64,000 bases of DNA from Limnothrix sp. BL-A-16 (GCA_041937175.2 CP166615.1:4320001-4384000), one strand, 5' to 3'. Numbered from the stretch's first letter, positions 1 to 64,000 are shown. The notes: generated from the letters alone by a model not told the origin. Made by a program: numbers and translations.

Positions 1-460
1 CTCACAGGACAAAACCGTTCTGAACGAATTGGGAATGATCGTCAGGAATGAATGGTTACGAAGTTTTGAAATTCGGGATGAATTAAAGCCGGATGCTTGG
101 GTGATCATGCCCAATCACTTCCATGGGTTGTTGTGGTTTGATCGCCCGATCGTGCAGATACAATCACCGAGTAATGAGAGCGAACCGGTTGATGACAGTA
201 TGCTGGGCAAAAGTCAGTTGAGGCGGCCGCCGCGATCGCTGGGATCTGTAATTGCCGGTTTCAAAGCAGTGACCACCAAACGCATCAACCAACATCGGAA
301 CGCTCCAGGCACACCGGTTTGGCAGCGAAACTATTATGAGTCGATCGTGCGGGACGATCGAATGCTGAACCATATTCGGGACTATATTGAAAACAATCCA
401 CGATCGTGGTCAACCGATTCCCTACACCCCAATAATATTCCCAGAAATCATCCCCCGTAG
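1..460 (+). mobile_element. REP-associated tyrosine transposase (RAYT, IS200/Y1 HUH superfamily), 5'-truncated by the window edge
   Basis: HUH motif WVIMPNHFHGLL, SLGSVIAGFK, WQRNYYESIVRD and YIENNP with the catalytic Tyr; a GTAG-type REP pair directly follows the stop codon. Confidence 0.88.
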
Positions 461-564
461 GGGCGTACCGCCGTACGCCCTCCGCCAGAGGTGATCGATT
501 CAAACGATAATTCTTGGATTTCGGGATCTTGCGTATCGGAGGGCGCATCGCCATGCGCCCCTAC
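457..564. repeat. Inverted pair of GTAG-family REP palindromes (REPIN-like doublet)
   Basis: GTAGGGGCGTACCGCCGTACGCCCTCCG at 457-484; reverse complement of 537-564 is GTAGGGGCGCATGGCGATGCGCCCTCCG; each has an internal GGGCG..CGCCC hairpin. Confidence 0.88.
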
Positions 565-629
565 GAAAATTGTGGTTTTTGGATCGTTATCATGAAGTCA
601 TTAACTTGACCATAACTGATCTCTGGACC

Positions 630-962
630 ATGCCAAAAATCTTGTTTGTTTGTGCGCAAAATAAGCTGAGAAGTCCAACTGCTGAAGCAATTTTTTCGAG
701 ATTTGATCAGTTAGATTGTTTGTCGGCGGGAATTCACCAATCAGCGAACAATCCACTCGATCGGGAGCTGATTGCATGGGCAGACGTGATCTTTGTGATG
801 GAGACGAAACATAAAACCAAAATTCAACAGCGATTTCGCTCGTCTCTCAATGGCAAAAGAATCATATCGCTAGACATCCCAGATCAATTCCAATATATGG
901 ATCCAGCACTGATTGCACTGCTTGAGAAGCGCGTTGGGCCACATATTCAGAGGTTTCTCTAA
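630..962 (+). CDS. Low-molecular-weight phosphotyrosine protein phosphatase-like protein
   Basis: P-loop LFVCAQNKLRSPTAE (CX5R), WADVIFVME and LDIPD; ATG at 630 preferred. Confidence 0.85.
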   Translation: MPKILFVCAQNKLRSPTAEAIFSRFDQLDCLSAGIHQSANNPLDRELIAWADVIFVMETKHKTKIQQRFRSSLNGKRIISLDIPDQFQYMDPALIALLEKRVGPHIQRFL

Positions 963-1034
963 GGTTGTGAACGATCGAATGCTGCGAACTAGGATTAATT
1001 GCGTTTGATCGATGTGATGGTGGAGTCTGTTGAA

Positions 1035-1625
1035 TTATTCTGAAAATTCCACTTTGTCGTATAAGTCGGCTAGGGCAATTTCTAGGGCGATCGACTCCAA
1101 TTGCAAGCTAGCTTCTAACCCGATCGCATCATTTAATAACCAGCCTCGATCGCGTTTTACGTAATGGGCAACCTGCGGCCGAGTTTGCGAAATCGCCAAA
1201 TATTCCCCAAAGCCAGGAATCGTGCGATAGGACATAAACTTATCGCCAATGTCGTAGTCTTCAGTTGATTTCGACAGCACCTCCGCCAACAGAATCGGAT
1301 TCATCACGGTATCTTTGCGACCCGGTTTCAACTCCAAGGGATCGCGCGTCACCATCACATCGGGATAGGTGTAACGATCGACCTCGGGAATCCACAACCG
1401 TTGATCTGCTACAAAAGCTCGGTAAGGCTGACGACGCAGCGCAAATGTCAAAATGGCGATTAAATTAGCTGAAATTTGGTTATGAGTTGGTGTGCCGCCG
1501 GCCATGGGAGTGATGATTCCTTGATCGTAATCGTGACGTTGTTCGGAGCGAGTGTCTAGTGCAAAATAGTCATCCTCCGTTTGCTTGGGCAGACTAGAAA
1601 TAGGCTGAACGGGTGTAGCAACCAT
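1035..1625 (-). CDS. Uma2 family (PD-(D/E)XK) endonuclease
   Basis: MAGGTPTHN, YPDVMV, AEVLSKSTEDYDIGDKF, YR.IP..EY motifs. Confidence 0.9.
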   Translation of the reverse strand: MVATPVQPISSLPKQTEDDYFALDTRSEQRHDYDQGIITPMAGGTPTHNQISANLIAILTFALRRQPYRAFVADQRLWIPEVDRYTYPDVMVTRDPLELKPGRKDTVMNPILLAEVLSKSTEDYDIGDKFMSYRTIPGFGEYLAISQTRPQVAHYVKRDRGWLLNDAIGLEASLQLESIALEIALADLYDKVEFSE

Positions 1626-1672
1626 CGTGAATTACTCCAAAAAAATGGTAATTAACTACTGCATCTTGGGCC

Positions 1673-1753
1673 GGTTGGGTTGAGGCACGAAACCCAACAG
1701 AATATCTATGTGGCATTGATCAAGTTGGGTTTCGCAAGCTCTATCCAACCTAC
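1673..1753. repeat. Second REP-family inverted doublet (GTAGGTTGGGTTGAG..GAAACCCAAC type)
   Basis: GGTTGGGTTGAGGCACGAAACCCAAC at 1673-1698; reverse complement of 1724-1753 is GTAGGTTGGATAGAGCTTGCGAAACCCAAC. Confidence 0.75.
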
Positions 1754-1880
1754 TGAAAAGTCTTTAAGTTGAGTCAATAATTCAGAATAGACATGACGAT
1801 CGCCCCAAGGGGAATAAAACAACTATTGCTATTGTCGCGATTTTGATGGGAGCGGAGCAAGTTGATCGCCCCCTGCGCTC

Positions 1881-4346
1881 CTACAAAAAATTCAGGGGAT
1901 CAACATCGATCGTGAGGCTGACACCGGGTAAGCAAGCCGATCGCACTTCCAGCAAATTGGCCGGGCGATCGCCCTCGGGGGGAATGCGGATCAGCAGTTG
2001 CCAGCGAAATCGATTGGCAATTCGCCCCACTTGCGCCCGCTCTGGCCCCAACAGATCGAAGGCGCGATCGCCCCGGGCCGTTTCCAATAGCGCCGCCACC
2101 TGCTCGGCACTGCGCCCCACCGCCGCCTCATCGGGGCCACTCAGCCGCAACAAGATCAGTTGTCCTACGGGCGGATAGTTGAGCGCCGCCCGCATCTCCC
2201 GTTCCTGCTCCAAAAAGCGGGGATAGTCGTAATTGGCCACTGCGCCGATCGCCGGGTGTTCAGGGCTGTAGGTTTGCAAAATCACCCGCCCCGGTTCCTC
2301 ACCGCGCCCGGCCCGCCCCGCCACCTGCAACAGGGTTTGCACCGCCCGCTCGCCGGCCCGCACATCGGACAGATTCAGTAACCCATCGGCGGCGATCGCT
2401 CCCACCAGTGTCACCTGCGGCAGATCAATCCCCTTGGTCAGCATTTGCGTTCCCACCAGCAAATCCGCCTCGCCTCGGGCAAAGCGATCGAGCAAAATCC
2501 GGTGGGCATCCTTGGTGCGGGTCGTGTCGCTGTCGTAGCGCAAAATTCGCAGGTCGGGCCATTGCCGCTCCAGTTCCCGCACCACCCGCTGCGTGCCGCT
2601 GCCGAAATGCTTCAGGTAGGGCGACCCACAGGCGGGACAGGCGGGCGGGTGCAGTTGCCCAAAGCCGCAAAAGTGGCAGCGCAGCAGGGGTTGCGCCGTT
2701 TCCCGTTGGTGGTGAAACGACAGGGACACATCGCAATGGGGGCACATCATCACATGGCCACAACTGCGACAGGAGACGAAGGTGCTGTGGCCCCGCCGTT
2801 GCACAAATAGGATTCCTTGGCGGCCGGCGGCGATCGCCTCATCGATCGCCCCTTGGAGCGATCGGCTAAAGATCGATCGATTGCCGTCCCGCAACTCCTG
2901 GCGCATATCCACCACCTCGACCGGCGGCAGGGGGCGACCATGCACCCGATCGGGCAGGGAGACATAGACTGATTGGCTCGTCCAGGTTTCCAACGACGGC
3001 GTGGCCGACCCCAACACCAACGGGCAACCCACCAAGCGCGATCGCCACTGGGCTACCTGTCTGGCGTGGTAGCAGGGCGTTGGGGAATCTTGCTTGAAGC
3101 TGGGATCATGCTCCTCATCGAGCAACATCAGACCCAAATTCGGCAGGGGCGCAAACACAGCCGATCGCGTGCCAATCACCACTTGGGGCGTGCCGTCGAG
3201 CATTTTGCGCCAAGTGTCGTAGCGCTCCCCGTCCGAGAGGCCGCTGTGGTAAACGCAAACCTGGGAGCCGAACCGCGCCCGGAAGCGATCGGTTAGCTGC
3301 GGCGTGAGGCCAATTTCCGGCACCAGCACCAATGCTGACTGACCCCGCGCCAACACCGGGGCGATCGCCTGGAGATACACCTCCGTTTTGCCGGAACCCG
3401 TCACCCCATGCAGCAGGGCTGTTTGGCCCGATTCCAAACCGTGGATCGTTTCCAGGGCGGTGGCTTGGGCCGGGGTCAGGATTTTGGGGCGATCGCGTTG
3501 GCCCGAGTCGTGCTGGTCGCCGCGCAAAATTTCCCGCGCCTCCAAAATTAGCCAGCCCTTTTCTTCGAGCGATCGCAAGGTGCCACTGCTGGTGCGCCCC
3601 AGGGCGATCAACTCCTGAGCTAGCAACTCCCCACCGCGCCGCTGCAAAATTCCGATGATTTCCCGTTGGCGCGGGGTTAGCGGTTCCCCTTCGCCAATCA
3701 AGATCGCCATCTGTTGGCGCTTGGGTTTCGGGGCGCTGGGCGATTCCAAATAGCTGACCAGCCAGCCGCGCCGCACCAAGTCCCGCAAGCCCCGATCTCC
3801 CCCGGGAAATTTCTGTTGCAGAAAGCGCCAACTGTAATCGCGTCCCGACTGCGATCGCAGCCATTGCCACAACCGCAGAGCGATCGGACTCAGCAGGGTT
3901 TCCGCCACGCCTGCCGCCGCCGTGGCCGGTAGCGGGTCTGCCAGCCGCACCCGCCGCGATGCCCGCCCCAACACCCCCGGCGGCAGGGCCACCCGCGCCA
4001 CCTGGATCAGCGACGCGCAATAGTAATCGGCGACCTGCGCCAACAGTTGCCAATAGTCGGGGGAAAACAGACCGCTGGCGACGACTCCTTCGACTTCCCG
4101 CAACCGATCGGGATCGATTCCCTCGGGCAACTGCTCCCAACAACGCAGGGCGATCGCCCCAACCGATCGCCCACCAAAGGGCACGGTCAGCACGTCCCCG
4201 GGCCCGATCGCCTGGTCTGCCCCGATCGTGTAGGTGTAGGCCTCGGTCACGCCGGGACAGTCCACCAACACTTCCACATAGCCCGTCGCGGCCCAGACCG
4301 GCGCGATCGGCGTTTTTCGTAATTCGGTTTCGAGCATTCGCCTCAC
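1881..4346 (-). CDS. priA: Primosomal protein N' (replication restart helicase)
   Basis: LHGVTGSGKTEVY, VLVPEIGLTPQ, DEEHD, four CxxC Zn motifs, GTQMLTKGIDLP, QVAGRAGR; exact start uncertain. Confidence 0.97.
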   Translation of the reverse strand: MRRMLETELRKTPIAPVWAATGYVEVLVDCPGVTEAYTYTIGADQAIGPGDVLTVPFGGRSVGAIALRCWEQLPEGIDPDRLREVEGVVASGLFSPDYWQLLAQVADYYCASLIQVARVALPPGVLGRASRRVRLADPLPATAAAGVAETLLSPIALRLWQWLRSQSGRDYSWRFLQQKFPGGDRGLRDLVRRGWLVSYLESPSAPKPKRQQMAILIGEGEPLTPRQREIIGILQRRGGELLAQELIALGRTSSGTLRSLEEKGWLILEAREILRGDQHDSGQRDRPKILTPAQATALETIHGLESGQTALLHGVTGSGKTEVYLQAIAPVLARGQSALVLVPEIGLTPQLTDRFRARFGSQVCVYHSGLSDGERYDTWRKMLDGTPQVVIGTRSAVFAPLPNLGLMLLDEEHDPSFKQDSPTPCYHARQVAQWRSRLVGCPLVLGSATPSLETWTSQSVYVSLPDRVHGRPLPPVEVVDMRQELRDGNRSIFSRSLQGAIDEAIAAGRQGILFVQRRGHSTFVSCRSCGHVMMCPHCDVSLSFHHQRETAQPLLRCHFCGFGQLHPPACPACGSPYLKHFGSGTQRVVRELERQWPDLRILRYDSDTTRTKDAHRILLDRFARGEADLLVGTQMLTKGIDLPQVTLVGAIAADGLLNLSDVRAGERAVQTLLQVAGRAGRGEEPGRVILQTYSPEHPAIGAVANYDYPRFLEQEREMRAALNYPPVGQLILLRLSGPDEAAVGRSAEQVAALLETARGDRAFDLLGPERAQVGRIANRFRWQLLIRIPPEGDRPANLLEVRSACLPGVSLTIDVDPLNFL

Positions 4347-4434
4347 CGCTCGATCGAACCCCTACCCTACTCGATCGACGAGACCAGCAAAAGTTATGCA
4401 GCCCGAGTCCCTTTTGTTTTGGAGGGTAAACATT

Positions 4435-4884
4435 TTAGGATTCAATTACATCCTCAGTTGGTGGATGCCAGCCACCCTGAATCCATAGTCGGCGAGCATT
4501 CACAATCGCACCCTCATTATGAGTCTGATCATTCAGATCCAGGCGATCGCAAGTTGCACGTCCAGTTGGCGTTTTACCTTGAATCACTAATCCCCCATCT
4601 TGCCAAGCAAAATGATCATTCCACTGCTGTGATCGAGGGTTAAATAACGCAACTGAAGCCTGAGATTGTGGATCGAAGCCTTCTGTAAAGTTATAGCGGT
4701 AGCCATTACAGCGTTGGCAAGCTAATGCCAAATTCTCTAGGTCGTCTGCTCCTCCACGAGATCGCAGATTAATGTGATCAATTTCAAATCGAGCCGCACT
4801 AGCTTCTTCTAAAGAATGGCAATACTCGCATAAATATTTGGCTCGCTCTCGAACCTTTTGCCGAATCTCTTTTGAAATTGCCAT
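4435..4884 (-). CDS. HNH endonuclease
   Basis: VRERAKYLCEYC, FEIDHI..RSRGG, NLALACQRCN, LFNPR..W..HF. Confidence 0.9.
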   Translation of the reverse strand: MAISKEIRQKVRERAKYLCEYCHSLEEASAARFEIDHINLRSRGGADDLENLALACQRCNGYRYNFTEGFDPQSQASVALFNPRSQQWNDHFAWQDGGLVIQGKTPTGRATCDRLDLNDQTHNEGAIVNARRLWIQGGWHPPTEDVIES

Positions 4885-4887
4885 ACC

Positions 4888-5130
4888 CTAAGCAGACTCA
4901 GCAATGATCTTGGCATTGAGTAGTGTAAAGATACGATCTAACTCTAAAATTCCAGCCAATTCAACTGTTTCATCAGATGTTAATAATCCTTCTCGCTGTT
5001 TTTCATTAAGATTTTCCAGACGCTCTTGTAAATATTCGCTGAACTTGAATAAAAATAATCCTCGAACTGACTGAATCTGAATACCAGAATCAATGAAGGA
5101 TGATGGTTTAGTCATTAATTGAGCGTTCAT
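4888..5130 (-). CDS. Small hypothetical protein co-oriented with the HNH gene (possible antitoxin or partner)
   Basis: About 80 aa, predicted helical (QERLENLNEKQREGLLTSDE..EL); ends 3 bp before the HNH start. Confidence 0.7.
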   Translation of the reverse strand: MNAQLMTKPSSFIDSGIQIQSVRGLFLFKFSEYLQERLENLNEKQREGLLTSDETVELAGILELDRIFTLLNAKIIAESA

Positions 5131-5349
5131 GGCATGATCCAAAAATTAATCTATGGACTAATGAAAACCCTTTGACAGCCTGGCCTGATTCCAAAGGCTG
5201 ATACAGAGATGTTTCTATGATAGCAAAGCTTTAAAATTGTCAGATGTCAGGTAGATAAAATACAGCTAGCTAGGAATTAACTGCGATCGCCCTCAATAGC
5301 CTCTTCAGTATGCTTCAGTCTGTTTGTAATCCAGAATCCAAGGGAGGTA

Positions 5350-5970
5350 ATGATTCCAATGGCTTACAGTGAATTTACCCTGGATCGGATTATTGAGAAT
5401 TTTGGTATTGACCTGATCGAAAGCCAGGACTATTTTGCAAATCTCCCCGCTGTCACCCCTCCCGACTGGCTGGCGCAATTTCTGCAAATCAACACCCCGA
5501 TCGCAGTTGCCATCAATACCGAAAAGGCTCGATCAGAAATGATTATTGCGCCGATTTTGTTGGCACTGAAGCATTGGTTTAATGATCAAATTAGTTTGTT
5601 TTCCGGCAATGAATTCAATGTGGATTTTGAATTGGGATTGACCGGGCGAGTTGACTTTTTGATCAGTCAATCTTCTGAGCAACTGTGGATTAAAGCGCCC
5701 GTCCTGACTATTGTGGAAGCCAAAAACGAAAACCTGAATGCTGGGTTGGGCCAATGCATTGCGGAGTTGATTGCAGCCGATCGCTTTAATCGGCAACGAG
5801 GTAATCTGCAATCGCCCCTCTATGGTTTGGTTACAACCGGTTCCTTGTGGAAGTTTCTGGAATTTCGGGGTGATCAAGCGCTGATTGATTTGCGGGAATA
5901 CGCGATCGAACCGCTCGATCGGCTCTTTGGCATCCTGGTTAGTTGCGTGGAAGCGAAATCGCAGGATTAA
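5350..5970 (+). CDS. Hypothetical PD-(D/E)XK-fold protein (HsdR N-terminal-like)
   Basis: TEKARSEMIIAPIL, GRVDFL, IVEAK, GLGQCIAELIAA, YGLVTTGSLWKF; paralog at 38272-38895. Confidence 0.75.
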   Translation: MIPMAYSEFTLDRIIENFGIDLIESQDYFANLPAVTPPDWLAQFLQINTPIAVAINTEKARSEMIIAPILLALKHWFNDQISLFSGNEFNVDFELGLTGRVDFLISQSSEQLWIKAPVLTIVEAKNENLNAGLGQCIAELIAADRFNRQRGNLQSPLYGLVTTGSLWKFLEFRGDQALIDLREYAIEPLDRLFGILVSCVEAKSQD

Positions 5971-6288
5971 TTAAATAACGAATTCATTAACTGTTCAGTG
6001 GGCAGTTTCAATCAGCATCTTTGGCAAAACTGGCAATCGATCAACCCTGACGCAAACCGATCGAGCTGTTAGTTCCCAACGCCTCGATCGAGCTTCCAGG
6101 GCAGCGCTGGCCGAGCGGCTCGATCGAATCGCTATCGGACTCATGATCAAAAGCAATCGATTTCCCGCCCGATCGAACGCCTGTGGTTGAAACGGGCGTA
6201 GTAAGATTGCCTAGGGTCATCGACCAGCCCGTAATGGTTTGGGGTCGATCGCTCTAGTCCAGCATTCCGCGCGATCGCGCAAACGCTT

Positions 6289-6762
6289 ATGGTAGCCCTG
6301 CAAGATAGTGTCTTCTCGCTTTTCGCAGACGGTAAGCGCCTGGTGCGCGATCTCGAAACCCACGGCGCTTTAGCCTTCTATGCGCCCTTGGAAGGGGGCT
6401 ACGAAGGTCGCTATATTCGCCGCATCCGAGCCAATGGTTACACCGCCGTGAAACTGACGGCGCGTGGCTTAGGCGACCCGAATACTTACTTGACTGGGGT
6501 GCATGGGGTTCGTCCCGCCCACTTGGGCAAGAGAGACATTCAGACGTATTTCATTCCGCCCATCATTGAAACGCAGCTTACGGGCCTGTCGCCCCGCTCC
6601 AAGGGCTTGCTGATTTGGATTCTGGAAGGGTTTGTGCTCTCGCGCCAGGAAATTGAGTTTCTTTGCGCTCTGCCGAAGCTGGATCCCCGCGTGAAGGTGG
6701 TGGTGGAAATGGGGGGCGATCGGGCCCTGCGTTGGATGCCCCTGAAAAACACGCCTGTGTAG
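6289..6762 (+). CDS. ndhN: NAD(P)H-quinone oxidoreductase (NDH-1) subunit N
   Basis: GALAFYAPLEGGYEGRYIRRIRANGY, ARGLGDP..YLTGVHGVRPAHLGK, VVVEMGGDR. Confidence 0.96.
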   Translation: MVALQDSVFSLFADGKRLVRDLETHGALAFYAPLEGGYEGRYIRRIRANGYTAVKLTARGLGDPNTYLTGVHGVRPAHLGKRDIQTYFIPPIIETQLTGLSPRSKGLLIWILEGFVLSRQEIEFLCALPKLDPRVKVVVEMGGDRALRWMPLKNTPV

Positions 6763-6835
6763 CACCCGGGTGGATTAGGCGATCGCCTCGGGCCCGCCAT
6801 CCTCAACCAAAATCAGAAAGCATCCAAAATAACCA

Positions 6836-6867
6836 AAAACCAGCGGCCGTTTCTGGCTGCTGGTTTT
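6836..6867. terminator. Probable bidirectional intrinsic terminator between convergent ndhN and ndhQ
   Basis: AAAACCAGCGGCC-GTTTCT-GGCTGCTGGTTTT hairpin with A and T tails. Confidence 0.7.
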
Positions 6868-6904
6868 GTGTTGTATGGGCTGATAGTTCTAGGGCTAGGT
6901 GGTG

Positions 6905-7045
6905 CTAGCTCAGGCTGTAGGCGGATTGTAGCGCCCAAACAATCAGGGCTACGATGCCGCCCAGGATGAAGGTGGCAGAGAGAGCGATCGCCACGGGGCT
7001 ATCGGCTCCCTTGAATTTCATAATGCCGCGATCGAGGTCTGACAT
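6905..7045 (-). CDS. ndhQ: NDH-1L small single-TM subunit Q (46 aa)
   Basis: MSDLDRGIMKFKGADSPVAIALSATFILGGIVALIVWALQSAY matches my recollection of the NdhQ pattern RGIMKFxGADSP-TM-WALxxAY; the upstream extension in the ORF track is probably not real. Confidence 0.85.
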   Translation of the reverse strand: MSDLDRGIMKFKGADSPVAIALSATFILGGIVALIVWALQSAYSLS

Positions 7046-7416
7046 GATCTTGTGGGGGTTGCGAAAGAGTTGCGAAAGATTGAAGTAGCTCGCCCGGGGA
7101 GATCGGCCGGTGACAAAATCGAGGAGTTGCGGGCCCCGGCGAGGGGACGGGCGCTCGATCGCTCGGTCGATCGCTGCTGAATGGGGGCTAGGAGCCAAAC
7201 GAAATCGTAAAAATTTCCGGTACTGATTTTAGCGAGTCCGGACAGAAAACGGCCGCCTAATTCAGCAGCGGGGTGGGACTATTCTGCTTTGATGACATGT
7301 CTATAGTCCGATTTGATGACTTGCTTGCAGTCCTCGATCGTCCCCGGTTTGAGGTGAATGGGGTGGGCGATCGATGCTCGGAGGATGCGAAGAAACCGGG
7401 GGATCGGGGGTGATCC

Positions 7417-8409
7417 ATGAATTGGGGATCGTGGTTATCGGCTGAGGAGTTGAGGATGGTTTTGGCACAGTGGCTCCTGTGGGGATGCTTCGGGGCGATC
7501 GCCCTATTCGCAATTGGGGAAGGGGTTTTGCGGTGGGGGTTTGGTTTTGGCCACCCACCGCTGTATGTGGCTGATCCCCACACGGGGTATCGCCTGAAGC
7601 CCGATCGGCAAATTCGGCGCTTTGGCAACCGGATTACGGTGAATGCTTATTCCATGCGCGGCCCGGCCCTGCGAGAGGGAACCACGCGGGTGTTGCTGTT
7701 GGGGGACTCCATCGCCAATGGGGGCTGGTGGACGGATGATGGGGCCACCATGGGGGCCCTGTTGGAGCGGGGCCTGATGCAACGATTGCCAGCCCAAGTG
7801 CGCGATCGCCCGATCGAGGTTTTAAATGCCTCGGCCAATTCCTGGGGCCCGCGCAATGAGTTGGGCTATCTCCAAAGCTTTGGCACGTTTTCGGCGCAGG
7901 TGGTGGTGCTGCTGCTAAATACCGATGATTTGTTTGCGATGGCTCCCTCCTCATTGCCGGTGGGCCTGGATCCCAACTATCCCGATCGGGAACCGCCCTT
8001 GGCTTGGCTGGAACTGTGGCAGCGGGTGCGGCCGCCCCAAATGCCACCTCAATTGCAAAATCGCCCCCCGGAACCGGGCGATCGGGTGGGAATTAATTTG
8101 GCCGCGATCGCCCAAATTCGTGACCTCGCCCAAGAAAATCAGGCGGATTTTTTGGTGGCAATGACACCCCTGGTAAGGGAGGTGGCGGGCCAAGGGCGTG
8201 ACTACGAGGCCAAGGCCCGCGATCGGCTGGTGGCGTTTGCCCGCCAGGAGGGCATTGAACTGCTGGATTTTTTACCGGATTGGCGGCTGGCTAACCGATC
8301 GGGACTATTCCGCGACTCCATTCACCTCTCGGAGCTGGGCAACGGGTTGGTGAGCCAGGCGATCGTGGATCGGGTGGCCAGTTTGCTCACCCTCTCCCGA
8401 TCGCGCTAG
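7417..8409 (+). CDS. SGNH/GDSL hydrolase family protein with N-terminal membrane anchor
   Basis: LLLGDSI block I, VLNASANSWG, DSIHLS block V; start may be 7456. Confidence 0.85.
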   Translation: MNWGSWLSAEELRMVLAQWLLWGCFGAIALFAIGEGVLRWGFGFGHPPLYVADPHTGYRLKPDRQIRRFGNRITVNAYSMRGPALREGTTRVLLLGDSIANGGWWTDDGATMGALLERGLMQRLPAQVRDRPIEVLNASANSWGPRNELGYLQSFGTFSAQVVVLLLNTDDLFAMAPSSLPVGLDPNYPDREPPLAWLELWQRVRPPQMPPQLQNRPPEPGDRVGINLAAIAQIRDLAQENQADFLVAMTPLVREVAGQGRDYEAKARDRLVAFARQEGIELLDFLPDWRLANRSGLFRDSIHLSELGNGLVSQAIVDRVASLLTLSRSR

Positions 8410-8433
8410 GCCGCGGGTGGGTAGTCCTGATCT

Positions 8434-24403: not shown

Positions 24404-25129
24404 ATGATTCGTTTGCTAGTTGGCATTCTTGTTTGGGTGATCAATGTTTTGTATAAAGATCGCCCCTATCCCCGATTTTACGTGTTGGAAACCGTGGCCC
24501 GCGTTCCCTACTTTGCTTACATGTCCGTGTTGCACCTTTACGAAACCCTGGGTTGGTGGCGCAAGGCGGACTGGCTGAAGGTGCATTTTGCGGAATCTTG
24601 GAATGAATTGCACCACCTGCTGATTATGGAAGCCTTGGGGGGAAATCGGGTTTGGAGCGATCGCCTGATCGCCAAGTCTGCGGCCCTGGTTTACTACTGG
24701 ATCATTGTGGGGGTGTATTTGGTGTCTCCCCAATCTGCCTACCATTTCATGGAACTGGTGGAAAAACACGCCTACGCGTCCTACAACAAGTTTTTGCATC
24801 AAGCGGAAGCCATGCTGAAGGCGGAACCTGCGCCGGAAATTGCCCAGCGCTACTACCGCGATGGAGATTTGTATCTGTTTGATGAGTTCCAAACGGCCCA
24901 AGTGCCCGAAAGTCGCCGCCCAATCATTGACAACCTCTACGATGTGTTTGTGGCCATCCGCGATGACGAAATGGAGCATGTGAAAACGATGCTGGCCTGT
25001 CAGCAGCCCCAAGATCAGGCCTGCTTGAGTCCCCATGAGGCGGGGAGTTTGACTGGCAAGGCCGCTGATTCGGTTGATTCGATCGCGCCGTCTTTGGAGA
25101 TGACTCCCGATCGCCCGCAAATGGGTTAG
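24404..25129 (+). CDS. Plastoquinol terminal oxidase (PTOX, alternative oxidase family)
   Basis: LETVARVPYF, NELHHLLIME, ELVEKHAY and IRDDEMEH di-iron motifs. Confidence 0.95.
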   Translation: MIRLLVGILVWVINVLYKDRPYPRFYVLETVARVPYFAYMSVLHLYETLGWWRKADWLKVHFAESWNELHHLLIMEALGGNRVWSDRLIAKSAALVYYWIIVGVYLVSPQSAYHFMELVEKHAYASYNKFLHQAEAMLKAEPAPEIAQRYYRDGDLYLFDEFQTAQVPESRRPIIDNLYDVFVAIRDDEMEHVKTMLACQQPQDQACLSPHEAGSLTGKAADSVDSIAPSLEMTPDRPQMG

Positions 25130-25320
25130 TCATGGGTCAATCAGCGGTTATCGAATCGCGAATCATTGTGGGCTTGTGGGCCCGAACTATGACTGATCGC
25201 CACCGGTCGCCATTGGCTACTCATTAAATTCCCATCAACTTTCCCAGGCGGATCGGGTTTGCCCGGTTCGCCTGTATTCTGGACAATTCCCCTGTTCTCT
25301 ACCTTTGCTCCCGTTGTTGG

Positions 25321-26868
25321 GTGTTTGTCATGGCTATGCAAGGTGCAACGCTTCCTAAAAATCGCGCCCTGGTGGCTCGCCACGCGGCTTTCACGGCCTT
25401 GGGGATGATTGAAGCGGGGGCCTATGCAGATGCGGCGCTCGATCGGGTCATGCGTCAGTATGGGGATTTGGACGGGCGCGATCGCCGGTTGGTGACAGAG
25501 TTGGTCTATGGTTGCACCCGACAGTTGCGGGCCCTGGACGGCTGGATCGATCGCCTGGCCACCCGTTCCGCCCAGGAACAGCCACCAACCCTCCGTAATT
25601 TGTTGCGGTTGGGGTTATATCAGCTTATTTATCTCGATCGAATTCCGGATTCGGCCGCCGTGGACACCACCGTGGAATTGGCAAAATTCTGCGGTTTAAA
25701 GGGGTTGAGTGGGTTTGTCAATGGCTTGCTGCGGGGATATTTGCGCCAAAAAGCTAAAAACCCGAACCCGCTGACCTCGGTGGCGGGTCTTGAGCCGGTG
25801 GAGCGGTTGGCCCAAACCTACAGTTATCCAAACTGGATTGTGCAAACCTGGCTCGATCGCCTGGGGGAAGCGGAAACGGAACAGTTATGCCAATGGTTTG
25901 ACCAGCCCCCAACGATCGACTTGCGGGTTAACACCTTGGTGACCGATCGAGAAACGGTGATGGCGGCCTTAACGGCGGCCGGTGTGGCCGTCACCCCGAT
26001 CGACCACCTGCCCAATGCTCTGCGGTTAACGGCCCAACGGGGTCATGGGGATGACTCTCTTGCAGAGACCAGCGGCACCGAGCCAGATTCCCGATCGGCC
26101 AATGCGCCGGACAATGGCCGGGCCTGGATCGCCACCCTTCCGGGTTATGGAGCCGGTTGGTGGACGGTGCAGGATGCCAGCGCCCAGTTAGTGGCTCTGT
26201 TGTTGGATCCGCAACCGGGCGAAACGGTCATTGATGCCTGTGCTGCGCCGGGCGGAAAAACAGCCCATATTGCGGCTCTGATGCAAGATCAGGGTCAAAT
26301 TTGGGCGATCGATCGCGCTGGATCTCGCCTGCGGAAGGTGCAGGACACGGTACGGCGGTTAGGATTGCGATCGATTCGGACGGTGGAAGCGGACAGCACC
26401 GGAGGCAAAGCGCCCCTGGTCACCGCTGCCCGCAAGCGCGATCGATCTCGATCGAAATCGGAACAGATCAGCGGTTTAGAGGAAGTGCCCACCCAGTGCG
26501 ATCGCCTCTTGCTTGATGTGCCCTGTTCTGGCTTGGGGACGTTGCATCGTCGGGCCGATGCCCGTTGGCGACAGACTCCGGAAACCGTGGCCCAGTTGGT
26601 GCAAATTCAGCGAGATTTGCTCGATCGGGCCGAGGCTTGGGTGCGGCCCGGCGGCGTAGCCGTTTATGCCACCTGCACCGTGCATGAGCCGGAAAACGGA
26701 GCCATTGTCCGCGACTTTTTGCAGCGCCATCCCCACTGGGCGATCGAACCGCCCACCCCTGACTCCCCCTTGGCTCCCTTTGTGACCGCCGCCGGTTGGC
26801 TGGAACTGTGGCCCCACCATTGGCAAATGGACGGCTTTTTCATGGCCAAACTCCGGCGACAGCCATGA
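25321..26868 (+). CDS. rsmB: 16S rRNA m5C967 methyltransferase (NusB-like plus RsmB domains)
   Basis: VTELVYG, VQDASAQ, DACAAPGGKT, DVPCSGLG, YATCT..EN, DGFFMA; start may be 25329 or 25336. Confidence 0.95.
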   Translation: MFVMAMQGATLPKNRALVARHAAFTALGMIEAGAYADAALDRVMRQYGDLDGRDRRLVTELVYGCTRQLRALDGWIDRLATRSAQEQPPTLRNLLRLGLYQLIYLDRIPDSAAVDTTVELAKFCGLKGLSGFVNGLLRGYLRQKAKNPNPLTSVAGLEPVERLAQTYSYPNWIVQTWLDRLGEAETEQLCQWFDQPPTIDLRVNTLVTDRETVMAALTAAGVAVTPIDHLPNALRLTAQRGHGDDSLAETSGTEPDSRSANAPDNGRAWIATLPGYGAGWWTVQDASAQLVALLLDPQPGETVIDACAAPGGKTAHIAALMQDQGQIWAIDRAGSRLRKVQDTVRRLGLRSIRTVEADSTGGKAPLVTAARKRDRSRSKSEQISGLEEVPTQCDRLLLDVPCSGLGTLHRRADARWRQTPETVAQLVQIQRDLLDRAEAWVRPGGVAVYATCTVHEPENGAIVRDFLQRHPHWAIEPPTPDSPLAPFVTAAGWLELWPHHWQMDGFFMAKLRRQP

Positions 26869-27222
26869 GATCCGTGAGATTTGCGAGCGGCGGCCATTAT
26901 GTTTCAATGGATAGACGAACAAAATGATGGTCGCCGAAATTACTCATTATTAATTTTTGATTATTAATGGCAATTGTTGCGTTTTAGACGGGAATTTTAA
27001 GAATTGACTACTGATGAATTGACTGCAATTCCAGAACCAGTCAGGCTTTGAGCCAAAATTAGGGTGTCAGAGAGATCAGGGCAGGATCGAGCCAAGTGTA
27101 ACGCTGTGAATCGATTTGTTGCATGACCTCGCGCAACAGCTATCGTCTTGTATCATTCCCTGCGGTTGGCGACTGTGCCGGTTATCTTATCAACATAAAG
27201 AAAACCTTAAGGAGGGTCTCTC

Positions 27223-27444
27223 ATGAAACCTCTACTGATGCGGCAACTGTGGTCGGTGGTTGAATCGATCCAAACCAGCACCCTTTTGTCCTTGGATGAT
27301 GACGGTCTGGTGAACTTTTTGGCCGATCGCCTCATGACCGGTTGCCCCGGAATCGATCGCAGCGATCGGGCCGAGCTGGATGGTTACCTGCAAGCCAAAG
27401 TCTCCCTAATTCGCGATCTAGCCAACGGGCGCTCAGTGGCTTAG
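27223..27444 (+). CDS. Small conserved-looking cyanobacterial hypothetical protein
   Basis: 73-aa ORF with a strong SD (AAGGAGG); MRQLWSVVE..LLSLDD..L..LIRDLA. Confidence 0.75.
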   Translation: MKPLLMRQLWSVVESIQTSTLLSLDDDGLVNFLADRLMTGCPGIDRSDRAELDGYLQAKVSLIRDLANGRSVA

Positions 27445-27931
27445 GTGGCTTGCTCGATCGTGGTTCCTGAATCCATCACCCAGCATCTGCTCAAACTAAG
27501 CACATGCTCAGCAATCGAACAGCCGAACAATCGGCACAGCGATCGCTCCATGAACCAATCGCTCAATCATTGCTCAATCAATCTCTAACCTGCCAAGGTA
27601 GTGTTCAGGGCAGCGTTCAGAGTGGTCTGTGAATCTGGCTAAAACTGAATCTAGCTAAAACTGGCTCAAGCCTAGTCTGGTTCAGCATTAACTTGACTTA
27701 GCGGAATGGGGTATGACGCAATTACGAATTTCCAACAGCCGCCCATCAGCAATCATGCTCCAATGATGGACGGCTCAAGTACGGGACTGGCAGTAACAGT
27801 ACCGATCTTGAGTATAAAAATCTAAAGTCAGAATTTCCTAGAAAGCGCGACTGAGCAGCGCCATTCAACCTAGTGCTAGTGAATTAACTAAAGCACTGGT
27901 CTGAATAGCTGTTTTAAAGGTCTAAGAAAAA

Positions 27932-28003
27932 TGGGCGGTATAGGATTTGAACCTATGACAGCCTGCTTGTAAGGCAGGAGCTCTACCGCTGAGCTAACCG
28001 CCC
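27932..28003 (-). tRNA. tRNA-Val (TAC)
   Basis: Reverse complement GGGCGGTTAGCTCAGCGGTAGAGCTCCTGCCTTACAAGCAGG..GGTTCAAATCC..CCGCCCA; no encoded CCA. Confidence 0.97.
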
Positions 28004-28138
28004 CTAAGGGGTTTGGGTCATTGTCAAGAACTTTGACCGCTGACCGGATAACAATATACCAGAGATTTGGAATTTTGCTACGGTTTAGATCGCTGAGATT
28101 ACAAAATTGTCCTTTCTGATTGATTCTGCCTGGCTCCA

Positions 28139-28639
28139 ATGGATGGTCTGCCATTGCCCGCTTTGCCCGCTGCGCCGTTGCTTGCCCCGATCGCGATCGA
28201 GATTGAATCGGAACCTGGGCCGACGGTGAATAATTCTGGGAACTCACCGACCCCGCCCCTGACTGCAAGGCCGGTGCTCTGTTTGGAGCACGATCGGTGG
28301 CAATTGTTGGCGGAGGCGATCGACCAAAATTTGGAACGTCAAACCACCTGGGTGCGACCGATCGTGCTGGCGGAATACGCCGATCAACTAGCCCGGGAAG
28401 CTAGCGATCGTCCCCAAACGATCTATTCAGAAGAATATGCTGTGGATTTGGTGTTGCCGAGTGCCCTGTTCCGGGCGGCATTCGATCTGGAACTGCTGAA
28501 CTTGCTGGCCCTGAAGCCCCATTGCTTGCCCAGCATTGAACCGGCGGCGGGCCGCATGGTTTTCCAAAAATTTGTGCGACTACTGTTCGCCCGCAAGCTC
28601 CCACCGATGCGGATCAGTGGGCCCCCGGAAGTCCGTTGA
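28139..28639 (+). CDS. Hypothetical protein
   Basis: 166-aa ORF with VLCLEH..LLAEAI..WVRPIVL..DLVLPSALFRAAFDLE, a cyanobacterial hypothetical-like pattern. Confidence 0.65.
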   Translation: MDGLPLPALPAAPLLAPIAIEIESEPGPTVNNSGNSPTPPLTARPVLCLEHDRWQLLAEAIDQNLERQTTWVRPIVLAEYADQLAREASDRPQTIYSEEYAVDLVLPSALFRAAFDLELLNLLALKPHCLPSIEPAAGRMVFQKFVRLLFARKLPPMRISGPPEVR

Positions 28640-28878
28640 TTAACCCTCACTGAGGTGTTGGACAAGGGGCGATCGGGCCCAAGGGTCAAGAATCGTATCG
28701 CGGTGGCTTTGATCAAGTTTGATCAAGCAAGATCGACGATCAAGGGCCTTTGAGATCCAAGAACTTGATCAACTCAATCCAGCGGATCGGTTCGACCAGA
28801 GATCCGATCAAAAAGTTTTGATCGGGTAGTTGCCATGAAGCTTAAGAGGAGCTTAAGATTTAGGCATCAAGCTTTTGA

Positions 28879-29073
28879 CTAAACGCTTGGAACCAGTTGG
28901 ATGCGACCTTCATCCATCTCGCTCATGAGAAGTTCCAGCGCTTCATAGTCCGCATCTGAAACATAACCCTGGCGGGTTAACTCATAATTGATCTCGTTCT
29001 CGATATCGGGAGTCAGTTGGCGGAGATAGAGGGCCTTTTCCACCAACCGCCGGATTGCATGGGTTGCTTTCAC
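28879..29073 (-). CDS. Small hypothetical protein
   Basis: 64 aa, GTG start with a GGAG SD; IRRLVEKAL..LT...E..I..DYEALELL..G.I pattern. Confidence 0.7.
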   Translation of the reverse strand: MKATHAIRRLVEKALYLRQLTPDIENEINYELTRQGYVSDADYEALELLMSEMDEGRIQLVPSV

Positions 29074-29335
29074 GGTCAGCTCCTGTTAATTACGAACAGT
29101 TGGCTATTGGTTATTGTCGGTTGTTGGTGCGGGAGCTGATGCGATCGCGCCGCTTTTGTCTGCGTGATCTTTATCACCATCGCACGGATGCCCACTGACG
29201 ATTGGAATTAGCCTATTCAACAAGCGACTTCCTTGGAATTGATCGCTGTGCCACTGTTTTGTCCGGATTGAGTTTGGCTGAATTTTGCCGAATTTGGAAA
29301 TTTGCTCGGTACGATCGAACTGAGTCCACTGGAGA

Positions 29336-31999
29336 ATGCCTGTGACCGTTGCTGTAGACCAACTGATCACGACTGAGATTAATCGCCCTGCCCGCTATCT
29401 GGGGAACGAACTGGGATCTGTCCACAAACCCTGGGAGTCGGCGACGGTGCGTTGGGTGCTGACCTACCCGGAAATTTATGAGGTGGGCGCGTCGAATCTG
29501 GGCCATGTGATCCTCTACAACATCATCAACGCCCAGCCCCGCCAACTGTGCGATCGGGCCTATTTGCCCGCCCAGGACTTGGCCGACAAGCTGCGAGCCA
29601 GCCAAACGCCGCTGTTTGCCGTCGAAAGTCGCCGGCCCCTGAGTGATTACGACATTTTGGGCTTCAGCCTCAGCTACGAGCTGGGCGCGACCAACATTCT
29701 GGAAATGCTGGATTTGGCCGGGTTGCCCCTGACCTGGGCCGATCGGGTCGATCGCGCGATCGCCGACTGTCCCTTGATCTTCGCGGGCGGGCAAACGGCC
29801 ACCTCTAACCCGGAACCCTACGCGGACTTTTTTGATTTTGTGGCCCTGGGCGACGGTGAAGAACTGCTGCCGGAAATTGGCCTAGTAATTCAAGAGGGTA
29901 AAGACGCGGGCCTGAGTCGTCAGGAAATCTTGCTGGACTTGGCCCAAGTACCGGGGGTCTATGTGCCCCAGTTTTACGACATGGCGGCCGATGGGTCGGT
30001 GCATCCAGCCCGGTCCGATGTGCCGGCCCGGGTGTTGCGACGGGTCGCCACCCCCATGCCCCACTACTCGATCGGGCTGGTTCCCTACGTGGAAACGGTG
30101 CACGATCGGCTCACGGTGGAAATTCGCCGGGGCTGCACGCGGGGCTGTCGGTTCTGCCAACCGGGAATGCTGACCCGCCCGGCCCGCGATGTGGATCCCG
30201 AAGAAGTGATCGACGCGGTGGCCGACGGGATGCGAGCCACGGGCTTCAATGAGTTCTCGTTGTTGTCCCTCAGTTGCTCCGACTATTTGGCTTTGCCGGC
30301 CGTGGGATTGGAGATTAAAAACCGGCTCCAGGGCGAAAATATTACCCTGTCGTTGCCCAGCCAACGGGTCGATCGCTTTGATGAGAACATCGCCAACATC
30401 CTCGGCGGCACACGCCAAAGCAGCTTGACCTTTGCCCCGGAAGCGGGAACCCAGCGACTCCGGGACATCATTAATAAGGGCTTGACCAATGAAGAACTGC
30501 TACGCGGCGTAAAAACTGCCTGGGAACAGGGTTGGGACAAAATCAAGCTCTATTTCATGATTGGGTTGCCGGGGGAAACTGATGCGGATGTGTTGGGGAT
30601 TGCGGAAACCGTGCGCTGGCTCCAACGGGAATGCGGCGCGCGCGGTCGCAAGCGGATTCAGTTCACCCTGACGATCTCCAACTTCACGCCTAAGCCCCAC
30701 ACGCCGTTCCAGTGGCACACGGTTTCCACGGCGGAGTTTTTGCGCAAACAAAGCCTACTACGGCAGGAATTTCGGACAATTCGCGGCCTGAAGGCAAATT
30801 TCACCGATGTGCGCATTTCGGCCATGGAGGATTTTGTGGGCCGGGGCGATCGCCGGTTGGGGCCGGTGGTGCGCCGGGCTTGGGAGTTGGGTGCGGGGAT
30901 GGATTCCTGGTGGGAAAGCCTTGATCGCGCCTTTGGGGCCTGGCAACAGGCGATCGAGGAAGCGGGCCTGCATTGGAAATATCGCCAAGTGGAAGCGGGC
31001 GAGTGGAACGCCTTTGGGGCAGGGGAATCGGCATCGGAGGCGATCGACCCGGCCACCCTGCTCGATCGACCCTTGCCTTGGGATCACCTGGACAGCGGCG
31101 TGGATAAAAAATGGCTGAAAGAGGACTTGCAACGGGCCTTGGAAGCGGCCACGGTTCCCGACTGCTCCTTTGAGGGCTGTTCCCATTGCGGCGTTTGTGG
31201 CTATGACTTTGGCAATAACGTGGTCGTGCCGCCGCCCGTGATTCCCCAGTTTCAGGGGCACTTCAAACCCAACCAAACCCGGGCCCAACGGGTGCGGCTG
31301 CGGTTTGCCAAGCGGGGAGAAATGGCCCTGCTGAGTCATTTGGATTTGATGCGCCTGCTCGATCGGGCGGTACGTCGGGCGGCGATTCCGGTGTCCTTTA
31401 CGGGGGGGTTCCATCCCTCGCCCCGGATTGTGCCGGCCCATGCGCTCTCCTTGGGGGTGACCAGTGAGGGAGAAATTCTCGATCTGGAGCTAACCGAAGT
31501 GCGATCGTTAGCCCAGATCCAAGGGGAACTGGCGGCCCAGCTCCCGGCGGATTTGCCCCTGCTGGCGATCGAGGAAGTGCCCCTGAAAGATCCAGCGGCC
31601 AACCAACTGCTCGATCGCGCGGAATACGAAATCACCGTCACTGCCACCGATGGCGGGGCGATCGACTGGGCCGCAGCCTTGACCACCGTGCTCGATCGGG
31701 CCGAATGGCTCTGGGAAAAAACCACCAAATCTGGCAAAACCACCCAGGTGAACCTGCGCGATTGGCTCGATCAGGTGCAACTAATCGACCCCACCGAGCA
31801 ACCCAAGGGCGAGTCCGTCACCCTACAATTTCGAGGTCTCTGCCGCAACGATGGGCAACAATTGCGGCCCGAGCATCTGGTCTGGCTACTGGAGCAGGCC
31901 ACGGGCCAGGCCATTAGCCTAGTGCGATCGCACCGGTTGCAACTGCTGCTGGCGGCAACGGTGCGATCGGCCGAAGCCCCCGATTTGGCACTGGTTTAG
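29336..31999 (+). CDS. TIGR03960-type radical SAM protein fused to a TIGR03936-type C-terminal domain
   Basis: PARYLGNE, RGCTRGCRFCQ (CX3CX2C), APEAGTQRLR, YFMIGLPGE, LSHLDLMR..FTGGFHPSPR. Confidence 0.92.
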   Translation: MPVTVAVDQLITTEINRPARYLGNELGSVHKPWESATVRWVLTYPEIYEVGASNLGHVILYNIINAQPRQLCDRAYLPAQDLADKLRASQTPLFAVESRRPLSDYDILGFSLSYELGATNILEMLDLAGLPLTWADRVDRAIADCPLIFAGGQTATSNPEPYADFFDFVALGDGEELLPEIGLVIQEGKDAGLSRQEILLDLAQVPGVYVPQFYDMAADGSVHPARSDVPARVLRRVATPMPHYSIGLVPYVETVHDRLTVEIRRGCTRGCRFCQPGMLTRPARDVDPEEVIDAVADGMRATGFNEFSLLSLSCSDYLALPAVGLEIKNRLQGENITLSLPSQRVDRFDENIANILGGTRQSSLTFAPEAGTQRLRDIINKGLTNEELLRGVKTAWEQGWDKIKLYFMIGLPGETDADVLGIAETVRWLQRECGARGRKRIQFTLTISNFTPKPHTPFQWHTVSTAEFLRKQSLLRQEFRTIRGLKANFTDVRISAMEDFVGRGDRRLGPVVRRAWELGAGMDSWWESLDRAFGAWQQAIEEAGLHWKYRQVEAGEWNAFGAGESASEAIDPATLLDRPLPWDHLDSGVDKKWLKEDLQRALEAATVPDCSFEGCSHCGVCGYDFGNNVVVPPPVIPQFQGHFKPNQTRAQRVRLRFAKRGEMALLSHLDLMRLLDRAVRRAAIPVSFTGGFHPSPRIVPAHALSLGVTSEGEILDLELTEVRSLAQIQGELAAQLPADLPLLAIEEVPLKDPAANQLLDRAEYEITVTATDGGAIDWAAALTTVLDRAEWLWEKTTKSGKTTQVNLRDWLDQVQLIDPTEQPKGESVTLQFRGLCRNDGQQLRPEHLVWLLEQATGQAISLVRSHRLQLLLAATVRSAEAPDLALV

Positions 32000-32993
32000 G
32001 GCGGGGGCCCATCCATCGGGAGCCTTGTCCCCGGATGGCCGATGTACGCCAAAACCATCAACAAGTCTCGCAAATCATTGCAATTCGTAACAATTTGCGA
32101 GAAGAGTCGCATGATTCTAGTGAACCCCCCAGTTCTGTGCTAGCCACCTGCTACACTGAAGGGGACTGCTAGGCCATTGTCCCGGTGCGCGACACCACCA
32201 AAGACAAAGCCTCAGCAGCCGATCGCCTTCAAAATCAATCGAGCCAGGCATTTACCCAGAACGCGCTTAGTGCCCGTCCTCGATCGAGCGCCTGTGCAGC
32301 AGCGAAAATATCCCGAGCCACCGCCAATCCTCAGGAATTGCCTCGGCGATTGAATGCCGCCCACGAATCTAACCCTTTGCGGGCAACCACACCTCGGAGC
32401 CAAATTTGCTCTTGATGATGTCGGAAACTCGCAAGATGCAGGGTCAAGCTCGTAACATCTGCTCTGGCCAATCCCTGTTAACAAGTCGCCGGTTCCAGAC
32501 TGAGTGAGAGTTGCTCAAGCTGTGCTGGATAGGGGGTTTTTAACAGGCCAACACATCCAACGTGCTTTGATCGAATTGTGTCTGGATCAAGTTGTCGATC
32601 GTCATTCAGTCGCAACCCTTTTGGGTCAGGTCTCGATCAAAGCCCCATACCGGGGTCTCTTTGATTGATCGCGAGTTTGTTCGTTGGTTGGGTCATTCGC
32701 AGTTTGCCTCAGCCTTGACTCCTGCTTCTGGGCAATTCCCCGGTCGAGGTGAATGTCTCCGGTATTTTGAGCTGCTCGATTGAACCGAGAAATCAATCGA
32801 TGCTGTGCTGCTCCTTGATGGATGCAGCCGCACCCCCTGTTTGCTTTTCTCGATCGAACCTGCATGAAGCGGTTGGTCAGCGAGCCTTCGATTAATTACT
32901 GTCTTATCCCCGGCGACGGTCGCCCCCTGCATCCTCTCGGCGGTGCAGTAGACCGCATGTGGCGATCGCCCGTGAGTTCCCAGAGGAATCTGC

Positions 32994-35075
32994 ATGCCCA
33001 AACAAATCATCATCGCCGAACAGCACCGCATTGCTGCCGTTTTTAGCGAAGATCGCGTTCAAGAACTGATCGTGGCCACCGGCAGTCACCAGGTGGGCGA
33101 CATTTACCTCGGGGTGGTGGAGAACGTGCTGCCCGGCATTGACGCGGCCTTTGTCAATATTGGGGACTCCGAACGCAACGGGTTCATCCACGTTTCCGAC
33201 TTGGGCCCACTGCGGTTGCGTAAAACCGCCGGTTCGATTACTGAACTCCTCGCGCCGCAGCAAAAAGTCTTGGTGCAGGTGATGAAAGAACCGACGGGCA
33301 ATAAGGGCCCTCGGTTGACCGGCAAAGTTAGTTTGCCCGGTCGCTATTTAGTGCTGATGCCCTTTGGGTCGGGGGTGAACCTGTCCCGACGGATTGAGCG
33401 CGAGAACGAGCGCCACCGACTCCGGGCCTTGGCAATTTTGATCAAGCCTGCGGGCATGGGGCTGTTGGTGCGCACGGAGGCCGAGGGTGTGGCCGAAGAG
33501 GCGATCATGGAAGATCTTGAAGCCCTGCAACGCCGTTGGGAATCGATCCAACAGGAGGCGGCTTCAACCCGTGCGCCGGCCCTGTTGGAGCGGGACGATG
33601 ATTTTATTCAACGGGTGTTGCGAGAAGCTTATACCCAAGAAGTGAACCGGGTGGTGGTGGATTCCCACTCAGGGATGAAGCGGATTAAGCAGCAGGTGAC
33701 CCTCTGGGCGGGCAGCAAAACCCTGCCGGGCGTGTCGATCGATCATCACCGGGAGCGATCGTCAATTCTGGAATATTTCCGGGTGAACGCGGCGATTCGC
33801 GAAGCCCTGAAACCACGGGTCGATTTACCCTCGGGTGGCTACATCATCATTGAACCCACCGAAGCCCTGACGGTGATTGATGTGAACTCCGGGTCGTTTA
33901 CCCGATCGGCCACGGCCCGCGAAACGGTGCTTTGGACGAACTGCGAGGCGGCCACGGAAATTGCCCGTCAGTTACGCCTGCGAAATTTGGCGGGGGTGAT
34001 TGTGGTGGACTTCATTGATATGGAATCCCACCGCGATCGCCTGCAAGTGTTGGAGCATTTCAGCAAGGCCCTGAAGTCCGACAAGGCCCGGCCCCAAATT
34101 GCCCAGCTTTCCGAGTTGGGTTTGGTGGAACTGACCCGGAAGCGCCAGGGCCAAAACATCTACGAGTTGTTTGGTCGCGCTTGCCCCACCTGTGGTGGTT
34201 TGGGCATGTTGGCCCACCTGCCCGATGAGGCGGAGGATGCGGAACCGGTCAGCCTGTTGCCCAATGTGGAGAGTGGCGATCGCCGCAGTATTCCAATGCT
34301 GCAAAAGAGTCGATCGAGTGTTGGTAGCCGTCGTTCGGTTTCCCGATCGCGCGAACTCCCCCCGGCCGCTGCGATCGTCAGCCTCCCCAGCTTGGAAGAT
34401 CCCTTGCCTAACTTGCAAGATTTGGATCTGAGCAACCACCCCAACTATCAAGAGTCCCTGAATGGCAGCAACAGCCGTCGCCGTCGCCGCCGTCGTGGAG
34501 GGAATGATGAGCCGGTGAGTCGGCGTGGGGCGGCCAGTTTGCCCGTGGCGGCCGAACCGGAGGTGGATGAAGCACCTTTAGATCCGCCCACGGTGACCGC
34601 CGCTGCTGCCCAACCCAGCCCCGCCCCCGCCGCCCAAGGCCGCAATGGCCGACCGGAACGGAGCCGAGGGCGTAGTGCTCGGACTGCGGAACCTCGGGAA
34701 GCGGTGGCCGTGACCATGACTTCGGAGGAGCAAGAAGTTTATGCCTGGATGGGGGTGTCGCCGCTGCTGTTGAGCGATCGGCAGCCGGAAAACCCGGAAA
34801 GCGCGATCGTCTCGGTGCTGTTGCCAGGTCAAACGGCTCCGCCCGTTCCGGCTCCACAACCGGTGGCTGACTCGATCGAGCTGGCCGAAAAGGATAGCCC
34901 TGCCCCAGCCGCTGCGGAACCGGTTCCCACGGAATCGCTGCCTTTGAATATCTCCAATGGGCATGGGGCAGAGGATCCGCCCAGTGGCTTGCCGGAAATT
35001 GTGTCCGTCACGCCCGGCGGGGATGCCAACGGCCGACCGCGCCGCCGTCGCCGCCGATCGAGCACTCGCGCTTAA
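32994..35075 (+). CDS. rne: Ribonuclease E
   Basis: GDIYLGVVENVLPGIDAAFVNIG (S1), TEALTVIDVNSG, GVIVVDFIDM, CPTCGG, disordered C-terminus ending RRRRRRSS. Confidence 0.97.
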   Translation: MPKQIIIAEQHRIAAVFSEDRVQELIVATGSHQVGDIYLGVVENVLPGIDAAFVNIGDSERNGFIHVSDLGPLRLRKTAGSITELLAPQQKVLVQVMKEPTGNKGPRLTGKVSLPGRYLVLMPFGSGVNLSRRIERENERHRLRALAILIKPAGMGLLVRTEAEGVAEEAIMEDLEALQRRWESIQQEAASTRAPALLERDDDFIQRVLREAYTQEVNRVVVDSHSGMKRIKQQVTLWAGSKTLPGVSIDHHRERSSILEYFRVNAAIREALKPRVDLPSGGYIIIEPTEALTVIDVNSGSFTRSATARETVLWTNCEAATEIARQLRLRNLAGVIVVDFIDMESHRDRLQVLEHFSKALKSDKARPQIAQLSELGLVELTRKRQGQNIYELFGRACPTCGGLGMLAHLPDEAEDAEPVSLLPNVESGDRRSIPMLQKSRSSVGSRRSVSRSRELPPAAAIVSLPSLEDPLPNLQDLDLSNHPNYQESLNGSNSRRRRRRRGGNDEPVSRRGAASLPVAAEPEVDEAPLDPPTVTAAAAQPSPAPAAQGRNGRPERSRGRSARTAEPREAVAVTMTSEEQEVYAWMGVSPLLLSDRQPENPESAIVSVLLPGQTAPPVPAPQPVADSIELAEKDSPAPAAAEPVPTESLPLNISNGHGAEDPPSGLPEIVSVTPGGDANGRPRRRRRRSSTRA

Positions 35076-35079
35076 CCCC

Positions 35080-35775
35080 ATGGGGAGTAAAGCGGTGCGG
35101 TCCAGGGATGAGGCGATCGGGACGGAATCGTTGCCCGATCGCCCCCTGGCCGACTCCATTCCTCCGGCTCCCGATCAATCCCCATGGACTGCGGGGGTGG
35201 ATGAGGTGGGCCGCGGAGCACTGTTTGGGCCCGTGGTGGCGGCGGCTGTGATTTTGACAGCCGAGGCGGAAAGCGACTTGCGAACTTTGGGCGTGCGGGA
35301 TAGCAAGCAACTCTCGGCTCGCCAACGCCAAGCCCTGGTGGAACCGATTCGCGATCGGGCGGTGGCCTGGGCGATCGCGGAAGCTTCCGTGGCCGAAATT
35401 GATCAACTCAATATTTTGCAAGCCACTTTGCTGGCCATGCGGCGGGCCCTGGAGCAATTGCATCCTCGCCCCGATCGCTGCCTGGTGGACGGCAATCGCC
35501 CCATTCCCAACTTGTTTTGCCCCCAAGAAACGCTCATTCAGGGCGATCGACAATCGATCGCGATCGCTGCCGCCAGCATTTTGGCGAAAGTTCACCGCGA
35601 TCAACAGATCATTGACTGCGCGGCACAATACCCGGGCTATGACCTAGCTGCCAACAAGGGCTATGGCACGGCGGCCCATCGGGCAGCCTTACAAACCCTT
35701 GGCCCCACGCCGCTCCATCGACGTTCTTTCGCACCCTGTCAGTTGACCCTAAATCTCAGTGAGCTTCCGAGATAG
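35080..35775 (+). CDS. rnhB: Ribonuclease HII
   Basis: AGVDEVGRGALFGPVVAAA, DSKQL, VDGN, AAASILAKVHRD, KGYGT..H, HRRSF. Confidence 0.97.
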   Translation: MGSKAVRSRDEAIGTESLPDRPLADSIPPAPDQSPWTAGVDEVGRGALFGPVVAAAVILTAEAESDLRTLGVRDSKQLSARQRQALVEPIRDRAVAWAIAEASVAEIDQLNILQATLLAMRRALEQLHPRPDRCLVDGNRPIPNLFCPQETLIQGDRQSIAIAAASILAKVHRDQQIIDCAAQYPGYDLAANKGYGTAAHRAALQTLGPTPLHRRSFAPCQLTLNLSELPR

Positions 35776-36334
35776 GGTCAGGATCTGCAAAAGCAATCTG
35801 GCGATAAATCGTTTTCACGGATAGGGTTAGATCGATCGCCCCTAGATTGATCGCGTCGTCTAGGCCATAGTCCGACAATACCCACTGGCCCCGATCGTTC
35901 CGTTCAAACACTTCAATGGCCGGGCGATCGACCTGCACCAAAATGTAGGTTTGCAGGGTGTCTAAACGGCGGTAGGCGGCAAACTTTGCCCCGCGATCGA
36001 AGGATTCCGTAGAGGGTGATAGGACTTCGACAATCAAGGATGGAAATTGGATGAAGCGCTCATCTTGGTCGCGATCGTCGCAGGTCACCACCAGATCGGG
36101 ATAGAAATACTTGCGCCCTGGAACTGCCTGCACTTTGATATCGGAAATATAGACCTCACAGGGGCGATCGGCGAGGGCTGCGAAAATGTTACCGGCGATG
36201 CGATTGTGCGATCGGGTGCTGCCGCTCATGGCGATCGGTTCGCCGTCCCAAAATTCGTGGCGTTCCGCTTGGATGGTTTCCCAGGCAAAGTATTCCTCAG
36301 CCGTCAGTAGCGGGCGATCGGGTAAGGCAACCAT
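35756..36334 (-). CDS. Uma2 family endonuclease
   Basis: RHEFWDGE..AMSG, FYPDLVVTCD, VEVLSPSTESFDRGAKF. Confidence 0.9.
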   Translation of the reverse strand: MVALPDRPLLTAEEYFAWETIQAERHEFWDGEPIAMSGSTRSHNRIAGNIFAALADRPCEVYISDIKVQAVPGRKYFYPDLVVTCDDRDQDERFIQFPSLIVEVLSPSTESFDRGAKFAAYRRLDTLQTYILVQVDRPAIEVFERNDRGQWVLSDYGLDDAINLGAIDLTLSVKTIYRQIAFADPDPISEAH

Positions 36335-36385
36335 GGGCAGCGATCGGGCGCGATCAGACCAACATCTAACTTCAGGATACAAAAC

Positions 36386-37615
36386 CTAGGGATAGAGAGC
36401 CGTGCCGGTGCTGGGGTCGAATAGATAGAGTTGGTCGCTGGGAATCGATAGCCACAATTCATCACCCAGGGCGATCGGCCGATCGGGCGGCAGGCGCACC
36501 TGCAACGGTTTGGCCGGGGCCTCTTCCAAGGTGCGTACTAATCCCCGGTCGATCGGTTCCACCAGCGCGTAGGTTTCCGACCCCAGCGCCTCCACCTGCA
36601 ACACGCGCACCGGCAAATTTTTCGGCGCAGGTAAACCATCGCTCCAGTGCTCTGGCCGCACCCCCAGCCACAACGCCCGGCCGTCGTAGGGTTCTAGGGT
36701 TTTGTCCCAAATTTCCGGCAGGGTCATCCGAAATTCGCCATTGGTCAGCAACGCTGGCCGCTTCACCCACACGGGCAAAAAATTCATGGTAGGTGAGCCG
36801 ATGAACTCCGCTACAAACCGATTAGCCGGCTGGCGATAGAGTTCCAGCGGTGCGGCGATTTGCTGGATTTGCCCACCGTTGAGCACCGCAATTCGATCGC
36901 CCATGGTCATCGCTTCCACCTGGTCGTGGGTGACATAAACCGTGGTGGTTTTCAGCTTGCGTTGGAGTTGCACAATTTGCGATCGGGTCTCCGTGCGCAA
37001 CTTCGCATCCAAATTACTCAGCGGCTCATCCATCAAAAAGACTTGCGGGTTCCGAGCGATCGCCCGACCCAGAGCCACCCGCTGCTTTTGGCCGCCGGAC
37101 AATTCCTTGGGCAGCCGATCAAGCAAATGATCAATTTGCAGCATTTCCGCCACGTGCCGCACCTGCTGGGCGATCGCTCGCTCCTGCTCCGACTCGTAGC
37201 GCCACGGTTTGGGGAGTCGCCGCGTCAGCCCCACCGCCAGCGGTTCCCATTTTTGCCAACCTTCGGCGGCGGGAGGATTCAACCGCCGTAGACCGAAAGC
37301 GATGTTGTCATAGACATTCAGGTGTGGATAGAGCGCATAGCTTTGGAACACCATGGCCACGTCCCGCGCCTTGGGGGGCAAGGGATCGACGCGCCGATCG
37401 CCCACCCAAATTTCGCCGCCCGTCACGGCTTCCAGCCCCGCAATCGATCGCAGCAGGGTGCTTTTGCCGCAACCGGACGGCCCCACCAGCACCAAAAATT
37501 CGCCATCCTCGATCGTCAGGCTAATCCGCCGCAACACGGCCGTGGGACTGCCACCGGGCGCGCGATCGCGGGGCGGATAGCTTTTGTAGACGTTATCCAA
37601 AACGACACGAGCCAC
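36386..37615 (-). CDS. Sugar/osmolyte ABC transporter ATP-binding subunit (MalK/MsmX/GgtA-like)
   Basis: GPSGCGKS, MVFQSYALYPH, LSGGQKQR, MDEPLSNLDAKLR, YVTHDQVEAM, C-terminal TOBE-like region. Confidence 0.92.
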   Translation of the reverse strand: MARVVLDNVYKSYPPRDRAPGGSPTAVLRRISLTIEDGEFLVLVGPSGCGKSTLLRSIAGLEAVTGGEIWVGDRRVDPLPPKARDVAMVFQSYALYPHLNVYDNIAFGLRRLNPPAAEGWQKWEPLAVGLTRRLPKPWRYESEQERAIAQQVRHVAEMLQIDHLLDRLPKELSGGQKQRVALGRAIARNPQVFLMDEPLSNLDAKLRTETRSQIVQLQRKLKTTTVYVTHDQVEAMTMGDRIAVLNGGQIQQIAAPLELYRQPANRFVAEFIGSPTMNFLPVWVKRPALLTNGEFRMTLPEIWDKTLEPYDGRALWLGVRPEHWSDGLPAPKNLPVRVLQVEALGSETYALVEPIDRGLVRTLEEAPAKPLQVRLPPDRPIALGDELWLSIPSDQLYLFDPSTGTALYP

Positions 37616-37685
37616 GGCAATTCAACTAGAGCGCAGGTCTCGACCATTATATGGATTGGGATATGGATTGATCTGTGGGGATTGG

Positions 37686-38264
37686 TTATTGGGATTCGCT
37701 AAACACGACGCGGCGATAAATTTGGGCGATCGGCAGGGTGACGGGCAAGGTTTTGAGGGCGATCGCCTGGGTGCGATCGCTGTAGTCACAAAATTGCCAA
37801 TTCGAGTCATCCAGCTTCCAAAAATGGGTGATGAAGGATTCATCTTGCCGAACCAACAGATATTCCGCAAACTCAGGAATCGATCGATAAAATCGAAACT
37901 TGTCAGCACGATCAAACAGTTCCGTAGAGGGCGACAACACCTCAACTAAAAAACAGGGATTCAGCACCTCATCATCCCGATCGTCATGCCGTTGGGGCAA
38001 TCCAGCAATCACCATCACATCGGGATAAGTTCCCCGTTGATAGGTCGGAATCCAGAGCCGTAGATCACTGTTAAAAACCTCAAACTGGGTTTGATCCAGT
38101 TGGCTAATCAATAAACTGCAAATCTCCGTTGCAATTCGGCTGTGATTAATTGACCCTCCCGGCATTTCCCAGATGACTCCATTGGCATATTCGTGACGTT
38201 GTTCCGATGTTTCCTCAAGCGATCGGTACTTAGCCAATGAATAGCGTTGTTCAATCGCTAGCAT
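37686..38264 (-). CDS. Uma2 family endonuclease
   Basis: RHEYANG..MPGGSINH, YPDVMVI, VEVLSPSTELFDRADKF. Confidence 0.9.
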   Translation of the reverse strand: MLAIEQRYSLAKYRSLEETSEQRHEYANGVIWEMPGGSINHSRIATEICSLLISQLDQTQFEVFNSDLRLWIPTYQRGTYPDVMVIAGLPQRHDDRDDEVLNPCFLVEVLSPSTELFDRADKFRFYRSIPEFAEYLLVRQDESFITHFWKLDDSNWQFCDYSDRTQAIALKTLPVTLPIAQIYRRVVFSESQ

Positions 38265-38271
38265 GATGTTT

Positions 38272-38895
38272 TTACCTCTCTAGATGATCGATAGTCTTCA
38301 AGATCACTTGAAAAATCCCTAGAATCGTTTGGATTTCTTTAAAATAATATTCATCTCGATCAATATAAACCGCGCGATCGCGCAGCTTCAGAAACTTCCA
38401 AGTTGTACCCGTGGTCACTACCCCATAAACCCAAGGCAGAGGACGATTTTCCCGTTCATTAAATAACCAAGCAGCGTACATCGTGGCAATGCATTGGCCC
38501 AAGCCCGCGACGATATCTTCTTTTTTCGCTTCCACAATGGCGATCGCGGGAGCAGCAATATACAGTTGCTCAGGACTCAGGCTCAAGAGGTAGTCACACT
38601 GACCGTATAGACCTCGCTTGCGATCGACCGTGAAACTCCGTCCCGAAAAAAGGCTAATTTGGGCATGAACCTGCTTACGTACCTCGGTCAAAATGGGTGC
38701 AATGATCCATTCTGATCGGGATTTTTCAGTATTAATGGCCAGGGCCATAGAAGTCCCTTCGGCCAGGGTTAATTCTAAATAAGGGCTAATGGTCACGGAT
38801 GGAATTTGGCTGAGATCAAAAAGTGATTGATCTTCAACTAAGGTGATGCCAAATGTTTCCTTGACGGTCTTAAGAGAAAACTTGCTGTAGGCCAT
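38272..38895 (-). CDS. Hypothetical PD-(D/E)XK-fold protein (HsdR N-terminal-like), paralog of 5350-5970
   Basis: MAYSKF, TEKSRSEWIIAPIL, GQCDY, IVEAKK, GLGQCIA, YGVVTTG..WKFL. Confidence 0.75.
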   Translation of the reverse strand: MAYSKFSLKTVKETFGITLVEDQSLFDLSQIPSVTISPYLELTLAEGTSMALAINTEKSRSEWIIAPILTEVRKQVHAQISLFSGRSFTVDRKRGLYGQCDYLLSLSPEQLYIAAPAIAIVEAKKEDIVAGLGQCIATMYAAWLFNERENRPLPWVYGVVTTGTTWKFLKLRDRAVYIDRDEYYFKEIQTILGIFQVILKTIDHLER

Positions 38896-38997
38896 TTTGA
38901 AACGCTGGCTGTCCGCAATTTTGTTGAAGATTGGGCAAGTTCAGACGTACTGAGAAAATCCTGCTCCACCCAAGCTGCGACACAGTGACTGAGGCTA

Positions 38998-39123
38998 GGG
39001 GCTGTCCCCTAATTCTTGTGTTGCGAGATCTCGGGGGCAAGGGGCTTAAGCCCCTTGTCTAGAGCGGTTGCAATCAGCACATCAGTTATCCAGTGTTGAT
39101 CGATCCAATTCGATGGCGTGTCC
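38998..39123. mobile_element. Degenerate MITE-like element with the CAAGGGGCTTAAGCCCCTTG palindrome
   Basis: Palindrome at 39038-39057; weak terminal inverted repeats GGGGCTGTCCCCTAATT / AATTCGATGGCGTGTCC with TA on both flanks; boundaries tentative. Confidence 0.5.
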
Positions 39124-39183
39124 TAACCCTGGCTAAACCTGATTATGGCACTCCCGGACGATCGGCTCGGAGATGAGTGATAA

Positions 39184-39209
39184 TTTACAAAAGTTTACAA
39201 ATTTATAAT
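39184..39209 (+). promoter_or_regulatory. HLR1 (RpaB-binding) direct repeat adjoining a -10 box upstream of crtD
   Basis: TTTACAAA-AG-TTTACAAA at 39184-39201, then TATAAT at 39204-39209. Confidence 0.75.
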
Positions 39210-39231
39210 TCATCCCTGATCGCTCTGTCCT

Positions 39232-40785
39232 ATGACCCAAACCACCGCAACCGACGCAAACCGCCCGATCGTGGTGATTGGGGCGGGAATTGGCGGCCTG
39301 ACCACGGCGGCCCTGCTGGCGCGACGGGGGCGATCGGTCAAGGTGTTTGATTTGGCGATCGTGCCGGGGGGCTGTGCATCCACCTTTCGGCGGCGGGGCT
39401 TCACCTTTGAGGTGGGCGCGACCCAGGTGGCGGGGTTGGAACCGGGCGGCATCCATCACCGGATTTTTGGCGAATTGGGCATCGAGCTGCCGGCCGCCCA
39501 GCCCTGCGATCCGGCCTGTGCGGTGTTTTTGCCGAGGGAAACGGAGCCGATTTCCGTGTGGCGCGACCCCGATCGCTGGCGGGCAGAGCGATCGCGGCAA
39601 TTTCCCGGGAGCGAACCCTTTTGGCGGCTGTTGGCGGATTTATTTCGCTATAGCTGGGAGTTTCAGGCGGGCGATCCGGTGTTGCCGCCGGGAAATGCTT
39701 GGGATGTGGCGCAACTGCTAAAGGCGGTGAAACCTAGCACCCTGCTGACGGCTCCCCATGCTTTTTCGACGGTGGGCGACCTGTTGCGGCGGCTGGGCTT
39801 GGCGGGCGATCGCCGCTTGAAAACCTTTTTGGATATGCAACTGAAGCTCTATTCCCAGGTGGGGGCGGACGAAACGGCCCTGCTCTACGCGGCGACAGCG
39901 CTGGGCCTGTCCCAGGAACCCTTTGGGCTGTACCACCTGGAGGGCAGTATGCAGGTATTGAGCGATCGCCTGTTGGAATCGTTAACCCGGGACGGCGGCC
40001 AGCTCCAGATGCGCCATCGGGTCGAGCGGATCATCACCGAACATGGCCAGACGACGGGTGTACTGGTTCGGAACCTGAAAACCGATGAGACCTGGATTGA
40101 ACCGGCGGCGGTGGTGGTGGCCAATGTGCCGATCCAGAACTTGACGGAGATGGTCAATTGGCCGAGCGATCGCCCCTGGTTCGATCGCCTGGCCACGGAT
40201 TTCTATCGATCGCGCGCCGAAAAACTGCCGGAACCCTCGGGCGCATTCGTGGTCTATTTGGGGGTCGATCGCGCCGCCCTACCCACCGACTGCCCACCCC
40301 ACCTGCAATTCCTCTACGACTGGGACGGCCCCGTGGGCGAAAACAACTCGCTGTTTGTGTCCGTCAGCCGCGAGGGTGATGGACGCGCCCCGGCCGGGAT
40401 GGCGACGATCACGGCTTCTTCCTTTGTGGATCCGCAGCCTTGGTATCGTTGCCGCGATCGGGCGGAGTACGAAGCCCTAAAAACCCGCTACACGGAAGAG
40501 GCGATCGAGAAGCTGGGCCGTTATTTCCAGCTTGATGCCGGGGCGATCGTCCATTGCGAAGCCGCCACCCCCCGCACCTTTGAAGACTTCACGGGCCGCA
40601 AGTTCGGCTACGTGGGCGGTGTGGGAATGCGCGTTTCGACCTTTGGCCCCTTCGCGATCGGGAATCGCACGCCGGTTCCAGGTCTCTGGCTGGTGGGCGA
40701 CTCCACCCACCCGGGCGAAGGCACAGCAGGCACGAGCTATTCCGCCCTCACCACCGTCCGCCAAATGACCGCCGCCGGGTTTTGA
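39232..40785 (+). CDS. crtD: Carotenoid C-3',4' desaturase
   Basis: VVIGAGIGGLT FAD motif, GGCASTFRRRGFTFEVGATQVAGLEPGGIH, QLKLYSQ, GDSTHPGEGTAG. Confidence 0.9.
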   Translation: MTQTTATDANRPIVVIGAGIGGLTTAALLARRGRSVKVFDLAIVPGGCASTFRRRGFTFEVGATQVAGLEPGGIHHRIFGELGIELPAAQPCDPACAVFLPRETEPISVWRDPDRWRAERSRQFPGSEPFWRLLADLFRYSWEFQAGDPVLPPGNAWDVAQLLKAVKPSTLLTAPHAFSTVGDLLRRLGLAGDRRLKTFLDMQLKLYSQVGADETALLYAATALGLSQEPFGLYHLEGSMQVLSDRLLESLTRDGGQLQMRHRVERIITEHGQTTGVLVRNLKTDETWIEPAAVVVANVPIQNLTEMVNWPSDRPWFDRLATDFYRSRAEKLPEPSGAFVVYLGVDRAALPTDCPPHLQFLYDWDGPVGENNSLFVSVSREGDGRAPAGMATITASSFVDPQPWYRCRDRAEYEALKTRYTEEAIEKLGRYFQLDAGAIVHCEAATPRTFEDFTGRKFGYVGGVGMRVSTFGPFAIGNRTPVPGLWLVGDSTHPGEGTAGTSYSALTTVRQMTAAGF

Positions 40786-40808
40786 TGCAGAGTTTAGCTA
40801 GAGCGATC
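40661..40808 (+). repeat. Copy 1 of a 148-bp direct repeat (crtD 3' end plus 23 bp downstream)
   Basis: Matches 42084-42231 with 3 mismatches by eye. Confidence 0.95.
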
Positions 40809-41376
40809 GCTCCAAAACTTCGTCAGTAACCTGAACCGATTGAAGAAACTCCATTAGTGCTTGAATCACCTTGGATTCACGCAAAGTTGCAATATCTTGG
40901 TCAGTCAAATTGATTAATAGATGGCTGATTAATAGATGGACTTGATTTTTTACATTTTCAGCCCGAAAAAACAACCGCTCTAAGACCTGTCTAGGCTGAT
41001 AAGTTGCCTGACTTAGGAGATCTGGTGCAGGTGCATAACCTAGCAGGCGCGTCAGCAAAGAAACATCGTGAAAAAAAATGCTTTCTAAAGCTGGAACTGC
41101 TGGAATAACCTTCACAGGCGTGTTGGCGGCAAGACTGTTGAGGAGTTCTTCAATATCTTTCACTCGTTGCTGAATTTGCTCAAGCACTACCGAATCTGAA
41201 TCAACTACAACTGCTACAGGAGATTGGCGGCGCACAACTAAAGAAAGAGCCAAAGACTTGAGAGCATATAGCCCGCCCGCAGCTACAATCTCAACATTTT
41301 TAGTTAACTCCGATGGCAGTACCTTTTTTAGTAATTGAACATCAACTTGCCTTTCACAAACAACATAAGTTTTCAT
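40798..41376 (-). CDS. Hypothetical protein with TOPRIM-like acidic motifs
   Basis: YVVCE..D, AGG, VAVVVDSDS (DxD), AVPALESIF; start overlaps the upstream gene's stop (ATGA). Confidence 0.65.
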   Translation of the reverse strand: MKTYVVCERQVDVQLLKKVLPSELTKNVEIVAAGGLYALKSLALSLVVRRQSPVAVVVDSDSVVLEQIQQRVKDIEELLNSLAANTPVKVIPAVPALESIFFHDVSLLTRLLGYAPAPDLLSQATYQPRQVLERLFFRAENVKNQVHLLISHLLINLTDQDIATLRESKVIQALMEFLQSVQVTDEVLERSL

Positions 41377-41927
41377 GGAATATCCCTCTCTCGAACATCA
41401 TAGTCAGGTAAACCGTCTTCTACGCATACTCGATATTTCAGCATTAGTAATTCGCAAATCGACTCCCTTTCTAATGCATACCTGATTTCTTCTCCGCTCC
41501 ACAACAGAATAGTTTGAGGCAATGAAAAATATGATAAATGCCGAGATGGGTCGGTAAATCCTGTTCTACTAAACACTAAGCCAAGAGTGCTTGCGGGGCG
41601 ACGTAGAAGCTGATTGCGGAGCTTGGCAATGGGTGCAATATCAACGTTAACCCTGTCTGCCAGATCCTTGCTTTCTACTAAGCAAGATAGCCCTGAGTAG
41701 TAAACCACGCCATCGACTTGTTCAAGCTCTTCGCCAAATAATCTGACGCTATAGGGATATTTCACTTCTGCGCCATCAAGTTGAAACGCACGAATAATCA
41801 GATATTCAAAAGCCTTTCCTGCATCCCAGCCTGGTGTTTGGCGAGCTTCGATATCAGCCCACAAGGATCTGAGGTCTTCCCACTCCAAGGATTGCACGAT
41901 CGTTTCGTACTGCTTTGCTGTGGTCAA
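41373..41927 (-). CDS. Restriction endonuclease-like protein (Mrr_cat-type PD-(D/E)XK)
   Basis: GKAFEYLI, EQVDG, LVESKD, GLVFSRTGFT. Confidence 0.8.
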   Translation of the reverse strand: MTTAKQYETIVQSLEWEDLRSLWADIEARQTPGWDAGKAFEYLIIRAFQLDGAEVKYPYSVRLFGEELEQVDGVVYYSGLSCLVESKDLADRVNVDIAPIAKLRNQLLRRPASTLGLVFSRTGFTDPSRHLSYFSLPQTILLWSGEEIRYALERESICELLMLKYRVCVEDGLPDYDVRERDIP

Positions 41928-42083
41928 TCCTGAGTCTCCAAGGCTTGACTACGGAATTGATGAATTGGGTTTAGGCTAATTATATAGCCAGGAATAATCA
42001 TGCTTTTGGGCTATTCCAGTTCAAGCGGTGTTGTATCAATTTATTGAGTCATCGTTGCGTCTGCATGGGTAGCATGGGAATCA

Positions 42084-42231
42084 GGAATCGCACGCCGGTT
42101 CTGGGTCTCTGGCTGGTGGGCGACTCCACCCACCCGGGCGAAGGCACAGCGGGCACGAGCTATTCCGCCCTCACCACCGTCCGCCAAATGACCGCCGCCG
42201 GGTTTTGATGCAGAGTTTAGCTAGAGCGATC
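42084..42231 (+). repeat. Copy 2 of the 148-bp crtD 3'-end direct repeat (crtD fragment)
   Basis: Encodes NRTPVLGLWLVGDSTHPGEGTAGTSYSALTTVRQMTAAGF-stop. Confidence 0.95.
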
Positions 42232-42280
42232 ATCATGAACACTAAACCAAGGGCGCTCGCGAGGCGAAGCAACACTACCT

Positions 42281-42328
42281 TTTAAGTGGAAAAGATTTAT
42301 GCAATTTAAGTGGAAAAGATTTATGCAA
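42281..42328. repeat. Perfect 24-bp tandem duplication
   Basis: TTTAAGTGGAAAAGATTTATGCAA x2. Confidence 0.9.
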
Positions 42329-42451
42329 TTCTCGTTGGGGAAGCTGGCACACCTGCGGCATCCAAAGATCAGCCTGAAACGATCCTGAGACGATGACGAT
42401 CGCCCTGTGGATCGATCGCGCCTTTTTAACCCTGAACCGTTACCCAGCGCC

Positions 42452-42922
42452 ATGATTGAGGAATCACAACCCAACACTCCGTTTTGGCAAGGAATTGAGG
42501 AATTTAATCGTGGAGAGTTTTATGCTTGCCATGACACGATCGAGGCGTTGTGGGTGGTGGCAAATGAGCCGGAGCGCACGTTTTATCAAGGAGTTTTGCA
42601 AGTGGCGGTGGCGCTCCATCACCTCAGCAATTTGAATTGGCGTGGAGCGGCTATTTTGTTGGGTGAAGGGTTAAGCCGCTTGAATAAATATGACGATCAC
42701 TACAGTGGAATTGATGTAAACCAGTTCATTGCCCAGGTGGCGGATGTTTTGCACTTCGTGCAAGTGATGGGGCCCGATCGGGTAGAAACTGCCGCGATCG
42801 CCTTGGGATTACGAACTGGGTCGCTTCCTGTGGAGTTGGGAAGTTTGGAATCATTTCCTCAGCAATCTTTGCCGCGTATCCTGCCGGCCGCCCAAGCCTG
42901 CTCGGGAGAAGAAACCCCGTAA
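42452..42922 (+). CDS. DUF309 domain protein
   Basis: FNRGEFYACHDTIEALW, FYQGVLQVAVALHH, N.RGA. Confidence 0.9.
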   Translation: MIEESQPNTPFWQGIEEFNRGEFYACHDTIEALWVVANEPERTFYQGVLQVAVALHHLSNLNWRGAAILLGEGLSRLNKYDDHYSGIDVNQFIAQVADVLHFVQVMGPDRVETAAIALGLRTGSLPVELGSLESFPQQSLPRILPAAQACSGEETP

Positions 42923-43156
42923 GAAAAGGGCCGGGGCAGCAAGATTCTGTCCACAATTCTCTAAATTTGTCCGATTGATCGGTAAGATTCAAAAACATCC
43001 CCATTGAATTTCAATCGGGCGAAATAGCAATTCAGTAGGACTTGAATAGCCCTTAAATGATCGTCGGCTGGCAGTGAGGCCATTGGCACCCGCCTTCTGA
43101 CTGATCGGATCGTTCGGCGCGATCATGCTGCGTGATCGTTTTCAGGAAGCGCGTTT

Positions 43157-45871
43157 GTGGCAAACGATTGGTATCGCCGCTATAACCCCTTTGGCGAGCA
43201 ATGGCATCCCCTGCGGTGGGTACGGCCATTCATGCGTCCCAAGACCTTGGCCCTGCTGGAGTCTTGCACGATCGGGCTAATTGCTGGACTGGCTGCTGTG
43301 TTGATGAAGTGGGGGGCGGCTTGGGTGGGAACCCAGCGGATCGCGATCGCCACCCGTAGCCCTGTGCCGGCCCTGGCGTTGGCGGCGGTGGGGGTGGTGG
43401 GCTGTTGGCTGGCTGGCTGGTTGGTGCAGCGCTTTTCGCCGGATGCTGGGGGCAGCGGCATTCCGCAGGTCAAGGCCAAGCTGGCCTTTGGGCCGATCCT
43501 GCTGGATTGGCGGGCTGTCTGGGTCAAGTTATTGGCCACCACGCTCACCTTGGGGTCTGGGTTAACCCTGGGTCGCCAGGGGCCCACGGTGCATGTGGGC
43601 GCTTCCATCGCGGCCCAACTCAGTCGCTGGATTCCCACTTCACCGGCCTATCGCCGCCAAACGATTGCCGCCGGGGCTGCCGCTGGTTTGGCGGCTGGGT
43701 TTAATGCCCCGATCGCGGGTGTGCTGTTTGCGGTGGAAGAGCTGCTGCATGATGTGTCGGGTTTGACCCTGGGACCGGCTCTGTTGGCGGCCTTTGTGGG
43801 CGCGGTGGTGGCGCAGTCCTTGGGCGGTGATATTTTGCCCGTGAGCTTGAACCTATCGCGGGTGGCCACGGAATTTACGGCACGGGATATTCCGGCCTAC
43901 CTGTTGTTGGGTTTGCTGGCTGGTTGGTTGGGAGCCAATTTCAATCGGGGGGTGATTGCCAGTTTGGGTCTCTATCGCCGGTTGCAGTGGGGGTTGCCGG
44001 AGCGGATGGCCCTGGCCGGTGGGATTACGGGATTGGGTATGGCCATGCTACCGCCAGCGTTTTGGAACTATAGCTGGCTGCGGGAAGATTTGGTGTTGGG
44101 GGGAACGGCTTGGCAAGGGGCCGCGATCGCCTTTGGGGCCCATTTCCTGTTGACCTTGGTGGCCTTTGGTTCCGGTGCGCCGGGGGGCTTGTTTGGCCCT
44201 TCGCTGATTTTGGGGGCCGCCTTGGGCAGTGTGGTGGGGGCCTTGGTGGGGGCCCCCTCGATCGCCACCTACGCTCTGGCCGGAATGGGAGCCTTTTTTG
44301 CGGCGGTGTCACGGGTGCCAATCACCGCGATCGCGATTGTGTTTGAAATGGCGGCGGATTTTAACTTGGTGTTGCCGCTCACCATTGGCTCCACGGTGGC
44401 CTATTTGGTGGCCGATCGCCTGGATTCTGGCTCTTTATACGATCGACTGTTGGCCCTCAAGGGATTGGAATCGGAACCGATTCCCGATGTGGATTTGCTA
44501 GCGGATTTAACGGCCAAGGATGTGATGAATCATCCGGTGGAAACCCTGCGGGCCAGCCAAACCCTGGAAACGGCCCGCCAACGGTTTGCCGATTCCCACC
44601 ATCGCGGCTTTCCGGTGGTGGACGATCGGGGAAATTTGGTGGGCATTTTGACCCAATCGGACATCACGGACTTGGATGCCCAGGATTTGGCCGCTACCGA
44701 TCGGGTGACGGCGGCCATGACTCCCCAGCCGATCGCGGTGCAAATTGACGATCGACTGTCGGACATTCGCTTTTTGCTCAGTCGCTACAAACTGGGACGA
44801 CTACCCGTTTTGGAAGGACAACGGCTGGTGGGCATTGTCACACGCAGCGATCTGTTGCGGGTTGAATCTAAGCGGCTGGGGGGAGAAATTAATCCCCAGC
44901 AGCCGCGCCGGCCCGCCTATGCCATCTATAAAACTCGGGGACCCAACACAGGGCGATCGCGAATTTTGGTGCCGATCGCCAATCCAGCGGCGGCCTTGGG
45001 GCTGTTGCGGCTGGCGCTGGCCATCGCGCGCGATCGACAGGCCGAGGTGGAATGCTTGCATGTGATGTTGGTTCCTGTGGGGCAGTCTCCGGCGGAAACC
45101 TCGATCGATCCGGCGCTGGTGGCCCCCATGCGCAAATTGTTTGAACGGGCAACCCGTGCCGGTCGCCAATGGCGCATCCCCATCCATAGCCAAATTTGCT
45201 TGGCCCGGGATCCGGCCGAGGCCATTTTGGAAGTGATTCAACGGCGGCGAATCGACTTGGTGATTATGGGCTGGCAAGGGGCGATCGCCCGGCCGGGATT
45301 GCCGGTTTTTGGCGACTCGATCGCGCGGCTGTTGAACGATGCCCCCTGCGAAATCATGTTGGTGAAATGGGGAGAAGACCTGTTCAAACGGCCGCGAATC
45401 CGTCAGCAGGAGGCGGTGCAAGCCATGCTCAGTCTTGATCGCTGGTTAGTGCCGATTAGTGGTGGGCCCAATGTGGAGCGGGCCCTAAACCTGTTGCCGC
45501 CGCTGTTGGGCCTGACCCGATCGGCCGCCGTCACCCTCTGCCAAGTCGTGCCCAAGGTGGCCACCAGCGAGGAACCGGACTTCAGCGAATCGGCGGCGCA
45601 ACCCTGGACAACCGATCTGTTGGATCAGGCCACCGCTCGCCTCATAAAAACCAGCCCCACTTCAGTCACGGCGCTGGCTCTCTGTGCAGATCAGGTGGCT
45701 GAGACCATTTTGCACTTGGCCGAAAGTCTAGATAGCCAAGTAATTGTGTTAGGAGCTAGCCGAGAAAGCCTACTCAAACAGGTAATTCATGGCAATTTGC
45801 CGGCCACGATCGCCCAGCAATTTCAAGGCACAATCCTAGTGGTTCGCGGCCCATTGGCTGGTAATGATTAA
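43157..45871 (+). CDS. ClC chloride channel/antiporter with CBS pair and universal-stress-protein-like C-terminal domains
   Basis: GSGIP, GRQGPTVH, FNAPIAG, GGLFGP, CBS (GFPVVD..GILT..D), ILVPIANP and LVPISGGPN. Confidence 0.92.
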   Translation: MANDWYRRYNPFGEQWHPLRWVRPFMRPKTLALLESCTIGLIAGLAAVLMKWGAAWVGTQRIAIATRSPVPALALAAVGVVGCWLAGWLVQRFSPDAGGSGIPQVKAKLAFGPILLDWRAVWVKLLATTLTLGSGLTLGRQGPTVHVGASIAAQLSRWIPTSPAYRRQTIAAGAAAGLAAGFNAPIAGVLFAVEELLHDVSGLTLGPALLAAFVGAVVAQSLGGDILPVSLNLSRVATEFTARDIPAYLLLGLLAGWLGANFNRGVIASLGLYRRLQWGLPERMALAGGITGLGMAMLPPAFWNYSWLREDLVLGGTAWQGAAIAFGAHFLLTLVAFGSGAPGGLFGPSLILGAALGSVVGALVGAPSIATYALAGMGAFFAAVSRVPITAIAIVFEMAADFNLVLPLTIGSTVAYLVADRLDSGSLYDRLLALKGLESEPIPDVDLLADLTAKDVMNHPVETLRASQTLETARQRFADSHHRGFPVVDDRGNLVGILTQSDITDLDAQDLAATDRVTAAMTPQPIAVQIDDRLSDIRFLLSRYKLGRLPVLEGQRLVGIVTRSDLLRVESKRLGGEINPQQPRRPAYAIYKTRGPNTGRSRILVPIANPAAALGLLRLALAIARDRQAEVECLHVMLVPVGQSPAETSIDPALVAPMRKLFERATRAGRQWRIPIHSQICLARDPAEAILEVIQRRRIDLVIMGWQGAIARPGLPVFGDSIARLLNDAPCEIMLVKWGEDLFKRPRIRQQEAVQAMLSLDRWLVPISGGPNVERALNLLPPLLGLTRSAAVTLCQVVPKVATSEEPDFSESAAQPWTTDLLDQATARLIKTSPTSVTALALCADQVAETILHLAESLDSQVIVLGASRESLLKQVIHGNLPATIAQQFQGTILVVRGPLAGND

Positions 45872-45886
45872 GGACTCGATCTGGAA

Positions 45887-46336
45887 CTAGTTAAAATCTG
45901 CACTGCTTTGCCGCTTACTTTCATCAATGGGCCAATCTTCATCTTCACCACCGACGCTAATTCGACGAATTGATAGAAATTCTCGACTTAGTTGAGCAAA
46001 GGCATTAATCAACACATCCAGGGCGATCGCATCACTGGTTCCTAAATCAAACCAACAACGGGCGCGGGTTCCTTCAAACTCTACTTCGCCCATGTTGTGC
46101 ATCAGAGCCATCATCGATTGATCCAGCACTTCGCTGTCATATTCCATATAGCTCAAGTCCAAGCCCACTTCTTGAACCTGTGCATTTTCGGCATTAAATC
46201 CGCCCAATTTCCCCAGAAAAAACCAAGAATCAAAAACCTCTTCAATATATTGCTGCTCCATGCGCCCCGGAACGGTTTCCAGTTCCAGCCAAATCCAAAC
46301 ATTAAAGGGGTCAAACTCGCGAAACTGGATGTCCAT
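45887..46336 (-). CDS. DUF3531 family protein
   Basis: QFREFDPFNVWIWLE, SWFFLGKLGGFNAEN, CWFDLGTSD..ALDVLIN. Confidence 0.85.
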   Translation of the reverse strand: MDIQFREFDPFNVWIWLELETVPGRMEQQYIEEVFDSWFFLGKLGGFNAENAQVQEVGLDLSYMEYDSEVLDQSMMALMHNMGEVEFEGTRARCWFDLGTSDAIALDVLINAFAQLSREFLSIRRISVGGEDEDWPIDESKRQSSADFN

Positions 46337-46390
46337 GAAAAAGAGATGGGAAAGGAATGAATCACAAATTACTGAATCAGGGAAGGCGAC

Positions 46391-47395
46391 CTAAAGCAAC
46401 GCGCCGCCACAACTGGAACCAGCCCCGGCCGTGCATCCGTAGCAGTGGCGATCGGTCTGAACCGTTTGGATTAAATCCAGAGAACCGGCTGCCAACAGAT
46501 CCGCCAGGGTCAGCATTTTACCATCGGGTGATCGGGCTGGGATCTCTTCCATTTGGTTAAAATCGCAGTCGTAGAGATAGCCTCGATAGTCCACCGATAG
46601 CTCATCGCGACACATCAACCCTTCCACGGTGTCGGCATTGAAATTTTGAGCTAAAAACTGACAATAATCGGCTTCCAGTTGGCGAGCTTGCAGGGCTAAT
46701 TTAGTCCGCCCGATCGGGAGATTGGTAATGGTCAGCAAATGATTGAAATCAATGTTGTGATCAGCTTTTAGGCGCTGACGATAGGCCACTTCCAGGCCCG
46801 CTTGGGCCGGCGGCAGTGAAAAATTAGCTCCCGTGGGAACCGGTGGATTATAAACCAAATCGATTTGCAGTTTTGGATCTCGCCCGTAGCCCCGCTGATT
46901 TAAGAGCTTGAGAGCGGCAATGGAGCGATCGAACACACCGCGTCCCCGTTGCCGATCGACATTTTCTGACAAATAACAAGGCAACGAAGCCACAACCCGC
47001 ACATGATAGTTTTGGAAAAAGTCCGGCAAATCTTCAAATCCATCCTCAAAAAAGATGGTTAAATTTGAACGAACAATCACTTCCTTTTTGGCAGCGGCTG
47101 CCGCTTGCACCAAAATCCGAAAGCCGTCGTGCATTTCTGGTGCGCCGCCCGTTAAATCCACCGTTTGAATCTGTGGAAATTGCCGAATGACAGCAATTAA
47201 CTGTTCGCAGACCTCTGGGCTAATGGCTTCAGTGCGTTTTGGCCCCGCTTCCACATGGCAATGGGTGCAAGCCAGGTTGCAACGTTTGCCAAGGTTGATT
47301 TGCAACACACGAATGGTGCGCTTGGTTAAGCCAGTGCCAAGGGCTTCGGAAAAAGAGCGCGGAGAATCAACGGTGGCAATCACAGGACTATGCAT
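46391..47395 (-). CDS. arsS: Arsenosugar biosynthesis radical SAM protein ArsS (Cys form)
   Basis: QINLGKRCNLACTHCHVEAGP, DLTGGAPE, ASLPCY, LYDCDFNQ, HCYGCTAGAGSSCGG; ATG at 47395 preferred. Confidence 0.88.
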   Translation of the reverse strand: MHSPVIATVDSPRSFSEALGTGLTKRTIRVLQINLGKRCNLACTHCHVEAGPKRTEAISPEVCEQLIAVIRQFPQIQTVDLTGGAPEMHDGFRILVQAAAAAKKEVIVRSNLTIFFEDGFEDLPDFFQNYHVRVVASLPCYLSENVDRQRGRGVFDRSIAALKLLNQRGYGRDPKLQIDLVYNPPVPTGANFSLPPAQAGLEVAYRQRLKADHNIDFNHLLTITNLPIGRTKLALQARQLEADYCQFLAQNFNADTVEGLMCRDELSVDYRGYLYDCDFNQMEEIPARSPDGKMLTLADLLAAGSLDLIQTVQTDRHCYGCTAGAGSSCGGALL

Positions 47396-47422
47396 GAAAT
47401 TTCTAGAACTTCCTAACGATCC

Positions 47423-47478
47423 AACTTGAAACTTGGGACTTGAAACTTGGACTTTGAATCTTGAAACCTGAAACTTGT
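47423..47478. repeat. Short tandem heptamer repeat (STRR-like), about 8 degenerate units of AACTTGR
   Basis: AACTTGA AACTTGG GACTTGA AACTTGG ACTTTGA ATCTTGA AACCTGA AACTTGT. Confidence 0.8.
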
Positions 47479-48065
47479 TAACAACTTTCCCAGACGTGAT
47501 CCACTTGCTGAAATAGCTCTGGTAAAGTTCCCTTGTTGTGCAAAACCACGTCGGCCCGTGCCACTTTTTGCGCCAATGGCCATTGGCTGTTGATGCGAGC
47601 TTGGGCCTGCTCAACTGTCAAATGATTGCGGGCCATTAGCCGGTGCAATTGCTGGGTGGGTTCACAGCTAACCACCCAAATTTCCGTGACTAAATCGGTC
47701 ATTTGGGCTTCAAACAGCAGAGGAATAGCTAAGACAATGCTGTTCGATCGCCCTTGATGGGCCGCAATTCCAGCCAGCAGTTGGGCCCGTACGATCGGGT
47801 GAATTTGCGCTTCCAGCCATTGGCGCTCGGCCGGTTGCTGAAACACAATTTCGCCTAAACGGGGTCGATCGAGCGAACCATCAGTCCCAATCACATCAGC
47901 ACCGAAGCGCTGGGCGATCGCCGGCAAAAGGGGTGACCCCGGTTCCACAGCCAATCGCGCCAACTGATCCGCATCCAGCACCGGTAATCCATAGCTTGCT
48001 GCCAAATAGTCTGACACCGTGGTTTTGCCCGTGGCAATGCCGCCCGTAAGTCCAATGATTCGCAC
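47478..48065 (-). CDS. coaE: Dephospho-CoA kinase
   Basis: IGLTGGIATGKT, DAD, LDR..LG..VF, IHP.V, IPLLFE, RINSQ. Confidence 0.96.
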   Translation of the reverse strand: MRIIGLTGGIATGKTTVSDYLAASYGLPVLDADQLARLAVEPGSPLLPAIAQRFGADVIGTDGSLDRPRLGEIVFQQPAERQWLEAQIHPIVRAQLLAGIAAHQGRSNSIVLAIPLLFEAQMTDLVTEIWVVSCEPTQQLHRLMARNHLTVEQAQARINSQWPLAQKVARADVVLHNKGTLPELFQQVDHVWESC

Positions 48066-48189
48066 CTGGGCCCCCTGATTGATTCCGGGACTGAACTCCT
48101 ACAATAATCGTAGGCATGGCATCCCGGTTCTTTGGGGACTGTCGGCTTTGTCCCCTGTCTTCATTCCTTGCCCTATTTTTTGCACCCCC

Positions 48190-48723
48190 ATGTTGAAGGT
48201 TCACCGCGCGATCGGCATTGTTCTTGTGGGCGCTTGGTTGAGTAGCCTGGCCCTGCCGGTGCGGGCCTTCTCGGAAAATGACCTGCTGCGATTGCGGCGC
48301 ACCAATGAGTGCAGCGGTTGCGACCTCAGTGAAGCCGACCTGTCGGGCAACAGCTTCATTGGGGCGCGGTTGGTGGGGGTGAATCTCTCGAAAGCGAAGT
48401 TGGCAAATACGGATTGGTCGGGGGCTGACTTCACTGGCGCAAATTTGGAAGGGGTTGACCTGTCGGGGGCCCGGTTATTTGAGGCCAAGTTTCAGGCGAC
48501 GAATCTGATTGGTGCAACCCTTTCCGGGGCTGATTTGACCAATGCCAATCTATTCCAGGCGTTTTTGCGTGGGGCCAAGCTCGATCGCGCCGTGTTGTTT
48601 TATGCCAACCTCAGCAACGCTGACCTGACCAATGCGGACTTAACCGGCGCAGATTTGACCCTGGCGGAACTGAACGGGGCCAAGTTGAGCGGGGCCCAAC
48701 TGCCACCGGGTTTTCGACTTTAG
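48190..48723 (+). CDS. Exported pentapeptide repeat protein
   Basis: Signal peptide, C..CDL, long A(D/N)L(T/S)G repeats. Confidence 0.9.
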   Translation: MLKVHRAIGIVLVGAWLSSLALPVRAFSENDLLRLRRTNECSGCDLSEADLSGNSFIGARLVGVNLSKAKLANTDWSGADFTGANLEGVDLSGARLFEAKFQATNLIGATLSGADLTNANLFQAFLRGAKLDRAVLFYANLSNADLTNADLTGADLTLAELNGAKLSGAQLPPGFRL

Positions 48724-48807
48724 GCCTGGGGGCAGCCAAGGCCCCAAGGCTGCCTTGGAACCTTGGCACAAGCTGACCAGCTTTGGCTCCAGTTAGCTCC
48801 AGTTGGC

Positions 48808-49149
48808 TTAACTCAGCAGTGCCTCAAATTCCTGGCGCAACCCATCCGCATTGCCCAACCGCGACACCATTAAGCTGCCTTGGCCTGCATCCGCCAGGCG
48901 ATGTTTCCAAAAGGCGATCGCCTCAGCATTTTGCATCCAAAAATCCACCACCGTGGTGGAAATATCGTTCCAAGACCAGTCATGCCGCCAAATCACCGGT
49001 TCGATCGATTCCAAGGTGGCATCCAGCGTGCATTGAAAACTGCCGATATATTCCACAGGGGGAGCGGGCGATCGCTCAATTAACTGTTGTTGCTCATGAA
49101 AAAAGTGCAGCATTGGAGACACACCCACAATTTCAAATGTGTAATCCAT
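48808..49149 (-). CDS. Conserved-looking cyanobacterial hypothetical protein
   Basis: 113 aa; YTFEIVGVSP, EYIGSFQCTLDA, FW......I..W..RL. Confidence 0.75.
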   Translation of the reverse strand: MDYTFEIVGVSPMLHFFHEQQQLIERSPAPPVEYIGSFQCTLDATLESIEPVIWRHDWSWNDISTTVVDFWMQNAEAIAFWKHRLADAGQGSLMVSRLGNADGLRQEFEALLS

Positions 49150-49464
49150 GGCAAACTCCCACAAATTTCAAAGGGCACTTCTGAACAATGGATCCGCAAT
49201 CTTCTCCGAGAGCATGTCTCAAAGACTGAGAGTGTGATTGCAGGTAATGAACGTCATGAAATTGAATGAAAAGGAATTTGTTCTGATTCGTTCTGAGTTA
49301 TGAATGGGGTTGTGAATTGACTCTTGACTTTATGTATTAGCGCAACTCTTTTGTTCCTGGCAATGATTTTTGAGATTTTTGGGTAAATGCAACAACCTTG
49401 TAAAAATCTCAAGTTATAAAAGACTCAATTGATACAAAAACATCGTTTCACTGACTGCAATCTA

Positions 49465-49491
49465 TTAGCACTCTCGGCTTTTTAGTGCTAA
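49465..49491. promoter_or_regulatory. CIRCE-like inverted repeat (HrcA operator)
   Basis: TTAGCACTC-TCGGCTTTT-TAGTGCTAA; 17/18 match to TTAGCACTC-N9-GAGTGCTAA with exact spacing. Confidence 0.8.
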
Positions 49492-49550
49492 TTTCTGACG
49501 GCTGATGGGATGTTTGTTCGCTTGCCAGCTTGTCGAAAACTGGGAGCCAT

Positions 49551-49579
49551 AAAAAGCCAGGGATCGATCGACCCCTGGC
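49551..49579 (-). terminator. Intrinsic terminator of the HtrA-family gene
   Basis: Minus strand GCCAGGG-loop-CCCTGGC followed by TTTTT. Confidence 0.7.
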
Positions 49580-49645
49580 AATTTGTTTCTTGAATTGGAT
49601 AATCAATTGGCGCAGAAGATGGATGGCAACAATTGGGTTTGCATC

Positions 49646-50914
49646 CTAGCGATCGTCCGCAAAATCCTGCATTTGTCCAGTGCGTACCGAGAGCTGTTGA
49701 TTGCCACCCCGATCGCCCCGTCGCACGGTCATGGCCAGGGCTTGACCCACGCGGCTGCGTTCCACCAGTCCTTGCAATTGTTCCGCGCTGGTGACCACCG
49801 CGCCATCAATTTGCACAATCACATCACCCCGCCGCAGGCCACCCCGGGCCGCAGGCGAATCGGGAATCACATTCACCACCAACACTCCCGACACTTCCGG
49901 CAGCATGATGGCGGCGTTGGGGTCGCTGTTGTTTTTGCGGGCCAAGTCGGGAGTCAAGGTGCGCATCTGAATGCCCAGGAACGGATGGGGCACGGCCTGA
50001 CCCTTCGACAGCAGGGGCAAAATGCTCTTCACCTTGTTGATGGGAATGGCGAACCCAATCCCCATCGCATCGGCGCGGATGGCGGTGTTGATGCCAATTA
50101 CCTCGCCCCGATCGTTCAGCAGCGGGCCGCCGGAGTTTCCGGGGTTGATGGCCGCGTCGGTTTGGATGAAGTCTAGGCGCTTGTCGGGAATGCCCACCTG
50201 CACGCTCGATCGCTTCAGAGTGCTGACAATGCCCAGGGTGACCGTGTTGTCCAGCCCCAAGGGGTTCCCCACCGCGATCGCCCAGTCGCCCACTTGCACC
50301 AAATCTGAATCGCCCAGGGGAGCCACCGGCAACCGTTCATTGCCGGGGCTGATTTTCACCACTGCCAAATCGGTGACCTCATCGGCCCCCAGCACGCGCC
50401 CATCAAACTCCCGCCCATCCTTGAGGGTCACGGTTACCCGATCGGCCCGATTCACCACATGGGCATTGGTCAACAACAGACCGTCACTTTCAATGATGAA
50501 GCCGGAGCCTTGCCCCGCAATCCGTTGGCGCTGTTCCCGGGGCATTTGTCGAAAAAACTCATCCCCAAAGAAACGCTCAAACAACGGATCGTTAAAAAAC
50601 GGGTCAACCCGCCGGGTCACGGTGCGTTCTGTGTCGATGCGCACCACGGCCGCGCCCACCCGGTTCACGGCCGCCGTCACAAAACTGTTGCTACGGGGAG
50701 CTGCCACCTCCGCCGGGCGCTGGGCCGTGGCGTTGTCCTCCACCAGGGCAACGGCGGGGGCAATTGGGCCCATCAGGGCGATCGCCCAGAGCAGCACCGC
50801 CAGCCCGATCGCCCCGATCGCCCGTTGCCATGACGCAGGCGGCATCGTTGGTTTCAGGCGTTTCAGTGGGTTTTGTTGATGATTGGCCCCAAGTCCCATA
50901 ACGCTAAATTCCAT
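49646..50914 (-). CDS. HtrA/HhoA-family trypsin-like serine protease with PDZ domain
   Basis: GSGFII, TNAHVV, DLAVVK, IQTDAAINPGNSGGPL, C-terminal PDZ; start uncertain. Confidence 0.95.
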   Translation of the reverse strand: MEFSVMGLGANHQQNPLKRLKPTMPPASWQRAIGAIGLAVLLWAIALMGPIAPAVALVEDNATAQRPAEVAAPRSNSFVTAAVNRVGAAVVRIDTERTVTRRVDPFFNDPLFERFFGDEFFRQMPREQRQRIAGQGSGFIIESDGLLLTNAHVVNRADRVTVTLKDGREFDGRVLGADEVTDLAVVKISPGNERLPVAPLGDSDLVQVGDWAIAVGNPLGLDNTVTLGIVSTLKRSSVQVGIPDKRLDFIQTDAAINPGNSGGPLLNDRGEVIGINTAIRADAMGIGFAIPINKVKSILPLLSKGQAVPHPFLGIQMRTLTPDLARKNNSDPNAAIMLPEVSGVLVVNVIPDSPAARGGLRRGDVIVQIDGAVVTSAEQLQGLVERSRVGQALAMTVRRGDRGGNQQLSVRTGQMQDFADDR

Positions 50915-50926
50915 TGCGGTTGTTTG

Positions 50927-50998
50927 GTTCCAAATGTTCCAAATGTTCCAGAGCTTCCAGGCGTTCCAAATTTTCCGGACACTTCAGGCATTCCAGGT
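50927..50998. repeat. Degenerate 9-bp tandem repeat (8 units) upstream of the HtrA gene
   Basis: GTTCCAAAT GTTCCAAAT GTTCCAGAG CTTCCAGGC GTTCCAAAT TTTCCGGAC ACTTCAGGC ATTCCAGGT. Confidence 0.7.
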
Positions 50999-51205
50999 TT
51001 CTTGGCCTCCGGGTTTCTAGGGGTTTTGAGCACAAGCCCCTTGCGAACTGAATGCCAGCCCATACTGAATGCCAGCCCATATAGACATCAAGACATCAGG
51101 GGAGCCAGAAAGCGAAATCCGAAACAGACTCGCGCCCGCTTCGGATTCAAAATGGCTGGCAAGGGCGGGGCGCTTGGTTCCCCAGAACCATACCGGAGCC
51201 GAACG

Positions 51206-51772
51206 TTAGGTAATTTGAATCAGCCAGGTGCCGATGTAACGCAGCAAGGGCGTGTCACCGGGGGTCAGAATCCGGCAGTTGAAGTAATACATGCCGCCCA
51301 TGTCCGGGTTGCGCACATTGCTGAGCACCACCTCAAGCTGCTTACCCGAGGGAATCGGTTCCTTAGGATAAATCTCGATCGTGTAGTTTTCTGGATTCCA
51401 AACCACCCGATCTAGCTCAATCTTCTCGCCACCGTTCTTGTACCGCACATCAATGCGATCGGTGTCGAAACGTCCCTTGTAATAGTCGGGATAGTCGATC
51501 GCGATTTGGGCGATCGCCAGGTTCTGAGCCGGAATCCGCAGCCGGTAGCGATCCCAGGAGCTTTCACGGCCCCGATCGAGCCGGAAGCTCAGTTGACTTT
51601 CGCGACGGGGGCCACCAAAGAGCGTGAATCCCGGCAACTCCTGCGCCACCACCGCCGGCACAACTGCCAGACTGCAACTCAGTGCGGCCAAGGCTGCCAA
51701 ACCGCGCCGCACCCAACGCTGCGACGGGGTGCGCGGCTGACTCGAAGCCAGGGCAAAAGACTTAAAGGGCAT
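51206..51772 (-). CDS. DUF2808 domain exported protein
   Basis: Signal peptide, PGFTLFGG, DRYRL, YPDYY.G.FD, SNVRNP..GGMYYFN, YIGTW. Confidence 0.82.
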   Translation of the reverse strand: MPFKSFALASSQPRTPSQRWVRRGLAALAALSCSLAVVPAVVAQELPGFTLFGGPRRESQLSFRLDRGRESSWDRYRLRIPAQNLAIAQIAIDYPDYYKGRFDTDRIDVRYKNGGEKIELDRVVWNPENYTIEIYPKEPIPSGKQLEVVLSNVRNPDMGGMYYFNCRILTPGDTPLLRYIGTWLIQIT

Positions 51773-52343
51773 GGATGGTGTCTCCCAATTGGAGCCAAAC
51801 AAATGGAGCAATGAAGCGGCGATAAACCTTGGACATCGGGAGCCTTCACCGTGAAAAGCTCACCGAGGCAACTCATCGAGAGTCTTCAGTCCGGAAGACT
51901 CACCGCAGAGGTTGGCCGAGGGAATTTGCCGGTGAAACGCTGTCGATCGCTGATGGTGATTGGGGTTTGGGCCCCATCCCCACGGGTATCGTTGATGATC
52001 ACTAAGGCAGCACAAAAATGGCCAAGATTTACCAATTTTCTAAACAAAGCGTATCAAAACTTTGACCGATTGTGGGAGGCGCGATCGCCCTAACCCAGAC
52101 AGCCAATCAACTGCCCACCATGCCTCCCACCCCCAGTTTTTACCGCCGCCCCACCGCCGCTCGCCAGCCCATCGGCCATCAGCTTCTGTTGGGCCAACGA
52201 TTAGCAGTCCTGTCGCTCCGGTTTGCCAAAAGGGACCACCCCCACGCGACACTAACGAAAGGCAAATTGCACCAGGGTTGGGCCTCAGTCCGCAACGCTT
52301 GCCGTGATTTGCCCCCCAGAATTTGCACCGGGAGCCAGATGAC

Positions 52344-52823
52344 ATGACCATCACCATTTCGATCGCAGCGGATCATCTCCAAAATCTAGACCTCAGCCCC
52401 GTCCACCGGGCGATCGAACCATTCTTAACCAGTGGTATTGCCGCCGCCGAACAGCAAGTGCAACTCACCATTGATCTGCCCCGCGACCCCACCGACCCCC
52501 GCGAGCTGTCGGAAATTCCCGAAGTGCGGCTTTGGTTCCTGCGCACCGATGCGGTTTATCCTTGGTTGCCCTTTGTGTTGGACTGGAAAGCAGGCGAACT
52601 CGGTCGCTATGCCGCCATGCTGGTTCCCCACCAATTTCATCCCACCGATGGCATTCAGTTCAATCCCGAAGCCTTGGAACTGTTCGTGATGGGCAAGATT
52701 TTTGTATTAGCCGATTGGCTGAAAACCCAAGGAATTGGCACGCGATCGCGGCTTCAGGGCATGGCGCAAATGCTGGGCTATGACCTAGACGAGTCCTTCT
52801 TCGACTTGCTGGAATTGAGCTAG
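52344..52823 (+). CDS. CRR6 family NdhI maturation factor (DUF1817)
   Basis: DPRELSEIPEVRLWFLR.DA.YPWLP, YAAMLVPHQF, NPEALELF. Confidence 0.92.
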   Translation: MTITISIAADHLQNLDLSPVHRAIEPFLTSGIAAAEQQVQLTIDLPRDPTDPRELSEIPEVRLWFLRTDAVYPWLPFVLDWKAGELGRYAAMLVPHQFHPTDGIQFNPEALELFVMGKIFVLADWLKTQGIGTRSRLQGMAQMLGYDLDESFFDLLELS

Positions 52824-52977
52824 ATCGGAATAATTCAAAATCTAATTCATGTTTATTTTCACGTTCATTCATATCCAATTGATCTGCTTCTTATCAACGG
52901 GGAATGAATGAGGAATATGAATCAAGGGCTGAAGTCAAAGGGCTGAGGCTCAGCGATATCAATGGGATAGTTGATTC

Positions 52978-53424
52978 ATGCGGGTTGTAATTCAGCGGGT
53001 GACGGCTTCTAGGGTGGCGATCGGGGGGGAAACCGTCGGGCAAATTGGCCGAGGGTTGAACCTGTTGGTGGCGATCGCCGCGACCGATACGGAGGCGGAG
53101 TTGCAGTGGATGGCGCGTAAATGCCTGGATTTGCGGTTGTTTCCCGATCCGGCGGCGGCCAATCCTCGGTTTGATTTGTCGGTCACTGAGATTGGCGGCG
53201 AACTGCTGGTGATCAGTCAGTTCACCCTCTATGGCGATGGGCGCAAGGGGCGGCGACCCAGTTTCGATCGCTCTGCTGCGCCCGATCGGGCCGAGGCCCT
53301 GTACGATCGCTTTGTGGAATTGTTGCGGGCCAGTGGATTGCGCGTGGAAACCGGCCGGTTTGGCGCAATGATGCAAGTCCACATCGAGAACGATGGCCCG
53401 GTGACCTTGATTTTGGATGCTTAG
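52978..53424 (+). CDS. dtd: D-aminoacyl-tRNA deacylase
   Basis: [31 protein letters not shown]. Confidence 0.97.
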
Positions 53425-53566
53425 GGGATGTTGTCAAATCGCATGAAGCCCTGATTTTCCCGTTACGTGATCGTTGGGCAGCAAGGGGCTTAAGCCCCTT
53501 GTTACAACGGTTGAGGGATGAACAATCAACCATTTCAGCTTCACGCTAGGTAATGACAACAGGTAT
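53424..53566. mobile_element. MITE-like element, family B (about 143 bp), with central palindrome
   Basis: TA-GGGGATGTTGTCA..TGACAACAGGTAT-TA; palindrome at 53482-53501; colinear with 59903-60066. Confidence 0.7.
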
Positions 53567-53596
53567 TAGATCCTGGATTCCTGACGGAGAGAGAAG

Positions 53597-54400
53597 ATGA
53601 CGGTGGTGGTAGCCGCGCTCTATCAGTTTGTGGCGGTGGATGATTGGGCCGATTGGCGATCGCAGTGGCTCGATCGGGCCGAAACCCTGGGCATTCGCGG
53701 CACGTTGCTGCTGGCCCAAGAGGGAATTAACGGCACGATCGCGGGTACTCGCGAGGCGATCGACCAAATGTTGGCGACCCTGCGATCGCACCCGGCCCTC
53801 ACGGATTTGAGCGCCCGCGAGTCGATCGCCCCGGCCATGCCTTTCCAGCGGCTGAAAATCAAACTGAAGCGGGAAATCGTCACCTTCAACCAACCGGTGG
53901 CCCCCACGGAGCGGACGGGAACCCGCGTGGCTCCGAGCGACTGGAACGCGCTGATCGCGGATCCAGAGGTGAAGCTAATCGACACGCGCAACCAATTTGA
54001 AGTGTCGATCGGTTCGTTTCAGGGGGCGATCGACCCGGAAACCCAGACCTTCACGGAATTTCCCGAGGCGGTGGAACGGCTGCTGGATCCCCAGCGCGAT
54101 CGCAAGGTGGCTATGTTCTGTACGGGCGGCATCCGCTGCGAAAAGGCTTCGGCTTACCTGTTGGCCCAAGGGTTCGAGCAGGTCTACCAACTGGAGGGCG
54201 GCATTCTCAATTACTTAGCCACCGTTGACCCGGCGGAAAGCGCCTGGCAGGGCGAATGCTTCGTATTTGACGAGCGGGTGGCGCTGCAACATGGCTTGCA
54301 ACCGGGGACGTATCAAATGTGCCGCGCTTGTGGTCGGCCGGTCGATCGCGATCTCGATACCTGCCCCCACTGCCAATCCAGTTTGGGAGATGCTTCGTGA
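53597..54400 (+). CDS. trhO: Rhodanese-related tRNA uridine(34) hydroxylase TrhO
   Basis: GTLLLAQEGINGT, KLKREIV, DTRN.FE, MFCTGGIRCEKA, LEGGIL.YL, G.CFVFDERV. Confidence 0.9.
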   Translation: MTVVVAALYQFVAVDDWADWRSQWLDRAETLGIRGTLLLAQEGINGTIAGTREAIDQMLATLRSHPALTDLSARESIAPAMPFQRLKIKLKREIVTFNQPVAPTERTGTRVAPSDWNALIADPEVKLIDTRNQFEVSIGSFQGAIDPETQTFTEFPEAVERLLDPQRDRKVAMFCTGGIRCEKASAYLLAQGFEQVYQLEGGILNYLATVDPAESAWQGECFVFDERVALQHGLQPGTYQMCRACGRPVDRDLDTCPHCQSSLGDAS

Positions 54401-54891
54401 GCGATCGGGCGACTGAAATGATTGAAATTTGGCAAGATCCGGCGGTGGTGCGCCATGTCGATCGCCTCTGGGCAAGTTTCCAGCGGGTGGTGGGCCGATC
54501 GCTGGGGGATTTACCGGCGGATCTCGACCCGATCGAGCGATCGCGCCGGATTTTTCATGCACCTTTTGTGGTGGTGTCCCACGGCACGGAAGCTGACCCG
54601 ATTTTTAACTATGCCAACCAAAGGGCGATCGAGTTGTGGGAGCTGAGTTGGGATGAGTTTGTGCAGTTACCTTCTCGGTTGAGCGCTGAGCCGATCGCCC
54701 GAGAAGAGCGCGCCAAAATGTTAGCAGAAGCAGCCGATCGGGGTTATATCAGCAACTATCAAGGGGTGCGAATTTCTAAAACGGGTCGCCGGTTTCGGAT
54801 TCTCGATGGGCTGATTTGGAACTTATTAGATGAGGCCGGTCAACCCTACGGTCAAGCTGCTACCTTTGAACAAATTACCCCGATCAATTAA
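54397..54891 (+). CDS. MEKHLA domain protein
   Basis: APFVVVSHGTEADPIFNYAN, LPSRLSAE, Y.GVRISKTGRRF.I, GQAATF; GTG start overlaps the trhO stop. Confidence 0.9.
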   Translation: MSDRATEMIEIWQDPAVVRHVDRLWASFQRVVGRSLGDLPADLDPIERSRRIFHAPFVVVSHGTEADPIFNYANQRAIELWELSWDEFVQLPSRLSAEPIAREERAKMLAEAADRGYISNYQGVRISKTGRRFRILDGLIWNLLDEAGQPYGQAATFEQITPIN

Positions 54892-54924
54892 TCCAATTTG
54901 ATCATTCACCATCATGCGAACATT

Positions 54925-55097
54925 GTAAGGGCAGGTTTCAAGCTATTGGCTTCAACTTAAGACCGAGAGAATATCCGGGTAGGGGCGTACGGCCGTACGC
55001 CCCTACAGGGTTGACGGGTTTCAATCAACATTGACTGGGATGATTTTGAACATACTAACTGTTAAGTTGAGGCACATGGTTTGAAACCTACCTCTAC
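54925..55097. mobile_element. 173-bp inverted-repeat element with a perfect REP palindrome inside
   Basis: 36-bp inverted repeats at 54925-54960 and 55062-55097 (28/36); GTAGGGGCGTACGGCCGTACGCCCCTAC at 54979-55006. Confidence 0.75.
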
Positions 55098-55122
55098 CGG
55101 GATTGTTGATAGTTAGGATGAT

Positions 55123-55497
55123 TCAATTGTTGTAATGGGCGATCACTCGGGTAACCTTGCCCCTGTTATTGAGCTTCATAAACTCGCCCGACTGCGTGCC
55201 CTGTTGGTTGATGTAGTAAAGCACCAAACTTTCAATACCCCACATCACATCCAACAGCTCAAACTGGAGATTGGGATAGACCTCTAATCCCTTTTGGAAA
55301 TAGCGACGAAGGGCCGCTTTTCCTTGCACCGTTCCCGTCGGGTCACCCAAGAGCCGAGCCGCGATCGGGGAAATCAACACCACCTCTTCCGCGTAGTGGC
55401 TCAAAATGCGATCGAGATCGTGGCTATTCCAAGCCGCCACCCACTCTTGCGCAAATTCCTGGGCCTGGGATTGAGTCAGCATCGGGTTTTTCCTCAT
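55123..55497 (-). CDS. NTF2/SnoaL-like protein
   Basis: FAQEWVAAWNSHDLDRILSHY, SP, GKAALRRYF. Confidence 0.88.
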   Translation of the reverse strand: MRKNPMLTQSQAQEFAQEWVAAWNSHDLDRILSHYAEEVVLISPIAARLLGDPTGTVQGKAALRRYFQKGLEVYPNLQFELLDVMWGIESLVLYYINQQGTQSGEFMKLNNRGKVTRVIAHYNN

Positions 55498-55527
55498 TGA
55501 GTTGATCGCCTGGAATTTTAGGGGATC

Positions 55528-55998
55528 TCAATAGGGTTGACCATCTCGATGATAGATAGCCCAAGCACCATCTGCTTGTTGACAAACTTTCAAATCATCG
55601 TTCGGATAGGTCACCTCATCGCCCGCCGTGCGATCGCCCACTTCCAAATAAACTGCGTCCTCAGTCGATCGATTAATCAGTTGATGGGCGATGCCAGTTC
55701 CGGCCTTGAAGCCATAGCAATCACCAGAATGCAACTCAAATTCCCGATCGCCCACAATCAGGGTGAGCGTTCCCGCCAAAACAAAAATAAATTCATCTTG
55801 TTTGGAGTGAGAATGGGCAAGGGCCGACGCGGAACCGGGCGCAAGTTCGGTTAAATTCACCCCAAAGTTTGACAATTGAAAATAATCGCCCAATTTTCGC
55901 TTTAATCGACCCTTAACCACCGCGTCATAGGGTGATGGATAGATGGTTTGGCCGCGCTGGGCGGGCACATTGTTGGCCGTAATCGGGTTAGGTTCCAT
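55528..55998 (-). CDS. Cupin domain protein
   Basis: FGVNLTELAPG.S..HSHSKQDEFIFVL.G, F.AG..AH.LINR, YLEVGDR. Confidence 0.9.
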   Translation of the reverse strand: MEPNPITANNVPAQRGQTIYPSPYDAVVKGRLKRKLGDYFQLSNFGVNLTELAPGSASALAHSHSKQDEFIFVLAGTLTLIVGDREFELHSGDCYGFKAGTGIAHQLINRSTEDAVYLEVGDRTAGDEVTYPNDDLKVCQQADGAWAIYHRDGQPY

Positions 55999-56186
55999 GA
56001 AGTTGCTGGGCGCGATCGCGCAAGGGATGTGAATCGATCGATTCTCCAGTTTTAGCCTAGAAGTTTAGCGGCCCTTGCTTCACAAAAAATGCCCCATCGC
56101 GATCGCCCGGCCCAAACAGTGGGGGCGGCAATGGCACAATAGAAACCGTTAGAAACCGTTTTCCTTTTTTAGATCGCGGGTGCATT

Positions 56187-57137
56187 ATGGACTCCGTTGC
56201 TCCTCAGCGGGCCTTGCTGCTAGTGAATTCCAAATCGCGCCGAGGGCGGCAACTGCTCGGCCGGGCGATCGCCATTTTGGATGAAATGGGGTTTGAGCTA
56301 ATTTTTCGCAGCACTAAGCGATCGAGCGATTTTCGCGATCTGATTCGGCAATATGCCAGCCGGATCGATTGTGTGATTATTGGCGGCGGTGACGGAACCC
56401 TGAATGCAGCGCTGCCCGCCTTGATCGAAACCCGGTTGCCTCTCGGCATTTTGCCCCTGGGAACCGCCAACGACCTGGCGCGCACCCTGGCGATTCCGGC
56501 AGACTTGAAACAGGCCTGTGCGGTGGTGGCCCAAGGTGTAACCAAGGCGATCGACGTGGGGCAAGTGAACGATCGCTATTTTTTCAATGTGGCCAGTCTG
56601 GGGCTAAGTGTCAGCATCACGCGCCAATTGAGCGGGGAAATCAAAAAGCGGTGGGGTGTGTTGGCCTACGCGATCACGGCAATTCAAGCCCTTTGGAAAT
56701 CGCGTCCTTTTACCGCGAAAATTGAAGTAAACGGCGAACTGCTGACGGTCAAAACCGTGCAAATTGCTGTGGGGAATGGACGCTATTATGGCGGTGGTTT
56801 GAGCGTGGCTTGGGATGCATCTATTGATGATCAGCGGCTGGATTTATACAGCCTGGAAATTGCCCATTGGTGGCAAATGTTGCCGCTTTTACCTGCGATG
56901 CACGCCGGTCGCCTCAATGATTGTGTGAATGTGCGAACGATCGAGGCCACATCCTTAAAAATCACCACCAGTCGCCCCCGATCCATCAACACCGACGGGG
57001 AGCTATCGACCGCCACACCCGCTGAATTTCGAGTGCTGCCCGCTCAACTGAAGGTTTTTGTGCCAGCGGCGCGATCGAACAGTACCCAGGCGAATAGTAC
57101 CCAATCGAATAATGCCCGATCGAACAACTTAGAATGA
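56187..57137 (+). CDS. Lipid kinase (YegS/DAGK family)
   Basis: GGGDGT, LPLGTANDLAR, GNGRYYGGG, TDGE. Confidence 0.92.
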   Translation: MDSVAPQRALLLVNSKSRRGRQLLGRAIAILDEMGFELIFRSTKRSSDFRDLIRQYASRIDCVIIGGGDGTLNAALPALIETRLPLGILPLGTANDLARTLAIPADLKQACAVVAQGVTKAIDVGQVNDRYFFNVASLGLSVSITRQLSGEIKKRWGVLAYAITAIQALWKSRPFTAKIEVNGELLTVKTVQIAVGNGRYYGGGLSVAWDASIDDQRLDLYSLEIAHWWQMLPLLPAMHAGRLNDCVNVRTIEATSLKITTSRPRSINTDGELSTATPAEFRVLPAQLKVFVPAARSNSTQANSTQSNNARSNNLE

Positions 57138-57155
57138 GAATTCATTCAAGCTGGA

Positions 57156-57821
57156 GTGAAGCTCATGAATCAAAAAAACTATCCTCGGGTGATTTTTCTC
57201 GATGCCGTGGGCACACTATTTGGCGTGGCGGAAAGCGTGGGTCAGCAATATGCCCAAATGGCGAGTCAGCTCTTTAGGTTGCAATTAGATGATCAAGTCT
57301 TAGATCAAGCTTTTTATGATTGCTTTAAGGCGGCGGATCCTTGTGTTTTTCCAGGGGTTGATCGCGATCAATTACCCCACCTGGAATATCAATGGTGGGA
57401 AAGTCTGGCAGAACAAACGTTTACGCAGGCTGGATTATTTTCCGAAATTCCGGATTTCGCGACCTATTTCGCAGCCCTTTATGATCGCTTTGCCACGGCG
57501 GCCCCTTGGTCTGTGTATCCGGAAGTGCAGGACACCTTAGCCAATTGGCAGCGGCTGGGCATTGAGCTGGGAATTCTCTCAAATTTCGATACGCGGCTTT
57601 ATCGCGTGTTGGATGTGTTGGATTTGACGCGCTATTTCAAGAGTTTCACCCTTTCGACGGAAGTGGGAGCCGCCAAGCCCGATCGCGCTGTGTTTGCCGC
57701 GGCCTTGGCCCAGCATGGCTGTGAACCAGCGGCCGCTTGGCACATTGGCGACAGCCTGGAGGATGACTACCAAGGGGCCACAGCGGCGGGGCTGCGGGCC
57801 CTGTGGCTAAACCGGCGGTAA
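57156..57821 (+). CDS. HAD-IA family hydrolase
   Basis: [24 protein letters not shown]. Confidence 0.9.
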
Positions 57822-57889
57822 AGTGTAGTGGCTCTGGGCGCGATCGACCGCAGCCGCGATCGTCGCCCGCCGATTGCCATTCTTTAGCC

Positions 57890-58804
57890 ATGACCTCCTT
57901 GAACGCCGTTACCGTCACCGTTCCTGCCACCACCGCCAACTTGGGCCCCGGCTTTGACTGTTTGGGGGCTTCGTTGGCGTTGTACAACGAATTTCGCTTC
58001 ACCCGAATTGAGTCGGGCCTAGAAATTATCCCCACCGGCACGGAGGCGGATCGCGTCTCGCGGGATGAAACCAACCTGGTTTACCGTTCCTATGCCAAGG
58101 TGTTTGAACTGGCGCAGGAAACGCCCTATCCGGTGCGGATTGAGATTGGCTTGGGTGTGCCCTTGGCCCGGGGATTGGGCAGCTCGGCCACGGCGATCGC
58201 GGCGGGCATTGCTGGCGCAAACTATTTGTTAGGGGGGGCGCTGTCACCGGCCCAGGTGTTGGCCCTGGCGATCGAAACGGAGGGCCATCCCGATAACATC
58301 GTGCCGGCCCTGTTGGGGGGCTGTCGCTTGGCGGCCGATCGCGAAGGGGTTTGGACCCAATGCGAAGTGCCCTGGCATTCCTCGATTCAACCGGTGATTG
58401 CGGTTCCCAACTTTGAGCTATCCACCGAAGCGGCTCGCAGCGTGTTGCCCCCCAGCTATTCCCGGGCCGATGCCATTTTTAATGCAGCTCACTTAGGTCT
58501 CTTGTTGCGGGGCATCAACGAAGGGCGCGGCGATTGGCTGACCACCGCCATGCAGGATCGGATCCACCAACCCTATCGGATGACCCTGATTCCCGGTTTT
58601 GAGGCGGTACGGCAGGCGGCGATCGAGGCGGGAGCCTATGAATTAGTGATTAGTGGTGCGGGGCCAACCCTGCTGGCCCTGGCCCACCGAGACAAGGCGG
58701 CGGCCGTGGGTGAAGCCATGCAAACGGCTTGGACGGCAACGGGCATTGGAGCCGTAGCGGGGCCGGTGGAGTTGGATGTGTATGGAACCCGAGTCCAGCC
58801 GTAA
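57890..58804 (+). CDS. thrB: Homoserine kinase
   Basis: [42 protein letters not shown]. Confidence 0.97.
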
Positions 58805-58866
58805 ACTGGCCCCAAATCGGGGGAATTTGCCCATGGAATTTCCCGGTTATCCATCAGGGGCAGACT

Positions 58867-59805
58867 ATGGCACAGGTTTGGGTTTTGGGGAGCATCAATG
58901 CCGATCGCACGGTGACAGTGGCCCAGTTGCCACGGCCGGGAGAAACGGTGCTGGCTGGGGCGATCGGGGAGGCCAGCGGCGGCAAAGGGGCCAATCAGGC
59001 CGTTGCGGCGGCCAAGTTGGGGGTGGCCACGGCCCTGATTGGCCGCGTGGGTGAAGACGCGATCGGGGAAACCCTGCTGCAAGATCTGCAAGCCAGCGGG
59101 GTTGATATCAGTCGGGTGGCGATCGACTCCTTGGCCCCCACGGGCCAGGCCTGGATTGCGGTGGATGGCCGGGGCCAAAACCAAATCATCGTGTTGCCCG
59201 GTGCTAACCAGGCGGTGGGCGGCGCTGAGGTCGATCGCCTCCAACGCTCCTTGGGCAGTGCCCCACGCCCGATCGCCCTGTTGCTGCAACTGGAAGTGCC
59301 CTTGGCGGCCGTGGTGGCCGCGGCCCAAGCGGGCCAAGCGGCCGGGGCGATCGTCCTTTTGGATCCGGCCCCGGCTCCCGAGCACCTCCCCCCGGAACTG
59401 TGGGCCGCGATCGATTGGATCACCCCCAACGCCACGGAAGCGGCCCAACTGGTGGGCTTCCCGGTGCAAACCCCCGAGGATGCGGCCCGCGCGGCCACCA
59501 GGCTTCAGGAGTTGGGAGCCGAGGGGGCCATTGTGACCTTGGGCGAGCAGGGGGCTTGGGTGGCTGGGCCGACGGATTGTTTTTGGCAACCGGCCTTCCC
59601 GGTCAGGGCGATCGACGCTGTGGCGGCGGGGGATGGGTTCAATGGAGCGTTGGCGGCGGCGTTGGTGGCGGGGCAACCCCTCCCGGAGGCCGTGCGGCGA
59701 GCAGCAGCGGCGGGCGCACTCACAACCACCCGATCGGGGGCCCAATCCGCCCTGCCCAATGCCGGAGAGCTGACGGCTTTTCTGGCCCAAAACGCATCAA
59801 ATTAA
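58867..59805 (+). CDS. rbsK: Ribokinase
   Basis: GSINAD, LPRPGET, GGKGANQA, QLE, DPAPA, TPN..EA, DAVAAGDGFNG. Confidence 0.92.
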   Translation: MAQVWVLGSINADRTVTVAQLPRPGETVLAGAIGEASGGKGANQAVAAAKLGVATALIGRVGEDAIGETLLQDLQASGVDISRVAIDSLAPTGQAWIAVDGRGQNQIIVLPGANQAVGGAEVDRLQRSLGSAPRPIALLLQLEVPLAAVVAAAQAGQAAGAIVLLDPAPAPEHLPPELWAAIDWITPNATEAAQLVGFPVQTPEDAARAATRLQELGAEGAIVTLGEQGAWVAGPTDCFWQPAFPVRAIDAVAAGDGFNGALAAALVAGQPLPEAVRRAAAAGALTTTRSGAQSALPNAGELTAFLAQNASN

Positions 59806-59835
59806 TTCCGATTAATTCCGAGCATCTAGACCTGA

Positions 59836-60132
59836 GAAGCTGTCTCCACGACCAAAACTGCTATGCAACTGGCCCGATCGATCCACGAAGCCAAGGGGCT
59901 TCAGGCCTGTCGTCAAGTCGCCTGAAACCCTGATTCCACCGTTGGCAGATCGTGGGGGACTCGTGGGGGACTCGTGGGGGACAAGGGGCTTAAGCCCCTT
60001 GTTACGACGATTAGGGCACGGAAGGTCAATCGTTTCAGCATCACCTCGAAAAATGACGACACCCCCTAAGCCCCTTGCCCCAACGACGATCGGTGCTTGA
60101 CCTATGCCAACAAGTCCTTTTTCGGCATCCGC
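59836..60132. mobile_element. Family A MITE (reverse orientation) interrupted at its central palindrome by a family B MITE
   Basis: Reverse complements of the two outer halves align without gaps to 20864-20994; palindrome split into CAAGGGGCT and TAAGCCCCTTG. Confidence 0.75.
59903..60066. mobile_element. Family B MITE (nested insert) with a triplicated TCGTGGGGGAC and its own central palindrome
   Basis: AGGCCTGTCGTCA..TGACGACACCCCC ends; palindrome at 59982-60001; 11-mer x3 at 59950-59982. Confidence 0.75.
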
Positions 60133-60144
60133 TCAGCCCCGCGC

Positions 60145-60726
60145 TTAGCCGGCCCCCAGATCGAAGCGATCGCCCAAAGAACTGAGTCGCACCGAGCTAG
60201 GTTCGTCTGCCAAGGAAGTGGGATGGCAGGCACAATCCACCTTGGGCAAGTTGGTTTCTGGTTGACTTTCTGGGTGATTCTCTGGGTGATTGGTGCGATC
60301 GCCATGGGCCGAATCACCACTAACCCGATCGCCCGTTCCCTCCTCCCGCGCACTACAGCGATCGCACAGGCCGTAAAACTCCAACGTGTGATAAAACACC
60401 CGAAACCGGTGCTCCCTGCTCAATCGCTGGGTCAAATCCTGCACGGGACATTCATGGATCGGTTGCGATCGCCCACATTGGATGCAGTTCAAATGGTGGC
60501 GGTCTTTTTTGATAAAGCTGTAGAGCGATTCACCGCTGGCCAACATCCGCACCTGCACCGCCCCATTCAGCTTCAGGGTTTCCAGGGCCCGATAAACCGT
60601 GGCTAGCCCCATGCCTTGCCCCACATCGCGCAGTTTGATGTAGAGCGCCTGGGCGGAAATTTCGCCTTCAATGGTTTGCAGCACCTGCAAAACACGCTCT
60701 TGGTTTCGGGTCAGGGGTCGTTTCAT
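60145..60726 (-). CDS. Fur family metalloregulator (most like Zur/FurB)
   Basis: LTRNQ..VL, SAQ.LY, GLATVYRALE.L, HHLNCIQCG, HTLEFYGLCDRC; long C-terminal extension. Confidence 0.9.
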   Translation of the reverse strand: MKRPLTRNQERVLQVLQTIEGEISAQALYIKLRDVGQGMGLATVYRALETLKLNGAVQVRMLASGESLYSFIKKDRHHLNCIQCGRSQPIHECPVQDLTQRLSREHRFRVFYHTLEFYGLCDRCSAREEGTGDRVSGDSAHGDRTNHPENHPESQPETNLPKVDCACHPTSLADEPSSVRLSSLGDRFDLGAG

Positions 60727-60982
60727 GGCGATCTCAGACCCCGAAGAATGCTGGCTCGATCGGGGTGGTTCTGTTCCTATTCAATCAGGTTTTTCAGCCG
60801 GTTCCTGGCGGAATCTGGCTCCCGGGGGAACTCCCAGCGCCGGGCCGCTGGAACCGGCCCCCCTCGCCTTAAGATAGTGTCTTGATCGTTGGATTGCCGT
60901 GGTTGCTCAATCCCAACCCAAACGTTAGCATCACCCTTGGTTCCCCAACTCGATCGTCGCCATCCCAGAGGTTTCTAGCCCC

Positions 60983-61237
60983 GTGAGTACCCAGCAATAT
61001 CGCGCCAAAATCCACGTTACCTTGCGTCCCTCGGTGCTCGATCCGGCCGGTGTGGCGGTGCAGTCCGGCCTGAAGCAGTTGGGCTATGAAGGGGTGGATT
61101 CCGTGCGCATTGGCAAATACATTGAGCTGACCGTGGCGGCGACGGATCCAGACGCGGCCCGCAGCCAAGTGGATGAAATGTGCGATCGCCTGTTGGCCAA
61201 CCCCACCATCGAAAACTACTCGATCGAAATTGCCTAA
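60983..61237 (+). CDS. purS: Phosphoribosylformylglycinamidine synthase subunit PurS
   Basis: VTLRPSVLDPAG, VRIGKYIEL, CDRLLANP.IENY. Confidence 0.96.
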   Translation: MSTQQYRAKIHVTLRPSVLDPAGVAVQSGLKQLGYEGVDSVRIGKYIELTVAATDPDAARSQVDEMCDRLLANPTIENYSIEIA

Positions 61238-61261
61238 ACGCACCCATCCCCACATTCACCC

Positions 61262-62137
61262 ATGGGCAACCTTCAGCAAACAGGGCGGGCGATCGTGCGG
61301 TTGCTGCGCTGGGACAAACCGGCGGGGCGGCTGATTCTGCTGATTCCGGCCCTGTGGGCCTTGGTGTTGGCCAGTGATGGCCGGCCCCATCCCCTGTTGG
61401 TGCTGGTGGTGGTGGTGGGCACGATCGCCACCAGTGCCGCCGGTTGTGTGGTGAATGACCTGTGGGATCGCAACATTGACCCCAAGGTGGAGCGCACCAA
61501 ACAACGGCCCCTGGCCGCCCGATCGCTCTCGGTGAAAGTGGGCGTGGGGGTGATGCTGGTGGCGGCCCTCTGTGCGGCCGGGCTGTTGCCCTTTTTGAAT
61601 GGTTTAAGCGTGCTGCTTTGCGTGGCGGCCGTGCCGGTAATTGCGCTCTATCCGGCGGCCAAGCGGGTGTTTCCGGTTCCGCAACTGGTGCTGGCGATCG
61701 CCTGGGGGTTTGCGGTGCTGATTCCTTGGAGCGCGGCGATCAACCCGCCCAGTTTGGACTTGCCGGCCTGGTTGCTCTGGGGCGCGGTGGTGCTCTGGAC
61801 GCTGGGCTTTGATACGGTCTATGCCTTGGCCGATCGGGAGGATGATCGCCGGTTGGGCATCCATTCCAGCGCCCTCTTCTTTGGCGATTTGGCTCCCCAG
61901 GCGATCGGGGCATTTTATGCGGGCACGGCTCTGTTGTTGGCCTACACGGCTTTGGCCCTGGAGCTAAACATTGGGTTCTGGCTCACCCTGTTCGGGGCGA
62001 TCGGCCTTTGGGTGCGGCAATACCTGCGCCTGAGCGATCGACAACTATCGCGGGCGGCCTACGGCAAAATGTTCGCGGAAAACGTGACGATCGGCTTTGT
62101 GCTGTTGGCCGGAATGCTGGTCGGCTGCTGGTTCTAA
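61262..62137 (+). CDS. ubiA: 4-hydroxybenzoate solanesyl/polyprenyltransferase
   Basis: LLRWDKPAG, GCVVNDLWDRNIDPKVERT..RPLA, YP.AKR, FDTVYA..DREDD. Confidence 0.93.
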   Translation: MGNLQQTGRAIVRLLRWDKPAGRLILLIPALWALVLASDGRPHPLLVLVVVVGTIATSAAGCVVNDLWDRNIDPKVERTKQRPLAARSLSVKVGVGVMLVAALCAAGLLPFLNGLSVLLCVAAVPVIALYPAAKRVFPVPQLVLAIAWGFAVLIPWSAAINPPSLDLPAWLLWGAVVLWTLGFDTVYALADREDDRRLGIHSSALFFGDLAPQAIGAFYAGTALLLAYTALALELNIGFWLTLFGAIGLWVRQYLRLSDRQLSRAAYGKMFAENVTIGFVLLAGMLVGCWF

Positions 62138-62242
62138 ACATTTCCCGTCGTTTACAGGCTGGGTGGGATGTCAAACAGCCCTGCCGGATGGCGTTCCAGA
62201 CGAAGCGATCTAGATTGGAAATGCTGGTTGGGGAACAACACC

Positions 62243-64000
62243 ATGGGCGATCGCGCGAGATGGGGACTGCTGGCGGTGCTGGTGGGTTGCGGGCTGGGGA
62301 TGGCGGTTCCTCCGGCGATCGCCCAAGACTACCGATCGCACCAAGGGCTAGTGAATTTTGCCGATTGGTGTCGGCAGCGCGATCGACTGGATCCGGCGGC
62401 GCGGCATACGGTGGGAGCTTTGTTGCGGGTGGCCAAAACCCAGGACTGTGAGCAGGCTTGGCGAAATTTGGTGGCCCTGCCGGTGTTGGATTTGTCCAAC
62501 CAAAATATTCAGGATGTCAGCCCGATCGCCGCCTTTAACCATTGGCGGGCCCTGTCGCTGCCGGGGAACCAAATTCGGGATTTGCGGCCCTTGGCGGGGA
62601 TGTCGTCCTTGCGCCAATTAATTTTGGGGTTCAATCAGGTGCAGGATCTCTCGCCCCTGAAAGACCTGAACCAGTTGGAAATGCTGGATTTGACCCGTAA
62701 TCAGATCACCGCTTTGCCCCAGGAGCCGGGGTTGGCGCGGTTGCGATCGCTGATTTTGTTGGGTAACCCCCTGCGGCAACATACCTGCCCCTTTCGGCCG
62801 ATTACGATTTGTCTGTTTGATGATCCGGGGGCCCCGTTGACGGCGCGGGCCCAGGCGGCGATCGACCAGGGCAATTGGCCCGAGGCGATCGCCCAGCTAC
62901 AACAGGCCCGCGACCAATATCAGGCCTTGGGCGATCGCTCGCGGCTCGCCAAAACTCAGGTGCAGTTGGGCAATGTGTATTTGCAATTGGGAGAATTTGC
63001 CCGAGCTTTGGAGGTGCAGCAAGCGGCCCATGGGGTAATTGCGGAAACGGGCGATCGGCCCACGATCGGGCTGGTGATGGCGAGTTTGACGGAAACCTAT
63101 GAGCGTTTGGGCCAATATCACCAGGCGGAGGCTTGGCTCGATCGGGCGATCGCCAATGCGGCTGAACAGGCCACCGCCGCGATTCCCCTGGATGGGGGGC
63201 TGTATGAACTGCCCAAACAACAGGGCTATTTAGCGGCTTGGTTATCCCAAGTGCAGTTGCGCCAGGGCAAGGCGGCCCAAGCGGTGGTTATCGCCCAGCA
63301 AGGGGTGCAATTTTATAACCTGCTACCGGAGGATTATCCCGGCAAAGCAGTGGGGATGACCAAGGCTCAGTTGATGTTGGGGGAGGCGCTGCGGGCGGTG
63401 GGTCGCCGCTCGGAGGCCCGCAACGCCCTGGAGCAGGTGCGACAGTTGGCCCAAACCCACGGCGATCGGCCCGGCGAGGCCCAAGCCTGGGAACAGTTGG
63501 CCCTGTTGGCCAATGATGCGGGCGATCGCGAGCAAGCAAGGGCTAATTTCGAGGCCGCCTTGGCCATCCATCGCGCCACGGGGGCCCGGGCCGAAGAGGG
63601 GCGGTTGTTAACCCGTTTGGGGGAATTTTATTTGGGGCAGGGGGCGGCTCCTCGGGCGATCGAGCATCTGTTTCAGGCGATCGAGCGGTGGGAATCGGTG
63701 CGGCCAGGCCTGAGCGATGACAACAAAATTGCCCTCGCCGACACCCAAGCCCAAACCTATCGCCTGTTGCAAGAGGCCTTGATTGCCCAAGGCCAGGCGG
63801 GGCAAGCCTTGGAGGTGGCGGAACGGGCCCGGGCCCGGGCCTTTGTGGAGCTGTTGGCTGCCCGATCGGGCCATTTGGCGAACCAACCCAACCCAGCGGC
63901 TAGCCCACCGCCCACCCTCAGCCAAATTCAGCAGTTAGCGCGCGATCGCCGCTTAACCTTGGTGGAATACACGATCGGCCAGCGATCGCTCCACATTTGG
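62243..64000 (+). CDS. Exported LRR + TPR protein, probably with a C-terminal CHAT protease domain (3'-truncated by the window edge)
   Basis: Partly hand-translated: signal peptide, FADWC cap, LDLSNQNIQDVSPI / NQIRDLRPLA LRRs, TPRs, then ERARARAFVELLA..TLVEY..LHIW; absent from the ORF track, consistent with having no stop in the window. Confidence 0.8.
   Translation, partial: MGDRARWGLLAVLVGCGLGMAVPPAIAQDYRSHQGLVNFADWCRQRDRLDPAARHTVGALLRVAKTQDCEQAWRNLVALPVLDLSNQNIQDVSPIAAFNHWRALSLPGNQIRDLRPLAGMSSLRQLILGFNQVQDLSPLKDLNQLEMLDLTRNQITALPQEPGLARLRSLILLGNPLRQHTCPFRPITICLFDDPGAPLTARAQAAIDQGNWPEAIAQLQQARDQYQALGDRSRLAKTQVQLGNVYLQLGEFARALEVQQAAHGVIAETGDRPTIGLVMASLTETYERLGQYHQAEAWLDRAIANAAEQATAAIPLDGGLYELPKQQGYLAAWLSQVQLRQGKAAQAVVIAQQGVQFYNLLPEDYPGKAVGMTKAQLMLGEALRAVGRRSEARNALEQVRQLAQTHGDRPGEAQAWEQLALLANDAGDREQARANFEAALAIHRATGARAEEGRLLTRLGEFYLGQGAAPRAIEHLFQAIERWESVRPGLSDDNKIALADTQAQTYRLLQEALIAQGQAGQALEVAERARARAFVELLAARSGHLANQPNPAASPPPTLSQIQQLARDRRLTLVEYTIGQRSLHIW

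Follow-up and report, generated by a model that had tools for sequence, protein, structure and literature searches.

The locus analysed here raises the question of how two small genes without a recombinase came to lie between two copies of the 3' end of a host gene. It is situated in a 64,000-nucleotide stretch of the Limnothrix sp. BL-A-16 genome (the window, to which all coordinates refer). The target is an intact crtD-like gene for an FAD-dependent desaturase/oxidase (39232..40785, plus strand, 517 aa), so labelled on the basis of its Pfam domains NAD_binding_8 (E 9e-15) and Amino_oxidase (E 2e-12), with about 93% DNA identity to the orthologues in two related genomes, G001 and G002, and in the metagenome contig L059. 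The native downstream neighbour is a DUF309 gene (42407..42922, plus strand, Pfam DUF309 E 6e-24, 93% identity to G002).

Duplicated 3' end of the crtD-like gene

The repeat search returned a single two-copy family, a direct repeat of 152 nt with 97% identity and a spacing of 1423, formed by copy 1 (40657..40808) and copy 2 (42080..42231), both on the plus strand. The first-pass annotation had described 148 nt with three mismatches, which pairwise alignment reproduces when started at 40661, the beginning of strict homology; extended to 152 nt, the copies show four mismatches. These are of the types G/A, C/T, A/G and A/G and run in both directions. A diversity-generating retroelement was rejected, as there is no reverse transcriptase ORF and the mismatches go beyond template-copy adenines. 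Self-BLAST of the 4.56 Mb genome gave a copy number of two, hence the sequence is not a dispersed repeat.

Copy 1 takes in 129 nt (125 nt when started at 40661) at the 3' end of the crtD-like gene, with its stop codon, and a 23-bp spacer (40786..40808, plus strand), which is present in both copies and from which the last codons of one cargo gene are read. Counted from 40661, it is directly preceded by GCGATCG (40654-40660), and it ends inside a HIP1 octamer, GCGATCGC (40803..40810), which spans the junction with the cargo as GAGCGATC|GCTC, a 12-nt palindrome. Copy 2, a non-functional crtD 3' fragment followed by the spacer, starts with AATCA instead of GATCG and ends as GCGATC|ATCATG, the HIP1 site being broken there; the earlier description of these borders is confirmed by the sequence. 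Relative to its relatives, the full-length gene has two private changes, both synonymous, and the fragment has a Pro-to-Leu change; the duplication keeps the crtD-like gene whole.

The DNA between the copies measures 1.27 kb and is of foreign composition, with a GC content of 0.436 compared with 0.578 in the flanks. As the first-pass annotation had noted, it is free of HIP1: GCGATCGC is absent from 40810-42794, with 89 occurrences in the window (shuffle mean 2.1). Since a genome-wide density of 1.15 sites per kb gives a chance of about 0.23 of finding none in 1.27 kb, this absence is a weak point taken alone.

The duplication was also found in sequencing data. Contigs of all four independent sequencing runs, namely three lake metagenomes from different studies and one run labelled as an organism, show the cargo connected with the end of copy 1 on one side and with the start of copy 2 on the other (record 12 of X11, for instance, covers 40779-42108). 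Both junctions are seen, with no single contig over both copies; the repeat interrupts the contigs, which is to be expected with 31-letter words. An assembly artefact or a chance repeat has in its favour the general risk of mis-assembly at repeats, but the copies differ at four positions, both junctions recur in every run and the genome assembly consists of two contigs and is 100% complete, so that the probability of this explanation is negligible.

The layout is exactly that of a single-crossover product. It could have arisen if a circle, carrying the cargo and one crtD segment of 148-152 bp and excised from a donor through short repeats or HIP1, had entered a related crtD end by a single RecA crossover of the Campbell type. 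GGGAATC, found at 40660-40666 and again at the far cargo end, would suit such a circle, and HIP1-promoted excision has been reported (Robinson 1997, cited in PMC4390886). However, the joint on the side of gene A, the cargo gene nearer to copy 2, has the sequence GGGAATC-A-GGAATCGC, unlike a simple joint by single-copy microhomology, and the extra AGGAATC is unexpected from a simple GGGAATC-mediated circle. Neither a circle junction nor a cargo-skipping joint was found in the contigs of the four runs, which would miss rare forms.

Cargo genes and their occurrence in other genomes

The 1.27 kb are filled by two overlapping genes, both on the minus strand. Gene A (41373..41927, 184 aa), which overlaps gene B by 4 nt, codes for a PD-(D/E)XK restriction-endonuclease-like protein. 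It matches Pfam Mrr_cat with E 1.3e-3 and 19.3 bits, under the gathering cut-off of 21 bits; all of 25 compared sequences have residues D72, E85 and K87, and its structural model (pLDDT 90.8) retrieved MspJI, AF1548, HindIII, the R.BspD6I small subunit, AspBHI and McrC in Foldseek. Gene A has the PD-(D/E)XK core that marks Mrr-type or type IV restriction endonucleases and is a predicted nuclease; it shares the D..ExK arrangement with the Mrr/MspJI type but has no recognisable DNA-modification reader domain. The 152-nt stretch upstream of gene A (41928..42079) has its first 20 nt or so in common with other cassette copies and ends in ..CATGGGAATC beside copy 2; the remaining 133 nt (41947-42079) had no match among the sequences compared.

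Gene B (40798..41376, 192 aa) codes for a stand-alone OLD-type Toprim protein, without a Pfam or NCBIfam family match. The AlphaFold model (pLDDT 92.5) shows the whole protein as Toprim plus helices, and its top PDB matches in Foldseek were class 2 OLD nucleases in their C-terminal regions (6njv and 6nk8, E 1e-4 to 6e-4, TM 0.54-0.55), with GajA (8j4t) also retrieved. Of 26 sequences, 90% or more have E8, and most have a D59-x-D61 motif. Compared with class 2 OLD proteins and the GajA protein of Gabija, the Toprim catalytic domain and the helical region are present, but the N-terminal ABC-type ATPase domain that defines the OLD family is missing. The stop and last codons of gene B (..ERSL) fall inside repeat copy 1, as had been pointed out; this ending is not peculiar to the junction, however, as the closest homologues of gene B end likewise.

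Family searches and structure matches agree with the original description of a nuclease cassette without a recombinase. No methyltransferase is present in the cargo, PADLOC returned no fitting system (its sole match was HEC-01B at E 0.03), and the pair has no entry in the defence catalogues searched. Genes A and B represent a horizontally acquired two-gene module, probably of the small defence or addiction type.

The pair was found in more than 30 other genomes, always with different flanks, and what is conserved over 35 contexts is limited to genes A and B with 15-60 bp. Five of the 35 contexts have tight bracketing repeats (60-160 nt), and the other 30 have none; of 200,000 random 1.15-kb segments of this genome, 195 are bracketed likewise. 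The five duplicated host sequences are all different (the crtD end, the 3' end of a pdxH-type gene, a DUF2442 gene and two intergenic stretches), with no evident common target motif.

Such bracketing, far above that of random segments, would be compatible with self-driven mobility. Cleavage of the target by A and/or B would then favour insertion of their own genes, a behaviour that has been proposed for restriction-modification systems or homing endonucleases. Both cargo proteins have a nuclease fold with kept catalytic residues, and double-strand breakage by restriction enzymes has been proposed behind such insertions (Furuta et al., PMC2853133). Nevertheless, the duplicated sequences have no motif in common, the cassette has no terminal inverted repeats (as judged by the repeat search and the compared cassette copies), and elsewhere in the genome repeats of this kind enclose cargo that lacks DNA endonucleases (see below). 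It is therefore very unlikely that the nucleases placed themselves.

Integrase and transposase families were found neither in the cargo nor in 24 more ORFs across the window from 25 to 56 kb, with no recombinase gene within 14 kb of the cassette and no tRNA gene at the locus. Among the 102 nearest ORFs of 29 other loci there are no integrases, one IS66 transposase and one TnpB-like protein, the latter two being second neighbours. A transposon or insertion sequence was rejected, given the lack of a transposase and of inverted repeats at the ends and the variable duplications of 60-160 nt; an integrase-mediated att element was also rejected, no tyrosine or serine recombinase gene being present in the cassette, in the 25-56 kb part of the window or at the 29 other loci. 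Elements that enter gene 3' ends and bring a replacement end do leave repeats of this kind. The two copies could then be attL and attR of a decayed element, whose integrase was later deleted or acts in trans from elsewhere, and L017, in which fragments of one gene lie between the members of cargo arrays, would agree with it. Against this, the two genes fill the 1.27 kb, no integrase lies within 14 kb or among the 102 neighbours, repeat length and sequence differ in every context, and a tRNA gene is lacking, which makes a decayed element highly improbable. Integrase-borne islands (e.g. the tycheposons of Prochlorococcus) enter the 3' ends of genes or tRNAs and restore them. The locus resembles them in that a 3'-end duplication keeps the gene whole and, in L017, in the cargo arrays with partial gene copies between them, but differs in having a context-specific repeat sequence and no integrase, here or in the 29 other contexts.

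Relatives, sister insertions and HIP1 cores at repeat borders

Including this genome, the site shows four states. In G001 it is empty, with crtD, 88 bp and then rph in a different synteny. In G002 one crtD end precedes a 4.66-kb insert for a 1401-aa protein, and no repeat is present. L059 shares the cassette and the junction of gene B end, spacer and crtD end, and has a different far flank that meets G001-like DNA exactly at CGATCGCC; it also contains an extra 666-bp insert flanked by a 23-nt duplication of the crtD end. Judged from these arrangements, the position directly after the crtD-like gene is a recurrent insertion hot spot. The first-pass annotation had envisaged either different cargo or an empty one-copy site in the crtD-DUF309 interval of relatives; the former was found in G002, but no clean empty site occurs in the genomes or runs examined, all four runs carrying the cassette.

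Guidance by crtD homology appears plausible, since L059 joins the same cassette to the crtD end in the same manner in spite of its different far flank. The 23-bp spacer is probably native target sequence, as suggested by short matches: a related spacer lies beside gene B in L059, and CTAGAGTGAG occurs at the equivalent place in G001. For the Campbell-type crossover, it is of interest that the cassette adjoins crtD in two lineages with different far flanks and that copy 2 includes the spacer found beside gene B, which would follow if the segment was copied after the cassette first adjoined crtD. However, the gene A side of L059 has no crtD fragment, and a 60-nt repeat around a sister insertion at thrS would be a very short homology for RecA. 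Altogether, integration of a circle is considered unlikely. The divergence of the copies can neither date the event nor separate a donor/recipient pair from an in-place duplication, because their 4 differences in 129 positions equal the distance of either copy from G002, and because a 252-nt repeat of another event, common to G002, is still 96% alike.

The genome contains seven further two-copy repeats around low-GC cargo, read here as events of the same kind. Their cargo consists of MNT/HepT, a PIN toxin pair, an IS5 with a HindVP endonuclease and a C5 methylase, an AAA_15/21 ATPase pair, DUF6155, a Coq4-like gene and one multi-gene insert; MNT/HepT, the PIN pair, DUF6155 and the Coq4-like gene are the cases without DNA endonucleases referred to above. 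Toxin-antitoxin and defence modules appear to be moved by the same process as restriction systems. For the thrS event, the same-genus genome G002 provides a clean empty site, with one copy of the 60-nt target and a HIP1 site at its right bound. These eight events (this one plus seven) were chosen by inspection from 26 rows, and the set of 48 borders used below is the unbiased one.

An edge of CGATCG, the HIP1 core, lies at most 3 nt from 17 of the 48 unique borders of local two-copy repeats, about one third, against an expected 12-13% or so (local null 0.129, P 6e-5), and CGATCG ranks first of 905 six-mers at borders (P 2.5e-5, Bonferroni 0.023). The borders of the seven sister events alone gave 6 of 14 (P 0.004). 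At loci of other genomes, CGATCG was found at 5 of 20 borders against an expected fraction of 0.036 (P 6e-4), and GATC at 9 of 20 against a fraction of 0.08 (P 1e-5). The immediate edges of the cassette over 32 loci, on the other hand, are not enriched in CGATCG (upstream 3 against 5.4 expected, downstream 4 against 4.4), hence HIP1 is not a fixed end of the cassette. The homology- or HIP1-guided insertion originally put forward is supported in part: guidance by crtD is plausible from the L059 junction, and HIP1 borders do recur.

The borders could also reflect staggered breaks: if the two strands were each nicked at a different, nearby HIP1/GATC core, overhangs of 60-320 nt would result, foreign DNA would be ligated between them and fill-in would duplicate the target. 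Both borders lie within 3-4 nt of GATC in 3 of the 8 events (this one included) and one border in 4 more, several being exactly at ..GATC| or |GATC.., and the thrS empty site is a single target copy with HIP1 on the right. Some borders have no GATC at all, though, and since the position relative to GATC ranges from -1 to +3, no single cut site is defined. Copy 2 here begins with AATCA, not GATCG. In addition, we know of no HIP1-specific nickase. According to Kamoku and Nielsen, HIP1 does not belong to a native restriction system in PCC 7002. Staggered breakage is consequently a doubtful explanation.

Proposed route of insertion and comparison with known systems

In general terms, the locus is very probably a real, insertion-linked long duplication formed without a recombinase of its own. 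As to the specific mechanism, there is about an even chance that host recombination acted on incoming DNA that was anchored at crtD and joined illegitimately beside a HIP1 core at its other end. The DNA would most likely have been taken up by transformation (assuming that the organism is transformable and polyploid), and host recombination, instead of an enzyme of the cassette, would have placed the module. One side would be held by one-sided homology to the crtD end, and the other would be joined illegitimately at a short match beside the HIP1 core, 148-152 nt upstream of the insertion point. For a duplication to result, the illegitimate joint has to lie upstream of the end of the anchor, and it would therefore have been made on a second chromosome copy. 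The presumed order of events would give a whole crtD, then the cargo, then a crtD 3' fragment.

Homology-facilitated illegitimate recombination in natural transformation, reportedly described by de Vries and Wackernagel in 2002 and by others, combines a homologous anchor with a microhomology joint and uses host enzymes only. The comparison of L059 with G001 gives the same picture, a crtD anchor plus a far joint at CGATCGCC. The products reported for this pathway carry deletions in the recipient, whereas a duplication is found here.

HIP1 has been known since the 1990s, to our knowledge with no agreed function. It has been linked to site-specific and illegitimate recombination (PMC4390886), with plasmid recombination at GCGATCGC in Synechococcus PCC 7002 (Akiyama 1998) and insertion of SDR5 inside HIP1 (Elhai 2008; both cited in PMC4390886/PMC5861425) as examples, and it raises integration in transformation (bioRxiv 10.1101/2024.09.10.611283). 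The present borders agree with these reports in that DNA would be joined at HIP1 or its CGATCG core. Those cases concern plasmids, cloned constructs and a small repeat element, while natural chromosomal gene cassettes with long duplications are involved here, and the joints lie near the core and at no one fixed bond. As a tentative generalization, somewhat short of an even chance, the core (CGATCG in GCGATCGC) may be the preferred joint for foreign DNA in HIP1-rich cyanobacteria that requires no recombinase of the element. Small defence, restriction and toxin-antitoxin cassettes would carry some host flank, anchor at a conserved gene end and close at a HIP1 core, and a joint upstream of the anchor would produce long duplications of variable length.

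Insertion with long target duplication, reportedly first described by Nobusato et al. in 2000, has been known since then, and we know of no mechanism worked out for it. The pattern as a whole is already in print under this name (PMC2853133), for restriction or restriction-modification units without mobility genes between variable host repeats of 46-423 bp. In the available part of that work, Furuta, Abe and Kobayashi (2010) report repeats that occur only twice per genome and may overlap a gene 3' end, inserts often of lower GC content and a gene fusion at a junction, and they include type IV systems and a case from Microcystis (PMC2853133). They selected non-dispersed repeats of more than 30 bp, an empty site in a relative and inserts under 20 kb without mobility or prophage genes. 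The present two-copy repeat of 152 nt and the 1.27-kb insert without mobility genes lie within these limits. As to an empty site in a relative, G001 has one crtD end in a different synteny (rph comes next), in G002 the one crtD end is succeeded by the different 4.66-kb insert, and all four runs carry the cassette; for the sister event at thrS, the empty site is present in G002. With no methyltransferase, the locus falls outside their first screen, which took restriction plus modification genes; the second one took type IV cases.

The locus is thus like this class in being a small nuclease unit of low GC content without mobility genes, between two-copy host repeats at a gene 3' end. It differs in having no methyltransferase, a Toprim protein as its second gene and no clean empty site at crtD, and this genome also shows the pattern around cargo unrelated to restriction, toxin-antitoxin genes among it. 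In the available part of Furuta et al. 2010 (PMC2853133), an excess of HIP1 cores at borders receives no mention.

Taken with the seven sister events and the other cyanobacteria, the locus connects the two puzzles, the duplication borders lying at HIP1 cores about three times as often as expected. If the proposed route is correct, it would account for the spread of recombinase-free cassettes among cyanobacteria and for their position at conserved gene ends; if the tentative generalization holds as well, HIP1 would gain a concrete role in illegitimate, homology-facilitated integration, and long target duplication would gain a mechanism. The cargo is of interest in its own right, as an unnamed and widely scattered pair of predicted nucleases, one of PD-(D/E)XK type and the other a stand-alone OLD-type Toprim protein.

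The segment 3' of copy 2 (42232..42328) consists of 49 nt unique to this genome and a 24-bp unit present twice in tandem (42281-42328). Homology to G002 restarts at 42305, within the tandem units, and the unit is single-copy in three of the four sequencing runs.

The duplicated crtD end and its cargo

A single long local direct repeat was found in the window, at 40657-40808 and 42080-42231 (152 nt, 4 mismatches, spacing 1423). Counted from 40661, it is the 148-nt repeat with 3 mismatches described in the first-pass annotation, as confirmed by alignment, and self-BLAST over the whole 4.56-Mb genome gave exactly two copies of the 152-nt unit. Copy 1 consists of the 3' end of a 517-aa crtD-like ORF (39232-40785; FAD-dependent amine-oxidase/desaturase kind, crtD being a working name), its stop codon and 23 bp. 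GCGATCG lies to its left and its right end falls inside a full HIP1 palindrome (40803-40810), while copy 2 ends in GCGATC followed directly by ATCATG, so that the earlier description of a HIP1 at the end of copy 1, broken in copy 2, was accurate. The AT-rich interior without HIP1 was also found as described: the 1271 bp between the copies has a GC content of 0.44 compared with 0.58 in the flanks and contains no HIP1. Given 1.15 sites per kb genome-wide, about 1.5 are expected in this length, with a chance of none of about 0.23, and the absence taken alone is weak evidence.

Contigs of 4/4 sequencing runs (three lake metagenomes of separate studies and one run with an organism label) show the cargo joined on one side to the end of copy 1 and on the other to the start of copy 2, with 0.6-2.3% differences from the window. 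Therefore, the structure is real and fixed in a diverged population, which disposes of an assembly artefact. No joint skipping 40809-42231 was present in these contigs, which drop rare forms and are uninformative on excision; the sole joints listed in the four runs fall within the crtD gene and were taken as homologues of other organisms.

Two genes overlapping by 4 nt make up the cargo, both on the minus strand: gene A (41373-41927, 184 aa) and gene B (40798-41376, 192 aa). Gene A scored slightly below the Pfam Mrr_cat cut-off, and its residues D72, E85 and K87 are kept in 25/25 aligned relatives. Its structural model (pLDDT 90.8) showed a fold like those of MspJI, AF1548, HindIII, the R.BspD6I small subunit, AspBHI and McrC. 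Gene B belongs to no family in Pfam, NCBIfam or PADLOC, while its model (pLDDT 92.5) resembles the C-terminal part, with its Toprim domain, of class 2 OLD nucleases and of GajA, although it lacks the ATPase domain of those proteins. From these models, both genes are predicted to encode nucleases. In PADLOC, gene A had no match and gene B had a single one, HEC-01B (E 0.03); the NCBIfam search of the cargo gave no meaningful match. A 183-aa relative of gene B (P0019) is named '5S rRNA maturation endonuclease (ribonuclease M5)' by one public source; ribonuclease M5 is a Toprim enzyme and the name agrees with the fold result, but it probably reflects the domain alone.

The absence of a recombinase gene held over a wider region, since neither the cargo nor 24 ORFs spread over 25-56 kb of the window yielded an integrase or transposase family. 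A tRNA or att target was rejected, with no tRNA gene in 30-52 kb, and so was a diversity-generating retroelement, as a reverse transcriptase is missing and the mismatches show no adenine specificity. Rfam gave no family at gathering scores in 37-45 kb; there were no terminator-like sites, and the two promoter-like sites were no more than in shuffled sequences. Neither the 133 nt upstream of gene A nor the 73 nt 3' of copy 2 matched elsewhere in the genome or in the compared loci. Shortly 3' of copy 2, at 42281-42328, a 24-bp unit TTTAAGTGGAAAAGATTTATGCAA occurs twice in tandem. It is single-copy in contigs of 3/4 runs and also in the same-genus genome G002, whose copy has diverged and marks the point at which homology to the window returns.

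The crtD site among relatives

The crtD genes of four lineages are about 93% identical to one another and their sites differ. In genome G001 the site is empty (crtD, 88 bp, rph), but its synteny differs from that of the window, so that it is no clean empty crtD-DUF309 site. G002 carries other cargo, a 4.66-kb insert between crtD and DUF309 without a repeat, and the four runs gave no cargo-skipping joint. The G002 insert (3634-8294 of the compared locus in G002:C5) encodes a 1401-aa protein convergent with crtD, whose sole match is a weak AAA_16. Homology to the window ends exactly at the crtD stop codon, and no crtD remnant was found at the far end of the insert, where chance matches were at most 11 nt.

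The metagenome contig L059 has neighbours of the G001 type and the same cassette, with 95% identity for the gene A protein and 86% for the cassette at the DNA level. Its B side is as in the window, with the end of gene B, a related spacer and a joined 23-nt remnant of the crtD end (21/23 identical). At L059 3225-3940, this remnant and the whole crtD are separated by 666 bp containing a 114-aa ORF that matches no known family; these 666 bp represent a second insertion, nested beside the first and bordered by a 23-nt crtD-end duplication. Past the opposite end of the cassette, similarity to G001 begins again exactly at CGATCGCC. Two lineages with unlike far flanks thus have the B-side junction in common, an arrangement that fits either joint carriage of the cassette and a crtD fragment or an early insertion that was later rearranged.

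The first-pass annotation had placed the ..ERSL end and stop of the cargo gene within the repeat. Gene B does read into the spacer, but the ending ..ERS(L/P) is common to its nearest homologues. Since this ending is common and G001 has CTAGAGTGAG at the place of CTAGAGCGATC in the window, the 23-bp spacer was taken, on sequence grounds and from short matches, as native target into which gene B reads. Lineage-specific bases are common to both repeat copies; the private changes are two synonymous ones in copy 1, and a Pro-to-Leu change and one at its border in copy 2.

Host recombination acting on incoming DNA most likely made the structure. One side would have been anchored by homology to the conserved crtD end, and the other end would have closed at a short stretch of matching bases next to a HIP1 core. 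With the joint downstream of the anchor, a few bases would be replaced, as in L059 compared with G001, while a joint upstream, on a second chromosome copy, would duplicate the intervening stretch, as in the window. The main rival is a circle bearing a crtD segment and entering by a single crossover, which would give the same product; a cassette travelling with a piece of crtD is one of the two readings of the shared B-side junction. Recombination by the host is the reading preferred here: no enzyme of the element could be named, and the same pattern surrounds cargo of unrelated function.

Upstream of the crtD-like gene (37686-38895 and 35759-36382) there are two low-GC (0.41-0.47) genes, one for a Uma2-family endonuclease and one for a 207-aa protein that matches PDDEXK_12 weakly, and a second Uma2 gene 1.3 kb beyond them. 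L059 and G002 have the low-GC pair as well, which thus predates the far-side junction of the cassette.

The cassette at other loci

Relatives of gene A were found at 33 genome loci, mostly in cyanobacteria of many families, with one each in Gemmatales, Isosphaeraceae, Anaerolineae and Bacteroidia; genome G025 adds one locus beyond those 33. Gene B follows gene A in 30/33 loci on genome contigs. DNA likeness among cassettes is limited to the two genes and 15-60 bp upstream, and the flanks differ between loci, close relatives excepted. Among the 102 nearest ORFs of 29 loci there were no integrases; second neighbours included one IS66 transposase and one TnpB-like gene, and the remainder were mostly housekeeping genes.

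Tight bracketing by direct repeats was observed in 5/35 contexts, with a different host sequence in each, and in none of the other 30. Besides the 152-nt crtD end in the window, the repeats are 159 nt of an intergenic stretch (L019, 82% identity), 60 nt beside a Uma2 gene (L022), 102 nt including the last 95 nt of a pyridoxamine-phosphate oxidase gene (L035), and 116-141 nt of a DUF2442 gene in three copies in G025, where BrnTA and VapBC pairs are also enclosed. Random 1.15-kb segments of the Limnothrix genome were equally bracketed in 195/200,000 trials.

The G025 locus (G025:C4, L017 5486-9007) contains three partial or whole DUF2442 gene copies in 116-320-nt repeats of 85-90% identity, which part the A/B cassette from a block with VapBC-like and BrnT/BrnA pairs; the arrangement resembles a cassette array without an integrase. 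At L022 (7233-8962), the 3' 246 nt of a Uma2 gene are duplicated with 93% identity, enclosing a small ORF and a Fic/DOC-family gene that adjoin the A/B cassette.

HIP1 as a fixed cassette end was unsupported: CGATCG lies near the two edges in 3 and 4 of 32 loci, compared with 5.4 and 4.4 expected. In a single case, from an uncultured cyanobacterium (L025, 5945-7130), one full HIP1 lies about 50 nt upstream of gene A and a second 6 nt past the gene B stop, exactly where likeness to other cassettes stops; an IS66 transposase is located 1.3 kb from this cassette.

Similar duplications in the genome and HIP1 cores at their borders

The proposed scan of the genome for like duplications at HIP1 gave seven further events, with borders enriched in HIP1 cores. 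Under fixed limits (length 50-450 nt, identity of 84% or more, no more than 3 copies, a distance of 300-8000 bp), 26 local repeat pairs were obtained, eight of which, chosen by inspection, bracket low-GC cargo; tandem paralogues occur among the others. Given by the C1 start of the first repeat copy, the eight are the crtD event at 4360657 (152 nt of the crtD-like 3' end, genes A and B), 1502919 (150 nt, MNT and HepT), 3615161 (252 nt, an antitoxin and PIN pair), 3866683 (319 nt of the trmFO 5' end, IS5 transposase, HindVP endonuclease and C5 methylase), 4194339 (60 nt of the thrS 3' end, AAA_15/21 ATPase and a 215-aa protein), 3789430 (112 nt of the 3' end of a PDDEXK_2 gene, DUF6155), 2922113 (67 nt, a Coq4-like gene) and 3430671 (222 nt, a multi-gene insert). 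The thrS site is empty in G002, where the flanking alignments overlap by 61 nt, i.e. one target copy. The MNT/HepT and trmFO sites hold different cargo in G001/G002, and the DUF6155 site showed no synteny there.

HIP1 cores recur at these borders. The crtD repeat ends in ..GCGATC and is preceded on the left by GCGATC(G); CGATCGCC is found at both ends of the 1502919 event; the 3430671 and 3615161 events start with GCGATCGC and GATCGC, respectively; and the 3789430 and thrS events end in GCGATC and GCGATCGC. Of the 48 unique borders of all 26 pairs, 17 have a CGATCG edge no more than 3 nt away, against 0.129 for a local null of the same borders shifted by 25-400 nt (P 6e-5). With the crtD event left out, the seven other events have CGATCG at 6/14 borders (P 0.004). 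CGATCG ranked first of 905 six-mers near borders (P 2.5e-5, Bonferroni 0.023), directly followed by HIP1 sub-words. Among 11 repeat pairs from loci outside this genome, with 20 borders, CGATCG was found at 5/20 borders vs 0.036 and GATC at 9/20 vs 0.08; examples are L022, with ..CCGCGATC up to the border, and L035, with ..CGCGATCG ahead of the repeat.

Staggered nicks at two HIP1 cores are another rival to host recombination. Three observations speak against a strict HIP1 rule: two thirds of the borders have no nearby core, the offset of the border to GATC varies from -1 to +3, and cassette edges are not enriched. Acquisition guided by homology or HIP1, as first put forward, is partly supported: the excess at repeat borders and the B-side crtD junction shared with L059 speak in favor, while the cassette edges do not. 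Host recombination at short matches beside HIP1 cores is the proposal preferred here.

The long, variable-length, host-derived repeats resemble 'insertion with long target duplication', reported for types I-IV restriction systems in several phyla including Microcystis (PMC2853133). The repeats in that report are 46-423 bp and may overlap gene 3' ends, with gene fusion at junctions and no known mechanism (PMC2853133). The locus is a further case of this known, unexplained kind of insertion, whereas here the cargo is other than a restriction-modification pair; this cargo, and the same process acting on toxin-antitoxin modules, are new. The three-fold excess of HIP1 cores at borders is likewise a new feature of this kind of insertion, and a full-text literature search, with subscription journals outside it, gave no paper placing HIP1 there. 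Published work links HIP1 with recombination of the site-specific kind in PCC 7002, with excision between cloned copies and with SDR5 insertion (PMC4390886, PMC5861425), as well as with higher integration in transformation (bioRxiv 10.1101/2024.09.10.611283; PMC13756078), and these leads agree in kind with the proposal.

The PIN-pair event is entire in G002 (L072, G002:C23, against L054, G000:C1:3613001-3618000), with 93% overall identity, while its 252-nt copies are 96% alike within the Limnothrix genome. Such repeats can therefore persist yet stay 96% alike, which suggests that gene conversion or constraint keeps them so. Dating of the crtD duplication by its 4 copy differences was consequently dropped. 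Elsewhere on the chromosome, at G000:C1:1601284-1608694, overlapping 92-315-nt repeats with 88-97% identity surround DNA with a GC content of 0.39-0.42, which may be another multi-cassette array.
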